From Armatimonadota bacterium (GTDB taxonomy: Bacteria > Armatimonadota > SYMT01): 64,000 nucleotides of DNA. The notes beneath the pieces were generated by a model. The model worked only from the letters and a program-made list of their open reading frames with translations, was not told the origin of the DNA and did not search any database. The stretch lies in assembly GCA_041690135.1 (NCBI GenBank), contig JAWLHY010000002.1, positions 1 to 64,000 on the forward strand, written 5' to 3'. Made by a program: the position numbers and the translations under genes. This document shows, piece by piece, positions 1-64,000 of the stretch. Numbering within the stretch: position 1 is the first letter of the stretch; the number at the start of each line of letters is the position of its first letter.

Positions 1-291
1 GCGGTTGCCGCCTTTGAGGAGGGCGGCATAGGAATCGAGGCGGAGACCGCCGAGCTGGCGCTTATCGTCGTGGCAGGTCTGGCAGCGGTCGGCGAGGAGC
101 GGCCGGATGCTGGTTTCGAAGAACTTCGCCTGCTCCGCCGTCGGCTGGGGCGCCGCCGCCGGCTTCGCGTCCGCCGCCGGGGCCGGGGAGGGGAGCATGG
201 CCGCCCACACGCCGAGTACTCCGGCCGTACCGGCCACGACCGCCAGGGAAACCGGGCCTCGGACTTTCATTCGCTGCTTCACCGCTGACAT
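1..291 (-). CDS. N-terminal part of a planctomycete-type cytochrome c domain protein (probably DUF1549/DUF1553 family); runs off the window edge
   Basis: Manual translation from ATG 291: MSAVKQRMKVRGPVSLAVVAG...KFFETSIRPLLADRCQTCHDDKRQLGGLRLDS; signal-like N-terminus, CxxCH heme motif, GGLRLD motif. Not in the ORF track. Confidence 0.85.
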   Translation of the reverse strand, partial: MSAVKQRMKVRGPVSLAVVAGTAGVLGVWAAMLPSPAPAADAKPAAAPQPTAEQAKFFETSIRPLLADRCQTCHDDKRQLGGLRLDSYAALLKGGNR

Positions 292-320
292 AGACCCCCG
301 TTTGATGCGAAATCACCAGT

Positions 321-1025
321 CTAAGTAAGAGTGCGGGAAGGCAGCCGGGTTTCGACTACCTCGCCATCGATCTTTTCCACCCGGTAGGCGCCCGCCTCTT
401 CGCGGGCGGTGACGACCTCCCGCAGTTCGGTCCCGACGAAGTGGATGGCGGCATCGTCATCGATGGCATACCCGGCCGGGAACCCCTCGCCGATGAGGCG
501 GTGGTAGAGTGGCCGCCGCTGGGCCTCGCCATCGTAATGGGGGCAGTGGCTGCCCGGCAGGAATCCGAGGCCGTCGCGGAGCGGCGCCAGTTCATGGAGA
601 TTGAACGAGTCCGTGGTGCCGCCCTCAAACCAGCAGAGGGAGCCGGCACTCCCGCCGGTGAGCACGATTCCCGCCTCCCACGCCTCCCGCAGCACGGAGT
701 CCACGCCGTGCACCCGCCAGATCGCCAGCATGTTCGCGGTGTTGCCCCCGGCCACCCAGATGAGGTCCTGCTTCAGCAGGTAGTCGCGGATATCGGTGAC
801 GGTGCGGTGGAAGAGCGCCAGGTGCGAGCGCTCGCAGCGTTCCGGTGGGAGACGCGAGTACATGTTGACCAGCGCCTCCGCGGAATCGCCCGTGGCCGTG
901 GGGATGAACGCCACCCGCGGGCGGGGCTTGCCGGTGAGGTCGAGCAGATAGTCGACCAGCGGGTGAGTCCGGCCGGGAATCGGGCGCATACCGCCAAACG
1001 GAACGATGTGTCTTGGGGTGCTCAT
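321..1025 (-). CDS. Peptidase E (S51 family, type 1 glutamine amidotransferase-like)
   Basis: FIPTA, GGNT, GGSAG nucleophile motif, CPHY; start taken at MSTPRH (1025). Confidence 0.9.
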   Translation of the reverse strand: MSTPRHIVPFGGMRPIPGRTHPLVDYLLDLTGKPRPRVAFIPTATGDSAEALVNMYSRLPPERCERSHLALFHRTVTDIRDYLLKQDLIWVAGGNTANMLAIWRVHGVDSVLREAWEAGIVLTGGSAGSLCWFEGGTTDSFNLHELAPLRDGLGFLPGSHCPHYDGEAQRRPLYHRLIGEGFPAGYAIDDDAAIHFVGTELREVVTAREEAGAYRVEKIDGEVVETRLPSRTLT

Positions 1026-1308
1026 CAGTAACTTGCTGAGACACTCGGGGGTGGGGGACGTTTGCTGAGTTTGCGAGACGCGGGGCGTCATCCATGAACC
1101 GTATTGCGCGGAAGGCGGAGATTGCAAAGGACGCGAGGGACTTGGAGAAAGTTGAGATTGAGAAAGGTCAGATCGGAGAGGGCAACCAAAGGGAGCTTGG
1201 CACTCCTGCCAGAGAACGGTGCTCGACGGTAACCTCCTTCAATCGCCTGCGGGTCAACCCCCTCAAACCGAGCTGGGAATCCTGAAGTCCATCGGGAGTG
1301 AATGATAG

Positions 1309-1836
1309 ATGAGCCGTAAACTTCGTCCGGAACTGACGTCTCCCCCAATTCCGGAGGGGTATCTTCATGCACTTCAGGTGCGGATAGAAGCGATTGAGAA
1401 CGCGCTCGAGACGGCCGGTCACGCCCCGGAGTTGATCCAGGAATTTAACCAGCTCACCGGTCGTGACTTCGACGAGGACACCTTTCGAAACTACTGGAAG
1501 GGTGTCGACCTGGATGATTTCGCGAAGCAGGCGGCCCGGCCCAAGCCGAAGGCGTGTCCGGACGTGACCCGAGAGGAGTTGATCGAAGTCGTGCGGCGTG
1601 CGATGCCCACCTCAGGGGATGAGGACTACGAGTACTACATGGAGATTTTTGACGCTAACGTAGCCATGCCAGACGCGTCGAACCTGATCTTCTATCCGGC
1701 TGAACACGACCTGGATGGGGAGTCGATCGGTGACTACGATCCCACGCCGGAAGAGATCGTGGATCAGGCACTCAGCTATCAGATGCTCGCACTACCATCC
1801 CCGGATGGCGGCATTGGCGGCGAAAGAGAGGGGTAG
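1309..1836 (+). CDS. Bacteriocin (colicin E/pyocin-type) immunity domain protein
   Basis: C-terminal TREELIEVVRR...PDASNLIFYP...PTPEEIVDQAL resembles the Im7/Im9-type immunity helices. Confidence 0.6.
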   Translation: MSRKLRPELTSPPIPEGYLHALQVRIEAIENALETAGHAPELIQEFNQLTGRDFDEDTFRNYWKGVDLDDFAKQAARPKPKACPDVTREELIEVVRRAMPTSGDEDYEYYMEIFDANVAMPDASNLIFYPAEHDLDGESIGDYDPTPEEIVDQALSYQMLALPSPDGGIGGEREG

Positions 1837-1837
1837 G

Positions 1838-3076
1838 ATGTCGCGCACACGTCGGGATTTGCTGCGAGGAGCGCTGGGCGCGGCCACCGGGCTGGCGGTC
1901 CGCGGGAGCTGGGCGGAGGACCTGCCCCCGGTGCGGGCGATCACCCGCGGGCCGAAAAACCACTGGTTCGGCTATTACGACAAGCTGGAGTTCGACCCGA
2001 CTGGCCGGTACGTGTTGGGGATGGAAGTCGATTTCGAGCACCGGTCGCCCCGGCCGGAAGACCGCATCCGCGTGGGGATGGTCGATCTCCAGGAGCGGGA
2101 CCGCTGGATCGAGCTGGGCTCCAGCACCGCCTGGTGCTGGCAGCAGGGGTGTATGCTGCAGTGGGTCCCCGGATCCCGCACGCAGGTGATCTGGAACGAC
2201 CGCGAGGCGGGGAACTACGTCAGCCGCCTGCTGGACGTGAAGACGCGCCAGGTGAAGACCCTCTCAACCCCGATTTACGCGCTGTCGCCGGACGGCCGCA
2301 CCGCCGTCTCCCTCGACTTCCGGCGCCTGGGGGAGCTGCGGCCCGGCTACGGCTACAACGGCATCCCCGACCCCCACGCGGCCGACCCGCGTCCGAAGGA
2401 GACCGGCATCTTCCGGGTGAACCTGGAGAGCGGCCGGAGCGAGCTGATCCTCCCGATAGCGGAAGTGGCGGCGTTCGGACCCCAACTGCCCAGCATGCGG
2501 GGCGCCACGCACTACTTCAACCACCTATTGTTCAACCCGGACGGGTCGCGGTTCGTCTTCCTGCACCGGTGGCGGATGCCGAACGGCGCGCGGCAGACGC
2601 GGATGCTCACGGCTCGTCCCGACGGCAGCGGCCTGCGGGTGGTGGATGCGAACGGCCTCACTTCCCACTTCATCTGGCGCGACCCGGAGCGGATCCTGGC
2701 CTGGTCGGAGCAGCCGTCCCACGGCAAAGCATTCTACCTGTTTGAGGACCGCGACGGTGGCCGGGCAGAGGTGGTCGGCAAAGACGTAATGACCCAGGAC
2801 GGCCACTGCAACTACCTGCCGGGCGGGGAGTGGGTGCTGAACGATACCTACCCGGACCGGGAGCGCCGCCAGAACGTGTGCCTGTACCATCCGAAATTCG
2901 GCCGGCGGATCCCCCTGGGAGAGTTCCTCTCACCCCGGGAGTACACCGGGGAATGGCGCTGCGATACGCACCCGCGCGTCAGCCCAGATGGCCGGTACGT
3001 GGTGATCGATTCGCCGCACTCCGGAGAAGGCCGCCAACTCCACCTGATCGACCTGCGCGGCCTGGCCGCACGGTAG
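1838..3076 (+). CDS. Tat-exported beta-propeller protein (TolB/oligogalacturonate-lyase-like)
   Basis: MSRTRRDLLR Tat motif; HWFGYYD, WCWQQG, NHLLFNPDG, RCDTHPRVSPDG motifs. Confidence 0.8.
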   Translation: MSRTRRDLLRGALGAATGLAVRGSWAEDLPPVRAITRGPKNHWFGYYDKLEFDPTGRYVLGMEVDFEHRSPRPEDRIRVGMVDLQERDRWIELGSSTAWCWQQGCMLQWVPGSRTQVIWNDREAGNYVSRLLDVKTRQVKTLSTPIYALSPDGRTAVSLDFRRLGELRPGYGYNGIPDPHAADPRPKETGIFRVNLESGRSELILPIAEVAAFGPQLPSMRGATHYFNHLLFNPDGSRFVFLHRWRMPNGARQTRMLTARPDGSGLRVVDANGLTSHFIWRDPERILAWSEQPSHGKAFYLFEDRDGGRAEVVGKDVMTQDGHCNYLPGGEWVLNDTYPDRERRQNVCLYHPKFGRRIPLGEFLSPREYTGEWRCDTHPRVSPDGRYVVIDSPHSGEGRQLHLIDLRGLAAR

Positions 3077-3382
3077 GAATCTTCACCACTGAGGCACGGA
3101 GACACCGAGGGATCACGGAGAGGGAATGGGAGTAAGTGGGCCCGGAAGGTAGCAGAGGGGCTTGTCCCCGTCGGTCACGGTACGCGCTCCTTGCCAACCG
3201 CACGCCTTCCGGTCACGGCCAACCCGTCATGGGGACGGCACGTACCGATCACTGACCGTACACTCCCGCGATTACGGCGCGACTCGTTCAGGTAAAGGTA
3301 GGTGGGTGAGGGTCCTCACGCAACATGGCCGGCACGCCCAATTAACCGAGATCTCGCTATGCCTTTGTTCCACCGGATGAAG

Positions 3383-3435
3383 CTCTTCACGACCCAGGGA
3401 GCACGCCAATCGGGGCGTGCTCCCGTCGTGAGGAG
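3383..3435 (+). promoter_or_regulatory. Long hairpin sequestering the Shine-Dalgarno of the downstream small ORF
   Basis: CTCTTCACGAC/GTCGTGAGGAG and GGGAGCACGCC/GGCGTGCTCCC stems; GAGGAG is paired; ATG at 3441. Confidence 0.5.
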
Positions 3436-3440
3436 ACAGC

Positions 3441-3686
3441 ATGAAATCGAGCCGACGAGCGTTGCGCCGCCACCACCGGCAGCGGATGCTAAAACGCGCC
3501 TTGAGAAGCGTGGTGCTTTCCTGGCCGGAGGATGAAAATAGCCGGAGTCAGCGGGCGGTGCGCTGGCGCGACAACCTGAAGAAGTGTTCCTGCTGGATGT
3601 GCGGCAATCCCCGGAAGTTTACAGGCCATTCGACCCGGAAGGAGAAGTGCGACCTCCAGGCCGCTTTGGATGAACGGGGCTCATAG
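3441..3686 (+). CDS. Small basic protein with CSCWMCGNPR motif
   Basis: Strong SD (GAGGAG), Arg-rich N-terminus, CxCxxC motif. Confidence 0.7.
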   Translation: MKSSRRALRRHHRQRMLKRALRSVVLSWPEDENSRSQRAVRWRDNLKKCSCWMCGNPRKFTGHSTRKEKCDLQAALDERGS

Positions 3687-3747
3687 TAGTGGGCTTACGG
3701 AGATTGACAAACAAAGCGCATCTCTGCTTACCCTTCGGCCGGTTCCC

Positions 3748-3797
3748 AGTCCGCGCAGGCGGACTTTGGTCAGTCAGCCCCGGATTTGAATCCGGGG
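3748..3797 (+). repeat. REP-like double-hairpin repeat, dispersed copy
   Basis: AGTCCGC-GCAG-GCGGACT-ttggtcagtcag-CCCCGGATT-TG-AATCCGGGG; differs from the 55062 copy at one loop base. Confidence 0.9.
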
Positions 3798-3846
3798 AGG
3801 TGTGGCGGCCGCGCCGGGCACCGGTTCCTCAAGTGCGCAGCTTTGT

Positions 3847-4587
3847 TCAGCCTCTCCCCATCACGAGCAGGAACACGTCGTAAAGCGCGTGGGTCCAGGC
3901 GGCCACGGCAAACCCGCGCGCCGCGAAGAGCCCGGCCAGGACCATACCGGCCACGAAGCGGAAGGTGAAGCTGTCCAGCCGGAACGGGTCGCCCAGCGGG
4001 CCGATGTAGTGGAAGGCGGAAAAGATGAAGGAAGCGGCCAGCACGGAAACCGCCACCGCCGGACCAGGTTTCCAGCCGAGCTTCCGCAGGAACCAGAGGA
4101 GACCGCCGGTAAGCAGCAGCCGGAACACCAGCTCCTCGTAGAGGCCGGCGCCCAGGCTCACGGCCAGCTTCTGAAGCGGCGTGATGCCCGGCCCGCCCAT
4201 CTGCAACCGCAGCGGTATGGGCAGGATCAACGAGACGAGAAACACCACCACGCTGCCGAACAGCAGGGCATAGACCGTGCTTTCCAGCAGCATCGGCACG
4301 AAGTAACCCCGGCGCACGGGGGACTTGCGGTGGGCCGCGTCCGCGCGGTAGGCCGCCACACCGAAGATCGTGGTCAGAACCAGTCCCGTCGCCAGCCAGC
4401 CTCCCAGGCCCAGGGCGGCAAGGAACGGCGCCAGCAGTCCCTGGAGGAGACCGTCCGCTCCGTTGACCACCGCCTGCGAGCGTCCCAGGTTCGCCGCCAC
4501 CGTGGTGAGGTGGTACAGCAATAGCAGCGGCAGGGTAAACAGGAAGCTCGGCCAGGGCGAGCGGGTGTAGTCGAGGTAGTGCTTCAT
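3847..4587 (-). CDS. CPBP-family (CAAX/Abi) intramembrane glutamic endopeptidase
   Basis: GLYEELVFR (EExxFR), FSAFH and HALYD motifs; multiple TM segments; start MKHYLDY. Confidence 0.9.
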   Translation of the reverse strand: MKHYLDYTRSPWPSFLFTLPLLLLYHLTTVAANLGRSQAVVNGADGLLQGLLAPFLAALGLGGWLATGLVLTTIFGVAAYRADAAHRKSPVRRGYFVPMLLESTVYALLFGSVVVFLVSLILPIPLRLQMGGPGITPLQKLAVSLGAGLYEELVFRLLLTGGLLWFLRKLGWKPGPAVAVSVLAASFIFSAFHYIGPLGDPFRLDSFTFRFVAGMVLAGLFAARGFAVAAWTHALYDVFLLVMGRG

Positions 4588-4754
4588 GGCGGGACCTTTC
4601 TGAACCCGGTAATATGAACGGTACCGGGATGCGAAGGTTGCGTCAACATGCCCCCAGATGCACACCGGCACGGGGACGCGGCATAGAGGGAGCAAACGTT
4701 CGCAGGCACCGGGTCGGCGGCGGTCCCCTCCATGGTTGCAGGCACGGAGCGTGC

Positions 4755-4784
4755 TTGACACCCTCTCTCGCGCGTGCTTATAAT
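4755..4784 (+). promoter_or_regulatory. Sigma70-type promoter for sigH
   Basis: TTGACA-N18-TATAAT, both hexamers consensus. Confidence 0.75.
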
Positions 4785-4852
4785 GGGCGCGTTCGCAAAC
4801 GGACACGCTGACAACTGAATACCGGTAGGGAACGTGTGCGGAGGCGTAGTGA

Positions 4853-5491
4853 ATGTCTGTCCGGACTGGTGGATGGTCTGGCTGGCGCCTGGGGAGCCTC
4901 TCGGACGAAGAGGTTCTGTCACTCGCGCAAAGCGGGAACAGGCTGGCAGTCGAGCACATTCTCGCGCGTTACCGGGGAATGGTAGAGGGCAAGGCGCGGT
5001 CATATTTCCTCTTCGGGGGAGATCACGACGACGTTGTCCAGGAAGGAATGATCGGCCTGTATAAGGCGATCCGGGACTTCCAGGGGGAGCGTCTCGTCCG
5101 CTTCCGAGCCTTCGCCGAGGTGTGTATCACCCGGCAGATCATCTCCGCGGTGAAGTCGGCCAACCGGCGCAAGCATCTCCCGCTCAACCGCTACATTTCC
5201 CTGCATCGCCCCTCCGACGAGGACGACGGCCTGCTGCTCGACGTGCTGGCCGATACCCGCGGCGACGAGCCGGAAACGGCCCTGATGCAGCGGCGCCTCG
5301 CGGATTACCTGGAGCGGTTCGGTTGCACCGAACTCAGCGAGTTGGAGAAACAGGTGATCCAGGGAAGGCTGGAAGGGCGGTCCTACCGGCAGGTGGCGGA
5401 CGAGCTGCACTGCAGCTTCAAGCGCGTGGACAACGCGCTGCAGCGGGCCCGGAAAAAAATCCTGAATCGGATTGAAAACTGGCAGGACTAG
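4853..5491 (+). CDS. sigH: RNA polymerase sigma factor, SigH-like
   Basis: KARSYFLFGGDHDDVVQEGMIGLYKAIRDF, FAEVCITRQIISAVK and VDNALQRARKK closely match Bacillus SigH; syntenic upstream of rpmG. Confidence 0.9.
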   Translation: MSVRTGGWSGWRLGSLSDEEVLSLAQSGNRLAVEHILARYRGMVEGKARSYFLFGGDHDDVVQEGMIGLYKAIRDFQGERLVRFRAFAEVCITRQIISAVKSANRRKHLPLNRYISLHRPSDEDDGLLLDVLADTRGDEPETALMQRRLADYLERFGCTELSELEKQVIQGRLEGRSYRQVADELHCSFKRVDNALQRARKKILNRIENWQD

Positions 5492-5501
5492 GGGTTACAA
5501 T
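5472..5501 (+). promoter_or_regulatory. Sigma70-type promoter for the tRNA cluster
   Basis: TTGAAA-N18-TACAAT overlapping the sigH 3' end. Confidence 0.55.
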
Positions 5502-5555
5502 AGGGGGCGCACTCTTCCGGAGTTCCCCAGTCCCCAAAGGACCAGGAGCCGGCGC

Positions 5556-5627
5556 GCCGGTGTAGCTCAATGGTAGAGCGCCTGTTTTGTAAACAGATGG
5601 TTGCGGGTTCGATTCCTGTCACCGGCT
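5556..5627 (+). tRNA. tRNA-Thr(TGT)
   Basis: GCCGGTG/CACCGGC acceptor stem, anticodon loop TT-TGT-AA, GGTTCGATTCC T-arm; CCA not encoded. Confidence 0.95.
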
Positions 5628-5675
5628 CTGCAGCACCGGCCTGAGTCCGGATACTGCGAATTGACAATTAAACAT

Positions 5676-5756
5676 GGGCAGGTTCCCGAGTGGCCAAAGG
5701 GAGCGGTCTGTAAAATCGCTGCGTAAGCTTCAGAAGTTCGAATCTTCTCCTGCCCA
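5676..5756 (+). tRNA. tRNA-Tyr(GTA)
   Basis: GGGCAGG/CCTGCCC acceptor stem, CT-GTA-AA loop, long variable arm, TTCGAAT T-loop; no CCA. Confidence 0.95.
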
Positions 5757-5813
5757 TCCCAAGAGGGATTATCTGATCTTTAAGGTTTTCACCTTTTATG
5801 AAAGATATCCCGC

Positions 5814-5842
5814 TTGACAGATGTGAAACGGCGAGCTAGACT
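5814..5842 (+). promoter_or_regulatory. Sigma70-type promoter for tRNA-Thr(GGT)-rpmG-tRNA-Trp
   Basis: TTGACA-N17-TAGACT, 12 nt before the tRNA. Confidence 0.7.
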
Positions 5843-5854
5843 CACGCTTCACGG

Positions 5855-5926
5855 GCCTCCCTAGCGCAGTGGTAGCGCACGTTCTTGGTAAGAACGGGGT
5901 CATGGGTTCGAGTCCCATGGGAGGCT
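5855..5926 (+). tRNA. tRNA-Thr(GGT)
   Basis: GCCTCCC/GGGAGGC acceptor stem, CGTTC-TT-GGT-AA-GAACG anticodon arm; no CCA. Confidence 0.95.
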
Positions 5927-5958
5927 TTGCCGAGAGGCATTCCCGCGTAGGTAAAACC

Positions 5959-6120
5959 ATGGCAAAAGACGATCGCATCATTATCGGTATGGCGTGCAGC
6001 GACTGCAAAGAGCGCAACTACCATACCAGCAAGAACAAGAAGAACGACACGCAGCGTCTGGAGTTGCGGAAGTTTTGTCCGCGCTGTCGCAAGCACACGC
6101 AGCACCGCGAGACGAAGTAA
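5959..6120 (+). CDS. rpmG: 50S ribosomal protein L33 (Zn-binding, two CxxC)
   Basis: [29 protein letters not shown]...[20 protein letters not shown]. Confidence 0.97.
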
Positions 6121-6179
6121 GGCCGCTCCGGCCCTGCCGGTGACCAGGAGACGGTGAGCCCACCAGAGCCCGCCGCCGA

Positions 6180-6252
6180 AGGGGTGTAGCTCAGTTGGTA
6201 GAGCAGCGGTCTCCAAAACCGCAGGCCGCAGGTTCGAGTCCTGTCGCCCCTG
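6180..6252 (+). tRNA. tRNA-Trp(CCA)
   Basis: AGGGGTG/CGCCCCT acceptor stem, GCGGT-CT-CCA-AA-ACCGC anticodon arm; no CCA end. Confidence 0.95.
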
Positions 6253-6257
6253 CTTGA

Positions 6258-6288
6258 AATCCCCGCACGCAAGTGCCGGGGATTTTTT
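6258..6288 (+). terminator. Intrinsic terminator after tRNA-Trp
   Basis: AATCCCCGCAC-GCAA-GTGCCGGGGATT followed by a T run. Confidence 0.8.
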
Positions 6289-6359
6289 GCTTTGATGGCC
6301 GCCGGTTTGGAACGGCTCCCGCGAACCAGCCGTCACCGCGACGTAGACGGCTTCATCGG

Positions 6360-7721
6360 TCACTTCACCGTGATCTGCTTCTCCGCGGTGATCTTGCCGG
6401 CGAGAGGACCGGAGTCGAAGACGGCGCGGAGCGTATAGAGACCGGGCTTTCCATTCGTGGGCACTCGCACGGAGGCCGAGCAGAAGCGCCCTCAAGCAAA
6501 GCCGCTGTGTGCCTCTCCTACCGCCTTACCGTCCGGGTCCAGGAGCGTGATCAGCGCGAAGTCTTCCGGCGAGTCGAATTCTCCCTGGCCCGCCCGGCGG
6601 ACGTTGGTCAGCTCGAGGCCCAGGTCGGAGCGGCCGGACAACTGGATCTTCAACTCCTCGCCGGGACCGATCTTTCCGGGAGCTTCGATCCCGAGCGTCA
6701 GGCCGCGGTAGAGGGAAAGCTCCGGCGTGGCATCCGGCGCGATCGCCAGGGGAAAGCTTCGCGCCTCTCTCCCTTCCAGGTAGCGGGAGAAACTGTAGCT
6801 CCACGCGCCGCCGGGCTTCTTATCCGGAGAGACGCGGAGCGTGAGGCTGGTCAGGGCATATCTTCCCGCGGGTAGCTCCAACTCCTGGGTCGGGCTCTCG
6901 GCGCGGATGATATCGTCGGCGAGGGAGAGGAGGGTGCCGTCCACCCCCACGACCCGCCCGGCCAGCTCCGGGGCAAATGCCAGCCGCCGCCGGACCACCC
7001 CTCGCTCGATCCGGCTGTACTGGGCGCTCCCACCGCGGTCGGCCGCCTGGAAGGAAAAGCGGTACAGCTCGCTGCCGATCCGGAGTACCGGCGCGCAGGG
7101 AAACTGCTCGGTCACCGGGTCGAGCGTGCCGCTGCCGTCCCGGTCGATCCAGATCAGGTCGCCTTTCTCCTCGCCATACTTCCCGTTCGCATTCCCGTCC
7201 ACGAGGAACGCCGGCCGCGGTTTGCCCTCCACGGTCACCTCGCCCCGGAGGAAGCCGCGCCAGGCCCAGAAGAGGACGTTCGGAGCACGGCAGGCCCAGA
7301 CGACCGCGGTCTTGCCGTTCAGGGTGGCCACGGCGGATAGATCATCTTCGCAGGCGGGCCAGCGGACCACTCCCTTCTGCAGGAGGATCCCCTCCCCGGA
7401 GGTGAGCCGCTGATCGCCGTTGCCATCCAGGTAGACCCGCAGCGTACCGTCCGGCAGGCGTACCTGAGCGACGCCCGCACCCTGGATGCTGCCGTAGAGG
7501 ATGGAAGCCCCTTCCGGAGCAGCCGCTTCCAGCTTTGCGGAGGGCCGGGCAATCAGATAGAGGGGTCGCGGCGCGACGAGCGTCTGGCCGCCCCAGCCCG
7601 GGTCTTCGACCGGTTGGAATGGGACCGGCACCGGATCGGCCGGAGGGGTACTGTCCGCCGGTGCTGCGCCTGCCGCGAGCAGGAGACCGGCCGTGGCTGC
7701 GAGCACGTGGGTGTTTCTCAT
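6360..7721 (-). CDS. Secreted protein, candidate selenoprotein (in-frame TGA at 6492-6494; 453 aa if read through, 409 aa otherwise)
   Basis: Signal peptide; DxDxDG-type Ca-binding loops (DGNGDQ, DGNANG, DRDGSG); after ...GEAHSGFA-TGA the frame continues GRFCSASVRVPTNGKPGLYTLRAVFDSGPLAGKITAEKQITVK-stop. Confidence 0.7.
6459..6491 (-). promoter_or_regulatory. SECIS-like hairpin immediately 3' of the in-frame UGA
   Basis: GGGCGCU...AGUGCCC 7-bp lower stem; upper GC-U-CG[GCCUC]CG-U-GC with a G-first loop about 16 nt from the UGA. Confidence 0.5.
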
Positions 7722-7733
7722 GGGGGTCTCCTC

Positions 7734-10700
7734 TCAATCGTCTTCTTCCGGGGACCGCAGGTTCAGAGCGCTTTCGAGCTTTTCCCGGCGGATGCGAGGG
7801 TCCAGGATGAACTCCGCCGTGCCGATCCCGTCGGGGTTGGCGCCGGACTGTTTCAGGGTGTCCAGGTACGCCTCCGCCTGCGTGGGGTCGGCGGCCGCGG
7901 TCGCCAGCAGGAGGTTCCGGCGAATCTCCGCCGCGGCCCAGCTCCGCTCGGGGGCTTTGATCGCCTCCATCCGGGGCCGGAGGATCCCGAGTAGGTTCCG
8001 GCCTGCTTCTGGATCCAGGTGCGCCATCAGTAGCGCCACCTTCGCGTGGCTGCGGTACTGTTCGAGCGGGTCGCCGTACTCCACGTGGAGCGCGGGCCGG
8101 CTGGCGAGGGACTTCGCCATCAGCCTGCGGGCTGCCGGCGCATCCAGTTCCTTTGCCACCCATGCGGCATGCGCCAGGTAGAGCGCTGGGGGATCGTAGG
8201 TGTCATCCTCTGTAGTAACCGCGGCCCAGGCGGTGAGCTCCTGTTCGGCGCGATCGAGGGTCGCCAGCGCCCGCTTCCGGTCGCGGATCCGCTCCGCCAT
8301 CCAGAGCAGCGCGCGGATCCGCTGCCGGCGGTCCTGCAGCTTCCCGATCAGCCGGTCGGCGCCGTCCGGGTCGTCAGCCGCCAGGCGAGCGCACATCTTC
8401 GAGATCGCCCGCTGCGATTGCCACTCGTCGCCGGCGGTGCTCAAGAGCTGCAGCGCTTTCTCCGGAGACCGGGTTACGTAGCGGACGGCGATGTTGGCCA
8501 CGTGTCGCTGGCGGCTTGCCTCGTCCGTAATGGGGGCGATCAGCGCCACCGCGGCGTCGAGGTCGATCTCGGCTAGGCGCTCCGCCACGGTGCCGCGGGT
8601 ATAGGCGTCGCCTTCCTGAACGCCCAGCCGGGCCGCCCGGGCCGCGCACTCCCGCAGCAGGATCTCCGCGCCCGGCATCTTTCGCCGTCGCATCCCCTCC
8701 GCGCATTCCGCCAGCAGGTAGAGTTGCTGCATCAATTCCGGTACCTGCCGGGCGGAAGCGACGGCGGCCGTAAGGATTGGGGGGGCCTGTTCGGGGGTGC
8801 TCTCGGCGGCGAGGCTCAGCAGGTTCCGGGTCCGCCAGAACGGGTGGTCCACCTGCCGGATGCAGGCGATCGCCTCCTCCACGCTGCGCTTCAGGGCGAC
8901 CCGGCCCAGGTCGTGGCTCAAGGAGTTCCTCTCCGGCTGCCCGGCCGCCATGGCGATCTCGGTCGCGCGGAGGATGTCCCGGGGAACCAGCAGGTCAATC
9001 ACTCGCTGGCGCTCCCGCCACCGCTCAGGTTGGGTCCCGGCCTCCGCCAGCGTGCGGTCGATCAGTTGCAGCGCCAGCCGCTCCCGAGCCGCCGTCAGTT
9101 CCACCGAGTCCGGCGCGGGAACCATCGGGCGCAGCACCAGCCGGACTTCCCGCGCTGGCGCGAGCGTATAGAGGAGGCCCAGGGGATGCCCCGCTTTCTC
9201 GGCGGCGACATAGCAGCCGCCGCTTTCCAGCCCTTCGAGCCGGAAGCGGCCCCGGGCATCGCTGGTCGTCTGGAGCGGGCGTTCGGCGTCGCCGGAGTTG
9301 AAGACCCGCGCGCCGGCGACGGGGCGGCCGCGGGCATCCACGACCGTCCCCACGACGATACCGAGCTGCCGGACCAGCCGGATCGATCCGAAGTCGTGCC
9401 GGCCACCATTCGTCGATTTCCACCGCTCCGACATCATGGTCCGGTGCCGGGGAGCCTGCACCTTCACGCTGTATTCGGCCTCGGGTGGGAGCGCTTCGGA
9501 GCGGAACCGGCCTTCCGCATCGGTCTTGAGGGTGGCGGGATAGTCCCCCCAGCGGCCGTACATCGCGGATACCCGGACGTTCGCACCGCGGACCGGTTTA
9601 CCGGCGTCGTCGACGACTCGTCCCTCCAGATAGGTGGCAATCTCCGGTTTCACCACCAGCGTTACCGGGCCGGAAAGGGTCTTCAGGTCTACCGGCACCG
9701 GGAGTGAATACCCGGACCCGGTCCGCGCGGAGAGCCGCAGCGAGGCATCCGGCGCCAGGCCCAGGAGCACTCCCTCGCCATGGGCATTCGTGGCCAGGGG
9801 CATGTCATCCCAGGGCGTGACTGAGGCCTCGTTCCGTACGAGCGCTCCCTTGAGCGGCTTTCCAGCCGCATCGACGACCCGCACGGTGACGGTGCGGCCC
9901 TTGCGGAGGCGGATCTCCTCCAGGTCGAGGCTCTCTCCCGGCACTCCTGTCCCGGAGCGCTGCAAACGCTCTTCGGACAGGAAGTAATTCGCCGGCTGGA
10001 GGGTGGAACGGAAGAGGGTGACCGCCACTCTTCCGGGCCGGGCATAGAAGCTGTATTTGCCCTCCGCGTCGGTGCTCTGTCCTGCGCCTGCCTCGGTGGA
10101 GACCCAGAGGTCCGGGATTCCCTTTCCGGTCTCCTCGTCCACGATCCGGCCGGTCACCCGAACGCCGCGGACCGCCTCCACCGGCAGCACCAGTCCCTCG
10201 AGCGTTTTGCCTTCGGGGACCATTACCGCCATGTGCGCGCTCGGCTGCCACTCGCTGGTGCCGGGAACGAACACGGAGAGGGTGAGCGCACCCGGCCGCA
10301 CGTGATCGATCTCGAAGATTCCGCCGGCCTTTACTCTGCCGGTGGCCCTCGCGTATTCCTGCTGCGCGACTACGTGCACTCCCTCCACCGGCATGGCGGG
10401 GTCGCTCAACCGGAGCCGCCCCCGGATCCGGGTCCGGCGGTGGAGGATGATCGGTTGGGGCGCGGGCGCGCGGGCGTCGAGGTAAGTGGAGCCACGGTTA
10501 TACCCCGTTCGCCGCACCTGGAGCGAGAGGTTTCCTTTCACCGGTGCCTGGGTCAGCAGGTACTCGCCTTTCGCATCGCTCCGGACGACCCAGAGCTTTC
10601 CCAAGGGAGCAGGGAGTACCGTGCCCAGCCAGTACAACGGTCCCGCGGTCTCGGACTGAAGGGTCACTCGCTCTGGGGTGATGATGGCGCCGGCAACCGG

Positions 10701-11159
10701 CTTGCCGGCGCTGTCCTTCACCGCTCCCCGCACCTTTCGGACCCGGTGGAGGTCGATCTCCACTGGCTCGTCACTCTCCGGGGGCACCGAGCCCAGGCCG
10801 ATGGCGGCGCCCTGGCGCCAGGCCAGTACGATCAGTAGTCCCTTCCGCGGACGTGGGGTGGTGCTGTTGAGGGTGAATCGGCCCGCCTTGTCCGTCACCG
10901 CCTGGCCGCAGAGGGTGTAGCGCGACTCGTCCAGGTTTTTGCCGCGAGCGTTCAAGATGAGGTAGACGGGACAGCCGGCGGCGGGCTTTCCGCCGGGAAC
11001 TCTCACGATGCCGGCGGCGCGGGCGGCGGGGCGTGCCGGCTCCGCCCCCTCCGTGGCGGCACGCGCCTCCTCCGCCCGGATCGGCGCGGTGATGGTCGCC
11101 GCCGGCAACACCGCCAGCAGCACCGCCGCGGTCCGGGTGAGGCAAGAGAGAGTAGGCAT
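7734..11159 (-). CDS. Large secreted protein with tandem carboxypeptidase-regulatory-like (prealbumin-fold) repeats and a C-terminal helical-repeat region
   Basis: Signal peptide; repeated GRVVDDAGKPVRGA...TDAEGRF motifs; Ala/Leu/Arg-rich helical C-terminus; SD GGAG before MPTLSC. Confidence 0.8.
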   Translation of the reverse strand: MPTLSCLTRTAAVLLAVLPAATITAPIRAEEARAATEGAEPARPAARAAGIVRVPGGKPAAGCPVYLILNARGKNLDESRYTLCGQAVTDKAGRFTLNSTTPRPRKGLLIVLAWRQGAAIGLGSVPPESDEPVEIDLHRVRKVRGAVKDSAGKPVAGAIITPERVTLQSETAGPLYWLGTVLPAPLGKLWVVRSDAKGEYLLTQAPVKGNLSLQVRRTGYNRGSTYLDARAPAPQPIILHRRTRIRGRLRLSDPAMPVEGVHVVAQQEYARATGRVKAGGIFEIDHVRPGALTLSVFVPGTSEWQPSAHMAVMVPEGKTLEGLVLPVEAVRGVRVTGRIVDEETGKGIPDLWVSTEAGAGQSTDAEGKYSFYARPGRVAVTLFRSTLQPANYFLSEERLQRSGTGVPGESLDLEEIRLRKGRTVTVRVVDAAGKPLKGALVRNEASVTPWDDMPLATNAHGEGVLLGLAPDASLRLSARTGSGYSLPVPVDLKTLSGPVTLVVKPEIATYLEGRVVDDAGKPVRGANVRVSAMYGRWGDYPATLKTDAEGRFRSEALPPEAEYSVKVQAPRHRTMMSERWKSTNGGRHDFGSIRLVRQLGIVVGTVVDARGRPVAGARVFNSGDAERPLQTTSDARGRFRLEGLESGGCYVAAEKAGHPLGLLYTLAPAREVRLVLRPMVPAPDSVELTAARERLALQLIDRTLAEAGTQPERWRERQRVIDLLVPRDILRATEIAMAAGQPERNSLSHDLGRVALKRSVEEAIACIRQVDHPFWRTRNLLSLAAESTPEQAPPILTAAVASARQVPELMQQLYLLAECAEGMRRRKMPGAEILLRECAARAARLGVQEGDAYTRGTVAERLAEIDLDAAVALIAPITDEASRQRHVANIAVRYVTRSPEKALQLLSTAGDEWQSQRAISKMCARLAADDPDGADRLIGKLQDRRQRIRALLWMAERIRDRKRALATLDRAEQELTAWAAVTTEDDTYDPPALYLAHAAWVAKELDAPAARRLMAKSLASRPALHVEYGDPLEQYRSHAKVALLMAHLDPEAGRNLLGILRPRMEAIKAPERSWAAAEIRRNLLLATAAADPTQAEAYLDTLKQSGANPDGIGTAEFILDPRIRREKLESALNLRSPEEDD

Positions 11160-11196
11160 GAGGGTATCTCCTCGGGAAGCGGTTGTTTCCGTAAAG

Positions 11197-11221
11197 GACG
11201 AAAGACAGTCCCAGCGGTTAC
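11197..11221 (-). promoter_or_regulatory. ECF-sigma-type promoter for the 11159/7721 operon
   Basis: GTAAC-N16-CGTC on the minus strand, about 40 nt before the start. Confidence 0.4.
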
Positions 11222-11265
11222 GCTTGCGTTGCGCCGAAATCGAGAGCGGCCAGAAACGCAACGAG

Positions 11266-11306
11266 GCGAGCGTGGAAAGTCGCGCTGCACGACTCTCCAC
11301 GCTCGC
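11266..11306 (-). terminator. Hairpin downstream of yebC
   Basis: GCGAGCGTGGAAAGTCG / CGACTCTCCACGCTCGC inverted repeat. Confidence 0.5.
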
Positions 11307-11359
11307 CCTGTTTATTTCTTGAATGGCCCAAAAGCCTGAACACCCGATTGCCTGGCTGC

Positions 11360-12106
11360 CTAGGCCATCCCCGCCAGTACGCTTTCCGGGATATCAAAAT
11401 TGGCGTAGACGTTCTGCACGTCGTCGTGGTCGTCCAGCTTCTCCATCAGGCGGAGCATCTGCTCGGCGGGCTTGCCTTCGAGCATCACGGTGGTGCTGGG
11501 GACCATGGTCACTTCGGAGTTGGCGATCTTGTGGCCGCCCGCTTCGATGGCGTCCCGCACGGCGCCAAAGTCTTCCGGGGCGGTGTAAACGTCGAAGGTC
11601 TCCTCTTCCGTCTTCACATCGTCCGCGCCGGCCTCGATAGCGATCTCCATCGCGCGGTCCTCCGTAAGACCGTCTTTGGCCAGGGAGACGACGCCCCGAG
11701 GGTTGAACAGCCAGGCCACACAGCCGGATTCACCCAGGTTCCCGCCGGACTTGGAGAAGATGTTCCGGAGCTCCGCCACCGTGCGGTTGCGGTTGTCCGT
11801 GGCGCACTCGACGAGCACCGCCACGCCGTTCGGGCCGTAGCCTTCGTAGGTGAGCTCTTCGTAGACGGCGCCTTCGACTTCACCCGTGCCGCGCTGGATG
11901 GCGGACTTGATCTTGTCCGCCGGCATGCTGTTCTCACGGGCCTTCTGGACCGCCATCTTCAGCCGGAGGTTCGCATCGGGGTTTCCGCCGCCGGCCCGGG
12001 CCGCCATGATGATTTCGCGCGAGAGCTTGGTGAAGATCTTCCCGCGCTCCGCGTCCATCTTGCCCTTCTTCAGGCGGATGTTATGCCACTTGGAATGCCC
12101 CGACAT
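11360..12106 (-). CDS. yebC: YebC/PmpR family protein
   Basis: MSGHSKW, YEGYGP, TDNRNRT, DDVQNVYAN motifs. Confidence 0.97.
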   Translation of the reverse strand: MSGHSKWHNIRLKKGKMDAERGKIFTKLSREIIMAARAGGGNPDANLRLKMAVQKARENSMPADKIKSAIQRGTGEVEGAVYEELTYEGYGPNGVAVLVECATDNRNRTVAELRNIFSKSGGNLGESGCVAWLFNPRGVVSLAKDGLTEDRAMEIAIEAGADDVKTEEETFDVYTAPEDFGAVRDAIEAGGHKIANSEVTMVPSTTVMLEGKPAEQMLRLMEKLDDHDDVQNVYANFDIPESVLAGMA

Positions 12107-12224
12107 TAGCGTGTTTCTCCGTGCCCCCGGCCGGCTGATGGTTACGGCTGTCAGTGTGTGCCGGGTGGGTAAAAAGCCGTCCGATTATAGCAACGGCGGC
12201 AAAGAGCGTCAATTTTACCCGGCC

Positions 12225-13187
12225 CTACACGGGGTTAACCACGTTCTGCGGCCTGCCCTCCTTCCAGGCGAGAATGTTGTCGACCGGTTCGGAGAGCATC
12301 CGCTCCCGCGCCTCGCGAGTCATCCAGCCGGCGTGCGGGATCAGCAGGGTGCGAGGGGCGCGGCGCAGGAGATGGTCCGGCGGGAGGGGTTCTTCGCTGT
12401 AGCAGTCCAGCGCGGCGCCGCCGAGGTGTCCGGCTTCCAGCGCCTGTGCCAGCGCGACCTCATCGACCAGCGCTCCGCGCGCCGTGTTGATCAGCAGCGC
12501 CTCGGGCTTGAGGCGGGAGAGCTTTTCCGCATCCAGCAGGCCGCGGCTGCGGTCCGACAGGCGGAGGTGCAGGCTAAGGACGTCGGACCGCGCCAGGAGG
12601 TCGTCCAGCTCCACCAGGGTCACTCCGGCCTCGCGGGCGCGCTCGGGATCCGGGGTGTAGCTCCAGGCGATCACGTTCATGTCGAAGCCGCGCGCCATCC
12701 GGGCGACCCGCCGGGCGATCCTGCCCAGGCCGAGGAGCCCCAGCGTCTTGCCCCGCAGCTCCATCCCATAGTGGTGCCACCACTCTCCCGCGCGCATCCG
12801 GTCTTCCATTTCACGCAGGCCGCGGGCCAGGGCCAGGAGCAGCGCCCAGGTGTGCTCGGCCACGGAGTCGCTGTTGGCCTCCGGTGTATTGCACACCCGG
12901 ATCCCGCGGTCGGCGGCTGCCCGCAGGTCCACGTTGTCGGTCCCCGTGCCCGAGATGGAGATGATCTTCAACACCGGGCACTGCGCGAGCACTTCGGCGG
13001 TGAAGCGCGTGAAGGAGCGCATGTTCACCACGGCCTGCGCGCCCTGGAGGCGCCGGAGCAGCTCCGCCTCGTCCGCCGCGCGAGTGGTGTACGCCTCCAC
13101 GGCTCCGATCGCCCGCAGGCGGTCCATTTGGCCCGACTCGGTGAACACGGCCGGGAAATCATCGGGAATCACGGTGAGCATCGGCAT
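12225..13187 (-). CDS. D-isomer-specific 2-hydroxyacid dehydrogenase
   Basis: GLLGLGRIA Rossmann motif, INTARG, PHAGW. Confidence 0.92.
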   Translation of the reverse strand: MPMLTVIPDDFPAVFTESGQMDRLRAIGAVEAYTTRAADEAELLRRLQGAQAVVNMRSFTRFTAEVLAQCPVLKIISISGTGTDNVDLRAAADRGIRVCNTPEANSDSVAEHTWALLLALARGLREMEDRMRAGEWWHHYGMELRGKTLGLLGLGRIARRVARMARGFDMNVIAWSYTPDPERAREAGVTLVELDDLLARSDVLSLHLRLSDRSRGLLDAEKLSRLKPEALLINTARGALVDEVALAQALEAGHLGGAALDCYSEEPLPPDHLLRRAPRTLLIPHAGWMTREARERMLSEPVDNILAWKEGRPQNVVNPV

Positions 13188-13214
13188 TTCGAGGTCCGAA
13201 CAGGGAAGTGAACT

Positions 13215-13406
13215 AACCACGAAGATTTACGCCCCACAGGGGTGCACGAAGGACACGAAGGATTAGAAGGGACTGAGTGGTACCGGTGCGGAGTGAATGT
13301 AGCGGGAGTCGGCGATCCGCGAGGAGAGATACTCCCCTCCCCCAAAGCACCCTCAGCCTCTCTTCCCTATCTTCTCTCCCTTCGTGCTCTTTGTGCCTTC
13401 GTGGTT
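13215..13406. repeat. Inverted pair of short-period (CACGAAG) repeat arms
   Basis: Left AACCACGAAG[19-nt insert]GCACGAAGGACACGAAG; right arm reverse complement AACCACGAAGGCACAAAGAGCACGAAG. Confidence 0.7.
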
Positions 13407-13486
13407 AATTCCCTCCGCGCACGTCTGCCGACCGTCTATAATGTTGAGCGTGCGGTGATCGTCCGCCGCCGGAGCGAGGGAAGGGC

Positions 13487-14173
13487 ATGTCGGGAAGAGC
13501 TTGGCTGATACCGGGACTGCTGGCCGCCGCCGTGGCGGGGATGATGCCGGCGCGCGGGCAGGTGAAGATCGGCAAGGTGGATTCAACCCCCGCCGCCGTG
13601 GAAGTGGTCCAGCCCAAGGGAGAGTTTGCCCGCAAGCTGCATGGCCTGCAGGTCCCTGCGGCCGGCAAGGGCTGGAAAACGGTGACGGACCGGACCAAAC
13701 AGGTCCAGTTCCTGGTGCCGGAGAAGTGGAAAGTGGACGCGGCTCCGGAAAACGGCCTGAACGTGATGGCCCTGCCGCCGGGCAGCGAGAAGGAAGTGAA
13801 GGCCGCCTTCATCGCCTATGTGCGCGCCCCCGCGGACGGAGAGCCGCTGGGGGTGGATGAAACGCTGGCGGAGAACTACGTCTATGCGGAGGCGGAGCGG
13901 CCCGAGTTGAAGAAATACGACTTCAAGGCCACCGACTCCGGGATGGTCGTCCTGCGGGACCAGCGCTACGCCCTGGCCGGCGGAACCATGAAGGACCGTC
14001 CCGTCAAGAAGGGCGCGGTGACCATCCGCAAGATCGAGCTACTCTTCTTCGCGGAAGACCGGGTCACCAGCTTCCAGTTCCAGGCCCCCGCCAGCGACTT
14101 CTCCCGGTACGAAGAAGACGTGGCTCGTATCTTCGCCAGTTGCCAGAACATCAATTTCAAACCCCTCGAGTAA
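13487..14173 (+). CDS. Secreted hypothetical protein (possibly PsbP/Mog1-like fold)
   Basis: Signal peptide; FLVPEKW motif; C-terminal FSRYEEDVARIFAS helix. Confidence 0.6.
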   Translation: MSGRAWLIPGLLAAAVAGMMPARGQVKIGKVDSTPAAVEVVQPKGEFARKLHGLQVPAAGKGWKTVTDRTKQVQFLVPEKWKVDAAPENGLNVMALPPGSEKEVKAAFIAYVRAPADGEPLGVDETLAENYVYAEAERPELKKYDFKATDSGMVVLRDQRYALAGGTMKDRPVKKGAVTIRKIELLFFAEDRVTSFQFQAPASDFSRYEEDVARIFASCQNINFKPLE

Positions 14174-14177
14174 CACC

Positions 14178-14390
14178 ATGCCTTACGTCAACCTCAAGAT
14201 GTACCCCGGCCGCACGGAAGAACAGAAGCGCGAAGTCGCCCGCCGCATCCTGGAAGCGGTGATGGAAGTCTGCAACGTGTCCGACCCGCAGATCTGCCCC
14301 GTGGTGATCGAAGAAGTCGCCCGGGAAGACTGGGACGCCACGGTGGGGCCGGAGATCGAGGCGAAGGCGGAGCTGCGCTACGCCCCGTGA
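14178..14390 (+). CDS. 4-oxalocrotonate tautomerase family protein
   Basis: N-terminal Pro after Met; MPYVNLKMYPGRTEEQK. Confidence 0.9.
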   Translation: MPYVNLKMYPGRTEEQKREVARRILEAVMEVCNVSDPQICPVVIEEVAREDWDATVGPEIEAKAELRYAP

Positions 14391-15598
14391 CGACCGAAGC
14401 CGCCGTTCCGGCGGCGGAAGCCGCTGAAAAGGAGCTTCGCCGCGACTGGGTCCTCCTGGCCGCGGCGACCGTTGCTTTCGGCCTGGGTTTCGGCATCAAT
14501 GCGGGGACGGCGCCCAGCTTTGCGGCGCACCACCTGGGCATCGAGCGGGAGCAATTAGGCCTCCTGGAGGGGCTCCGCGAGGTTCCGGGCCTGCTCACCG
14601 CCGGCATCGTGGGGCTGCTGGCCTCTTTCGCCGAGCCGCGACTGGCGCTCCTGTCGCTCCTCCTGATGGGGTTGGGGTTCGGCGCGACCGGCCAGGTGGA
14701 GAGCTACTGGCCTCTCGTCGCCTGCAACATCCTCTGGAGTATCGGGTTGCACGTGTGGCTCACCGTGCAGCCCTCCCTCACGCTCACCCTGTCCCAGGCC
14801 GGACAACACGGCTTCGGGCTCGGCCTGATGAACCGCTACATGGCGCTCGCTGTGATGGCGGGGCTTCTCTGTGTCCGTCTGCTGGCCGCGCCGCTGGGGT
14901 ACGGGGGAACCTTCCTGCTGGCGGGGTTGGCCACGGCGGCCGGCACCTATTTCGTCGCCCGGATCCCGGCCGCGCGCGGGGGTGGGCTCAAGCTGCGCCT
15001 GGTGTTTCGCCCGCGGTACTGGCGCTACTACGGGCTGATGCTGCTGGACGGCGGGCGCCGCCAGGTGGTGCAAACCTTCGCGGTCCTCATCCTGATCAAG
15101 GAGTTCGCCGTTCCGATCCAAACGGTCGCCGTGCTGCTGCTGGTGAACAACGCCCTGACCATGGCGGCCGCGCCCACGGTGGGCCGCTGGACCGACCGCT
15201 ACGGCGAGCGGCGGGTGCTCACCCTCTACTATGCCCTGGTCGCCGGAGTCTTCTTCCTGTACACCCGGATCAATGTCGCGGCGGCGGCGACGGGCCTGAG
15301 GCCGGAGTGGCTGTTCTACGGGATCTTTGCCCTGGACAACCTGCTGTTCACCGGTTCCGTGGGCATCCAGACGTACATCCGGCACACCGCCCCGCGCGAG
15401 GATCTGTCGCCCAGCCTGGCGATGGGGCTGACCTGGAACCATATCGCCGCCGTGAGCGTGCCGTTGGTCGCTGGTTACATCTGGCAACACTACGGCTACC
15501 AGCGCATCTTCCTCTGTGGCATCGGGCTGGCGCTAGCTTCCCTGGCGATGTGCCTCACCCTGCCGCGTCCCGATGCGGCGCGCGCGGGCAAAGCGTGA
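14387..15598 (+). CDS. MFS transporter
   Basis: About 12 TM segments; LREVPG and GRWTDRYGERR loop motifs; GTGA overlap with the tautomerase gene. Confidence 0.9.
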   Translation: MTTEAAVPAAEAAEKELRRDWVLLAAATVAFGLGFGINAGTAPSFAAHHLGIEREQLGLLEGLREVPGLLTAGIVGLLASFAEPRLALLSLLLMGLGFGATGQVESYWPLVACNILWSIGLHVWLTVQPSLTLTLSQAGQHGFGLGLMNRYMALAVMAGLLCVRLLAAPLGYGGTFLLAGLATAAGTYFVARIPAARGGGLKLRLVFRPRYWRYYGLMLLDGGRRQVVQTFAVLILIKEFAVPIQTVAVLLLVNNALTMAAAPTVGRWTDRYGERRVLTLYYALVAGVFFLYTRINVAAAATGLRPEWLFYGIFALDNLLFTGSVGIQTYIRHTAPREDLSPSLAMGLTWNHIAAVSVPLVAGYIWQHYGYQRIFLCGIGLALASLAMCLTLPRPDAARAGKA

Positions 15599-15767
15599 GG
15601 TACAGCACGTCCGCCTTGTGATTGGGGAGGGGAGCGGCCGATAAAGGGAGTAGAGGCGGAGCACCGTCGCCACCGCAAAATGGTGACTGCATCCCAAACT
15701 CCCCGCCCGGTTATTGCTGCGAACTTGCCTGATAGGTAAACGCTTCCTCGGCATCTAACAAATAGTC

Positions 15768-17609
15768 ATGCACCCCCGCACCCTCATCCGCATCGCCGCG
15801 TCGGCACTGCTGGTCGCTGGCGTTCACGTCCAGGCGCAGGCCGAGAAGAGCCCCAGGCCGGACCGGGCCGAGAAGACCTCCAAAGTCGCGCCCGAGAAGC
15901 CCGAGAAGGGCGACCGGGCCGAGAAGCCGGAGAAGACCCGTCCGGCCAAACTGGAGATCTCCCCCGCAAAAACCACGCTCCGCCTCGGCGAGGGACACCA
16001 GTTCCGCGCGCAGCTCAAGGGGCGCGAAGGGCGGGTCGAGTGGTTCGTTGAAGGGCCCAGCGGCTCCAACATCACGCCCACCGGCTTCTTCCAGGCCCCC
16101 ACCGAAGCGGTAACTCCCGCCACGATCCGCCTGACGGCCACCGTGGAAGGCGCCCCGCCCCTCAAAGCCGAAGCCCTCGTGTTCCTCGAGGCGGTCTCCG
16201 TCGCGGTGAAGCCGAACACGGTGCAGTTGCCCACGGCGCACACCTACCAGTTCAAAGCCGAGGTCAAAGGGACCGCCGACCAGCGCGTCCGCTGGGTGGT
16301 GGATGGCGGGCTGGACGCGGGCCGGATCTCCGAATCGGGCCTTTACACCTCTCCCACGCGCTTCCTGACTCCCGGCACGGTTACGGTGCGGGCGGTCTCG
16401 ATGGCCGATCCTTCCAAGTCCGCCACCACCACGGTGCGGATCGGCGCGGTGGCGATCAAGCTGAAGCCGACCCAGGCCACCCTGCGCCACGGGGGCTCGC
16501 AGCGGTTCGACGCGAAGGTCCTCGGCAGCCCCAATACCGCCGTCCTCTGGAAGGTGTTGGGGGAGAACATGGGCGAGGTTTCCCCTTCCGGTGTCTACAC
16601 CACCCCGCCGTCGATGACCACGCCCACGGTGGTGACCGTGGTGGCGAGCTGCGCCGCTGACCCGACTAAGACGGCGTCCGCGCGCATCCGGATCCTGCCG
16701 GTGACGATCTCCAGCGGCGGAAAGAAGAAGAAGGGTAACAAGCGGGCCAGTTTCGTGAACCTGGCCGGGCGGGCCGTGCGGAGCGCCGTCCGCCGGGTCA
16801 CGCGTCTTTACATTCCCTTTAACCCGCTGGACGTGATCGTGCAGGGGCCGTTGTTCCGGGGCAAATCCGGCAAGCAATACGTGCCGCTGGGGGGTGGAGT
16901 GCCGCTGGCCGCCATGGTGGCTAACTCCTCCAACGATCGCGTCAACTGGGAGATCGAGGGCCAGCAGATCGGGGAAGTCAGTCCGGACGGGTACTATCAG
17001 GCACCGGAGACGCTTACCACCCCGCAGGTAGTGCAGATCCGGGCGACGAGCCAGGCGGACCCGAGCAAGTCGGTGCTCTACACCCTGCATATCCCGCCGA
17101 TCGTCGTGCGCACCCAGGAGGAGACGCAGAACTGCCTGTTGGACGGCGCCCTGCAGCTCAAGGCGCGCGTGGAGAACTCCGAAAACGACCGCCTGCTCTG
17201 GAGCGTGGAGGGCGGCGAGAAGTTCGGAACCGTCTCCGAAACGGGTCTCTATCATCCGCCCGCGGTGCTCTCCACGCCTTCCGTGGTGCGGATCCGCGCG
17301 GCGGCGGCAGCGGACCCCTCGAAGTACGCCACCATCCAGATCGAGATTCCGGAAGTGCGCCTGGAGGTTTCTCCCGAAGAGACCGGCGTGCGACCGGGTG
17401 AAGTCGTGCGGCTGAAGGCCAAGGTGAAAGGCTGCCTGGGGAATGGAGAGGTGACCTGGGCGGTGACCCCCGCCATTGGAACCATCACCCCGGACGGTGT
17501 CTATCGTGCGCCCGAAGACGGGGGCCAGCAGGTGGTGCAGGTCTCCGCTACGCTCAAGGCGGACCCCACCAAAGTGGCGATCTGCACCCTCAAGATCCGG
17601 GGGAACTGA
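15768..17609 (+). CDS. Secreted protein with about six tandem bacterial Ig-like domains
   Basis: Repeating V.W.V...G.IS..GLY.AP...V.VRA.S.ADPSKS motif; signal peptide. Confidence 0.85.
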   Translation: MHPRTLIRIAASALLVAGVHVQAQAEKSPRPDRAEKTSKVAPEKPEKGDRAEKPEKTRPAKLEISPAKTTLRLGEGHQFRAQLKGREGRVEWFVEGPSGSNITPTGFFQAPTEAVTPATIRLTATVEGAPPLKAEALVFLEAVSVAVKPNTVQLPTAHTYQFKAEVKGTADQRVRWVVDGGLDAGRISESGLYTSPTRFLTPGTVTVRAVSMADPSKSATTTVRIGAVAIKLKPTQATLRHGGSQRFDAKVLGSPNTAVLWKVLGENMGEVSPSGVYTTPPSMTTPTVVTVVASCAADPTKTASARIRILPVTISSGGKKKKGNKRASFVNLAGRAVRSAVRRVTRLYIPFNPLDVIVQGPLFRGKSGKQYVPLGGGVPLAAMVANSSNDRVNWEIEGQQIGEVSPDGYYQAPETLTTPQVVQIRATSQADPSKSVLYTLHIPPIVVRTQEETQNCLLDGALQLKARVENSENDRLLWSVEGGEKFGTVSETGLYHPPAVLSTPSVVRIRAAAAADPSKYATIQIEIPEVRLEVSPEETGVRPGEVVRLKAKVKGCLGNGEVTWAVTPAIGTITPDGVYRAPEDGGQQVVQVSATLKADPTKVAICTLKIRGN

Positions 17610-17807
17610 ACCAGGCAAGAAAAATCCCCGGGACATCCCTCCGCGAACGGCCCGGGGAGGCAGGGAAGAGTAGTGCTGCCTGACTAGAGTATCGGCTACT
17701 TTCACCGGACCCGGGTGTGAAATGTATCACACCCGGTTTTTGTTGGTGGAGAGGGGAGGGGAGGGGAGGGGAGGGTGGAGGGTAGTCTTCACTTTTACGG
17801 ATGCCGT

Positions 17808-17830
17808 GGCGGGCGAGACGCCCGCCCCAC
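17808..17830 (-). repeat. GTGG-type REP-like palindrome
   Basis: Minus strand GTGG-GGCGGGCG-TCT-CGCCCGCC. Confidence 0.45.
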
Positions 17831-17874
17831 TCCTTCCACGCCACACCCTCCCCAACCCTCCACTCTCCACCCTC

Positions 17875-17903
17875 TTGACTCCCCCCGAGGGCATTGCTAT
17901 AAT
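17875..17903 (+). promoter_or_regulatory. Sigma70 promoter with extended -10 upstream of secE
   Basis: TTGACT-N17-TATAAT with TGn before the -10. Confidence 0.75.
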
Positions 17904-18122
17904 CCGCCTGCGGAGGAGAGATGCGTTCTCTCCTCTGTAATTATTTGCCTCATCGCACCTGCCGCCCGCAAGAAGGCTGTCTGGCAAGGCGTCATTCCGG
18001 TAGGAACCGGTTTTGTCCGGGTCCCGACCGGAAAAAGTGGTACGAGCTGTTATTTGGGGCTTTTGTAGTCCCGTTTCCGCCCGCGCTCGGCAGTATGGGT
18101 GCGGTGCGACGAAGGAACGACC

Positions 18123-18410
18123 ATGGCAACGGAGAAGAGCGTCGCTAGCGTCAGGCCATCGCGGGGAACGCCACAGACACCTGCCCGGACCGGAGGCCCG
18201 AACCTGAAGGATCGGGTGACGAAGTACCTGGGCGAAGTGGTGAGCGAACTGAAGAAGTCGAACTGGCCCACTCGCGAAGAGTTGAAGGCGCAGACACAGG
18301 TGGTGTTGAGCCTCCTCGTCCTGCTGGGCACCTTCATGTGGCTCTGGGACTCGCTTCTCGGCTTCATTTTTCAGGGTCTCATGCGCCTGTTGGGTGTGCC
18401 GCAGGGATAG
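18123..18410 (+). CDS. secE: Preprotein translocase subunit SecE
   Basis: YLGEVVSELKKSNWPTREEL motif plus one TM helix; upstream of nusG. Confidence 0.93.
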   Translation: MATEKSVASVRPSRGTPQTPARTGGPNLKDRVTKYLGEVVSELKKSNWPTREELKAQTQVVLSLLVLLGTFMWLWDSLLGFIFQGLMRLLGVPQG

Positions 18411-18462
18411 GCGGCCCTGCGAACCTTTTCCTTTGAGACCCCTCTGACCTCGGAGAAACCCT

Positions 18463-18984
18463 ATGAAAGCGTGGTATGCGGTCCATACCTACTCGGGGCA
18501 CGAGAACAAGGTAAAGACCAACATCGAGCGCCGCGCGGAATCGCTGGGGCTGAAGAACAAGATCAACCGCATCCTCGTCCCGGTGGAGGAAGAGACGCGG
18601 ACGCGCAATGGCCGCAAGTCGACCATCAAGCGCAAGGTCTTCCCCGGTTACGTGTTGATCGAGATGGACCTGGACGACCAGACCTGGTATCTCGTGAAAA
18701 ACACCATCGGGGTCACCGGCTTCGTCAGTTCCGGCAACAAGCCCGTGCCGATCCAGGACAATGAGATCCAGGAGATCCTCAAGGCGCTGGAAGGCGAAGG
18801 ACTGCATACCCGCCCCGAGTGGCGCAAGAGCGAGGTCATCCGGGTCACCACCGGACCGTTCGCCGATTTTAACGGGACGATCGAAGAGGTCAACACCGAG
18901 AAGCAGAAGGTCAAGGTGCTCATCTCGATCTTCGGCCGCGATACGCCCGTCGAGCTTGACTTCAACCAGATCGAGCGCGTTTAG
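18463..18984 (+). CDS. nusG: Transcription termination/antitermination factor NusG
   Basis: WYAVHTYSGHE, FPGYV, GPFADF, IFGRDTPVEL. Confidence 0.98.
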   Translation: MKAWYAVHTYSGHENKVKTNIERRAESLGLKNKINRILVPVEEETRTRNGRKSTIKRKVFPGYVLIEMDLDDQTWYLVKNTIGVTGFVSSGNKPVPIQDNEIQEILKALEGEGLHTRPEWRKSEVIRVTTGPFADFNGTIEEVNTEKQKVKVLISIFGRDTPVELDFNQIERV

Positions 18985-19001
18985 CGCTGTAGGAGATACG
19001 C

Positions 19002-19427
19002 ATGGCGAAGAAAGTAATGGGCATTGTCAAACTCCAGTGCCCGGCCGGAAAGGCTACGCCCGCGCCCCCCGTGGGCCCGGCGCTCGGCCAGTACGGCATC
19101 AACATCATGGAGTTTGTCAAGACGTACAACGAGCGCACCGCCGCGCAGGTGGGCACCGTTATCCCGGTCGAGATCACCATCTTCGAAGACCGGACCTTCA
19201 CCTTTGTCACCAAGACCCCGCCTGCTTCGGAACTGCTGAAGAAGGCGGCGGGCGTGCCCCGCGGCTCGGGCGCGAACCGCAAGGAGAAGGTGGGCACGAT
19301 CTCCCAGGACCAGCTCCGGGATATCGCCCAGATGAAGCTGCAGGACCTGAACGCGAACGACATCGACGCCGCGATGAAGATCATCGCCGGCACCGCCCGC
19401 AGCATGGGCATCGAAGTCGCCGGTTAG
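19002..19427 (+). CDS. rplK: 50S ribosomal protein L11
   Basis: [23 protein letters not shown]. Confidence 0.98.
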
Positions 19428-19437
19428 TAATTCATTT

Positions 19438-19472
19438 GTGGGAGGGAGCCGCAGGCTCCCGCTCAATACCAC
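19438..19472 (+). promoter_or_regulatory. Ribosomal protein L1 autoregulatory binding site (L1 leader)
   Basis: GTGGGAG-[GGAGCC-GCA-GGCTCC]-CGCTCAAT-ACCAC just before the rplA SD, as in Firmicutes-type leaders. Confidence 0.75.
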
Positions 19473-19484
19473 CAGGAGAGATAG

Positions 19485-20198
19485 ATGGCTACACACGGCA
19501 AGCGTTACCGCGAAGCCGCCCAGGGGCTCGATGCCAAGGCACTGTATGAGCTCGAAGAGGCCCTGGAGCTGGTGAAGAGGACGGCTACCGCCAAGTTCCC
19601 CGAGACGGTCGACGTGGCCGTCCGCCTGGGCGTGGACCCGCGCCACGGCGACCAGATGGTCCGCGGCACCACCAACCTGCCGCACGGCACCGGCAAGATC
19701 CGCCGCGTCGCCGTCTTCGCCAAGGGCGAGAAGGCGAACGAGGCCGAAGCCGCCGGCGCGGACGTGGTCGGGGCGGAAGACCTGATCACCCGCATCCAGC
19801 AGGGATGGCGCGAGTTCGATATCCTGCTGGCCACCCCCGACATGATGGCCGCCATCGGCCGCGCCCTGGGCCGTACCCTCGGCCCCCGCATGCCCAGCCC
19901 GCGCTCCGGCACGGTTACGCAGGACATCGGGCGCGTGGTCCGCGACATCAAGAGCGCCGCTCGCGCCGAGTACCGCGTCGATAAGGCCGGCATCATCCAC
20001 ATGCCGATCGGCAAGGTCACCTTCACGACCGAGCAGCTCACCGAAAACTTCAACGTCCTCCTTCGCGAGCTTCTCCGCGCGCGGCCCGCTGCCGCCAAGG
20101 GCCGCTACCTGAAGGGGATCACCCTTTCCGCCACGATGGGTCCCGGCTTTGCCCTGGATACCCAGAAGGCCCAGGCCGCCGCGGAGCGCACCGCCTAA
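19485..20198 (+). CDS. rplA: 50S ribosomal protein L1
   Basis: LGVDPRH, LPHGTGK, ATPDMM, TMGPG. Confidence 0.98.
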
Positions 20199-20230
20199 CC
20201 GGCTCGATCGCGGATTGAAGTCAAGATAGC

Positions 20231-20274
20231 CCGAGAGGGCGCCGGACGTTGGGTCCGGCGCCCTCTCGGCATTT
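20231..20274 (+). terminator. Terminator after rplA
   Basis: 17-bp perfect stem CCGAGAGGGCGCCGGAC/GTCCGGCGCCCTCTCGG then CATTT. Confidence 0.75.
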
Positions 20275-20286
20275 CGGAACCCAACA

Positions 20287-20344
20287 TGCTAAAAAATCAG
20301 CAGATTTAGTGGCCGGTGCCGGAAAAGGTGCTAAAATACTAGCA
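20287..20344. promoter_or_regulatory. Two putative BlaI-family operators
   Basis: TGCTA-N6-CAGCA (20287-20302) and TGCTA-N6-TAGCA (20329-20344) upstream of the repressor gene. Confidence 0.55.
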
Positions 20345-20366
20345 CCCGCAGAGAGAGGGAGAGCGG

Positions 20367-20768
20367 ATGAGCGCTGGTTGGGACCGTACCTTGAGCCGTC
20401 GCGAGCGCCAGATCATGGATATTGTCTACGCCCGCGGCAAAGCGACCGCCGCCGAGGTACTGGAGGCGTTGCCGGATCCTCCCAGCTACTCCGCGGTGCG
20501 CGCGCTCATGCGGATCCTGGAAGAGAAGGGGCACCTGCGGCACGAGCGAGACGGTATCCGTTATGTGTTTGCGCCGGTCCGCCCCCGGAGCACGGCGGCC
20601 CGAGACGCTCTCGCACAGGTCGTACAGACCTTTTTCGGCGGGAGCGTCGAAAGGGCCGTGGCCACTCTCCTGGACGCGGAGGAGACCCGGTTGACGGACG
20701 ACGAGTTGGAGCGCCTGGGCCGCTTGATTGAGGAGGCCCGTTCCGGTGGTGAGGAGAAGGGGCAGTGA
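20367..20768 (+). CDS. BlaI/MecI/CopY family repressor
   Basis: LSRRERQIMDIVY, PSYSAVRALMRILEEKG, FFGGS. Confidence 0.95.
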   Translation: MSAGWDRTLSRRERQIMDIVYARGKATAAEVLEALPDPPSYSAVRALMRILEEKGHLRHERDGIRYVFAPVRPRSTAARDALAQVVQTFFGGSVERAVATLLDAEETRLTDDELERLGRLIEEARSGGEEKGQ

Positions 20769-22984
20769 TGAGCGCGAACGAACTTCTGCGGATCGGCAGC
20801 GCGTTGCTGGTAGATGCCGCGATCGCGGGGACCCTACTGTTACTCGCCGCGGCCCTGGCGGCGCTTGTGCTGCGCCGGGCTCCGGCCGCCGTTCGCCATC
20901 TCGTCTGGCTCGGCGCCCTGGCCGGGCTACTCCTGATACCCCTGCTGACCCTCTCCCTCCCCGGCCGCCCCATCAACCCCTCGGCCCTTCTCTTCCTACA
21001 TCCTGCTGCCAGCGCAACTGCGGCCCCCGCTCCCTCCAATCCCAATCCAAATCGGCCGCAGGCCTCTCCTACTCCTACTCCTACTCTTACTCCTACTCTT
21101 ACTCTTACTCCTACTCTTACTCCTACTCCTACTCCTACTCCTACTCTTACTCCTACTCCTACTCTTACTCCCAATCTGCCGCAGGCCGTCCTTCTCTGGC
21201 TCACCGGGGCACTCCTCGTCGCCGGTCGCTTTCTCTGGCGTCTCCGCGCTCTGCGAGTGTTTGTCGGGGAGTGCAGCCCCTTCCCCAACGAAGGGGGCTC
21301 CGCACTGGTGCGAGAGACCGGATCATTCCTGGGGATCAGCCAGCCGGTTCGCCTCCTGCAGGCGCCGGCCGATCGGCTCCCCGTGGGGCCGATGACCTGG
21401 GGTTGGCGGCGGGCCGTGGTTGTACTCCCGCCGGGTGCCATCCTGTGGGCGCCGGAGCAAATGCGCTCCGTGCTGCTGCACGAGATGGCCCACATCCGGC
21501 GCGGAGACTGGGCCGCGTATCTTCTGGCAGGCGCGGCTTGTGCCGTTTTCTGGTTCCACCCGCTGGCCTGGTGGGCCGCGGCGCGGCTGCGTGCGGAAAG
21601 CGAGCTCGCCTGCGACGACCAGGTTCTGGCGGCCGGAGTAGCGCCCACGGAGTACGCGCACGCTTTGCTGGAAGTGATCCGCTCGCTGCGCGCCGCGCCT
21701 ACCTCGTTCCGGGTCGCCATTTCGATGGCGCAGGGACCGAAGTTGGAGGCGCGTTTGCGAGCCATCCTGGACGTGCGCCGTCGTCGCGGTACCGTGCCGC
21801 GGGCGGGAGTGTTTGTCGCGGTAGGGCTCGCGACGCTGGCGGCACTACCTGCCAGCGCTCTCCGCATTCGCTCGGAAGCGACACCCTCGCCCGTGGCCAA
21901 CCTTCCGCAGATGACCGCCATCGTCCGCGAGGAAGGGTCCGGGGTGGGCAACCCCGCCCGCCCCGGCGGTATGCCCACTCAGGTCGCGGTAACGGAGCGT
22001 CCGCCCGGTTCTCCCGCCGGAAAGGCGAAGGTCAACGCCACACTTGGGAAGGCGGGGTCCACTGCCGGCAAGCCCGCACAGGTTGCCGCTCCAGCCACGG
22101 CCGTGCTGCATGGCGCGCGTCGGCGGGTGTTGGAACTGCAGTCGTTCATCGCCGACCAGGAAGAACGCCTCGCCCGCCAGAAGGTCTCCGCGGAGGAGAC
22201 GGCCAGCACCCTTTTGCTCCAGCGCCTGTTGGAGCGCCAGGCGCAGTTCGAAGAAGAGCTGATCACCCTCCGCACCACCTACGTCGCCAGCGCTCCCGAG
22301 GTCCGGGATAAGGTGGAAGCCCTGGAGGTGCTCAAGAAGCGGGGCCAGCAGGAGCAGTTGCGACTCGCCAAGTATCAGGAACTGCGCCAGCAGGAGCGTG
22401 CGAGGATCAAGAAGCGGATCCTCGTGCTGAAAGTGAAATTGGCGGAAGCGGAGGACCAGCTGGCGGCCCTGCAGGGTTCTCCTCTCCCTAACCGCTCTGT
22501 GACCGGTGCCTCGTCCCGTGCTCCGGTTACCAATCCTGCCGCAGTGCCGGCCCAGCCGAGTCCGGAAGCAGTCGCGAGCCGGCAGCGCATCGAGGCGCTG
22601 GTCTCCCGGGCCGTAGCGGCCGAAGCGGGCTTGGCGAAGCTGCGGACGACCTACGGCCCACAGCATCCCCGGGTTCGGGAGAGCGAGGCGGTACTCGTGG
22701 AACTGCGCGCGCAGCTCCAGCGGGCGCAGTCCGCGAGCGGGGGAGGGGAGGTTTCCACTCCCCGAGAAAGTCGCTTGCAGGCCGAGCTTCGCGCGGTGGA
22801 GCAACAGTTGCGTGCGCTGGAGCGACGCCTCCGAGCCTCTGGGAGCCGGAAGCTCCCCGCCGCGGAGGAGCAGGAATTGCGGAAAGCGCTGAAGACCGCC
22901 TACGAGCGGCATCTGGTACTTTCCAACGAGCTCATCGTTCTGTATCGAGAGCGCCTGAACCGGGGTCGCAGGGGCCAACGCTGA
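20765..22984 (+). CDS. M56 (BlaR1-like) metallopeptidase/signal transducer with coiled-coil C-terminus
   Basis: HEMAH zinc motif, WFHPLAW, ELACD; start overlaps the blaI stop. Confidence 0.92.
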   Translation: MMSANELLRIGSALLVDAAIAGTLLLLAAALAALVLRRAPAAVRHLVWLGALAGLLLIPLLTLSLPGRPINPSALLFLHPAASATAAPAPSNPNPNRPQASPTPTPTLTPTLTLTPTLTPTPTPTPTLTPTPTLTPNLPQAVLLWLTGALLVAGRFLWRLRALRVFVGECSPFPNEGGSALVRETGSFLGISQPVRLLQAPADRLPVGPMTWGWRRAVVVLPPGAILWAPEQMRSVLLHEMAHIRRGDWAAYLLAGAACAVFWFHPLAWWAAARLRAESELACDDQVLAAGVAPTEYAHALLEVIRSLRAAPTSFRVAISMAQGPKLEARLRAILDVRRRRGTVPRAGVFVAVGLATLAALPASALRIRSEATPSPVANLPQMTAIVREEGSGVGNPARPGGMPTQVAVTERPPGSPAGKAKVNATLGKAGSTAGKPAQVAAPATAVLHGARRRVLELQSFIADQEERLARQKVSAEETASTLLLQRLLERQAQFEEELITLRTTYVASAPEVRDKVEALEVLKKRGQQEQLRLAKYQELRQQERARIKKRILVLKVKLAEAEDQLAALQGSPLPNRSVTGASSRAPVTNPAAVPAQPSPEAVASRQRIEALVSRAVAAEAGLAKLRTTYGPQHPRVRESEAVLVELRAQLQRAQSASGGGEVSTPRESRLQAELRAVEQQLRALERRLRASGSRKLPAAEEQELRKALKTAYERHLVLSNELIVLYRERLNRGRRGQR
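21071..21172 (+). repeat. Hexamer microsatellite (ACTCCT/ACTCTT) x17 encoding a Thr-Pro/Thr-Leu linker
   Basis: Counted directly; flanked by AATC(G/T)GCCGCAGGCC direct repeats. Confidence 0.95.
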
Positions 22985-23128
22985 AACGGTCCAGCCTGTG
23001 TGAAGGAGCGGCTACGGAAGTCGCACGTTGAATTTGCCCAGAATCGGCCCACCCCCAGCGCGTAAGCCCGCACTGAGGGTGGCCCGCCTTTCTTGCGTGG
23101 CCGCATCCCGAGAACTGCGGTGGCATCC

Positions 23129-23578
23129 CTAAGCCGCTTCTACCTGCTCCTCGTAGAACTCCTCGATGTGTTCGTAGATGGGGTCGGGGAATTTGAGCTC
23201 CCGGTAGACATTGCAGCCCTGCGGATCGTCCGGATCAGGGCAGATGGGGAATTCCTGCTGCTGCTGCCATTGAAGGATCCGCTCGCGCCTGGGCGGGTTG
23301 TAGTCGTGAGCGTTCACCTGTAGCACCAGGGCCCGCGCCTTTTCTTCCGACATCTCGGGCTGCGCACTCAACAGCCGGACCAGTTCCTCTTTCTCCATGA
23401 AGTGCCGGGCAATCATGGTAAAGGTCAGGCGCCCGTAATGCCCGATGTCGGTGCCGCTCTCCAGGGCCGCCAGCAAGTGCGCCATCATCGGCGAATTGCG
23501 GAGGTTGTCGCTCGGTACCGTCTGCCGTTCTGGGGTGTCCACCGCCTGTTCGTTTCGTGTCCCATTCCGTTGACTCAT
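23129..23578 (-). CDS. Conserved-looking hypothetical protein resembling the primase large-subunit C-terminal domain
   Basis: PMMAHLLAALESGTDIGHYGRLTF...DYNPP...PICP...GC; SD GGAG. Confidence 0.7.
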   Translation of the reverse strand: MSQRNGTRNEQAVDTPERQTVPSDNLRNSPMMAHLLAALESGTDIGHYGRLTFTMIARHFMEKEELVRLLSAQPEMSEEKARALVLQVNAHDYNPPRRERILQWQQQQEFPICPDPDDPQGCNVYRELKFPDPIYEHIEEFYEEQVEAA

Positions 23579-23704
23579 GATCCGTACTCCTTCCGTGCCG
23601 TTCTTACCCGGTAGGCCGAAAATGCAATCTAAAGTTTGCTATTTCGGGCGAAGAAAGAAGAGGGCGACCCGCGCCCTCTTCCTGATCATCCGATGTTGGC
23701 GGGG

Positions 23705-24052
23705 CTACCGGTTGAACCAGCCCCCGCGGCGCTGCGCGTACTCTTCCTCCTCGTCGGCGGGATCCCCATAAGGATCCTGGCTGGCGTCCAGGACCTGGTG
23801 CCCCTGCCAGGTGTCGGCGGGGTCGCCGTAGGGGTCCTGGCTTGCATCCAGCACCTGCCGGCCCTGGTACTGGTCCGCCGGGTCGCCATAAGGATCCTGG
23901 CTAGCGTCGAGGACCTGATGTCCCTGCCACGTATCCGCGGGATCCCCGTAGGGGTCCTGGCTCGCCGGTAACACGTCGCCTTGATGGCGCCGTTCGCGTC
24001 CATTTCCCGCCAGGGTATCCAACACCCGTCCAAAGATATCTCCTAGGTTCAT
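23705..24052 (-). CDS. Acidic repeat protein with four 20-aa (QVLDASQDPYGDPAD) units
   Basis: 60-bp tandem repeats; SD AAGGAG. Confidence 0.8.
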   Translation of the reverse strand: MNLGDIFGRVLDTLAGNGRERRHQGDVLPASQDPYGDPADTWQGHQVLDASQDPYGDPADQYQGRQVLDASQDPYGDPADTWQGHQVLDASQDPYGDPADEEEEYAQRRGGWFNR

Positions 24053-24099
24053 GTTCCTTGTCTCCTTACTCCCTCCTCAGCCATTGACGAAGGATCGGG

Positions 24100-24519
24100 T
24101 TACCAACCGGCGGGGGCTTCGCGGATCACCTCCCCCGTGCGGTGCTCGTAGTTGCGGCCGGTGTACCGTTCGTATTCGTCCACCGGCACCGCAATCGGCT
24201 GCTGGGGCGGGGTGACCCAGTGGGCCTCTCCGTTGGCATCCCGATAGTAGATCCGCCCGTTGCGGGAGCGGTAATACTGGCCTTCCGGCCCGGCGCCCTG
24301 GCGGTTCTTGTGCTTGTTGTAGAGGTAGTAAAGTGCCGCCGCACCCGCCAACATCACGACCTTCTGACGGGTACTCATGCCCTGGCGCTGGGGTTCCGAC
24401 TGCCGGATCGGTGCTTCGGGATAGCGGGGGTCCATACTGGCCCGCTCCCCGCCGCAGCCGGTGAGGCTGAACAGCATCAGGCTCGAAAGCACTCCCGCGG
24501 TGTATCGAATCGAGCGCAT
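24100..24519 (-). CDS. Lipoprotein with Tyr-rich C-terminal domain
   Basis: Lipobox LTGC; GAAALYYLYNKHK; YYRSRNGRIYYRD. Confidence 0.8.
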   Translation of the reverse strand: MRSIRYTAGVLSSLMLFSLTGCGGERASMDPRYPEAPIRQSEPQRQGMSTRQKVVMLAGAAALYYLYNKHKNRQGAGPEGQYYRSRNGRIYYRDANGEAHWVTPPQQPIAVPVDEYERYTGRNYEHRTGEVIREAPAGW

Positions 24520-24724
24520 TGTTTTGTTCTCCCGTTCACTGTTTTCTCTGCAGGAGACGGGATCACTGAGCTACCGCGCCGCCTGCTGGACGGGAGTACC
24601 CAGTAGATGTACGAAACCAAACAGTAGCCCCCGCCGGATTTGCCAACGGGCAGGCAACAGGCGGGAGGGCGGTGGAGAGGGGAGAGTAGAGGTCGGAGTG
24701 AAGCTGCGGAGGCACTCACAGGGA

Positions 24725-24961
24725 TCAATCCCAGCGGAGGCCGTACTCCCGGCAGTAGTGCTCCACCGCTGTTTCCCAGCGGCTTACCAGGGTCGGAGCC
24801 CAGGACTCGCGGTACTCTCGCACCCGCTCCAGGCCGCAGAGCAGGTGAGCGTAGCCTTCCGCCAGTCGTCCCGCCTCGGCGCTTCCAAGCGCTTCGGCGA
24901 CCGCCAGGGACAGGAGACGAATCTCCTGAACGGGGGGAGTGAGATGTGGTGGAGCGTCCAT
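24725..24961 (-). CDS. Small helical hypothetical protein
   Basis: MDAPPHL...LAEGYAHLLCGLERVRE...RWETAVEHYCREYG; protein-like composition; start uncertain. Confidence 0.5.
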   Translation of the reverse strand: MDAPPHLTPPVQEIRLLSLAVAEALGSAEAGRLAEGYAHLLCGLERVREYRESWAPTLVSRWETAVEHYCREYGLRWD

Positions 24962-25101
24962 AGGGGGGAGTTCCCCCGCGGGGCTCCCCCCTCCTTCCAA
25001 AGTTGTACGGCAATCTCCCACGATTTCCGCCACACGTTACCCAGCGGGCCCGGAGGTTCTCCCCTCGGGGCCCGCTGGGCTACGGAATTGCCTCGACTTC
25101 C

Positions 25102-26115
25102 TTACTTCGCGGCCTTCCTCGCCCGTGCCAGCGTTTCCGAAAGGGATACCGGCGCACCGTTGCGGCGCTTGCTCTCCTCCGCCGCTTCCATGAAGGTCAC
25201 GATCTCGATCGTTTCCTCCGCGCTTACCGGGGGTGTTCCGGTCTTGAAGAACCGGGCGATTTCCACGCACAGCTGCTCATACCCGGTAAAGCTGCCCGCC
25301 GCGGGCAGGATCCCCTTCTCGCCGTAGACCCGCAGGCCGTATTCCGCTTTGTTCTTCCGGATGCCCCGGAAGGTGCCGATGCGTCCGTCTTTCCACACGC
25401 CCGTTACCAGCTCCGTGTCTGGCGTCCGCGCGCGGCTCACCGTCTCACAGCCCGGCCCCATCACCGTGTAGAGGCTCTCGATGCCGTGGATGCCGTAGAA
25501 GAAGAGATCCGGGATAGAGGGCTCGATGGTGCAGGGGCTCCAGGCGTCGCAGCCGGTGACCTTGCCGAGCTTGGGGTCCTGGCGGGCGGCCTGCACCGCC
25601 GGACTGAACCGAAGCGAGGAGCTGGAGAAGCAGGGCACGTTGTGCTGTTTCGCCAGATCGAAGATCTTCAGGGTATCCACAAGGGAGCCTGCGACCGGCT
25701 TATCGATGAAGACGGGCTTTTTCGCCGCAAAGACCGGCCGGAGTTGCTCCAGGTGCACCCGGCCATCCACGCTTTCCAGCAGGACGACGTCGACCTTCTC
25801 GAGCAGGGCCGGAATAGAGGGCACGATCTCGATGCCCATCCCTTCAAGCTGCTTCGTGAAGTTCGCTACCCGGTCCCGGCTGGCGGGGATGTCCGAGCCG
25901 CCGGGGAAGCCCGCCACGATCTTCACCCCCGCGAGCTCGCTGCCGGCCGGGGCATTGTTGAAGACCTTGGTGAACGCGGTAACGTGGGAAGTGTCGAGGC
26001 CGATCATACCGGCCCGGAGGACTTTCTGTTCGGGGGCGGCGCCGGCCTGGGAAGCCTGGACGCCGAGCACCAGGAGTGCTGCGGAGCAGAGAAGGGAGAG
26101 GGCTGCGCGTTTCAT
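25102..26115 (-). CDS. Gfo/Idh/MocA family oxidoreductase with signal peptide
   Basis: GMIGLDTSH, VFIDKP, FFYGIHGIE. Confidence 0.9.
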   Translation of the reverse strand: MKRAALSLLCSAALLVLGVQASQAGAAPEQKVLRAGMIGLDTSHVTAFTKVFNNAPAGSELAGVKIVAGFPGGSDIPASRDRVANFTKQLEGMGIEIVPSIPALLEKVDVVLLESVDGRVHLEQLRPVFAAKKPVFIDKPVAGSLVDTLKIFDLAKQHNVPCFSSSSLRFSPAVQAARQDPKLGKVTGCDAWSPCTIEPSIPDLFFYGIHGIESLYTVMGPGCETVSRARTPDTELVTGVWKDGRIGTFRGIRKNKAEYGLRVYGEKGILPAAGSFTGYEQLCVEIARFFKTGTPPVSAEETIEIVTFMEAAEESKRRNGAPVSLSETLARARKAAK

Positions 26116-26349
26116 GGGTGAATCCTGCGGCCGCCAATTGGCGGCCGATCTGAAAAGAGAAGGCCGCGAGTCCGTTCGGGCTGCGGCCTCGCCCTTCCTG
26201 CCCGGCACTGCTCGCACCATTTTTAATCAAACTCTATGCAAACGCGGACGCAAGGCTAGCGCCCGTGCGGGGGGGGGGAGCGCTTCTCGACCCAGCAGGA
26301 CAAAGGCGTAGCAGCAACCGAACCGACCTTTGCCCGAAGCCCAGTCCCT

Positions 26350-27285
26350 TCAGATCGCCGTCGGCAGCGGCACCTCCGTCGACCACTCCCGTGCCTCCGG
26401 CGGTGGCGCCAGTTCCCGGAACGACAGCGGGCCCAAATCCACGAGCAGCCGGGCCGTTTCCAGCGGGGCCTCGCACCCGACCTGCTCTGCCGGGAGGCGC
26501 CAGACGCCGCCGTCCTTCGCGAACACCAGGTCGCCGGAACGGCACCAATCGGCCCAATCCAGCGGCCCCAGCGGAATCTCTGCCGCGGTCGCCGGATGGG
26601 TGAGTGCATACTCGACCATGTTCCAACTCCCCCGCCGTTTATGCACTCGCCGATCCGTCATGCGGAGATCCCAGGCAGCCTCTCCACGGGGCTGGGGCCG
26701 GTGCCAGACCGTGGCTGCTTCCTCCCCGTATCCCGCGTTCCGGCACGCGATTTCGCGGCCGTCTTGCACCAGCACCCAGCCATCGCGCCGCAGGCGGGCA
26801 TGGAGGACCGGACGGTCGTCCCCGTAACCGGCGTTCGGTCCGAGTGGGGTGACGGTGAGCTCGCGTGGGACTTCCATCTCCTCCGCCGGAGCAAAGTACC
26901 CCGAGCGGTGGTTCAAGCGAAGGTGGCTCTCCGTGTCAAAGAGGCCGCCTCCCAACGTTCCCGGGTTGGGCCAGAACACCACCGCCGTCAGGTAGGGTGG
27001 GCGGCTGACGGCGGTCCAGGAATAGATGGGAGGCCTCTGGTTGGCAGCGTAGTACACCAGGTGCTTCCCATCCGGCGAGAGATCGCAGTAGCGCTCGTAG
27101 ATCCGGCCCTTCAGCCACTGTCCCGGGTAGAACCGGTCCCGCTCCATATCCCAGGACACGAGTAGCACCTGCTTCGACGGCCCCCGCCGGAACAACACTC
27201 CGACCGGCGCCGCCCGCGCGATGAGCCCATAAATCCGCGGCGCCGGTGTCGTCAGTTGGTCCGGCTTTTCATCCTGGGGGCTCAT
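26350..27285 (-). CDS. Hypothetical protein (partial beta-propeller-like)
   Basis: FRRGPSK, GQWLKGRIYERYCDLSPDG, WTAVSRPPYLTA; SD-like GAAGGG. Confidence 0.75.
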   Translation of the reverse strand: MSPQDEKPDQLTTPAPRIYGLIARAAPVGVLFRRGPSKQVLLVSWDMERDRFYPGQWLKGRIYERYCDLSPDGKHLVYYAANQRPPIYSWTAVSRPPYLTAVVFWPNPGTLGGGLFDTESHLRLNHRSGYFAPAEEMEVPRELTVTPLGPNAGYGDDRPVLHARLRRDGWVLVQDGREIACRNAGYGEEAATVWHRPQPRGEAAWDLRMTDRRVHKRRGSWNMVEYALTHPATAAEIPLGPLDWADWCRSGDLVFAKDGGVWRLPAEQVGCEAPLETARLLVDLGPLSFRELAPPPEAREWSTEVPLPTAI

Positions 27286-27842
27286 CCCTTCAGTCCTGAT
27301 CTAGCCACTCCGCATCGAGTGCTTGGATCCTACCCGGGGTCACCAGAACTCAGGAACTCGATGTCGCTATTGCCAACTCGTGCACGATCCTGCCCTCTGC
27401 CGGGTACATAAGTCCATCTGGAAGCCTTCGGGTTATCGGGGCTACGCGGCCACCGCCCGCGGTCCCTACTTCGCCCGGCACCGGGTACCGTCTTCGGCGG
27501 ACCGGGACCACCTTCTGAACCATGCCGCGGCCCATGGGTCGGGTACCCCCTGGGTGTGGGAAGTCCGAGAGATATCTCCGCCCAAACACCGTCACCATCT
27601 TTCGCTGGTAGCGCCCAAAGGTCATCAAGCGGGCTTCTACCCCCTGCCGCAGATCTCCCCGCCCTTCGTGCACCCCTTTGGCGGGTTTCCACCCATCTTT
27701 CCCACCAGCATCATCCACAGACTCCCGCCCCTTCCGACCATCTTCTAAATCTGCGTCATCTGTGGACTCCCCAGTCCCCTTCAATCTCCTACAATCTGTG
27801 AAATCTGTGGCTCCACCCTGCCGGAATGCGTTCACGGGACCA

Positions 27843-28523
27843 CTACCGCCCGGTAGCCGCACCTTTCAGCTCCGAGGTATCGTCCGCCCCCGCCGGGGCT
27901 CCTTGCGTGGCTCCTTCTATGGCGGGTGGGACGCCGGCGAGCACCATCCCGTGCTCCTCCGGGTCGAAATCTTCCGGCCAGCGAGTCTCCGCGTCGTAGC
28001 AGGCGCCTTCCCACTGCACCCCCTCCAGCAGCGCGCCCACCAGGTTGGCGAAGCAGAGGTCGGCGTTGCGCAGGTCGGCGTTGCGCAGGTCGGCATCCTC
28101 CAGCGAGGCGCCTTCCAGAATACAGCCCTGGAGGCGGGCTTCCTGCAGGTCCACCCCGTCCATCCAGGCGGCCTCGAGGCTCGCCTCGGCGAGACTGGCC
28201 TGGCTGAGGATCGCGTTGCAGAGATCGGACCCTTCCAGGTTCGCCCCCGCCAGGTCGGCATTGCGGAGATCCGCCTCCCGGAGGGAAGCCTCTTCCAACC
28301 AGGCATTCCGGAGAGTGGCCTCGCAGAGGTACGCCTTTTGCAGGTTGGCGTTCTCCAGTTCGGCGCCGTTGAGATTGGCGCCGTTCAGGTCGGCGCCGGA
28401 GAGGTCGCAGTTGCAGAGGTCCGCATCCCGCAGGTTGGCCCCCGCGAGTTGAGCGTTGGCCAGGGAATCCGCTTCGACTTGCAACAGGACGCGTTCCGTC
28501 TCCTTGTGCTTGATCTGGATCAT
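27843..28523 (-). CDS. Pentapeptide repeat protein
   Basis: Long A(D/N)Lxx repeats; C-terminal YDAETRWPEDFDP. Confidence 0.95.
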   Translation of the reverse strand: MIQIKHKETERVLLQVEADSLANAQLAGANLRDADLCNCDLSGADLNGANLNGAELENANLQKAYLCEATLRNAWLEEASLREADLRNADLAGANLEGSDLCNAILSQASLAEASLEAAWMDGVDLQEARLQGCILEGASLEDADLRNADLRNADLCFANLVGALLEGVQWEGACYDAETRWPEDFDPEEHGMVLAGVPPAIEGATQGAPAGADDTSELKGAATGR

Positions 28524-28757
28524 GCGTGGTGGTTCCTAACTCCGGACTTCTTTACTCCAGTTAGGTACCGCGCTTCGCTGCCGGGTAAACGCCCGGTCCC
28601 GCCCCGGTCGCGGCCGCACCGGCAGTTTCTCCATCCCGCCATCGCCTTCCTCGTCCGAAGTACTCCGTGTCGCGGGCGATCTGTCATCCTTTAGGACCAA
28701 CCCCCCGTCGGTTTCACCCCTACACATGAGTGTTTCGCCGGGTAAACTGAAGACCAG

Positions 28758-28783
28758 GGAACCGGATCAGCTTGAACGGCGTC
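28758..28783 (+). promoter_or_regulatory. ECF-type promoter candidate upstream of the KGG gene
   Basis: GGAAC-N17-CGTC. Confidence 0.4.
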
Positions 28784-28979
28784 CTAATAAACAGAAGGGT
28801 GTCCCGAGCCAGGCGGTAAACCGCGCCCCCTGGTAGTCGGTGGTTTAGGGAAAAATCAGCCAGGGAAACAAGGCGCTAGAAGGCGGTAGGGAGTTGTTAG
28901 CACCTAGCTTTCTGGGGAGCTGTCCTTAGAAAGTTACATTAGTAGTACCTAGAAACATTAGAAGAAAGGTGGTAGTACC

Positions 28980-29270
28980 ATGGCCAAGGAAGGCGGCGAA
29001 ATGACCGTCCGCGAGGCCGGCCGGCTGGGAGGGGACAAGCGGAAGAAGACGCTTGGCACCGAGGGATACAGCGAGCTCGGCAAAAAGGGCGGCATGACGA
29101 CCAAAGAGCGACACGGCCCCGAGTTTTACAGCGAGATCGGTCGCAAGGGCGGGGAAGTGGTACGCCGCGAGCGCGGTCCCGAGTTCTTCAGCCAGATCGG
29201 GCGGAAGGGCGGCCAGCGGGTCCGCGAGCTAATCGAGAAAGGTAAGCGCAGCGGCGAAGAAGAGAAGTAG
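28980..29270 (+). CDS. KGG-repeat general stress protein (GsiB/Em-like)
   Basis: MTVREAGRLGG; repeated EFYSEIGRKGG. Confidence 0.93.
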   Translation: MAKEGGEMTVREAGRLGGDKRKKTLGTEGYSELGKKGGMTTKERHGPEFYSEIGRKGGEVVRRERGPEFFSQIGRKGGQRVRELIEKGKRSGEEEK

Positions 29271-29302
29271 CCGGTGCGTTGACATAGATAGACACCCTGA
29301 CA

Positions 29303-29333
29303 GAAGGGGCGCCCGCTGGGGCGCCCTTTCTTC
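29303..29333. terminator. Terminator between the convergent KGG and HEAT genes
   Basis: GAAGGGGCGCCC-loop-GGGCGCCCTTTC. Confidence 0.6.
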
Positions 29334-29342
29334 AGTTTGCAG

Positions 29343-30473
29343 TTACGACACGCGCCTGCCCACGAGCGCCCGCACCCGCCGCACCCACCCCAGGACCGCG
29401 TGGAAGATCCGGTAGCGGAGTAACCCCGTGGTCCGGCATTCCACCGACGGAGTAATCGCCGCTTCCGGAAGTTGGGCGAGCAGCGGCGAAGCCGTAGTCG
29501 CCGGACGTGGCCAGAGGTGCGGCGTCGGCTGCGGTGGACGGGCCGGCAGCGGGAACTGGTCCCACTCCGCCGTGGCGGCCTGAATCGCCCGTAGGGCCGC
29601 GAGATAAGCCTGTCGCGCTTCTTCCCCCTCCGCGGACCAGGGCCGCAGCGCCCGCCGCAAGACGGGTACGGCCGCGCGCAGTCCCAGCAGCCGGTGCCGC
29701 CGTGCGATCCGTTCCAGACCACGGGCCGCTTCCATCCGCACGAACGGGTCCGGATCCCCCAGGCTCCCGGCCAGGGCGCGGATCCCCAATTCCGTCCCAT
29801 CCGCTTCAACCGGGTGTTCCGTTTCGACCGGTCCTTCCGCGACCACTCTTCCCAGGGCCCGGACACATTGCATCCGCATTGCGGGGTCGCCTCCCTCCAG
29901 GGCCTCCACGAGCGCGGGAACCGCGTGCGGATCTCCCAGCCGGCCCAGGGCTTCGGCCACCCAGGAGTGGCAGCCCGGCCGCGCCAGCGCGTTCAACAGG
30001 GCGGGAATCGCCGCGCGTTCACCCAGTCGTCCCAGGGCTTCGGCGGCCCGGCCCTGGACCCAACGGTCCGGATCCTCCAGGGCCGCCGTCAAGCGGGATC
30101 CCATACCGGGAGCCCCGAGACGACCCAGGGCTTCCGCGGCCCGGCCGCGGACCCAGCTTTCCGGGTCGCAAAGCAAAGCGCACAGGGCCGGGGCCGCCCG
30201 CTGATCCGCGAGTTGGCCCAACGTGAGGGCGGCCTGCTCTCGCACCCCGGCCACCGGGTCGTGAAGCGCTTCGACCAGGGGGCCGACCGACGTCGCGTCG
30301 CCCAACCGGGCGAGGGTGGCCGCCGCATGGCGACGCACGCGGCCGTCCGGGTCGGCCAGCGCCTCGCAGAGAGCCTCCACCGCGCGCTCGTCGGTGGTCT
30401 CCGCCAGTTCGGAGGCGGCCCGCCACCGGTTCTCCGGATTAGGGTGCCGGAGCTCGCGGAGCAGGTAGTTCAT
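29343..30473 (-). CDS. HEAT/PBS-lyase repeat protein
   Basis: Repeats of L.D.D..VR..AA.ALG.LG; ATGA overlap with the upstream gene. Confidence 0.9.
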   Translation of the reverse strand: MNYLLRELRHPNPENRWRAASELAETTDERAVEALCEALADPDGRVRRHAAATLARLGDATSVGPLVEALHDPVAGVREQAALTLGQLADQRAAPALCALLCDPESWVRGRAAEALGRLGAPGMGSRLTAALEDPDRWVQGRAAEALGRLGERAAIPALLNALARPGCHSWVAEALGRLGDPHAVPALVEALEGGDPAMRMQCVRALGRVVAEGPVETEHPVEADGTELGIRALAGSLGDPDPFVRMEAARGLERIARRHRLLGLRAAVPVLRRALRPWSAEGEEARQAYLAALRAIQAATAEWDQFPLPARPPQPTPHLWPRPATTASPLLAQLPEAAITPSVECRTTGLLRYRIFHAVLGWVRRVRALVGRRVS

Positions 30474-31501
30474 GGGTCCTCCCCCTTCAGGCGCTGCCAC
30501 CAGCCATCAAGCACGCTCCGGAAGCGCTCGCCCCACGGGCGGGAGAGTGCGGGCTCGCCTTCTTCTCCGTCTCCGCCTACCGTGTCCAGATCGAGGAGAC
30601 TTGCCAGCGGGCGGGGTAGTGTCGTGGTCAGCGGCTGCGGCGGACCGGCGGGAATCGGAGCGGAGTTCACGGAGGGAGAGGGACTCACGCCGGGCAACGG
30701 CAGGTCCTTGAGCGCTGCCGTCTGCCTTTCGATGAGCTCGATGGCTCCCAGGTAGACGCGGCGGCTCTCCGCGGGCTCGAGCAGCCAGCGGCGCTGCAGT
30801 TGTCGCAGCACCGGCAACGAAGCGCGGAGCTCGGGCACCGGCCGTACTTCGGCGATGGCCGCCAGCGCGATGGCGGCTTCCCGGCGGACGAACCCCTCCC
30901 GGTCCTGAAGCACGGCACGCAGCGCGCTCACCGCGGCGGGATCCCCCAGGAGTCCGAGCGCTCCCACGGCGGAGAGCCGGAGCCAGGCGTCCGGATCCCG
31001 CAGCACCCCGCAGAGGGGCGACACCGCGGCCGAGTCGCCCAGCCGGCCCAGGGCCACGGCCGAATTCCGCCGCACGGTGGCGGCGCGGTCCGAGAGGGCC
31101 TCCACCAGGTACGGCACTGCTTCCGGACGGCCGAGACGACCCAGCGCCGCCGCCGTTTCCCGCCGGACCAGGTTGCTGCGATCCTTGAGCAACTCACACA
31201 GTGGCTCTGCTGCGCGGTCATCCCCCAGGCGACCCAGGGCGCCCACCGCGCGCCAGCGGACCTTCCGGTTGGTATCGGAAAGCGCTCCCAGCAGCGGCTC
31301 GAAGGCTTCGGGGTCACGCTGCTTTCCCAGGAGCACCGCCGCTTCCTGCCGCACCTCCGCGGACGGGTCCCGGAGAGCCTGGCTCAGCGATTGCAGCGCC
31401 AGCGGGTCACTGTCTCGCGTCAGGCGACGGAGCGTCCGCGCGCGAACTTTCGGCTCGCGGTGCTCGAGACCTTCGTCCAATTGCGAAGAGAGCTCCATCA
31501 T
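30470..31501 (-). CDS. HEAT/PBS-lyase repeat protein
   Basis: Same repeat motif; start uncertain (31498-31534). Confidence 0.9.
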   Translation of the reverse strand: MMELSSQLDEGLEHREPKVRARTLRRLTRDSDPLALQSLSQALRDPSAEVRQEAAVLLGKQRDPEAFEPLLGALSDTNRKVRWRAVGALGRLGDDRAAEPLCELLKDRSNLVRRETAAALGRLGRPEAVPYLVEALSDRAATVRRNSAVALGRLGDSAAVSPLCGVLRDPDAWLRLSAVGALGLLGDPAAVSALRAVLQDREGFVRREAAIALAAIAEVRPVPELRASLPVLRQLQRRWLLEPAESRRVYLGAIELIERQTAALKDLPLPGVSPSPSVNSAPIPAGPPQPLTTTLPRPLASLLDLDTVGGDGEEGEPALSRPWGERFRSVLDGWWQRLKGEDP

Positions 31502-32057
31502 TCCCAGCATCCCTGCGTCAGGCGAAGTGCCCACTCCGGCTCAGCCGGGGAGGCGGTCCCGGCGGACATGGGATGCAAGAGAATCCCAACATACGGTGCG
31601 TAACAGTGGTTGGGTGAGCCGCGTTTAAGGGAGTGGATACGACAAGCAGCTCTTATTCCGCGGGGTACAAGCCACGCGGAGCCTCGCTCTCTGTATGGGA
31701 GCGGGGCGTCTTTTTGTACCCGCCTGCGACCTCGGCTCACACGCTGCCCCTCCCGCGATCCTCGCCCCATCCCGGGATGGAGTCCACCTCTCCCGCGTCC
31801 GACAGTCCCATGGTAGGATACCGGACCGCCCTGCGGGTCTTGCGCTACACCCATGTTTCCCCCTCGAGTCTCTCTTTTACCCTGAGTGCTCCGCTGTTCC
31901 CGGTGCGTCCCAGCCCGCTCGGCTGTCGCTGCAGTTGCCGACAGCAACGAAACGGGGTAGAAGGAGACGTGGGACCCAACCCGCCGGCAGTGCGGGCCCC
32001 AGTGTGAAACTGTTTATCGACGAACCCCACGGCCATTCCCGCCGGAGTTGATTTTCC

Positions 32058-33269
32058 ATGTCCGACGTGCCCAACGTGACCTCTCGCTCTTCTCTCCCTC
32101 GACGCGCCCTCACGATGGCTCTCCTCGGAGTGCTCGGAGCCCTGGTCGCCGTGCCCCTTTCCGCGCAGCGTACCCAGGCGCCGGTGATCGGGGGAACGCC
32201 TCCCATGCCCAGGCAGCGCGTGCGGCGCAAGGTGGGAGGGGTGAAGATCCAGGTGGTGGCGCAGAACCTGGAAATCCCGTGGGCGCTCCAGTTCTCGCCG
32301 GATGGCCGCATCTTCTTCACGGAGCGTCCGGGCCGCGTGCGGATGATGACGAAGGGGGGAACGCCTACCGTCTACAAGGATCTCACCCAGGTCACCCACC
32401 ACGGGGAAGGCGGCCTCATGGGCATGGCGCTGCACCCCCAGTTTCCCACGGTCCCCTACGTGTATCTCCATTACACGATGCAGATCAGCAAGGACCAGTC
32501 CATTAACCGCGTCAGCCGTTTTCGGGATACCGGTACGACGCTGGCCGATGAAGAGATCCTCATCGACAACATCCCGGCCTCCCAGTTCCATGATGGCGGC
32601 GCGCTGGCCTTCGGTCCGGACGGGATGCTGTACGTGGGAACAGGGGATGCGCGCTCGCCCGGGCTGGCCCAGCAGATCGGCTCGTTGGCCGGAAAGATCC
32701 TCCGGGTGGGGCCGGAAGGGCAGCTTCCGCTCGACAATCCCATCCCCCACTCTCCGGTGTGGGCTTACGGCTTTCGGAACGTGAGCGCCATCACCTGGAA
32801 CCCGGTGACCGGCGAGATGTGGGCCGCCACCCACGGTCCCACCGGGGAGTACCAGAACCTTTACAACCGGGACGCGGTGTACATCGTCCGCAAGGGCGGC
32901 AACCACGGGTGGCCGCTGGTGGTGGGTACGAGTCCCGACCCCGAAATCGTCTCACCCGTGCTCTACTATCCCACCTCCCCCGTCCCGCCCGGAGGCCTGA
33001 TGTTCTATACCGGAGATCGCTTCCCGCGTTGGACGAACAACCTGTTCCTCGCCAGTCTGAAGGCGGAACATATCCAGCGGATCACCGTGGGCGCGGATAA
33101 CCGCATTCTCGGCATCGAACGGTTGTGGACGAAGCGGTACGGGCGGCTCCGGGCGATCGCGCAGGCCCCGGATGGTTCGATCTACTTCACCACCAGCAAC
33201 CGCGACGGACGCCAGCGCCGCCGATACCCCGGCGCGGACCGGATCTATCGCATCCTGCCCAAGCGGTAA
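32058..33269 (+). CDS. PQQ-dependent sugar dehydrogenase (glucose/sorbosone family)
   Basis: PWALQFSPDG, FHDGGALAFGPDG, YGFRN, GNHGWP. Confidence 0.93.
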   Translation: MSDVPNVTSRSSLPRRALTMALLGVLGALVAVPLSAQRTQAPVIGGTPPMPRQRVRRKVGGVKIQVVAQNLEIPWALQFSPDGRIFFTERPGRVRMMTKGGTPTVYKDLTQVTHHGEGGLMGMALHPQFPTVPYVYLHYTMQISKDQSINRVSRFRDTGTTLADEEILIDNIPASQFHDGGALAFGPDGMLYVGTGDARSPGLAQQIGSLAGKILRVGPEGQLPLDNPIPHSPVWAYGFRNVSAITWNPVTGEMWAATHGPTGEYQNLYNRDAVYIVRKGGNHGWPLVVGTSPDPEIVSPVLYYPTSPVPPGGLMFYTGDRFPRWTNNLFLASLKAEHIQRITVGADNRILGIERLWTKRYGRLRAIAQAPDGSIYFTTSNRDGRQRRRYPGADRIYRILPKR

Positions 33270-33345
33270 CCGCTCGCCATTCTTCGCCAACGGTCCTTCT
33301 TGACCGCCCCGGCACCGGGCCGACCGGCAAAGTCACAAGTAACCG

Positions 33346-33972
33346 TCAGCGCCCCGAGTGGGAAGGTGGGCCAGCCTGCGCGACCGGCCCTGGATCGGCG
33401 ACGGTAAACTCCGCCACCCGCCGCCGTTCCAGATTTGGGCCTAGCGTGTAGAGGCGCACCCGTAGGTGTCGGTCTCGACGGAAGCTGGAGTCCAGATCCC
33501 ACGCGCAGATGATCCTGATGCGGTGCGAGGCGCTCGCGAGCCCAGAATTGCGGGGCGTTATCCACGGCACGTCGATGACCCGCTGTTTCTCGATGGGGCG
33601 TTCCGCACCCGCCGTGTCGACGATCACGGCGGTGAGGTACTGTTCGAACCGCAAGCGTCGCTGTGAGGGGCTTGCCGTCCGGAGGACGTGGATCGAGAGG
33701 TGTCCCGGTATCCCACGCAAGTCGACCTGGGTCCACCCCCAACGAGACGCCATTTCCGGGGGAACCAGGGGCGCTAGGGTTTGCTGCCAGGGCCGGCCCA
33801 GAATAACGCGACGCTCTTCTCCCGCGGCAACTGCCACCAACTGCGCCCGTGAGCCATCCGGAAGCAGCCATTCCGGGCTCGTGGGGACGAGCGCCCACAT
33901 GGCAATTGCCGCCGCCAGGAAGCCAGCCACGCACACCGCGAGAATCAAAGTTAGCCTGGAGCTCTTCTTCAC
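33346..33972 (-). CDS. Hypothetical membrane-anchored protein
   Basis: N-terminal TM helix, LPDGS motif; SD GGGAGG before the GTG start. Confidence 0.6.
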   Translation of the reverse strand: MKKSSRLTLILAVCVAGFLAAAIAMWALVPTSPEWLLPDGSRAQLVAVAAGEERRVILGRPWQQTLAPLVPPEMASRWGWTQVDLRGIPGHLSIHVLRTASPSQRRLRFEQYLTAVIVDTAGAERPIEKQRVIDVPWITPRNSGLASASHRIRIICAWDLDSSFRRDRHLRVRLYTLGPNLERRRVAEFTVADPGPVAQAGPPSHSGR

Positions 33973-34145
33973 TCAATGCCTCCCTCACGCGAGTGATCAC
34001 CGCATCCAGACGCCGCCGACGATGCGCGGGTTAGCCGATGCCAATGCCTCTTGGTCCTCCTGGCAGGGTCCGGCCGGCGTGCGGGAGAACATGAGCCCAT
34101 CAACGCCGCAGGTAGTGCAGGTAGTGACGATGCGAGGGGGAGTGC

Positions 34146-35693
34146 GTGGCGCGGTTTACGGTTCTCGATTATGGCCTGTTCGTCTTTTATCTGATCGCTT
34201 CCGTCCTGGTCGGGGTCCTGTTCGTCAAGGAACAACGAACGGTTAAGGACTACTTCCTGGCGGGGCGGAGCATGGGGTACCTGGTGGTCTCCATCTCCGT
34301 CATCGCGGCGCTCTTCTCCGGCATCACCTACCTGGGCGCGCCCGCGGAAGTCTACGCGCACGACCTCTCGTTCTTCCTGGTGGCCCTGAGCTTCTTCATC
34401 GCCACGCCGCTCACCACGGTTCTGTTCTTGCCCTTCTTCTACCACTCGCGGTTCTACACCGCCTACCAGTTCCTGGAAGAACGGTTCTCGGTCGGTATCC
34501 GGACGCTGGCGTCGGTCCTCTTCATCATGCGGGTGCTGCTCTGGCTGGCCCTGGCCACCTATGCCCCGGCCCTCGCCCTGGAACAGGTCACGGGACTCCC
34601 GCTCTGGTTCACCATCGCCAGCACGGCGATCCTCACCACCTTCTACACCACCCTGGGCGGGATGAAGGCGGTGATCTGGACCGACGTGATGCAGTTCGGC
34701 GTTCTCTTCGGCGGCCAGGTGATCATTCTCGTGGTGGCCTTGATGGGCGTGCCGGGCGGCGCGGCGGGAGCCTGGGAGATCGGAGAGGCCGCCGGGAAGA
34801 TCCGCCTCGACTGGAGCCTCGATCCCAGCGTGCGCATCACCTTCTGGGGCCTGGTTATCGGCGGTGCGTTCATGAACCTGGTCCAGATGGCCACGGACCA
34901 GGTCTCCGTGCAGCGCTACCTGACCGCCACCGATCTGAAAGAGGCGCAGCGGTCGCTCTGGCTGAAGCTGTGGCTGACGGTACCGGTCCTGGCCGTCTTC
35001 TATGTCTCGGGGTTGGCCCTCTTCGCCTTCTACCAGAGCCATCCGGACCCCCTCGCCACCGGCGCCATCAAGAAGGCGGACCAGATCCTGCCGTACTTCG
35101 TGATCACCCAGCTCCCCGCCGGGCTTCCGGGGCTCTTGATCTCCGCCATCTACGCGGCGAGCATGTCCACCATTTCCGCCGGGATCAACGCTCTCACCAC
35201 CTGCACGCTGGTCGATATCTACCAGCGCCACTGGAAGCCCGACGCGAGCGAGGACCGGATGCTCATCCTCGCGCGGCAGTTGACGATCGGCTACGGGGCC
35301 GTGGTACTGGTGCTGGCCTTCGTGGTCGAGCGGCTCGGCTCGCTGCTGGAAGTGAGCAATGCGGCCATCGGGCTGGTCGGCGGACCGCTCCTCGGGATCT
35401 TCCTGCTGGGCATGCTCGACCGCCGCGCCCACGCGAAAGGCGCTTTCCTGGGCTGGCTGGCCGGCCTGGTCGTCCTCATTCCCATAGTCCTGGCCAAGAT
35501 CGAGGCCCTGGGGCTGGGCACGCCGGCCTGGCTGAAGGCGCTCCTGGAGCAACCGGGGATCGCCGCGGTGGCGGGCGTGTCTTTCCTGTGGTACGCCGCC
35601 ATCGGCTGCGTGGCCACGTACGCCGTCGGCGCGCTGGCCAGCCGCCTGCTGCCCGGCAAGGCCCATCCCATCCGGCCCGAAGCCGAGGCCTAG
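34146..35693 (+). CDS. Sodium:solute symporter
   Basis: DYFLAGRSM, LGGMKAVIWTDVMQ, DQVSVQRYL. Confidence 0.95.
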   Translation: MARFTVLDYGLFVFYLIASVLVGVLFVKEQRTVKDYFLAGRSMGYLVVSISVIAALFSGITYLGAPAEVYAHDLSFFLVALSFFIATPLTTVLFLPFFYHSRFYTAYQFLEERFSVGIRTLASVLFIMRVLLWLALATYAPALALEQVTGLPLWFTIASTAILTTFYTTLGGMKAVIWTDVMQFGVLFGGQVIILVVALMGVPGGAAGAWEIGEAAGKIRLDWSLDPSVRITFWGLVIGGAFMNLVQMATDQVSVQRYLTATDLKEAQRSLWLKLWLTVPVLAVFYVSGLALFAFYQSHPDPLATGAIKKADQILPYFVITQLPAGLPGLLISAIYAASMSTISAGINALTTCTLVDIYQRHWKPDASEDRMLILARQLTIGYGAVVLVLAFVVERLGSLLEVSNAAIGLVGGPLLGIFLLGMLDRRAHAKGAFLGWLAGLVVLIPIVLAKIEALGLGTPAWLKALLEQPGIAAVAGVSFLWYAAIGCVATYAVGALASRLLPGKAHPIRPEAEA

Positions 35694-36376
35694 GACCGCG
35701 TGCTGACAAACGGATCGGCGGAGAGGAGGGCAGGGGGTTTGTCTCCTTCTCGCGCCTTTCTCGCGAGTTGCCGGAGGTCCAGTTCGGTGGACGGGGTGAT
35801 ATCCGCCTTGAGCACCGTGGCGATCTGCCGCAATGCGTAGGCATTGTCCTCCGGCGTGTTGGAGGCGATGCAGTCGGACGGAACCACCAGGCGGAAGTCG
35901 CGCATGTAGGCGTCGCTCGCCGTGAAGAGCACACAGATATTCCCGGCGAACCCGGTAAGGATCAGCGTCTTCACGGCGAGGTAACTCAGGAGCACGTCGA
36001 GAGTGGTCGAGAAGAAGCCGGAGTGCTTCGGCTTGAGGACGAAGTAATCATCTTTCTCCGGCAGGAGCATACGGCTGATGCCGCAGCCCAGCATCGTCTC
36101 CTGGGTACAGTGCTCGATCAGACGGTGGAAGTCGGACTGCCACCGCCCGAAGTTGTCGTTCACGTAAACGACCGGGATTCCCCCCGCCTTCGCCCGCTCC
36201 TTCAGCGCCGCGATCCGCTGTGCCGCCTCCAGCGCGTAAGGGAGCAACTGCTCCCCTTCCTCGAAGTCGAGGTCGTTGATCACGTCCAGCAGGATCAGCG
36301 CCACCTCCGACTTGTCCGGCACCATCCCATGCAGGTCCTCATTCAACGCAGGCATCCCGGACGTTTGCTCCTCCAT
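35690..36376 (-). CDS. Isochorismatase-family cysteine hydrolase
   Basis: LLDVINDLDF, KPKHSGFF, GNICVLFTA. Confidence 0.92.
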   Translation of the reverse strand: MEEQTSGMPALNEDLHGMVPDKSEVALILLDVINDLDFEEGEQLLPYALEAAQRIAALKERAKAGGIPVVYVNDNFGRWQSDFHRLIEHCTQETMLGCGISRMLLPEKDDYFVLKPKHSGFFSTTLDVLLSYLAVKTLILTGFAGNICVLFTASDAYMRDFRLVVPSDCIASNTPEDNAYALRQIATVLKADITPSTELDLRQLARKAREGDKPPALLSADPFVSTRS

Positions 36377-36635
36377 GAACCTAGGGCGACAGATCGACCT
36401 CTTCCCATTCAAAGGGTCATTGCCTGTTTGAACGGCCGGTAAACCCCACCGAAGCCCCAGTCACCCACCCGGAGACAATCGGCGCTCCCCTTGCAGTTCT
36501 GGTGCCCAACGGCTGGATTAGCGGCGTGTGTCGAAGCCCTCTCCTTTCCCTTCCCACCCTTCCTTCTCTTCCTTCCCCCCTTTGCGGCTTTGCGGCTTTG
36601 CGCGAGACCATCCGCCTTGCGAGAGATTCGTCCCT

Positions 36636-37853
36636 TCAGCGCACGTCCCGCCAGAGCCAGCGGAGGCTGTCCGGGAAGTTCGCCGCGCCCTGGCGGTTGC
36701 TGTGGAAGCCCAGCCCCCAATCGAAGTGGTAGTCGTAGCCCATGAAGCTCAAGGACGAGGCCATTTCCTGGTTGGCGAGCGGCCAGTTGCCGTGCTCGTT
36801 GTTCAGGTCGTTGGCGCCCGCCTGCAGCCAGACGCGGATCGGCTTCTTCGGGGTCTTGCGGAGCAGGGCGGCGTAGTTGTGCCCGCCGGCGCGGAGGGTA
36901 GGCCCCGCGGCGATATTGACGAAGCTGCCGACCCAGGAGAGAACCTTCCGGAACTGGTCCGGCCGTTCCCAGGCCACGGTCCACGCGCAGATGGCTCCCG
37001 AGGAGATGCCGGCGATCGCCCGGCGCGCCGGGTCGTCGGTGAGGCGCACCGTCTTTCCGACTTCCGGCAGGATCTCCTCGATCACGAACCGGGCGTACTG
37101 GTCGGAGAGCGTGTCGTACTCGAAGCTGCGGTTGGAGCGCCCGTCTTTGAAAGTGCCCGGATTGATGAAGATCCCCACCGTCACCGGCATCTGCCCTTTG
37201 GCGATGAGGTTGTCGAAGACGGTGGGCGCGTAGACCGGCGCGTTCAGGTAGCCGCCGCCGTCCTGGATCACCATCACCGCCGCGGGGTTCTCCGGCCGAT
37301 ACTGCGCGGGAACGTAGACCCAGTAATCGCGCGTGGTGCCGGGGAAGACCTTGCTCTCGAAGGTGGAGCGGGTCACCTTCCCCTGCGGCACGTTCGGCTG
37401 CGGGAAAGTGTCCGGATGGCGTGGGAAGTACTCCATGGGGAAACTACCCCCGCCGAAGCGCTTCCCGCCCGCCTCGTACTGGTAGGCCACCAGGGCGGGG
37501 TTCGGCACCGGGGTCACGGTGACCCACAGGTCGGTGTTCCCCAGCCGGGTCAGGCCGAAGGACCGGATGTTTCCCACCATCTGCACCCGGGGAGTCCCTT
37601 CCGCCACGCTGACCGCGAAGAGCGCCAGGTTCTCCTCCGTGCGGTGGGTCGCCCGCCCTTCCTTCAGCGCCTCTTCCCCGAAAGTGGCGCGGACCCGCTT
37701 TGCCAGTGCCTCGGCCACGGCGCCGGTGGGGTTCTTGTCCAGCTCCGCCTGGAGCTGTTTCGGGCTGATCGGCCCCTCTTCAGCCGCGCCCGGAAGCGCG
37801 CAAAGCGTCGTTATGGCGAGGGCGATGGCAAAGAAACGGGAACGGGGAAACAT
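36636..37853 (-). CDS. Secreted esterase (enterochelin-esterase-like alpha/beta hydrolase)
   Basis: YWVYVPAQY, GISSG nucleophile elbow, signal peptide. Confidence 0.9.
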   Translation of the reverse strand: MFPRSRFFAIALAITTLCALPGAAEEGPISPKQLQAELDKNPTGAVAEALAKRVRATFGEEALKEGRATHRTEENLALFAVSVAEGTPRVQMVGNIRSFGLTRLGNTDLWVTVTPVPNPALVAYQYEAGGKRFGGGSFPMEYFPRHPDTFPQPNVPQGKVTRSTFESKVFPGTTRDYWVYVPAQYRPENPAAVMVIQDGGGYLNAPVYAPTVFDNLIAKGQMPVTVGIFINPGTFKDGRSNRSFEYDTLSDQYARFVIEEILPEVGKTVRLTDDPARRAIAGISSGAICAWTVAWERPDQFRKVLSWVGSFVNIAAGPTLRAGGHNYAALLRKTPKKPIRVWLQAGANDLNNEHGNWPLANQEMASSLSFMGYDYHFDWGLGFHSNRQGAANFPDSLRWLWRDVR

Positions 37854-37918
37854 GGAAACTCCTTCTCCGGCAAGCAAACCGAGCCAGAGTTCCCACCTTC
37901 CCACCAGAACTCCTTCAT

Positions 37919-37972
37919 CCTACTGCCCACCGCCTACTGCCCACCGCCTTCTGCCTACTGCCCCCTGCCCTC
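37919..37972. repeat. Heptamer tandem repeat, (T/C)GCC(C/T)AC-like
   Basis: TGCCCAC CGCCTAC TGCCCAC CGCCTTC TGCCTAC TGCCCCC TGCCCTC. Confidence 0.75.
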
Positions 37973-38920
37973 CCCAGGGGCCGCTCCCAGGAACTCCAGG
38001 GTCTCCGTAAAGCGGGAGATGGTCTCCTGGATGGGACTGGCGGCTTCCCGATCGGCCTGCTCGCGCTCGGAAAGCGTGCGTACGAGGGTCTCGATCTCGG
38101 ACTCGGCCTGGCGGCGGAGGTCCGCAATCTGCTTCTCCAGCTCGGAAACGGCCTTCAGCGTCTTGAGCTTGACCTGCTCGACCAGGGCCTCCGCCTCGGA
38201 GCGAAACCGGGCCGTCTCTTCCTTCCGGCCGGCCTGGTAGGCCTGCAGCACCTGCAGCTTCCGTTCCGCATCGGAGACCACATCCGCCACGGAGGCGCCG
38301 GGCCGGAACTCCAGGGCGGTCAGCACGGCCGTGCGGGCCATCTCCTGGTCGAAACTGCGGTACCGGGCGACGAGGGCGGACACTTCTTCCACGGAGCAGA
38401 CGCATGCGGGAAGGTCCGCCTGCTTGAAGATTTCCTCCGGGGAGAGGGGAGCGCCGGCCGTGGGCGTGGGCCGGGCACTCGCCGCCGGATCCGCGGGGTG
38501 AGCTCCGTTGGGCGCCGGCGCTATGGCGGTCTCGCGAGCTTCCGTCCCACGAGCTTCCGTCCCACCCTGGGCGTACCTATGCCCGCGGTAGCTGTACTCC
38601 GCCGGCGCCGGGGGAGCGGTCGGAGCTTCCGCGGCAGCCTGGGGGTCGATAGGGACATAATAGCTCTGCCCGCGAAAGGATACTTTTCGCATTCCCGGTG
38701 GAGGGGCGTCCTCCCTGTCCGGGTGCTTGCCCGAATTGGCCATGCCGGGGTTCTCCTGCAGTTCGTCGATCAGATCGGTGAGACCGGTGAGCGTCCTTTC
38801 CATATCCCGCATCAGGTCGGGAGAGTAATCCAGGGCGGCGGCGCCGCCGCTGAGCCGCGGGGCGGGTGCGCCGACCCACCGGCGCAGGGTTTGATCCATT
38901 CGTTCGTTGATGAGTGCCAT
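37955..38920 (-). CDS. Hypothetical protein with Pro/Ala-rich linker and C-terminal coiled coil
   Basis: Long ORF with GC-rich codon usage; heptad-rich C-terminus. Confidence 0.7.
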   Translation of the reverse strand: MALINERMDQTLRRWVGAPAPRLSGGAAALDYSPDLMRDMERTLTGLTDLIDELQENPGMANSGKHPDREDAPPPGMRKVSFRGQSYYVPIDPQAAAEAPTAPPAPAEYSYRGHRYAQGGTEARGTEARETAIAPAPNGAHPADPAASARPTPTAGAPLSPEEIFKQADLPACVCSVEEVSALVARYRSFDQEMARTAVLTALEFRPGASVADVVSDAERKLQVLQAYQAGRKEETARFRSEAEALVEQVKLKTLKAVSELEKQIADLRRQAESEIETLVRTLSEREQADREAASPIQETISRFTETLEFLGAAPGEGRGQ

Positions 38921-39026
38921 GGGAAGAAGTTCGGGAGGGTGCGGAGGTAACTTCCGATGACCCTATAGCCCGCCGCTTGATTGAAACTAAATGAGGAAGC
39001 GGGCGGGAGAAAACTCGGCCAAAAGT

Positions 39027-40295
39027 ATGATCGACGGCAAGGAATCCACGGAGCGCCGGCACTCCCTACGGGAGTTGATCTCACACCGGAACCGGTTTGC
39101 CATTCTCCTCTTCGAGTTGACGTGGGGGCTGGCGATGCCGCTGATGTACCACGCCACGATGGTGCCCGGCTACCTCCGCTACCTGGGCATCGCCAATGCG
39201 TGGATCGGCCTGGTGCCGGCGATCCACACCGGGATTTATGCCATCATCCAGCCCTACGCGGCGTTCCGGTGGCGGCCCGGCCCCCGGCGCGTGACGGTCA
39301 TGCGCCTCATCTACGTGCTTACTGGAGCGGGGTACGTGCTCCTGGGGCTGCTGGTGCTGCGGGGGTTCCCCTTACCGGCCGCCGGCCTGGCGGTAGTGCT
39401 GGCGGTAGAACTGCTGGCCGCCGTCACCACCGGCGCCGGAGATCCGCAGTACGCCAACCTGGTGGTGGAGAGCATTTCCCCCCGGCAGCGAGGGTTCTTC
39501 TTTGGCCTGCGGGCGGTCCTGCTGGGGGTGGGCGGCATTGTGGGCGGCCTCCTCGCCGCGCACCTTCTGAAGGTGGCCGTTGCCCCATCCAATTTCGGCG
39601 CGAGCTTCGTGTGCGGCGGCACCCTCTTGATGCTCAGCACCCTCAGCATGGCGCTCTACCGCGACCGTCCTCCGCAGCCCGAAGACAAGAATGCCTCCTT
39701 TCGAGGCTATCTGCAGGAGCGGGTGCTGCCGCGAGTGCGCCACACGGAGTTCCGGACGTACCTGGCCGCTAGCGTCCTGTTCACGCTTTCAACCTCCGGT
39801 TTCACGTTCGTCAGCCTGCTGCTCAAGGCCAAGCTGAACGAGACGGAAGGACTGCTCGGCTTCCTCGGCAGCCTGTTCATGGCGGCCAACCTGACGCAGT
39901 CATGGGTGCTGGGGGTGGTCTGCGACCGGTGGGGCTCGCGCGCCGGCTTTATCCTGGGTCTCGTCCTTTACACCGCGGGCCTGTTGGGGTGTGTCTTCGG
40001 CACGGACCGCGCCTTCCTCCTGGCTGCCTACTTCTGCGCGTCGGTCTGGTTCCCCACCCAGATCGTCGCCGCGCAGGACCTGGCCTACCGCCTGGCCGAA
40101 GATGCCCCCCCGGCCGAGATCTTCAGCACCACGATGGTGGTGCTCGCCCCGGCTCGGATCTTCGGACCGCTGCTGGCGGGGGCCGCAATCGATCGGTGGA
40201 TGCATGGTCCACCCTTGCTCGTGTGCGCGGGCCTGGCATGCCTCGCGGCCCTGGTGCTGGTCCGTCCTGCTGCGGCTCCTCGGCCGCGAACTTGA
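39027..40295 (+). CDS. MFS transporter
   Basis: About 12 TM segments; RQRGFFFG and GVVCDRWGSR motifs. Confidence 0.88.
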   Translation: MIDGKESTERRHSLRELISHRNRFAILLFELTWGLAMPLMYHATMVPGYLRYLGIANAWIGLVPAIHTGIYAIIQPYAAFRWRPGPRRVTVMRLIYVLTGAGYVLLGLLVLRGFPLPAAGLAVVLAVELLAAVTTGAGDPQYANLVVESISPRQRGFFFGLRAVLLGVGGIVGGLLAAHLLKVAVAPSNFGASFVCGGTLLMLSTLSMALYRDRPPQPEDKNASFRGYLQERVLPRVRHTEFRTYLAASVLFTLSTSGFTFVSLLLKAKLNETEGLLGFLGSLFMAANLTQSWVLGVVCDRWGSRAGFILGLVLYTAGLLGCVFGTDRAFLLAAYFCASVWFPTQIVAAQDLAYRLAEDAPPAEIFSTTMVVLAPARIFGPLLAGAAIDRWMHGPPLLVCAGLACLAALVLVRPAAAPRPRT

Positions 40296-40429
40296 GGTTC
40301 CGAATGCGGGTGGGGCAAAAGCACAGGAGGTGTGCGCGATTCCACCCGCGGTACGCACCGAAGGGTAAGGTATGCTCCTCTTGATGGACGAGCGATGCCG
40401 GCTACAAGCGCCGGTGGAGGAGGGAGACC

Positions 40430-41632
40430 ATGCAGCGGTGGCTTCGGAAGACGGGTTGGGCCGGCGGACTGCTGGCGCTGGGGGTTGGCCAATGGGCTCT
40501 CACCGGCGCACAGGCGCAAGAGGGCGCGAAGGCGGTCGCGGTAGACGATTTTGAAAGCGGCCTCTCCGGCTGGACGGCGATCCGGGCCGAGGAGGGGGTG
40601 GGGTTCGGGATGGATGAGAGCGCGAAACTCTCCATCGCGACCGAAGCGCAGCAGCCGAAGTCCGGAAAGGGCGCCCTGGTCTACACGTACGAGCTCCGCC
40701 CGAAGGTGTTCTCCGCGCTCATGCTGCCCCGGGAGATGGACCTCACCGGGATGAAGTCGCTCCGCTTCTCCGTGCGCTGCAGCACCCCGACCTCGGTTGT
40801 TGTCAGTGTGGGGGAGCGCGGCGGGGCGAGCTACGTGGCCACCTCGTACTGCGACGCCGGTGGGTGGGAAGAGCGCGTGCTGAACCTGGACGAACTCACC
40901 CTGGACGACCGCGGAAAAGACACGAACGGAAAGCTGGATCTGGACCAGGTCTCCTCGGTGACGGTGATGGACATCGGGACCATGCTGGTGAACGTAGTCC
41001 CCGAGATCAAGGGGACCCGCACTCTCTCACTGGATGACGTGTCGTTCTCCCCGCAGGCCGCCCCCCGCACCACCGGCGTCACCAAGGACGCCGCCGGCAA
41101 GGCGATCCACCTGGTCGACAACTTCGAGACTTCGGTCATCCGCTGGGCGCCACTGACCGCGGACGTGACGGCCGGCCTGAAGATCAACGCCTTCGACATC
41201 CCGCTCCGGATCGACGCGGACGTGCCGAACGGCGGCGGCAAGGGCAGCCTGCAGGCCAGCTATACCCGGACGCAGGGCCGGCTTCCGGTATTCATGCGGG
41301 ACGTGGAGAAGGTGGACCTGGGCAGCCCCACCGCGCTGACCCTGAACCTCAAGACCGCTCGCGACGGCACGTTCATGGTGAACCTGGAAGAGAAGGACGG
41401 CTCCCGCTATCAGCAGATGGTGGAGTTAAAGGCCGGCGATCTCTGGAAGGAGCTCCGTTACGCGCTTAGCTCCTTCGAGCTGGCCGGGGACAGCAACGAC
41501 GAGAACGGCCAACTCGACGCGGGCCAGATCAAGCAGGTCGCCGTCGCCGACCTGTCCGGCCTGCTCGGCGCGGACCTGGGGGCCGCCAACACCCTGTACA
41601 TCGACGAAGTTCGGTTCAACCTGTCGGACTGA
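40430..41632 (+). CDS. Secreted protein with two carbohydrate-binding (CBM11/CIA30-like) domains
   Basis: Duplicated VD(D/N)FE...GKG(A/S)L...NG(K/Q)LD..Q...L(S/Y)(L/I)D(D/E)V.F. Confidence 0.75.
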   Translation: MQRWLRKTGWAGGLLALGVGQWALTGAQAQEGAKAVAVDDFESGLSGWTAIRAEEGVGFGMDESAKLSIATEAQQPKSGKGALVYTYELRPKVFSALMLPREMDLTGMKSLRFSVRCSTPTSVVVSVGERGGASYVATSYCDAGGWEERVLNLDELTLDDRGKDTNGKLDLDQVSSVTVMDIGTMLVNVVPEIKGTRTLSLDDVSFSPQAAPRTTGVTKDAAGKAIHLVDNFETSVIRWAPLTADVTAGLKINAFDIPLRIDADVPNGGGKGSLQASYTRTQGRLPVFMRDVEKVDLGSPTALTLNLKTARDGTFMVNLEEKDGSRYQQMVELKAGDLWKELRYALSSFELAGDSNDENGQLDAGQIKQVAVADLSGLLGADLGAANTLYIDEVRFNLSD

Positions 41633-41646
41633 AAGGAACTAGCGAC

Positions 41647-41704
41647 CGAAGGAAAGGTAAGTAGGGGCGCCCTCCGGAGGGCGTCCCTACTTACCTTTCC
41701 TTCG
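41647..41704. terminator. Long hairpin between convergent genes
   Basis: CGAAGGAAAGGTAAGTAGGG...CCCTACTTACCTTTCCTTCG. Confidence 0.8.
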
Positions 41705-41718
41705 CAATTTCAGATCCG

Positions 41719-42192
41719 CTAGGCGAGCTTCACGCGGGGCACCTTGCCCTGGCCGCGCTGCTCGATGGAGGCCGTCTTCATGCAGAGGGCTTTCTCCAGC
41801 TCTTCCGCGAAGTCGGTCTCTTCCTTGCTCATCTCTTCCAGCAGCACCCGGAGCGCCACCATCTTGCGCGCGTCCGCCTTCTCGACCATGTCGTTGATCC
41901 GGTCGATGGCGGCGCGGTGCTGCTCCAGGTCCTGCTGCAGCATCTCGGTGGTGTCGGTCGACTGGCGGACTTCACCGATCTGCACCGAGGGCACACCCCC
42001 CAGGGCTACGATTTTGTCCCCCAGTTCTCGCGCGTGGCTCAGCGTGTCCTTGGCGTGGTCGCGCAGAAGCTCCGCAAAAGTGTAGCGGTCGGCCCCCTGC
42101 ATGAGGAAGCTATGCTGCATGAGCTGGATCATACTGGTGTACTCCGTGCTCATGATGTCGTTCAACCCGTCGAGGATTTCCTGGTCAGCCAT
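41719..42192 (-). CDS. Ferritin-like (bacterioferritin-fold) protein
   Basis: LND...E, HARELGDKIVALGGVP, MLQQDL. Confidence 0.85.
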   Translation of the reverse strand: MADQEILDGLNDIMSTEYTSMIQLMQHSFLMQGADRYTFAELLRDHAKDTLSHARELGDKIVALGGVPSVQIGEVRQSTDTTEMLQQDLEQHRAAIDRINDMVEKADARKMVALRVLLEEMSKEETDFAEELEKALCMKTASIEQRGQGKVPRVKLA

Positions 42193-42282
42193 CCCGTCTC
42201 CAATCTATCGTCACCGCGCACCCACGGACATGGGTCCTCGAGCGCGCCCTCCCTGGGAAGGTATATCCAGTATACCCGCCCC

Positions 42283-43995
42283 TCACACCAGGCGGCAGCC
42301 GGATGTGCCGGCAGGCAGGGGGGTGTCTTCCAGGTAGTCTGCAGCCCGTAGGAGACGGACCGTCACCGCGGTCCCGACGCCGACCTGGCTTTCGAAGGAG
42401 AGGTGGCCCCCATGCGCCTCGACGATGCTCCGGCAGATGGCCAGCCCCAGCCCGGTGCCGCCGCGCTCCCGCGAGCGGGCGGTATCCACCCGGTAGAAGC
42501 GCTCGCACAGGTGCGGGAGGTGCTCCGGGGGGATGCCCTCCCCGGTATCGCGGATGCGGACGACCACTTCCTCTCGCTCGCTCCCCGGCAGGCTCTCGAT
42601 GTGCGCGGTGACGTCGATCCGGCCTTCCACCTGGGTGTGACGCGTGGCGTTGTCCAGCAGGTTGCCGAACAGCCGGGTGAGATGGTGGCTATCCCCCATA
42701 ACCTGGGGAGAGGGCTCTGGGAGCGCTACGTGGACCGGCGCCGTTTCCCGGAGACGCAGGTTGCCGGCGGCCCGTTCCAGGACGGACGCGAGCGAGGTGG
42801 GCTGGAGGTTCGCATTGAGCTGACCGGCATCCGAACGAGCCAGGAGCAGCAGGTCCTGCACGATGCGGTTCATGGTGTCCGCCGCCTGGTCCACCTCCTG
42901 CAACGCTTCCTGGTACTCCACCGGAGAGCGTTCCCCGAACAGTGCCAGGCTGGTGTTGGCCTTGATGGTGGTGAGGGGGGTACGCAGCTCGTGGGAAGCG
43001 TCCCCGACGAAGCGGCGCTGCTGCTCATACGCCGCTTCCAGGTTACCGAACGCCTCTTGCAGTCGCCCCACCATGCCGTTGAACGTCAGCGCCAGCCGCC
43101 CGAACTCATCCTGGCTGGGGACCGGGAGCCGCCGTGAAAGGTCTTCCGCGCCGATCTGCGCCGCGGCCTCCGTGATCTCCCGTACGGGGCGAAGCGAGCG
43201 GTCGGCCAGGAACATGCCGCCCGCGCCCGCTACCAGGAGCGCCAGCGGAATCAACATCAGCAGGACGCGGACGAGACCCTCCTGGAGCCGGTGGAACTCG
43301 GTGAGGTTATAGGGGATCTGCAAGACGCCCTCTACCCAGGCGCCCTGCGGGTTGCGCCGCACCAGGGGATACGAAATGACCCGCAGCGGCGCTTCGGTGT
43401 CATCCACCGTCATGGTGACGGTCGAGTAGGTGACCAGGCCCGCCACGGCATCCGCCACTGCCGTTGGGTCCAGGGGGGTGTCCTGGGAACCCTCGGCGAG
43501 CGGACCGCCGCTCCGGTTCAGGAACCGCGGGCGCCGAAAAGGGAACTGCCGGTCCGGGGGAGCGCCCGCGAACAGTCCGGGGCCGAGCAGTCCCTGCGGG
43601 CGCCTTTCTTCCGCTACCGTGCGCTCCCGGCCGCGTTCCAGGAGGGTCAATCCTCCGGAAGGACCGGGGCCCTCTCCCGGAGGGGGCCCGGGCGGCTGTG
43701 GGAACCCCTCACCCATCCCCGGCCCGAACCTGCCTGGCGCCGGCCCTGCGGGACCTCCGGGGGGGCCATCGCCGGGCGGAAAGCCTTCGCGGAACGGAGG
43801 CGGGCCGGGCATCGGTCCCCCGCGCGCCCAGCGTTCGGCCTGGCCTCGCGCCATGCGGCGTAACTCTTCATCCACCGAGCGCTGGAACATCACCCGCACG
43901 CTGTAGCAAAGCCCCAGGCCGAACCCGGCGAGTACCAGGGCCAGGACACCAACGTTCCAGAGGGTGAGCCGGGCGCGGACGGAACGGACCTTCAT
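42283..43995 (-). CDS. HAMP-domain sensor histidine kinase
   Basis: DASHELRTPL H-box, NLLDNA, DTGEG, GTGLGL; start MKVRSV overlapping the regulator stop. Confidence 0.95.
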   Translation of the reverse strand: MKVRSVRARLTLWNVGVLALVLAGFGLGLCYSVRVMFQRSVDEELRRMARGQAERWARGGPMPGPPPFREGFPPGDGPPGGPAGPAPGRFGPGMGEGFPQPPGPPPGEGPGPSGGLTLLERGRERTVAEERRPQGLLGPGLFAGAPPDRQFPFRRPRFLNRSGGPLAEGSQDTPLDPTAVADAVAGLVTYSTVTMTVDDTEAPLRVISYPLVRRNPQGAWVEGVLQIPYNLTEFHRLQEGLVRVLLMLIPLALLVAGAGGMFLADRSLRPVREITEAAAQIGAEDLSRRLPVPSQDEFGRLALTFNGMVGRLQEAFGNLEAAYEQQRRFVGDASHELRTPLTTIKANTSLALFGERSPVEYQEALQEVDQAADTMNRIVQDLLLLARSDAGQLNANLQPTSLASVLERAAGNLRLRETAPVHVALPEPSPQVMGDSHHLTRLFGNLLDNATRHTQVEGRIDVTAHIESLPGSEREEVVVRIRDTGEGIPPEHLPHLCERFYRVDTARSRERGGTGLGLAICRSIVEAHGGHLSFESQVGVGTAVTVRLLRAADYLEDTPLPAGTSGCRLV

Positions 43996-44687
43996 CCCGC
44001 CTTCTCCGGCCGGGGGCTTTCCGGCGCTCGCAGGGTGTACCCCAGCCCGTGGACGGTGTGGATCAGGCGCACGGGGTAGCCGGCGTCGATCTTCTTCCGC
44101 AGCAGCCCGATGTGCACGTCCACGGTATTGGAATAGCTCTCCGAGTCCATCCACACCCGCTCCTGGATGACCTCGCGGGTCAGCACCCGCCCCTCATTCG
44201 CGGCGAGCGCCTCCAGCAGGGTGAACTCCCGGCGAGTCAGCGTGATCTCGTGCCCGGCCCGCCACACCCGGCTCTCGGCGGTATCGATCTCCAGGTCGGC
44301 AATCTGGATGACCCGCCCCTTGTGCAGGCGGTCGCGGCGGATCAACGCCCGCACCCGGGCGATCAGTTCCTTAAAGTCGAACGGCTTCGGGAGGTAGTCG
44401 TCCGCCCCCAGTTCCAGCCCCCGCACCCGGTCGTCGACCGCGTCGCGCGCCGTCAGCATCAGGATGGGGGTGCTGTCTCGCCGGCGCCGCAGCTCCTGGC
44501 AGATGCTCCACCCGTCGCGTCCCGGCAGCATCAGGTCGAGGACGATCAGGCCGTAGCTCTCCTGCAGCGCCCGCCGTAGCCCCGCCTCCCCGTCGTGCTC
44601 CACGTCCACCTGGAAGCGCGCCTCTTCCAGCCCGCGCTTCACCACCGCGGCAATCGGTTTCTCATCTTCGACCAGCAGGATTTTCAT
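43992..44687 (-). CDS. OmpR-family response regulator
   Basis: MKILLVEDE, LDLMLP, GADDYLPKPF, LRKKID, HTVHGLGY. Confidence 0.96.
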   Translation of the reverse strand: MKILLVEDEKPIAAVVKRGLEEARFQVDVEHDGEAGLRRALQESYGLIVLDLMLPGRDGWSICQELRRRRDSTPILMLTARDAVDDRVRGLELGADDYLPKPFDFKELIARVRALIRRDRLHKGRVIQIADLEIDTAESRVWRAGHEITLTRREFTLLEALAANEGRVLTREVIQERVWMDSESYSNTVDVHIGLLRKKIDAGYPVRLIHTVHGLGYTLRAPESPRPEKAG

Positions 44688-44757
44688 AGTGCACGATTGG
44701 GGTGAACGTAGCTGTGCCGTGGCTTGGACCTGTAGGATGAGCCTCGGGCAACTCCGG

Positions 44758-44957
44758 GCGTAATGCGTATTGCGTAAGGAACGTGCGTGAGTTGTTGCGT
44801 GGGCCAGGCAGGCTACCTCGGGCAAGGATCTGCGTTCTGAATTCGTAAGGAATGTAAATTGGTCAGCGTAGGGTCGTGAACTCCGGTATTGCAAGATGCA
44901 GAAGCAAACGGAGCGAGTGTATTACGCAATACGCATTACGCAATACGCAATACGCAT
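44758..44957. repeat. Inverted heptamer arrays (TACGCAA/TACGCAT)
   Basis: Five units at 44923-44957; about three reverse-complement units at 44758-44776. Confidence 0.8.
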
Positions 44958-45053
44958 TAGGCTCTGGCGCGAGCATAGATGGCAGGACATCACGCCCACC
45001 CCTAAGGACGTAAACAAGCCTCCCGCAGTTTGCCCCGACGTTCTTCTCTCCAC

Positions 45054-45071
45054 TTCATAATTGCTTCATGA
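45054..45071 (+). promoter_or_regulatory. Putative OmpR-family direct-repeat box
   Basis: TTCATAA-N4-TTCATGA (11-bp period) upstream of the ECF sigma gene. Confidence 0.45.
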
Positions 45072-45191
45072 CGGAAGGCTACCTTTATTAGCAGAGACGG
45101 GTTCACCCGGCGGGGAAGTGGTTTCCCCGGTGAAACCGGAAGCGGGATCCCGCATCGGGCTCACGCCGCGCTACTGTTAAGGAGGTTCGCC

Positions 45192-45842
45192 ATGCAGTCC
45201 TATTCACCGCACTTCATCCCCGCTTCCTCGCCGCTGGGGCCGGTCGGGCGCGGAGAACTCCCCTGGGGTACGGCGGACGGGGACCTCCTGCTGCGCGCTG
45301 CCCAGGATGACGCGCAGGCCTTCGACACCCTGTTCCATCGCCACCGCGACGGGCTGCAGGGCTTCCTGTTCCGCCGGCTGCGCAGCTACGAGGAGGTCGA
45401 GGACGCCCTGAGCCTGACCTTCTTCAACGCGTGGCGCGCCCGCACCATGTTCCGGGGCGCGGCCTCGGGGAAGGCCTGGCTCTACCAGATCGCCAGCCGC
45501 GTGGCCATCGACCTGCTCCGCTCGCGCCGCCGCCGGGCCGGGGAACAGGAGTGGGATCCGGAAGCCGCCGAGTTGCTGACGCCCCTCTCGGACGAGACCC
45601 CCGAGCCCGAAGACCTGGTGCTGCACGACGCCGGGCTCGTCGAGACGCGCCGCTCGGTAGCCGGCGCCATGAACCAGCTCAACCCCGAAGAGCGGCGGCT
45701 CGTCCGCATGTTCTACTTCGAGGAGCGCAGCTACGAGGAGATCAGCGAGCTGCTCGGAATCTCCCGGAGCCAGGTCCGCGGCCGCCTCCACCGCATCCGG
45801 AGCCGCATGCGCCAGTACCTGGATCGGGGAAAAGAGGCATAG
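45192..45842 (+). CDS. ECF sigma-70 factor
   Basis: KAWLYQIASRVAIDLLR; SYEEISELLGISRSQVRGRLHR; SD AAGGAGG. Confidence 0.93.
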   Translation: MQSYSPHFIPASSPLGPVGRGELPWGTADGDLLLRAAQDDAQAFDTLFHRHRDGLQGFLFRRLRSYEEVEDALSLTFFNAWRARTMFRGAASGKAWLYQIASRVAIDLLRSRRRRAGEQEWDPEAAELLTPLSDETPEPEDLVLHDAGLVETRRSVAGAMNQLNPEERRLVRMFYFEERSYEEISELLGISRSQVRGRLHRIRSRMRQYLDRGKEA

Positions 45843-46012
45843 CCCTGGTGCCGGCAAGTCGCCAGGAGAAGATGACAGGCGGGCGCGCGGGATAGTGAGA
45901 AGGCATTCGGGGAGTCTCACCGGTTTCCAAAAACGGGACGCCATAGCAGCCTTTGACAAAAGCTGTTATCCTCATGAGGAGATCTGCAGCTTGATTGGGA
46001 AGAGAGACCCCC

Positions 46013-46276
46013 ATGAATGTCTCACTGACACCGGAGCTAGAACGCCTGGTGCAAGAGAAGGTTGAAAGCGGCCTGTACAGCTCTGCAAGTGAGGTGGTGC
46101 GGGAAGCCCTTCGCCTGCTCCGCGAACGAGACGAACTGCGACAGGCACGGCTGGAGGAACTCCGACGCGAGATCGCGGTGGGCCTGGACGCGTGCAACCG
46201 GGGTGAAGTTGTGGAAGGTGAAGAGGTCTTCCGGCGGCTCTGGGAGCGTCAGGCCGAGTTGGAAGGCCAGAAGTAA
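46013..46276 (+). CDS. ParD-like antitoxin (RHH)
   Basis: MNVSLTPELE...SGLYSSASEVVREALRLL. Confidence 0.92.
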   Translation: MNVSLTPELERLVQEKVESGLYSSASEVVREALRLLRERDELRQARLEELRREIAVGLDACNRGEVVEGEEVFRRLWERQAELEGQK

Positions 46277-46566
46277 TGGCCCGGTTGGTCTTTTCCGAGC
46301 CGGCACAACTCGACCTGGAAGAGATCCACGCCTACATCGCCCGGGACTCTCCAGCGGCGGCGCGGCGTTGGCTCGAGCGCATCCAGACTCAATGCAAGCG
46401 GCTCGCCGAAATGCCGGGACAGGGCCGATCTCGAGCGGAACTGGCGCCGGAGCTGCGATCCTTCACGGTCGCGCCCTACCTGATCTTCTACGTTGAGATC
46501 GAAGGTGGGGTGCAAATCGCGCGAGTAATCCACGGGGCACGGGATATCGAAGCGCAGTTCCACTGA
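46276..46566 (+). CDS. RelE/ParE family toxin
   Basis: AQLDLEEIHAYIARDSP, PGQGR, YLIFY, RVIHGARD; TAATG coupling with the antitoxin. Confidence 0.92.
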   Translation: MARLVFSEPAQLDLEEIHAYIARDSPAAARRWLERIQTQCKRLAEMPGQGRSRAELAPELRSFTVAPYLIFYVEIEGGVQIARVIHGARDIEAQFH

Positions 46567-46811
46567 TGCGGCGCTTCCTATGCAAGTGCCGTCTGCCGAC
46601 GACTGCTTTGCGCTAGAGATTACGCTGAGATGCAAGCCTGGCATAACGAATAGCAACTGAACACGCACCAATGTAGGGCGGGTTGCTCCGTCACCGCCGG
46701 GTCTTGCGCCAGTACCCGTCGCGCCGTGTGGGACTCCCCTCGCGCTGTCCCAGATGTACCCGTAGGGCCAACGACCTACCAGGCGGCCGTGAACCCCCAT
46801 TGCAACTCTCG

Positions 46812-48428
46812 TTAACGCAGCTTCTGCATCTCGAAGCGACGGCCGGAGAGCGCGTCCTTGACGAACACGCCCCAGTGGGCGGTGGGGGTGTAATCCCAGT
46901 CCGAGATGATCGTGGGAGCGGCCTTGGGGTGGAAGCTGAAGCCGGTCCAGTGGAGCCGGTGCTTCTGCATCATGCCCAGCACGTCCGGCTGCCAGGCGCG
47001 GGCAGCCAGATCTTCAAAACGCCCGCTCGGAGGAATGAACTCGAAGCCCTTCCAGTCCGGCGGGCTGCCGACCTCGCCGACGAAGACCGGGTACTTCTCC
47101 GCCGCCACCAGAACCTTCCCCTGCCAGTCCCGCTTCCAGGGGTAAATGTGCGAGGAGTACATGATCCCCTGGCCGCCCGGCTGCTCTTCCAGGGCGTAGC
47201 CCTGTACCACGCCGGAGAGGTCATAGCTCCAGTCCAACCCGCCGGCGATCACCACGTTCCGGGCGCCCGCGGCACGCACGGCGTTCAACAGCGCCTGCAT
47301 CCCGGTGGTCACTTCGCCGGTCAACTCCTCCGGCTTCTTGGGATCGGTGAGCGGACCGCCGTCCCGCCACAGTTTCCAGGAGAGGTCGTGGGGCTCGTTG
47401 AACAGCTCGAACAGCACGGCCGGATGGTTCTTGTAGCGGACGGCCGCATCCTGCCAGAACTCCAGGTGCTCCCGCTTCGGGGCGCCGAAGCGGTGCAGGT
47501 CCAGGGCCACGTAGGCGCCACGGCTGGAGGCCGCCTCGATCACCCCGTCCACCACCTTCCGATAGCCCAGGCCGCCGTCCTTCTTCTGGTGGGGACCCCG
47601 CCCAAACCAGAAGTCCTCCCGCACGGGCAGGCGGATCACGTTGGCCTTCCACTCCTCGACCGCCACGGGGATCGACTTGTCGATCTTCTCGCCGGCGGCA
47701 GACCACTCCAGGCTGTCCACGCACAGCCCCTGGAGCCACACGGCCTTCCCCTCAATGGTCTGCAACTGGTTGCCTCGCACCCGAAGGGCCGGCGGGAGAC
47801 TGGCGCCCGGTGCCGGGACCAGCGGCTCGGACTTCACGACGGGCGGGCGCGCGGCGGCGAGCTGCGCTTCCGTAGCCGGGAGGACGAGACACTGGGCGAG
47901 ATCCAGGACCCCGGAGGCCGCCTGGAACAGGCACGGCATGACCTCCAGGTACGCAGCCCCGGCCGGTACCGCCGCCGTATAGGTGCGCTCGACCCAGCCC
48001 TCGGACGTGCCCTGGAAAGCCGGCGTGGGCGGCTCCGGCTTCAGGGTCCGTCCTGTCTGGCTCTTGAAGTGGGCGATCACGCGTCCATCGTACCATTTTT
48101 GCTGCCCGTGCTTGATATCGCGGTAGCGCAGGCGCAGGCGGACCTCTATCCCCGCCGGAAGGGGCTTCGGGAGCTCGGCGCGGCGGTAGACCATCACCAT
48201 CTGGCCGGGTTTCGGCGACTGGAGACGCAGGAACCGGGTCTCGCCCTCTCGTTCCACCGTGACACCCTCGGAGCGCGGCCAGTCGAGGGGCCAGCCATCC
48301 GTATCTACCTGCTCGAGGCTGCCATTCCGGAGGAAGGAAGGCCGGTCCGGCGAAGGAGCCGCGGCCCAACTCGCCGTTGCTGCCAGCCCTACCAGCAGCG
48401 CCAGAATCCCTCGAAATCCGTGTTTCAT
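46812..48428 (-). CDS. Secreted GH5-type glycoside hydrolase with N-terminal CBM-like domain
   Basis: FELFNEP acid/base, SHIYPW, VGEVG nucleophile. Confidence 0.9.
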   Translation of the reverse strand: MKHGFRGILALLVGLAATASWAAAPSPDRPSFLRNGSLEQVDTDGWPLDWPRSEGVTVEREGETRFLRLQSPKPGQMVMVYRRAELPKPLPAGIEVRLRLRYRDIKHGQQKWYDGRVIAHFKSQTGRTLKPEPPTPAFQGTSEGWVERTYTAAVPAGAAYLEVMPCLFQAASGVLDLAQCLVLPATEAQLAAARPPVVKSEPLVPAPGASLPPALRVRGNQLQTIEGKAVWLQGLCVDSLEWSAAGEKIDKSIPVAVEEWKANVIRLPVREDFWFGRGPHQKKDGGLGYRKVVDGVIEAASSRGAYVALDLHRFGAPKREHLEFWQDAAVRYKNHPAVLFELFNEPHDLSWKLWRDGGPLTDPKKPEELTGEVTTGMQALLNAVRAAGARNVVIAGGLDWSYDLSGVVQGYALEEQPGGQGIMYSSHIYPWKRDWQGKVLVAAEKYPVFVGEVGSPPDWKGFEFIPPSGRFEDLAARAWQPDVLGMMQKHRLHWTGFSFHPKAAPTIISDWDYTPTAHWGVFVKDALSGRRFEMQKLR

Positions 48429-48565
48429 GACCGCACACTCTCCCCTCACCCGCACCCTCTTTCAATTCTGCTACACAAACGGGGTAAGCGGCCGTTTCAA
48501 GGGAGAAGGGAATCCGACCCTGGGACGGGAAAGGCAGCCTGGAGACTGTACCGTCGGAGACAACC

Positions 48566-51091
48566 ATGCCACGCCCGCGCTTCCTCATCCTCTTCCTGGG
48601 GGTCCTGCTGTCTGGTGTCCTTCTCTGCCAACGAGGCGCCACCGCTGAAAACCCACGCCTGGTAACGCTCGCCTCCAGCGGAAAGGCGCGGCAGCGGATC
48701 GTGGTGGCGGCAGATGCCTCGGAGCGGGTCCGCCAGGCGGCGGCGACTCTGGCCCGGTACCTGGAGCGGATGAGCGGCGCGCCGTTCGCGGTAGCTTCCG
48801 GCGACGGGAAGTCGGGAGTTGCAGTGGGCTTGCCGAAGCATTTCCCCACTCTCACGGCGGACCTCCCGGGCCTGGATGCGAAGGGAACCCCGGACCCGAC
48901 CCGGACCGAAGACTACCGGCTGCGCTCCCACCCCCAGGGGCTCCACCTCCTGGGCGCGAGTGAGCTTGCCGTGGAGCACGCCGTATGGGACCTCCTCCAC
49001 CGCCTGGGGTACCGGCAGTTCTTTCCTGGGGCGGCCTGGGAGGTGGTTCCGAAGACCCCGGACTTGCGAATCGCCGTCGATGCCGTGGAGCATCCGGCGT
49101 TCTACTCTCGCCGCATCTGGTACGGGTTCGGAACCTGGGATTACAACGCCCAGCCCTACGCGGAGTGGTGCGCGCGCAACCGGGTGACGAGCGGCATCCA
49201 CCTGAATACCGGGCACGCTTACGACGGGATCCTCAGCCGCAACCGGGCCATCTTCGACGCCCATCCGGAGTACCTCGGCCTGCTGGGCGGGGTGCGCAAG
49301 TCCACGAAGTTCTGCATCGGCAATCCGTCACTCCGGCAGTTAGTGGTAGAAGATGCGCTCACGCAGCTCCGACAGAAGCCGGAGGCACACTCCGTATCCC
49401 TCGACCCGAGCGACGGAGGCGGCTGGTGTGAGTGCGACCGGTGCGCGGCGCTCGGCAGCGTCACCGACCGCGCGCTGACCCTGGCGAACCAGGTGGCGGA
49501 GGCGGCCAATAAAGAGATCGGGCCGCGCTACGTGGGTATGTACGCCTACAGCCAGCACTCCCCGCCCCCCGGCATCCGTGTCCACCCGCGCGTGGTCATC
49601 AGCGTGGCCACGGCGTTCATCAGCGGCGGGTTCAGCGTGGACCAGCTCCTGGACGGCTGGCGGAAGCAGGGCGCGACCCTCGGCATTCGGGAGTACTACA
49701 GCGTGAACACCTGGGACCGGGATCTCCCCGGCCAGTCTCGCGGGTCGAACCTCACCTATCTCAAGACCAGCCTTCCCCACTTCCACCAACAGGGAGCCCG
49801 CTTCCTCTCCTCGGAGTCGAGCGATAACTGGGGCCCCAACGGCCTGGGTTATTACCTGGCGGCACGGATGCTGTGGGATGTGAATGAAGCCGACCGACTG
49901 GACGCATTGAAGGAAGACTTCCTGAAGAAGGCGTTCGGCCCCGCCCGGGAGCCGATGGCCCGGTTCTACACGCTGATCGACGGCGCCAGCCAGCCGCTCC
50001 TGAGCGATGACCTGATCGGCCGGATGTACCGCGCGCTGAGCGAGGCCCGGCAGCGAACCGACGATGCCGCCATCCGCGCCCGGATCGCCGATCTGGTGCA
50101 GTACACGCGGTACGTGGATCTCTACCAGGCGTACACGACGGCGACGGGCGCCGCGCGGCAGTCCGCCTTTGAAGCGTTGATCCGCCACGCTTACCGCATG
50201 CGCAAGACCATGCTGGTCCACACGCTGGCGCTTTACCGCGATCTGCATCGCCGGGACAAGAGCGTCACCATCCCCGCCGATTGCGCCTACAACGTACCGG
50301 AAGGGAAGAACCCCTGGAAGAGCAGCGAGCCGTTCACCGAGGCGGAGCTTCGGACGCTCCTGGCGCAGGGGATCGAACGCCATCCGCTGCTGGACTTCAC
50401 GCCCGTTGCCTTTGGCCGCGATCTGCAACCCGCGGACAGACTCGGACTGCCGGAGAAGCCGGTAGGTAGCACTGGCCTCTATAGCCGTGGGAAGCGCAGT
50501 TACTATACCTGGGTCACTGATCCCACCCAACCGCTGAAGCTGACGGTCCGGGCCGGCCTGGTCTATGGGAGTCGGGGGCCGGCCAAACTCGCCCTGTACC
50601 CGGCCGCGGAAACCCTCGGCCAGGCGGTGGCCGATGCCGAAGTGCCCCCCGACAAAGCGGAGCACTCGATCACCCTCAAGACTACCTTCACCGGTCTCCA
50701 CCGGATCGAAGTGACGGATGCCGCCGCGGGCACCGCGGTCACCTGGCCGGAAGGAATGCCCGTGACGCTGCAGTCCAGCCCCGACGCCCGCGAAGATTTC
50801 CACGGCCGCTTCACCCTCTACTTTTACGTCCCCAGGGGAACAAAGACGGTCGGTGGGTACTCCTCCGGGCTGGGGACGCTGGTGAACGGCAGCGGGAAGG
50901 AAGTCCATACCTTCACGCGGGAAGCGGGTTACTTCAGCGTGCCGGTGGGACCGGGCGAGGACGGCAAGCTCTGGCAATTCCGGCACGGGACCGGTCAACG
51001 GTTGTTAATGACCGTGCCGCCCTACCTGGCCCGCAGTCCCCGGGAACTGCTCCTCCCCGCCGAGGTCATCGAGCGGGACTCTCGGCCCTAA
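48566..51091 (+). CDS. DUF4838-type secreted protein (GH20/GH67 N-domain-like)
   Basis: LGYRQFFPG, HPEY, SLDPSDGGGWCECDRC, MYAYSQH. Confidence 0.8.
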   Translation: MPRPRFLILFLGVLLSGVLLCQRGATAENPRLVTLASSGKARQRIVVAADASERVRQAAATLARYLERMSGAPFAVASGDGKSGVAVGLPKHFPTLTADLPGLDAKGTPDPTRTEDYRLRSHPQGLHLLGASELAVEHAVWDLLHRLGYRQFFPGAAWEVVPKTPDLRIAVDAVEHPAFYSRRIWYGFGTWDYNAQPYAEWCARNRVTSGIHLNTGHAYDGILSRNRAIFDAHPEYLGLLGGVRKSTKFCIGNPSLRQLVVEDALTQLRQKPEAHSVSLDPSDGGGWCECDRCAALGSVTDRALTLANQVAEAANKEIGPRYVGMYAYSQHSPPPGIRVHPRVVISVATAFISGGFSVDQLLDGWRKQGATLGIREYYSVNTWDRDLPGQSRGSNLTYLKTSLPHFHQQGARFLSSESSDNWGPNGLGYYLAARMLWDVNEADRLDALKEDFLKKAFGPAREPMARFYTLIDGASQPLLSDDLIGRMYRALSEARQRTDDAAIRARIADLVQYTRYVDLYQAYTTATGAARQSAFEALIRHAYRMRKTMLVHTLALYRDLHRRDKSVTIPADCAYNVPEGKNPWKSSEPFTEAELRTLLAQGIERHPLLDFTPVAFGRDLQPADRLGLPEKPVGSTGLYSRGKRSYYTWVTDPTQPLKLTVRAGLVYGSRGPAKLALYPAAETLGQAVADAEVPPDKAEHSITLKTTFTGLHRIEVTDAAAGTAVTWPEGMPVTLQSSPDAREDFHGRFTLYFYVPRGTKTVGGYSSGLGTLVNGSGKEVHTFTREAGYFSVPVGPGEDGKLWQFRHGTGQRLLMTVPPYLARSPRELLLPAEVIERDSRP

Positions 51092-51236
51092 AGCACTACG
51101 GCTCTCCCATGCCGGACCTTCACGCTGCCCCGGCGAGATAACGGGCCTCCAAGATGGTACAAAGGAGACAAACTGGGGGTGCTCCGCGGCAGTTGGCCGT
51201 ACCGGATCTACGCCCCGAGTTTCTCAGGGGGATCCC

Positions 51237-51829
51237 ATGGACCCCAGACTGCTCGACGACGCGTTTGTCTATCCGGGAGAGGGTCTCTTCGGCCAGGCCG
51301 TGACAGGCATGGTCGGCTGCGAGTCCTTCGCCAGCGCACGGCGCAGGCTGTTCGGGCGCCTTCCGTTCGTCAGGCTCGAGAGTGATGTGAAGAACGTCGT
51401 CTACTTGAATTGGGTCGTAGAGGTCTCCGCCGTCCGCGATCTGGTGCCGACCGGAGTTGAACTCTGTGAGACCGGTGGAAGAACCGTGTTCACGATCCTC
51501 ACTTACCAGCACGGCCACCTCGGACCGGCATGCGCCGGACCGCTCCGCCAGTATTTGCCGTCCCCGTTTCAGAGCAATGGGAGTCCGCGATCCGCATTCT
51601 GTGCTCACAGGACTTCTCCATCGTAAAGCCACCCGGAGACGCCGCACTCGTTGAATCGCACATCGAACTGCCGATTGACTTCGACACCGTCATGCCGCTC
51701 GAACTGGCGCCTTCCAGCTTCCAGTGTCCCTGCCTGGAACAACTCGTCGGAGACCAGGCGCCCCTGAGTTTCCTGATCCCCTGCCTGCAACTCAAGGTGC
51801 TATCCGAAAGACGCTTGAACACGGTTTGA
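51237..51829 (+). pseudogene. Frameshifted, probably internally deleted DUF2071-like gene
   Basis: Frame 1 runs ...VVYLNW...ILTYQHGHLGP...PSPFQSN; protein-like sequence resumes in another frame ESAIRILCSQD...IELPID...KVLSERRL. Confidence 0.55.
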
Positions 51830-51990
51830 CTACAGCAACGAGTGAGACGGGTATACTAGGGGTGAAGACCCCAGTGGTTCAGCATTAACGACTCGGAAGC
51901 CGGGCTCGCCTCGCTAGTGCCTTACCAGCCTGCAGGCGGGCCTTCGTGTTTTTCTGGCGCCCGTCCTCACGGGCGAGAACCGAGGCATTA

Positions 51991-52188
51991 ATGGAACCCC
52001 AATTCAAGGTGGGACAGCGCGTGGCGGTCAACATCGGCGGCTGTCCGGGAAACCGCGCCGAAGGTGTCGTGGCCTCCATCCGGCAGCTTCCCGAACTAAT
52101 CACCTACGAGATCAACTTCCCCGAGCACCAGCACGACTCCCGCATTGATACCTTCTACATGGCGGAGTACCTCACCCCGCTCGGCTGA
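51991..52188 (+). CDS. Small SH3/KOW-like protein
   Basis: PQFKVGQRV...GVV...YEINF pattern; SD GAGG. Confidence 0.55.
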   Translation: MEPQFKVGQRVAVNIGGCPGNRAEGVVASIRQLPELITYEINFPEHQHDSRIDTFYMAEYLTPLG

Positions 52189-52201
52189 AAGGCGCCCGCT
52201 G

Positions 52202-52342
52202 ATGCTCGACCAATTCCTATCCAATACACCGGCCGTTCTCCTGACCGCAGTGGTCGCTACCGTCGCCGTGGCGGTGTCGATTGTCCGCGAGTGGCGCCTG
52301 AACCACCGCGACGACCGCCAGGATCACTGGCCGCCGCCGTAG
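52202..52342 (+). CDS. Small single-TM peptide (46 aa)
   Basis: AVLLTAVVATVAVAVSIV hydrophobic run with a charged tail; SD AAAGG. Confidence 0.45.
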   Translation: MLDQFLSNTPAVLLTAVVATVAVAVSIVREWRLNHRDDRQDHWPPP

Positions 52343-52441
52343 GACCTGCCTATTAAATTCCGGGATATGCGGCCGCGCCATGACGGCGACCCGAAATGGA
52401 TTCGCACTTCACCGGGGGCTGAACGTCCGAGTCCCGGTGCG

Positions 52442-53023
52442 TCACCCTTCAAGCTCATGGAGGGATTCGGCGCCACGGCTTCGTAGGTAGGCGGCGATCT
52501 CGGGGTATTGATCACAGGAATCCAGCGCCGTGCGCCGACTGCCCGTCTCGGGATGCACTTCCACAGCATTGATCTCTGCGCCCGCATCCACGAGTACCTT
52601 CACCGCCTCGAGTTGTCCCCAGGAGCACGCGTATCCGAGGGCCATTTCGCCCCAGTCGTTACGTTTTCCCGGGTCCGCACCGTGGCGTAAGAGGAGCCGC
52701 AGCTTCTCCACGTTCCCCGTGCAGGCCGCCTTCTGCAGTACCGTCTGCGGAGTGTTCGCCTGGCCGGCATCCGGGTGCAGGCCGGCTGTGAAGGCGGTCT
52801 CCAGCAGGCCCGGCGCCTCCTCATCCAGGACTTGCATGAGCCCTCCCGCGTCCCCTTCGTAGTGGTGAAGTTCCGGAAAGTCGCGGACCAGGGCTTCCAC
52901 TGCCGCTGCATCGTGCCTGCGAACAGCGGCACAGAACCTGCGGTACAGTCGCTTCACTCCTGCTTCTGCCTCCTCTAGGTCGATGCCCGTCCCCACCGCC
53001 AGCGTGAAACCGGTTCGCCTCAT
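52442..53023 (-). CDS. Ankyrin repeat protein
   Basis: LLLRHGADP, GQLEAVKVLVDAGAEIN; start uncertain. Confidence 0.85.
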   Translation of the reverse strand: MRRTGFTLAVGTGIDLEEAEAGVKRLYRRFCAAVRRHDAAAVEALVRDFPELHHYEGDAGGLMQVLDEEAPGLLETAFTAGLHPDAGQANTPQTVLQKAACTGNVEKLRLLLRHGADPGKRNDWGEMALGYACSWGQLEAVKVLVDAGAEINAVEVHPETGSRRTALDSCDQYPEIAAYLRSRGAESLHELEG

Positions 53024-53197
53024 CCGGAATCTGCCGCAGGTCGAGAACGACCTGTCTTCGAATCAACTTTCGGAAGGATGTTCCGGCGCTGACACCTCTT
53101 CCCTGCGCCCGTAGCTACATCGAGTTCGGAGACATCAGCGGTGCGCATACGCAACTCGTCTCCTCTACCGTGCAGGTCAACTGCACAGCTAAATCGA

Positions 53198-54373
53198 ATG
53201 GCGGCTCCGACCCTTTTCTTACCCACTGACCGACAGCTTCCCGCTCGGGATCTCCTCCTCTGGCGCACGCGGCTCAAGGAGGTGGAGAACGCCGTGCTGC
53301 CGCCCAATACTAGGCGGCCCAATCCCCTGGTTACGGAAGACCTGGTCGTGGCCTGTGTCTTCTCTCCCGGCCAGATCGTGGCCCTCGAGCGGAACACCGG
53401 GAAGTTGCGCTGGCGGGTTCCACTCCCGTATTACGGCAACAGTTCCGCATTGGAAGTCGACGGCGTGATCTACGGGGGGGCCGCAAAGGTCCTCCTGGCC
53501 ATCGATGCTGCAACCGGAAGTGTGCTCTGGGAATTCGAACCGTACAGTTCCGAGAATGAGCGGATGTACGCTCTTCCCACCGTTGCGGGCGGACGCCTGT
53601 TCGTGGGCGATCGTCGCGGTCGCCTGCATGCTATCGCGGTGGACACCGGCAAACGCCTCTGGTCACTGTTGACTTCGCGAGCCGAGAACCGACAGGTCAA
53701 TGCGACACCAACTGTTTGGCACGATCGGGTAGTTGGCGCCAGCAATGCGAGAATGGCGTTTGCCGTGGAGTGCGCCACTGGCCGCAAGATCTGGAAGACC
53801 CCGTTGGACGCCGGCTCGATCTACGAAGTGGTGCCCTTCGGCGAGGTCATGCTGGTTCGGACTCTGGAAAGTATCTACGGGATCGCGCCGGAGAGTGGTG
53901 AGATCGTCCACCGCTGGCATTGGCCGGACGAAGAGATACGCGCCATGGAAGTAGCGGGAGGAGTGCTGTTTACCGTCCGGACCAGAGACTACCGCGTCCG
54001 GGACCGCCCGCCGGGCGAGCCTCACCGGAGAAGCGGAGACTTTCTCGCGGCCGAACGGGACGGAAAGGAGCTCTGGCGGATACCCTATCCACTCTACCTT
54101 TCGGGCAACCCGCGTTGGGACGAGAGCACGGGATACTTGTTGGAAGGAACAGAGGTGGGGTTAGGAATCGTTGATCCAACTTCCGGCACGCGAACGCTCC
54201 AGGTTTTTGGGTTCGCGAGAAGGCGAGCCGGAGGAAACGACGACGGGATCGGCATTCCCGGCTCTTGGAATGACAAGATCTACGTTATGACGCGCAACGG
54301 CACGGTCTGCGCCCTCCGTGGGGAGCCGTTTCAGCAGGAAGACGTCCGGGGATTCCAATCGGGGGCTGGCTGA
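53198..54373 (+). CDS. PQQ-like (BamB-type) beta-propeller protein
   Basis: Repeated A(I/L)D..TG...W motifs; the 3' end runs into a REP-like copy. Confidence 0.8.
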   Translation: MAAPTLFLPTDRQLPARDLLLWRTRLKEVENAVLPPNTRRPNPLVTEDLVVACVFSPGQIVALERNTGKLRWRVPLPYYGNSSALEVDGVIYGGAAKVLLAIDAATGSVLWEFEPYSSENERMYALPTVAGGRLFVGDRRGRLHAIAVDTGKRLWSLLTSRAENRQVNATPTVWHDRVVGASNARMAFAVECATGRKIWKTPLDAGSIYEVVPFGEVMLVRTLESIYGIAPESGEIVHRWHWPDEEIRAMEVAGGVLFTVRTRDYRVRDRPPGEPHRRSGDFLAAERDGKELWRIPYPLYLSGNPRWDESTGYLLEGTEVGLGIVDPTSGTRTLQVFGFARRRAGGNDDGIGIPGSWNDKIYVMTRNGTVCALRGEPFQQEDVRGFQSGAG

Positions 54374-54448
54374 CCGAAGACCGCACTGGCGGCCGTCTCC
54401 CCGGATTCAAATCCGGGGCTGGCTGACCAAAGACCGCCTGCGCGGTCT
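54346..54448 (-). repeat. REP-like repeat doublet left of the transposase (full copy 54399-54448, degenerate partial copy 54346-54385)
   Basis: Reverse complement AGACCGC-GCAG-GCGGTCT-ttggtcagccag-CCCCGGATT-TG-AATCCGGGG. Confidence 0.88.
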
Positions 54449-54538
54449 GCGAAAGCGGTCTTGCAAGACTTGCTGCCTCACTTTTCGAAATGAACCCTGT
54501 CTGGAGAAGGAACTCACAGGGATTGTGGAGGGAGGCCC

Positions 54539-54973
54539 ATGCCACGGTCGTGCATCTCGGTGTATTTGCATCTCGTGTGGGCGACGTGGGATCGACTGCC
54601 GTTGATCTCTCCGGAAATGGAGGAGCCGCTCCATGCCTGCATCCTCCGGGAATGCCGGGAGCTTCGGTGCCAGCCCTTCGCCGTGGGTGGGATCGAAGAC
54701 CACGTCCACACGCTGGTGCAGATCCCTTCGACGATCACCATCGCCGAACTGGTCAAGCAACTGAAGGGTTCGTCGTCCCATTTCGCCAACCACTGCTTGA
54801 GCCCCGATAGGCAATTCAAGTGGCAGGGCACGTATGGGTCCTTCAGCGTAAACCCGCACGAGGTGGACCGCGTCCGCCATTACATCCAGCGTCAACGCGA
54901 ACACCACCATTCCGGTGACCTCTGGCCCGACTGGGAGAAATCGGCCGAGTACGACGACCGAGGCGGGTTGTGA
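54539..54973 (+). mobile_element. tnpA: IS200/IS605-family Y1 HUH transposase (RAYT-like context, no tnpB)
   Basis: YLHLVWAT, DHVH (HUH), LKGSSS, WQGTYGSFSV, YIQRQREHH. Confidence 0.92.
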
Positions 54974-55061
54974 GGAACGCTTTCATCAGAGTGTCTGGCT
55001 TTCCGGCGGCAGGATTGGGACACAGAGGCTCCACGCATTCCTTGTGTGCGCACGAAATCGG

Positions 55062-55111
55062 AGTCCGCGTAGGCGGACTTTGGTCAGTCAGCCCCGGATT
55101 TGAATCCGGGG
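55062..55111 (+). repeat. REP-like repeat right of the transposase
   Basis: AGTCCGC-GTAG-GCGGACT-ttggtcagtcag-CCCCGGATT-TG-AATCCGGGG. Confidence 0.9.
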
Positions 55112-55163
55112 AGGAGAACTCCGGGGAGCAAGCGCAGGTCCTAACTGCGAGAGGCGAGTAGCC

Positions 55164-56369
55164 ATGTCGAATTCGGTGAGTGGAATAGTGGTCGGCCTAT
55201 GCCTGTGGGCGACGGGGCTGGTGTGCCTGGGCGTGCCCGGAACTGCAGCATCCGGGGAGAAAGCGGCAGATGACCCGCTGGCGCCATGGCGCTCCGGGGT
55301 GCGAGTGTACCCGGCGGCGGGCGACGAGGACCGGCACACCATCCATTCCTATTTCAACACCTCCCCCGAGAGCCCGGACGGTAAGTGGGTCCTGTTCTTC
55401 GCCTCCACCACGGTCGACGGTCACTCCGGGGAAATCCGCATCCGGGAGCGCGCCACCGGTAAGGAACGGGTACTGGCACGAAACGTCTCGACCGAAGACG
55501 CGCACCGGGCCGCGTGCCAGCAGTGGGTCTCCGGCGGCAAGCGGGTGGTCTACCACGATGTGCGGGAGGGTCGCTGGCTGGTGGCGGTCGTGGACCTGGA
55601 TACCGGCAAAGAGCGCATCCTGGCGCGAGACCGGCAGCTTTGCTGGGGCCAGCCGCACAGCGATTGGGTGCCGCTGTACGGATGCCACTGGAACCCGGGC
55701 GAGCACCGCGACCTGGAGTTGTTGAACGTCGCGACGGGTGAGATTCGCCGCGCCGCCACGGCGGAGGGGGTCCGGAAAGCCTATCCGGAGTGGGTCGCGC
55801 GGGAGTTCGGCGAGCGCCCGATCTCGATCTTCTTTCCGGAGCTGAGCCCCGATCTCAAGCGCGTCTTCTTCAAGATCGCTACCCCCGGCGGCGGGGACTT
55901 CCGCAGCAAGAACGCGAGTCATCGCCAGGGATTGGTGGTATACGACCTGGAACAGAGCCGCTTCGTGATGCTCCGCGAGAAATGGGGCCATCCCGCGTGG
56001 CTGCCGAACTCCCGGGAAATCCTGGAGATGGGACCGATCCGCATCGACAGCGAGAGCGGCGCTGTCGCCCCCGTACCGGGACTCCCGCGCTTTTCCGGCT
56101 CCCACCCCTCCGCCAGCCCGGACGGAAAACTCTTCGTGACGGACCTGGAGTTCAGAGAAGATAATGGGCACCGGGGAGAGTGGGGTGTGGCGGTCGGCGA
56201 CTTGCGCGGGGAACGCCACCAACTGCTCTACCGGTTCGACAACACGCGCGGCGCGCGTTCCTGGCGGGTTTCGCACCCCCACCCGGTCTTCAGCGCCGAC
56301 GGCAAGCGGATCTACTTCAACGTCAGCCAAGACGAACGGACGCGACTGTACGTCGCGGAAGCGAAATGA
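55164..56369 (+). CDS. Secreted TolB-like beta-propeller protein
   Basis: SPESPDG, GHPAW, SHPHPVFSADG; signal peptide. Confidence 0.8.
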   Translation: MSNSVSGIVVGLCLWATGLVCLGVPGTAASGEKAADDPLAPWRSGVRVYPAAGDEDRHTIHSYFNTSPESPDGKWVLFFASTTVDGHSGEIRIRERATGKERVLARNVSTEDAHRAACQQWVSGGKRVVYHDVREGRWLVAVVDLDTGKERILARDRQLCWGQPHSDWVPLYGCHWNPGEHRDLELLNVATGEIRRAATAEGVRKAYPEWVAREFGERPISIFFPELSPDLKRVFFKIATPGGGDFRSKNASHRQGLVVYDLEQSRFVMLREKWGHPAWLPNSREILEMGPIRIDSESGAVAPVPGLPRFSGSHPSASPDGKLFVTDLEFREDNGHRGEWGVAVGDLRGERHQLLYRFDNTRGARSWRVSHPHPVFSADGKRIYFNVSQDERTRLYVAEAK

Positions 56370-56493
56370 CAGGATGTTCCCACCGTGAACCACAGTCGCA
56401 AGTGGCGCCGCCGCAAGCGTGAGCTACCAGGTTCCGTCGAACCAGCAGCCTGGGGGGCCAGGCCACGGGACAAACCGGCATCATCTGCCGCGG

Positions 56494-56606
56494 AGTCCGC
56501 GCAGGCGGACTTCGGTCAGTCAGCCCCGGATTTCAATCCGGGGAGGCGGTCCGCGAGCTGGTGTGGGTGCGGACTTCGGTCAGTTAGCCCCGGATTTGAG
56601 TCCGGG
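56494..56606 (+). repeat. REP-like repeat doublet (full copy 56494-56543, partial copy 56568-56606)
   Basis: Same two-hairpin unit, located between convergent genes. Confidence 0.88.
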
Positions 56607-56625
56607 ACCGTTCCGGGATGTGAGC

Positions 56626-58077
56626 TTAGCCGAAGATTCCGGTCACGGGTCGTCCGTCATCAATCAGGGGCGTAGGCCGGCCCTCGGAATCTTCCAGCAT
56701 CATCTCGGGATCGAGACCCTGCGCCCAGTAAAGGGTGGCGGCCAGGTCCTCGGGCCGCACCGGGTTTTCATCCGGGAAGGCGGCCTCCGCGTCAGAGCTT
56801 CCGTAGCAGATGCCGCCGCGGACTCCGGCCCCCGCAATGAGCGCTGGGAAGAGGGTGCTCCAGTGGTCGCGCCCCCAGCGGGCGTTCGCCTTGGGGGTGC
56901 GGCCCATCTCACCCAGCATCACCACCAGAGTGTCATGCAGCATGCCCCGATCGTGGAGATCCTCCAGCAGCGCCGCGGCGGCTTGGTCGGTGGTGGGGAG
57001 CAGGTGGTTCTTCACGTCGTCGCTGTGCACGTGGGAGTCCCAGCCGTACCCGTCGATCGTCTCGTAGTGGACCGTCACGAACCGTACGCCGGCCTCCACC
57101 AGGCGCCGAGCCAGCAGGCAGGACTGGCCGAACAGGTGCCGTCCGTACCGGTCCCGGACCTTGGCCGGTTCGGACTGAAGATCCAGCGCCTTCCGCGCCC
57201 GGTCCGAGCTGATCAGGCCCAGCGCGCGCTGTTGGAAACGGTCGTAGCTGGCGAACTGGGCGTCCCCATCCAGCCGGTCCAGGCGCGCTTCGAACTGCTG
57301 AAGCAGCGTGCGCCGCTTCGAGAGCCGGTCGATCTGAACCTCCTTCGGCGAGGAGAGCCCCTGGAGTTGGAAGGTCAACTCCGCGTCCGTGCAGTCCCGC
57401 CAGTAGGGGTTGTCCGTCAGGTTGCGTTTGTCGACCGTGGTGGTCAGTGGGTTATAGGCCTGCCCCAACCAGCCCGCGTACTCCCCAGGGCGCAGGTACT
57501 GGCCCATCTGCTCCAGCCGGCCGAGCCGGTTGGGCAGCACGGCATAGGCAGGAAGGTCGCGCTGCAGGCCGCACGGCTCATGCTGGGCGGTGTACTCCAC
57601 CACGGAGCCGACAGAGGGCCAGTCTTTCGAAGTGGCGTTGAACCCGCCGCCGATGGGAATGTGCCAGCGCTTCCCGGTCTGGATGTAATGTCCGCCGCCG
57701 CTGTGATCGTTGAAATCGTGCGTCATCGTGCGGATGACGCAGTAACGGTGGGAAATCTGGGCGAGACGGGGGAGCGCTTCCGAGATCAGGAGGCCGTCGG
57801 TCCGGCTGGGGATCGGCTTGAGGGGGCCCCGCACCTGGGTCGGCGCCTCGGGCTTCAGGTCGAAGGTCTCGAGCTGACTCGGCCCACCGAAGAGAAAGAG
57901 GAAGATCACCGACTTCGCCCGCCCTGGTCGCCGGGCAGGTGCGTTACCCCGTGCCTCTTCCGCCGCCAGAACCCTCGGCAGCGAGAGGCCCAGCAAGCCG
58001 GCGCCGCCGGCCTGAAGTAACTGCCGCCGCGACATCCCGTCGCAGACCCGAGTTCCACGTGTGGTGATCGAGAGCAT
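56626..58077 (-). CDS. DUF1501 domain protein
   Basis: SRRQLLQ, GGPSQLETFDLKP, LLARRLVEAGVRFV, GEMGRTP, GRDHW. Confidence 0.93.
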   Translation of the reverse strand: MLSITTRGTRVCDGMSRRQLLQAGGAGLLGLSLPRVLAAEEARGNAPARRPGRAKSVIFLFLFGGPSQLETFDLKPEAPTQVRGPLKPIPSRTDGLLISEALPRLAQISHRYCVIRTMTHDFNDHSGGGHYIQTGKRWHIPIGGGFNATSKDWPSVGSVVEYTAQHEPCGLQRDLPAYAVLPNRLGRLEQMGQYLRPGEYAGWLGQAYNPLTTTVDKRNLTDNPYWRDCTDAELTFQLQGLSSPKEVQIDRLSKRRTLLQQFEARLDRLDGDAQFASYDRFQQRALGLISSDRARKALDLQSEPAKVRDRYGRHLFGQSCLLARRLVEAGVRFVTVHYETIDGYGWDSHVHSDDVKNHLLPTTDQAAAALLEDLHDRGMLHDTLVVMLGEMGRTPKANARWGRDHWSTLFPALIAGAGVRGGICYGSSDAEAAFPDENPVRPEDLAATLYWAQGLDPEMMLEDSEGRPTPLIDDGRPVTGIFG

Positions 58078-58415
58078 GGGCTCTCCCTCCCTCATGGCCG
58101 GAGAATCGTCCGGTCCTCTTCCAGTGGTTTGAGAGTGAGGATGCGCACGTAGGTTTCGACGTTCCGTTCGTTTCCTGCAGCAAGTTTCGGCGCTTGATGA
58201 TCCGGCGTAGCATCTTCACCGCGACAGGTCGGTAGCTTTCGCCGAGGGCTTCCTCTTTAACAAGGGGAGACGTCCGGAGCTTATTCCGGCGACGGGGGCA
58301 CATGGGACCCCTGAAACAGCAAAAGCGCAATGATTTCCGTGCCTACGGAAACGAAACTCGGGAGCGGTTCGGGTGTCTCCTCCTTCAGATAGCATTTTGC
58401 GCGAGAGAGGCCCTG

Positions 58416-59744
58416 ATGAAGATCGAGTTTGGCGGACAGAACACGAACTGTGCCGGAACGTCGCGCCGGAACTTCCTCAAGATCGGAACGTTGGCGGCGC
58501 TGGGCGTGTCCCTACCGGACCTCATCCGGCAGCGCGAGGCCGCAGCCGCGGCCGGCAAGAAACCGGCCAACATGATCTTTCTCTGGCTGGACGGCGGCCC
58601 CTCGCACATGGAGACCTTCGACCTGAAGCCCGAGGCGCCGGCCGAGGTGCGGGGCGAGTTCAAGCCGATCGAGACGAACGTCTCCGGCATCCGGATTTGC
58701 GAGCACATGCCGAAGACGGCGCAGGCGATGGATCTCTTCACCATCCTCCGCTCCGTGACGCATAACGATTCCAATCACGGCGCGGGCAACCACCTGATGA
58801 CCACTGGCATGTCCACCCCCGTGCCGGTGGGCTGCGGCAACTCGGTGAGCTACCACCCCTCCATGGGCTCGTTCACCGCGCACGAGCGACAGGCACCCCA
58901 CGGACTGCCGGGTTACATCACGCTGGGCCGCCCGATGCGCTCCGGTGGTCCCAACTTCCTGGGCGCCGCCTATTCGCCGCTGGTGGTCCCGGGCGACCCG
59001 AACAGCGATGCCTTCCAGGTGAAGGACGTGACGCTGCCCAAGGGTGTGGACGACGTGCGCCTCGATGCCCGGCGCCGCCTGATGTCGCAGCTCGATCGGC
59101 TGCAGCGCGTGGCCGAGTCGCCGAGCGACCCTATCCGGTCGATGGATAGCTACGCCGAGAAGGCGTACGACCTCGTCACCTCCCCGCAGGCGCGGGCGGC
59201 CTTCGATATCAAGAAGGAAGACCCCAAGCTCCGTGAACAGTACGGCCGGAACAACATTGGCCAGCAGTTCCTCCTGGCGCGGCGGCTGGTGGAAGCCGGC
59301 GTGCCGTGGGTCAGCGTCCACTGGGGCGGGTGGGACCACCACTTCAACCTCTTCAACGACATGAAACGGATGCTCCCCATCCTCGATCCCGCCTTCTCCA
59401 CGCTCCTGCGGGACCTGAAGGACCGCGGGCTGCTCGATTCCACCCTCGTGGTGCTGCTGGGCGAGTTCGGCCGCACGCCGAAGATCAACGCGGGGCCCGG
59501 TCGCGACCACTGGGGACCCGGCATGGCGGTGGCGATCGCCGGTGCAGGCGTTCCCGGCGGGCAGGTGATCGGCTCTACCACTCCCGACGGCGGCTACGCG
59601 GACGAGCGCCCGCTTTCCCCGCAGGATCTCTCCTGCACGATCTTCCACAAGCTGGGCGTGGACTACCGCAAGGAGTACCACAACGAAGTCGGCCGCCCTA
59701 CCGCGATGGTCCGCGGCGGCGAGCCGATCCGCGAGATCGTCTGA
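58416..59744 (+). CDS. DUF1501 domain protein
   Basis: SRRNFLK, GGPSHMETFDLKP, WDHH, GEFGRTP, GRDHW. Confidence 0.93.
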   Translation: MKIEFGGQNTNCAGTSRRNFLKIGTLAALGVSLPDLIRQREAAAAAGKKPANMIFLWLDGGPSHMETFDLKPEAPAEVRGEFKPIETNVSGIRICEHMPKTAQAMDLFTILRSVTHNDSNHGAGNHLMTTGMSTPVPVGCGNSVSYHPSMGSFTAHERQAPHGLPGYITLGRPMRSGGPNFLGAAYSPLVVPGDPNSDAFQVKDVTLPKGVDDVRLDARRRLMSQLDRLQRVAESPSDPIRSMDSYAEKAYDLVTSPQARAAFDIKKEDPKLREQYGRNNIGQQFLLARRLVEAGVPWVSVHWGGWDHHFNLFNDMKRMLPILDPAFSTLLRDLKDRGLLDSTLVVLLGEFGRTPKINAGPGRDHWGPGMAVAIAGAGVPGGQVIGSTTPDGGYADERPLSPQDLSCTIFHKLGVDYRKEYHNEVGRPTAMVRGGEPIREIV

Positions 59745-59760
59745 CCAGGAACGGCGTAAT

Positions 59761-59973
59761 CACCGCAGAGACGCAAAGAACCGCAAAGGGCCGCAAAGAG
59801 AGTGGAAGTAGGGCGGGATGAATGTGTATGGTCAAGAATTGATCTGTCCGAATGGCTACTGCAAGTTCTACGGACATATCCGCAGTATGACCCCATTTCT
59901 CTTTCGCTCTTTTCTCTCCGTGGTATTCTCCGTGTCTCGGGTACCTACGCTAGTGGGTGATCTCCGTGGTAAA
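59761..59973. repeat. Inverted short-period repeat arms (CGCAAAG / CTCCGTG family)
   Basis: CACCGCAGAGACGCAAAGAACCGCAAAG... and CTCTCCGTGGTATTCTCCGTGTCTC[insert]CTCCGTGGT. Confidence 0.55.
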
Positions 59974-59982
59974 GAGGCCGCC

Positions 59983-61608
59983 ATGCTGGCGGTGTTGTTG
60001 GTACCGAGTGTGGCGCACGCGCAGGGGAGTTTGAGCCGCGTATCGCCGAACGGTGGGCGGGCTGGGTCGCAGATCACGCTTAACTTCGGGGGAGACCAGA
60101 TTCCCGAGACGGCAACCCTCGTGGTTCACGGCGACGGTATTCGTCCACTCGGTCCGTTCCAAAAAGGCGTCGGCAAGATCGAGATCGCGGCGGACGCCAA
60201 ACCGGGCATGCGCGAGCTGCGGCTCGTCGGACCTAAAGGCGCCACCAGCCCGCGTCCGTTCGCGATCGGCACGCTGCCGGAATTGGATGAGAAGGAGCCC
60301 AACAACCGCCTCGACCAGGCGCAGAAGCTCGATTCCTTCCCGGTCACGCTGAACGGCACCCTCCCGACCCGGCCCGACATCGACGTCTTCCAGATCGCGC
60401 TCAAGAAGGGCGAGTGCCTGGTGGTGGCCGGCGAGTCCCGCGGGCTAGGGGCTCCCACCAACCTGCTGGTGCGGGTCCGGGATGCCCAGGCGCGCGAGTT
60501 GCTGATTCAGATGGATCACCGCACCCGCGATCCGCTGGTCGGGTTCACGGCGCCCGCGGACGGCACATACTTCCTGGAGCTCCAGGAAGTGATGAACAAC
60601 TACAGCGGCATCAACGCCGACTACGTTTATCGTGTGACGGTCACCAAGGGCCCCTGGGTCGATTACACGTTTCCACCGAGCGTGCAGCGCGGCGCGCCGG
60701 CGCGGGTCACCGCCGTCGGCTGGAACCTGGGGGGCAAAAGCGGCCCCTCGCAGGTGGAGGTCGAAGCGACCGTCCCCACGGATGCCGGGGTAACGTACCC
60801 GCTCGCCGTGCCCGGAGTACCCTATCCGATACCGGTGGCGGTCGGTCCCGCTCCGCATTCGCTGGAGAAGGAGCCCGAGGACCCCGCCCTGGCGGTGCCC
60901 GTGCCGGTTCCCGGAACCGTGTCTGGAGCCTTCGGTGCACCAGGAGACGTGGACCGCTTCCTGTTCAGCGCCAAAGCCAAAGACGTGCTGGAACTGGATG
61001 TCGATGCCCGTGAGCTGACCTCGTTTGCGGACCCGGTGATGGTGGTCCTCGATGCTTCCGGAAAGACCATCGCCACCGCCGACGACGCGGACGGCACCCG
61101 CGATCCGCGCCTGCTCTGGACCGCTCCCGCGGACGGCAACTACACCGTGGTGCTGCGCGACGTGGCCTCCGGATCGCGAGGGGGACCGGACTTCTTCTAC
61201 CGCCTCACGGTGGCCAAACCGGAGCCGTCACTCCAGGTGACTACCAAGGACCCAACGCTCGTACTGAAACCCGGCGCCAAGCTGGAGGTCGAGCTTAGCA
61301 TCACCCAGGCCTATCAGCCGGGAGAGATCGCCTTCCAGGTGGAAGGTCTCCCGGCGGGCGTGACCGCGACCGTCCCCGAGGTAGCCGGATCCGCCCGTAA
61401 GGCGGGCAAGGCCACCGCGAAGCTGACGCTCACCGCGGCGGCCGACGCCAAGCCCGGTCATGCCCTGATCCGGGTGACCGCAACCCCGGCCGGCCAGCCC
61501 GCGCTCAACACCTCCGTCACCGCCGGATGGGACCTCTCCAAGGACCGCAGCGGCGTGCTCGTCACCGGCAAGACGGACGGTCTGCTACTGCTGATCCCCG
61601 CTCCGTAG
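59983..61608 (+). CDS. PPC (pre-peptidase C-terminal) domain secreted protein
   Basis: EKEPNN, DVDRF, DP.L.(F/W)TAPADG.Y repeated; start may be 59887. Confidence 0.85.
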   Translation: MLAVLLVPSVAHAQGSLSRVSPNGGRAGSQITLNFGGDQIPETATLVVHGDGIRPLGPFQKGVGKIEIAADAKPGMRELRLVGPKGATSPRPFAIGTLPELDEKEPNNRLDQAQKLDSFPVTLNGTLPTRPDIDVFQIALKKGECLVVAGESRGLGAPTNLLVRVRDAQARELLIQMDHRTRDPLVGFTAPADGTYFLELQEVMNNYSGINADYVYRVTVTKGPWVDYTFPPSVQRGAPARVTAVGWNLGGKSGPSQVEVEATVPTDAGVTYPLAVPGVPYPIPVAVGPAPHSLEKEPEDPALAVPVPVPGTVSGAFGAPGDVDRFLFSAKAKDVLELDVDARELTSFADPVMVVLDASGKTIATADDADGTRDPRLLWTAPADGNYTVVLRDVASGSRGGPDFFYRLTVAKPEPSLQVTTKDPTLVLKPGAKLEVELSITQAYQPGEIAFQVEGLPAGVTATVPEVAGSARKAGKATAKLTLTAAADAKPGHALIRVTATPAGQPALNTSVTAGWDLSKDRSGVLVTGKTDGLLLLIPAP

Positions 61609-61742
61609 GGAATGCGTTCTTCTGTGTCGGCGCACCTGCAGGTTCCGTTGAACCCGCAATGGCAAAGGACCGCCGCAGGTCCGACTTGTCACGTCCGGCC
61701 TTATTTACCTTATGGTGAGGGAGTTGCGGCGGAGGCCGATCT

Positions 61743-62018
61743 ATGGAGGATCAGCAGAAGCTACTGCGTGAGCGGCAAGAACTTGAGACGCTTCAGTCAG
61801 GCGAAGCTCTTGAGTTAGACCGCTCGAGCCAGAAGGCAGAGGATCGAGAGGCGAACTACCTGGCCTCGGCAACACGGCGGCTTCGCACCGAGCGTGAACA
61901 CCTGGAGTTCACGAATGGTGATTTGCGGGCATTGGCTGCGCGCAAAGAAGAATTGGCTGAGCGGCTCGAACAGGTAATCCGGGAAACCAGGACGGAACGA
62001 GACGCCCCAGCACGTTAA
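61743..62018 (+). CDS. Small coiled-coil hypothetical protein, possibly truncated
   Basis: SD GGAGG; heptad-rich sequence. Confidence 0.45.
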   Translation: MEDQQKLLRERQELETLQSGEALELDRSSQKAEDREANYLASATRRLRTEREHLEFTNGDLRALAARKEELAERLEQVIRETRTERDAPAR

Positions 62019-62446
62019 CGGGGCATTTGCCTCACAGGCTCCCATTTGCCCTCAAGGCGGGGAGTCTCACACGGCAGAACGGGTGCCAGCCCAAGACTTA
62101 CCGTAGTGCATTCCGGGTGCGGGGGCACGATCCTGGTCGGGGACGGCCCTATGCTCCGCCGGGTGTACGACCGCGACCCTACCGTCTGCACTGCGGCTAC
62201 CGACTTACAATCCGGGTGCGGATGCATGAGTCCTGTTTTGGGGACAGCCCCTGCTTTGCCGCGCGTACGACCCAACCTTACCCCCACAACTCCGGGCCGA
62301 GAGCGGCGTCTCCTGCAACTCGAACAGCAGGAAACCCGCGACCTACTCGCCCGTCTCGAAGTGCTTGAGCGCCGCATCGAAGCCCTCACAGACCAACTTG
62401 AGGATCTCCGCGGAGGCGAGGAGTAGGCCGCATTGGCTCTCGCAGG

Positions 62447-63472
62447 TTACTCTTTCGGATAACCTTTACGCTCAATGACGTGCGCCAGGGTGCCATCGTA
62501 CCCCAGGGCCATCATGCCGGAGCGCGCCACGGCTACGGCCTTCTCCGGCTGCTTCCATTCCTGGTAGGTAAGGGCCAGCCACCGATAGGCATCCGCCCGC
62601 AGGTCCTCTTCCACGGGGAGGCGGGCACGATGGCGCGGGATAAGCTGAAGCGCGCGGACCAGGTGCTCCGCGGCGGCGGGATAGTCTCGCTTGTAGACCA
62701 GGTAGAAGTGCCCCAACTCCGTCTGAATCTCGAACGAATCGGGGTTGAACCGCTCCCCCTCGTGCAGGAACCGAAGACCGTCATCCGCATACTTCCCACC
62801 GCGGCTCATGAAGGAGGCACCCACCACGAACGCCTGCACGTGGTGCGGGTCGAGCCAGGTAATCAGACGGTAGAAGGCCAGGGTCTGATCCGAGTCTTTG
62901 CTGTACAGTGTGCCGTCCCGCGAGAGGTACGGCTTGACGTTCCGCTCCAGGTCGCCGATGGGGCCGCGGAAGTCTTCTTTGGCCGGCGGAATTACCAGTA
63001 CGTAGGCGCCCTGGTGGCCGTGGTCCGCGTGCTCATCCTGGCTCGCCGTGCCCTGGTCGTGGCCGGCATGGTCGTCGTGGCCCTCATGGCCGTGGCCGGC
63101 ATGCTCGCCAGCGTTGGATTGCGCCCCCGCACCGCCGGCAGCCTGGCCGCTGTTTTCGTGACGGTGCACTTCGCCGGACCGGGAAAGCTCCTCCCCAGGT
63201 AGGGCCTCGCGTTCCTCCACGCCGGCATGCAGCACCGCGTGGGTCTTCAGCCAGAGCATCTGGCCCAGCAGCCGACGGGCTTCCCAGCCGGCCCCATCCA
63301 ACTCCGCCTCCACGGCGCTAGCCGCGGCCGGTCGGACCGCACTTTGGAGCGGCTCGGCACTCCAGCCCAGGGCGCACAACCCAAGCAGACAGATCGCCAG
63401 CCGGGCGTGGTCCGCCAGCCGAGACCGCGAGGAGCGGACCGTCTTCTCCGTGTTCGGAAGGATGTTTTGCAT
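62447..63472 (-). CDS. TPR-containing protein with His-rich linker
   Basis: N-terminal TM/signal; HAGHGHEGHDDHAGHD; TPR helices; start MQNILP. Confidence 0.75.
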   Translation of the reverse strand: MQNILPNTEKTVRSSRSRLADHARLAICLLGLCALGWSAEPLQSAVRPAAASAVEAELDGAGWEARRLLGQMLWLKTHAVLHAGVEEREALPGEELSRSGEVHRHENSGQAAGGAGAQSNAGEHAGHGHEGHDDHAGHDQGTASQDEHADHGHQGAYVLVIPPAKEDFRGPIGDLERNVKPYLSRDGTLYSKDSDQTLAFYRLITWLDPHHVQAFVVGASFMSRGGKYADDGLRFLHEGERFNPDSFEIQTELGHFYLVYKRDYPAAAEHLVRALQLIPRHRARLPVEEDLRADAYRWLALTYQEWKQPEKAVAVARSGMMALGYDGTLAHVIERKGYPKE

Positions 63473-63483
63473 CTCCGTCCTCC

Positions 63484-64000
63484 TCACACGGCCATCCGCC
63501 GGAACCGGATCTCGCCCAGCCCGAGAAAGACGGTCACGTAGGCCAGCGCGTAGAGGCTCAGCACGCCGACTACCCACGCATCCACCGGCGGATAGTTGTA
63601 GGCCGCCTTCTGCGAGAGGTCGAAGAGATCCAGGTGCGGCAGGACGAAGTAGAGAAGCTTCAGCGGAGCCTGCGCCAGCGCATCGGAACCGCGGATCGTC
63701 TGCGCCAGGGTACGGGCGAACATGCTGCCGAACAGCGTGAGCAGCCCGGAGAGCACCACCGTTGCCGGCCCGGAAAGGACCAGCGACAGGGCCATGGTCA
63801 TCGCCGCGATGGGCCCGAAGGAGAGGGCGCGCAATAGGAGATACTGCCAAAAGATCGGTCCGATGGCCGCTTTGAACAGCAAGAGCGCCAGCCAGCCGGT
63901 TCCGGCCAGCACGAGCAATGCCCCCGACGAGAGCAGCCACACGGCCAGGAACTTGCCGAGCAGCACGTCGAACCGGCGCACCGGCCGGGCCAGCAACGGA
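63484..64000 (-). CDS. ABC-2 type transporter permease (5' end outside window)
   Basis: LARPVRRFDVLLGKFL motif; LPHLDLFD; F.R C-terminus. Confidence 0.85.
   Translation of the reverse strand, partial: PLLARPVRRFDVLLGKFLAVWLLSSGALLVLAGTGWLALLLFKAAIGPIFWQYLLLRALSFGPIAAMTMALSLVLSGPATVVLSGLLTLFGSMFARTLAQTIRGSDALAQAPLKLLYFVLPHLDLFDLSQKAAYNYPPVDAWVVGVLSLYALAYVTVFLGLGEIRFRRMAV

Follow-up and report, generated by a model that had tools for sequence, protein, structure and literature searches.

An in-frame UGA that probably encodes selenocysteine in an exported, Ig-like protein family of Armatimonadota

Does a reading frame that stops at a TGA inside a predicted domain end there, or does the ribosome read on? 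The question is raised by a 409-aa ORF at 7721..6492 on the minus strand of the window, the 64,000-nt stretch of DNA that was analysed as a whole. The last residues of the ORF are HSGFA, followed by the TGA at 6492-6494. Past this codon, the same frame continues for 43 codons (6491..6363), which encode GRFCSASVRVPTNGKPGLYTLRAVFDSGPLAGKITAEKQITVK, up to a second TGA at 6360-6362, as the initial annotation had read it. With the first TGA read as selenocysteine (Sec), the extended frame contains a U-x-x-x-C motif formed by U410 and C414. The coordinates of the features discussed here are collected in Table 1.

Table 1 Features mapped at and around the extended reading frame, in window positions
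Feature	Position	Strand	Basis or remark
Predicted full selenoprotein CDS	6363..7721	-	453 codons, Sec = codon 410; current gene calls end at codon 409
In-frame UGA, probably read as Sec (U410)	6492..6494	-	Column TGA at 67 sites/55 loci, non-TGA at 5
Cys414 codon (TGC), usual partner four residues past the Sec	6480..6482	-	Read from sequence
True stop (TGA) of the extended frame	6360..6362	-	Read from sequence
SECIS-like hairpin conserved across the family, nt 18-35 (numbering starts at the U of the UGA)	6460..6477	-	Covariation and stem census
Longer stem-loop folded from the single sequence of this gene, nt 4-36 in the same numbering	6459..6491	-	RNAfold
Predicted C-terminal MG2-like/Ig-like beta-sandwich, residues 339-453, holding Sec410	6363..6707	-	AF2, VIA-align, weak Pfam MG2
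Signal-peptide-like N-terminus: basic start, hydrophobic run, A-P-A	7656..7721	-	Sequence by eye
tRNA-Trp	6180-6253	+	tRNA call
Imperfect GC-rich inverted repeat 6261-6282, then T6 at 6284-6289	6261..6289	+	By eye; 77 nt from the ORF end
Upstream gene, 1188-aa exported protein	7734..11300	-	Pfam: CarboxypepD_reg domains, helical C-terminal region

The N-terminus of the protein (7656..7721, minus strand) resembles a signal peptide, which suggests that the product is exported; the full-length AF2 model has a helix at residues 6-15 in this region, with low pLDDT. Near the other end of the frame, the initial annotation had placed the terminator of the tRNA-Trp gene. The inverted repeat and T6 at 6261..6289, recognised by eye, are probably this terminator and may act in both directions, but a terminator scan of the surroundings called 0 sites. 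A sequencing-run search for the stretch listed no RNA run, and DNA runs at shares of 0.11 or less.

The TGA column across homologs

In a site census of fetched Armatimonadota loci, we found the same column to be TGA at 67 distinct sites in 55 loci and a sense codon at five (3 Cys, encoded by TGC or TGT, 1 Ser and 1 Gln), counts that overstate independence because the compared sequences are mutually related. All 67 stop-bearing sites use TGA, never TAA or TAG, and the following residue is Gly in 66 of them. The first Cys past the TGA lies at +4, the spacing noted initially, in 51/67 sites, at +5 in 6 and at +6 in 1. The proposed spacing therefore holds for most of the family, but 9 of the 67 sites have no Cys within +7. 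Homologs at 25-41% identity carry the same TGA, and the alignment passes through it to reach about position 452. When 401 genomes of the phylum were searched, nearly every listed match covering the C-terminal region contained exactly one TGA. The genome of this stretch holds a single member of the family, as a search with a profile of the C-terminal part (A4) found no other copy there.

The same column was scored on the best 150 of 2787 representative hits from a database search, 578 of which have E ≤ 1e-10. The protein ends at the residue just before the column in 90 of these 150 representatives. Among the 73 domains in this set that run through the column, Cys is found in 32/73, while Gly occurs 7 times, Arg 5 times and Trp twice, along with some other residues. 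The initial annotation had named Trp, Arg or Gly at this position as speaking for a nonsense mutation or a sequencing error. Such relatives do exist, but they carry little weight against Sec because these residues are one-base neighbours of TGA and form a minority beside TGA and Cys. The region past the TGA is under purifying selection, with a median dN/dS of 0.095 over 23 pairs, and one pair of loci (L015 and L016) differs there by 7 synonymous and 0 non-synonymous changes.

The hairpin downstream of the UGA

A stem-loop directly after the UGA, with its apical loop about 16 nt downstream, had been part of the original proposal. RNAfold does produce a stem-loop from nt 4-36 of this gene, with an MFE of -20.6 kcal/mol, but its z-score is -0.76 and 42/200 shuffles fold at least as well. 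We therefore dropped the single-sequence fold as support for a SECIS element. The conserved structure is not the one described at first but the inner hairpin at nt 18-35, which in this gene consists of GGCCUC, the loop CGUGC (nt 24-28) and GAG-U-GCC with one bulged U. The significance of this hairpin comes from the comparison across homologs and not from this one sequence.

Counting stems over the census, we found a perfect stem of at least 6 bp in 61/67 TGA forms compared with 0/5 non-TGA forms. The hairpin of this gene is itself among the 6 exceptions, having a 3+3 bp stem with a bulge, and its stem is no better than those of its own synonymous recodings (P 0.90). For the family, the mean perfect stem is 6.73 bp as opposed to 4.20 bp in synonymous recodings, with P ≤ 0.05 at 17/44 sites. 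This position-specific stem test superseded a test of total MFE against synonymous recodings, in which the family effect was modest (mean z -0.86, P ≤ 0.05 at 10/44 sites).

The family hairpins contain 22 distinct stem cores. Base pairs were counted only on A5, a gap-free, codon-anchored alignment of 12 sequences, because loops of either 3 or 5 nt put the 31-sequence codon alignment A3 out of register; A3 is not structural and was set aside for this purpose. Both sides have changed in 5/7 base pairs of A5. Its covariation score, calculated for a hairpin structure derived from the same A5 sequences, is 0.385, compared with 0.126 ± 0.038 for shuffles (0/500 reach the observed score) and 0.019-0.132 for slid controls. 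A covariance-model search was also rejected as a source of counts; it recovered the sites, but 3 further low-score hits were spurious and the alignment it yields is biased towards the model.

The apical loops are GUG, CGUGC, GGU and similar, and they keep a G-U at a fixed distance of about 24-26 nt from the U. Such constant placement of a G-U loop relative to the UGA is typical of SelB-binding SECIS elements. The arrangement has the in-frame UGA, the downstream hairpin within the coding sequence, the G-U loop, the Cys homologs and the sel genes in common with the E. coli fdhF-type system of SECIS, SelA, SelB, SelC and SelD. An Rfam scan matched no SECIS family, and only the tRNA scored above threshold. 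From its conservation across the family and its compensatory changes, the hairpin at nt 18-35 appears to be a SECIS element.

Selenocysteine machinery and decoding of the UGA

The genome of this stretch contains selA (481 bits), a SelB wing domain within a 644-aa frame, selD, which itself has one TGA, and a tRNA-SeC that is the sole tca-anticodon tRNA found. It also encodes an FdhA of the Sec type (993.8 bits), whose gene carries one TGA. Genome-wide use of TGA as a sense codon was rejected, since the neighbouring gene and the true end of this gene use TGA as a stop and the sole tca tRNA is the tRNA-SeC.

Across the phylum, SelA was detected at E ≤ 1e-30 in 48/50 genomes with listed TGA forms compared with 218/401 genomes overall, a cross-tabulation made by eye among the matches listed. 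The two TGA-form genomes with no SelA match have SelB, such that SelA or SelB is present in 50/50 listed genomes. In the Cys-form genomes, both SelA and SelB are absent in 3/3.

This distribution bears on the possibility that the hairpin drives read-through of the UGA by near-cognate decoding as Trp, Cys or Arg, with no Sec involved. Purifying selection downstream and the hairpin would also fit stimulated read-through, and some relatives have Arg, Gly or Trp in place of the TGA. We nevertheless consider this reading improbable, because the TGA forms occur in genomes with SelA or SelB (50/50 listed) and the Cys forms in genomes with neither (3/3), because no other sense residue is nearly as frequent there as Cys (32/73 domains), a classic Sec/Cys pattern, and because the spacing between the UGA and the G-U of the loop is constant. 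Still less probable is a genuine stop that yields a 409-residue product and leaves the 43 codons untranslated. Public gene calls all end at this TGA, and the final stop of the gene is a TGA as well, but the dN/dS of 0.095 past the UGA is hard to reconcile with an untranslated region, a stop here would split a beta-sandwich that is predicted with confidence, the Cys homologs read straight through, and the column is never TAA or TAG. A nonsense mutation, sequencing error or pseudogene in one genome, for which nothing speaks except the bare in-frame stop, is refuted by the comparison, as TGA occupies 67 sites in 55 loci and accounts for 90 of the best 150 representatives stopping right before the column.

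Given the TGA column, the SECIS-like hairpin, the Sec machinery and its co-occurrence with the TGA forms, the UGA at 6492-6494 very probably encodes selenocysteine, as the initial annotation had proposed; neither a genome devoid of Sec machinery nor a lack of conserved frame downstream, which it had listed as arguments to the contrary, was found. The homologs with TGA or Cys at the column and the conservation past it, the compensatory changes in the hairpin and the sel genes in the genome all followed its expectations. In the mechanism that we propose, the SECIS hairpin, which starts ~15 nt past the UGA, would recruit SelB and Sec-tRNA(Sec), and with Sec-tRNA recruited at the UGA the ribosome would make 453 residues, not 409. 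This explanation as a whole, recoding of the UGA to Sec via the SECIS and a 453-residue product, seems hardly less probable than the Sec assignment itself. Judged from the sequences compared, the gene almost certainly belongs to a large, exported Sec-containing family in Armatimonadota that current annotation cuts short.

Fold and possible function of the Sec domain

AF2 modelled the C-terminal part with a pLDDT of 87.5 and the full-length protein with a pLDDT of 91.4 and a pTM of 0.81. The models suggest a chain of beta-sandwich domains, the last of which is MG2-like and has Sec410 in an inter-strand turn, within the motif [FY]-G-U-G-x-x-C. The C-terminal domain folds in AF2 only when the extension past the TGA is included. 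VIA-align matched the Sec domain to Salmonella alpha-2-macroglobulin (4u48; Z 10.2, rmsd 2.5, 97 aligned) and to MG2 of human a2M (2p9r; Z 10.0, rmsd 2.2, 95 residues), with scores tied with those of other IgSF domains; the whole-protein VIA-align run covered residues 339-453 only. In Foldseek, 2p9r gave a target-normalised TM-score of 0.71, while the whole protein gave only low-TM multi-domain matches (query-normalised TM-score 0.10-0.19). The Pfam MG2 model (PF01835) also matched the Sec domain across the TGA, at 19.7 bits and thus below the cut-off of 32.8, and it weakly matched 13/31 family members at E ≤ 1 (best E 1.5e-5), none of which reaches the cut-off. The structure prediction and these searches agree with the initial suggestion of an MG2/Ig-like beta-sandwich that the TGA would cut. 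The C-terminal domain thus has the predicted fold of MG2 in alpha-2-macroglobulin and complement C3/C5 (PF01835). The whole protein differs from alpha-2-macroglobulin in its length (~450 aa, not ~1500) and in being all-beta in the model, without the helical TED; the thioester motif CGEQ is absent from the 453-residue sequence.

The family is apparently undescribed, as had been suspected at first. NCBIfam returned 0 families at E ≤ 1 for this protein, seven more members were not near any cut-off, and the family stays below the cut-off of every Pfam and NCBIfam model. None of the 119 selenoprotein families in the parts of a 2026 review that we consulted matches it (PMC13188914). The family is likewise not described in the consulted parts of the selenoprotein literature, including that on Armatimonadota, and the supplements of larger catalogues (BSepDB, deep-Sep) might list it (PMC13188914, PMC12013277, PMC13326102, PMC1976440). 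The review, which ascribes a thioredoxin-like fold to the majority of characterised selenoproteins, also includes a DUF1573 selenoprotein (PF07610, motif UGC) and a UGSC-containing protein (NF041046) as predicted selenoproteins of unknown function (PMC13188914). Our family has an Ig/MG2-like sandwich instead, and its spacing is U-G-x-x-C and not the UxxC or CxxU of known bacterial selenoproteins. The Sec-Gly-...-Cys motif is similar to those of DUF1573 and the UGSC protein, but the distance from Sec to Cys differs; PF07610 matched 0/31 family members at E ≤ 1, and NF041046 matched 0/8 scanned family proteins.

If the assignment is correct, dozens of database clusters of this family (90 of the best 150 representatives, out of 578 hits at E ≤ 1e-10) are hypothetical proteins whose sequence is cut short, with the final third of a domain missing. 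The selenoproteome would gain an exported family with a non-thioredoxin, Ig-like fold in a phylum where 218/401 sampled genomes have SelA, and pipelines based on homology plus Cys, together with curated HMM libraries, would still miss large selenoprotein families.

We also looked at the genes next to the family members. The upstream gene at 7734..11300 has the same orientation and is separated by 12 nt, tblastn located parts of it next to family genes in 12 fetched loci, and one Cys-form protein (P0085) has CarboxypepD_reg domains fused with the Sec-type domain. This gene is likely the operon partner of the selenoprotein gene. All Cys-form proteins with spare C-terminal length (8/8) contain AhpC-TSA/Redoxin above the Pfam cut-off, and an F-F-C-x-C-G-x-C site is present in the three fused Cys forms that were read. 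Immediately upstream of selA-selD-selB, short paralogs are present in 11/11 chosen loci and in 6/34 systematically sampled selA loci, and a Fer4_5, NapH/MauN-like gene is located upstream of the short paralogs in 7/10 loci.

NapH, CcoG and TlpA are extracytoplasmic thiol:disulfide reductase or electron-transfer proteins. As in TlpA/ResA-type Redoxin systems, a CxxC AhpC-TSA/Redoxin domain is present in the fused Cys forms, although the Sec domain itself does not have the thioredoxin fold. The genes adjoining the sel-operon paralogs resemble NapH/NosH/CcoG polyferredoxins, with matches of 59-70 bits against an NCBIfam cut-off of 213. Weighing these associations, we lean slightly towards a role of Sec410 and Cys414 as an extracytoplasmic selenol/thiol redox pair. 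The pair would face the cell exterior and cycle via a selenenylsulfide. The Cys-form relatives would be re-reduced by the fused thioredoxin-fold CxxC domain, and the sel-operon relatives by the neighbouring NapH-like membrane polyferredoxin. For the protein studied here, redox partners are inferred from relatives only, since its genome contains no Fer4_5 gene and has its only family gene far away from the sel genes, and the window contains no Redoxin gene. No family member was found within 5 kb upstream of selA in any of 8 extra long-form genomes, the genome of this stretch included (0 of 8).

It is possible, though less likely than a redox pair, that Sec is inserted and has a non-redox role, either binding a metal or metalloid (Cu, Hg, Se) or forming a static structural cross-link of the hairpin outside the cell. 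The 9/67 sites with no nearby Cys fit such a role, as do the metal-binding sandwiches among the fold neighbours, namely CopC (5icu, Z 8.6) and a CARDB domain with di-metal ions, and the link to sel operons would also fit selenium capture. These fold matches are, however, tied with many unrelated Ig-like domains, and the fusion of the Cys forms to a CxxC Redoxin (8/8) and the NapH-like neighbours (7/10 loci) point to electron transfer.

The gene order in the sel operons of several Armatimonadota lineages, a NapH-like polyferredoxin, a membrane-anchored Sec protein, a lipoprotein-type Sec protein and then selA-selD-selB, leads us to a speculative and rather unlikely proposal in which the family is an extracytoplasmic Sec-based redox module found throughout the phylum, and these forms reduce and capture environmental selenium or another chalcogen at the outer face and feed SelD. 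If this were true, the sel-operon forms would make up a route of selenium acquisition that in turn requires selenocysteine. The short paralogs upstream of selA-selD-selB offer a lead on how bacteria may acquire or handle selenium outside the cell.

The reading frame and the predicted fold

The minus-strand ORF, its in-frame TGA and the frame continuing beyond it are all present in the window as the initial annotation described them, and past the TGA the frame reads U-GRFCSASVRVPTNGKPGLYTLRAVFDSGPLAGKITAEKQITVK up to a second TGA. We number the residue at the first TGA Sec410 and call the aligned position in homologs the Sec column. The terminator placed near the tRNA-Trp gene is less certain, since an inverted repeat followed by T6 can be seen by eye while a consensus scan of the inverted-repeat region called no terminator. 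Parts homologous to the exported CarboxypepD_reg protein encoded upstream also flank family genes at 12 other loci. The tRNA-Trp gene closes a tRNA cluster containing a small ORF, whose product we take to resemble ribosomal protein L33 (zinc-ribbon CxxC...CxxC).

Features of the ORF and its surroundings, and loci of the short paralogs
Feature	Position	Strand	Description
ORF under study	ATG 7721 to TGA 6492-6494	-	409 aa, C-terminal end ...HSGFA
Second TGA, end of continuing frame	6360-6362	-	
Hairpin after the UGA	6460-6477		GGCCUC, loop CGUGC, GAG-U-GCC, U bulged
Inverted repeat, then T6	6261-6282 (repeat)		seen by eye; 77 nt past ORF end
tRNA-Trp	6180-6253	+	
tRNA cluster Thr-Tyr-Thr ... Trp	5556-6253	+	
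Small ORF	5869-6120	+	between last two tRNAs of the cluster
Exported protein, 1188 aa	7734-11300	-	CarboxypepD_reg domains and helical C-terminal region; 12 nt upstream of ORF under study
Short paralogs upstream of selA-selD-selB	loci L063-L073, L089, L100	same as sel genes	

The N-terminus resembles a signal peptide, and the AlphaFold2 model of the full 453 residues is all-beta (pLDDT 91.4, pTM 0.81; for the C-terminal 179 residues alone, pLDDT 87.5, pTM 0.83). Residues 339-453 are predicted to form an MG2-like/Ig-like sandwich, in agreement with the fold first proposed, and this last domain is completed in the models only with the extension past the TGA. The best Foldseek match is the MG2 domain of human alpha-2-macroglobulin (2p9r, E 2e-4, target-normalised TM-score 0.71). 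In VIA-align, Spo0M (5cl2, Z 10.3), Salmonella a2M (4u48, 10.2), RgpB IgSF (4ief, 10.1) and 2p9r (10.0) are tied with the C3/C5 MG2 domains (9.6-9.8). Among 31 members of the family, that is, homologs with this C-terminal domain, 13 match Pfam MG2, every score being under the cut-off, and none matches DUF1573. The model places Sec410 after strand 400-409, in a turn that leads into two short strands, and Cys414 comes directly afterwards.

Comparative evidence at the TGA codon

The evidence that decides for recoding is comparative and does not come from the window sequence by itself. Four homologs from a word-indexed protein search (37-67% identity) all terminate at the same GFA/GFS column, and six-frame searches through stops indicate that they do so because the frame runs on past one in-frame TGA: relatives at 25-41% identity align on to ~position 452 with exactly one TGA within. 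A phylum profile search gave matches in 132 of 401 genomes; among the matches listed, nearly all that reach the C-terminal region carry one TGA, and those limited to the N-terminal part carry none. Homologs were expected to show TGA or Cys at the Sec column, and in the loci fetched, taken together, TGA stands there at 67 distinct sites (55 loci), TGC/TGT at 3, AGT at 1 and CAG at 1, with a gap in 2 domains. At the 67 TGA sites, G (59), T (5) or A (3) precedes the Sec residue and G follows it in 66. The Cys proposed as partner four residues after Sec is found at 51 of these sites, and the first Cys lies at +5 in 6 and +6 in 1, but 9 have none within +7.

Searched against 1.84 billion representatives from public protein databases, a profile built on the last 180 residues matched 2787 of them at E<=1e-3 (578 at E<=1e-10). 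In the best 150 of these, 90 terminate exactly one residue before the Sec column, and therefore the gene callers stopped at the TGA, while 59 proteins with 73 domains run through. Trp, Arg or Gly at this column had been named as evidence against selenocysteine; these residues do occur in the run-through domains (W 2, R 5, G 7), but Cys is the commonest (32), the remainder being gaps (18), S and A (2 each) and H, Y, T, E and D (1 each). R, G, W, C and S are each one base from TGA, and the Arg, Gly and Trp cases (e.g. database proteins P0014, P0052, P0026, P0020) may be real substitutions or alternative-code gene calls. Where source names are given, the relatives are "hypothetical protein", one marked "partial", except for one fusion named "peroxiredoxin"; the only three entries naming an organism are from Armatimonadota or the related Abditibacteriaceae.

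The frame downstream of the TGA is very probably translated, as judged from substitution patterns and modelling. Conservation past the TGA, as anticipated, is strong, with a median dN/dS of 0.095 (range 0-0.31; Nei-Gojobori, 23 ungapped pairs), no higher than in the 42 codons upstream of the TGA (median 0.15 where it could be calculated). In one pair of loci, L015 and L016, the changes past the TGA are 7 synonymous and 0 non-synonymous.

The stem-loop noted after the UGA does fold (-20.6 kcal/mol), but not beyond chance when taken singly (z -0.76; 42 of 200 shuffles fold equally well), and the window sequence alone does not show more than chance. The comparative search for a SECIS, the SelB-recruiting hairpin, was more telling. 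A hairpin is present in every TGA form, with its apical loop ~24-28 nt from the U of the UGA, and in 12 sequences that share a 5-nt loop register, aligned without gaps and anchored on the codons, 82.1% of cells pair versus 69.1% in shuffles and both sides change in 5 of 7 pairs. The covariation score is 0.385 versus 0.126 +/- 0.038 in shuffles (0 of 500 reach it) and 0.019-0.132 with slid partners, for a structure derived from the same 12 sequences, which are related to one another. Over 44 sites perfect stems average 6.73 bp, versus 4.20 bp in recodings that preserve the protein sequence and the codon usage of the gene, with P<=0.05 at 17 of the 44 sites and 22 distinct stem cores; apical loops are GUG (10), CGUGC (9), GGU (6), CGUGU (5), CGUGA (4), GUU (4) and others. 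In the final census, a stem of at least 6 bp occurs in 61 of 67 TGA forms versus 0 of 5 non-TGA forms, the window hairpin being one of the six TGA forms without such a perfect stem. The whole-segment MFE test is weaker (mean z -0.86), and Rfam gave no match for the hairpin. At one locus (L014, G019:C26), two family genes stand in tandem on the same strand with one TGA each and differing, compensated stems (GGGCUC/GAGCCC vs GCUACUC/GAGUAGC).

Selenocysteine machinery and the standing of the family

The sel genes sought in the organism are all there: selA, selB, selC (tRNA-SeC) and selD, the last with its own in-frame TGA. The genome also encodes a Sec-type FdhA and ~ten AhpC/TSA-like frames that each contain one TGA, and therefore Sec decoding is in active use; judging from these genes, the selenoproteome of the 9.1-Mb genome would seem to be sizeable. 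SelA is found at E<=1e-30 in 218 of 401 phylum genomes and, in a cross-tabulation made by eye among the matches listed, in 48 of 50 genomes with a TGA form; the remaining two (G190, G082) have no SelA match and do contain a SelB wing domain. All three Cys-form genomes (G069, G371, G184) have neither SelA nor SelB, and the Gln-form genome G302 is absent from the SelA-positive genomes among the matches listed. The selA, selD and tRNA-SeC genes of the organism are clustered outside the window, where its sites include C1:1149693-1152363, C3:653175-656255 and AhpC-TSA loci such as C1:432887-433258 (C1 and C3 being contigs).

In summary, the TGA is very probably a selenocysteine codon, recoded in the usual bacterial way. 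The gene is a member of a large selenoprotein family that appears to be undescribed; its products are exported and have an MG2-like fold, and the family is centred on Armatimonadota. The window protein and seven relatives reach no model cut-off in NCBIfam or Pfam. In a 119-family selenoprotein inventory (PMC13188914), the entries with the most similar motifs are UGSC-containing (NF041046), DUF1573 (PF07610, UGC) and UGC-containing TlpA, none of which matches the family by HMM; none of the nine new families named in passages of the deep-Sep report (PMC12013277) resembles it. Literature searches over main texts gave no description of this family.

Functional context from relatives

Eight Cys-form database proteins, chosen for ~150 spare residues and having the family domain at the N-terminus, all end in an AhpC-TSA/Redoxin domain that scores over the Pfam cut-off (P0023, P0030, P0087, P0101, P0108, P0119, P0051 and P0013), with an F-F-C-x-C-G-x-C (CxxC) site in all three whose sequences were examined (P0023, P0087, P0013). 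In 11 of 11 loci chosen for having a family member and selA on the same contig, one to three family genes (one TGA each) are followed by selA, selD and selB on one strand. These short paralogs are of two subtypes, membrane-anchored (~215-270 aa) and signal-peptide or lipoprotein-like (~280-320 aa). A family member lies <=5 kb upstream of selA in 6 of 34 loci sampled systematically (every fourth listed row) and in 0 of 8 further selA loci from genomes with the long form, including the window's own; therefore the sel link is limited to certain clades, yet it spans six taxonomic families. Just upstream of the sel-operon members, 7 of 10 loci encode a Fer4_5 protein (~265-320 aa), nearest to NapH/MauN in NCBIfam (E 1e-16 to 1e-19, below cut-off). 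Its fold, location and sel-operon link make the family well worth follow-up.

Three independent clues, the fusion, the synteny and the Fer4_5 neighbour, all of which come from relatives, suggest that electrons may pass to an extracytoplasmic Sec/Cys hairpin. Weighing against extending this reading to the window protein, its own genome gave no Fer4_5 match, the 64-kb window contains no Redoxin gene, the single family copy is on a different contig from the sel genes, and nine TGA sites lack the Cys. On balance we slightly favor a redox function for the family, while a role in selenium acquisition is speculative and improbable. Two further proteins in the same domain scan carry other domains instead of AhpC-TSA/Redoxin, and one of them, P0085, combines two CarboxypepD_reg domains, the family domain and CBM9, echoing the CarboxypepD_reg gene that adjoins the ORF in the window.
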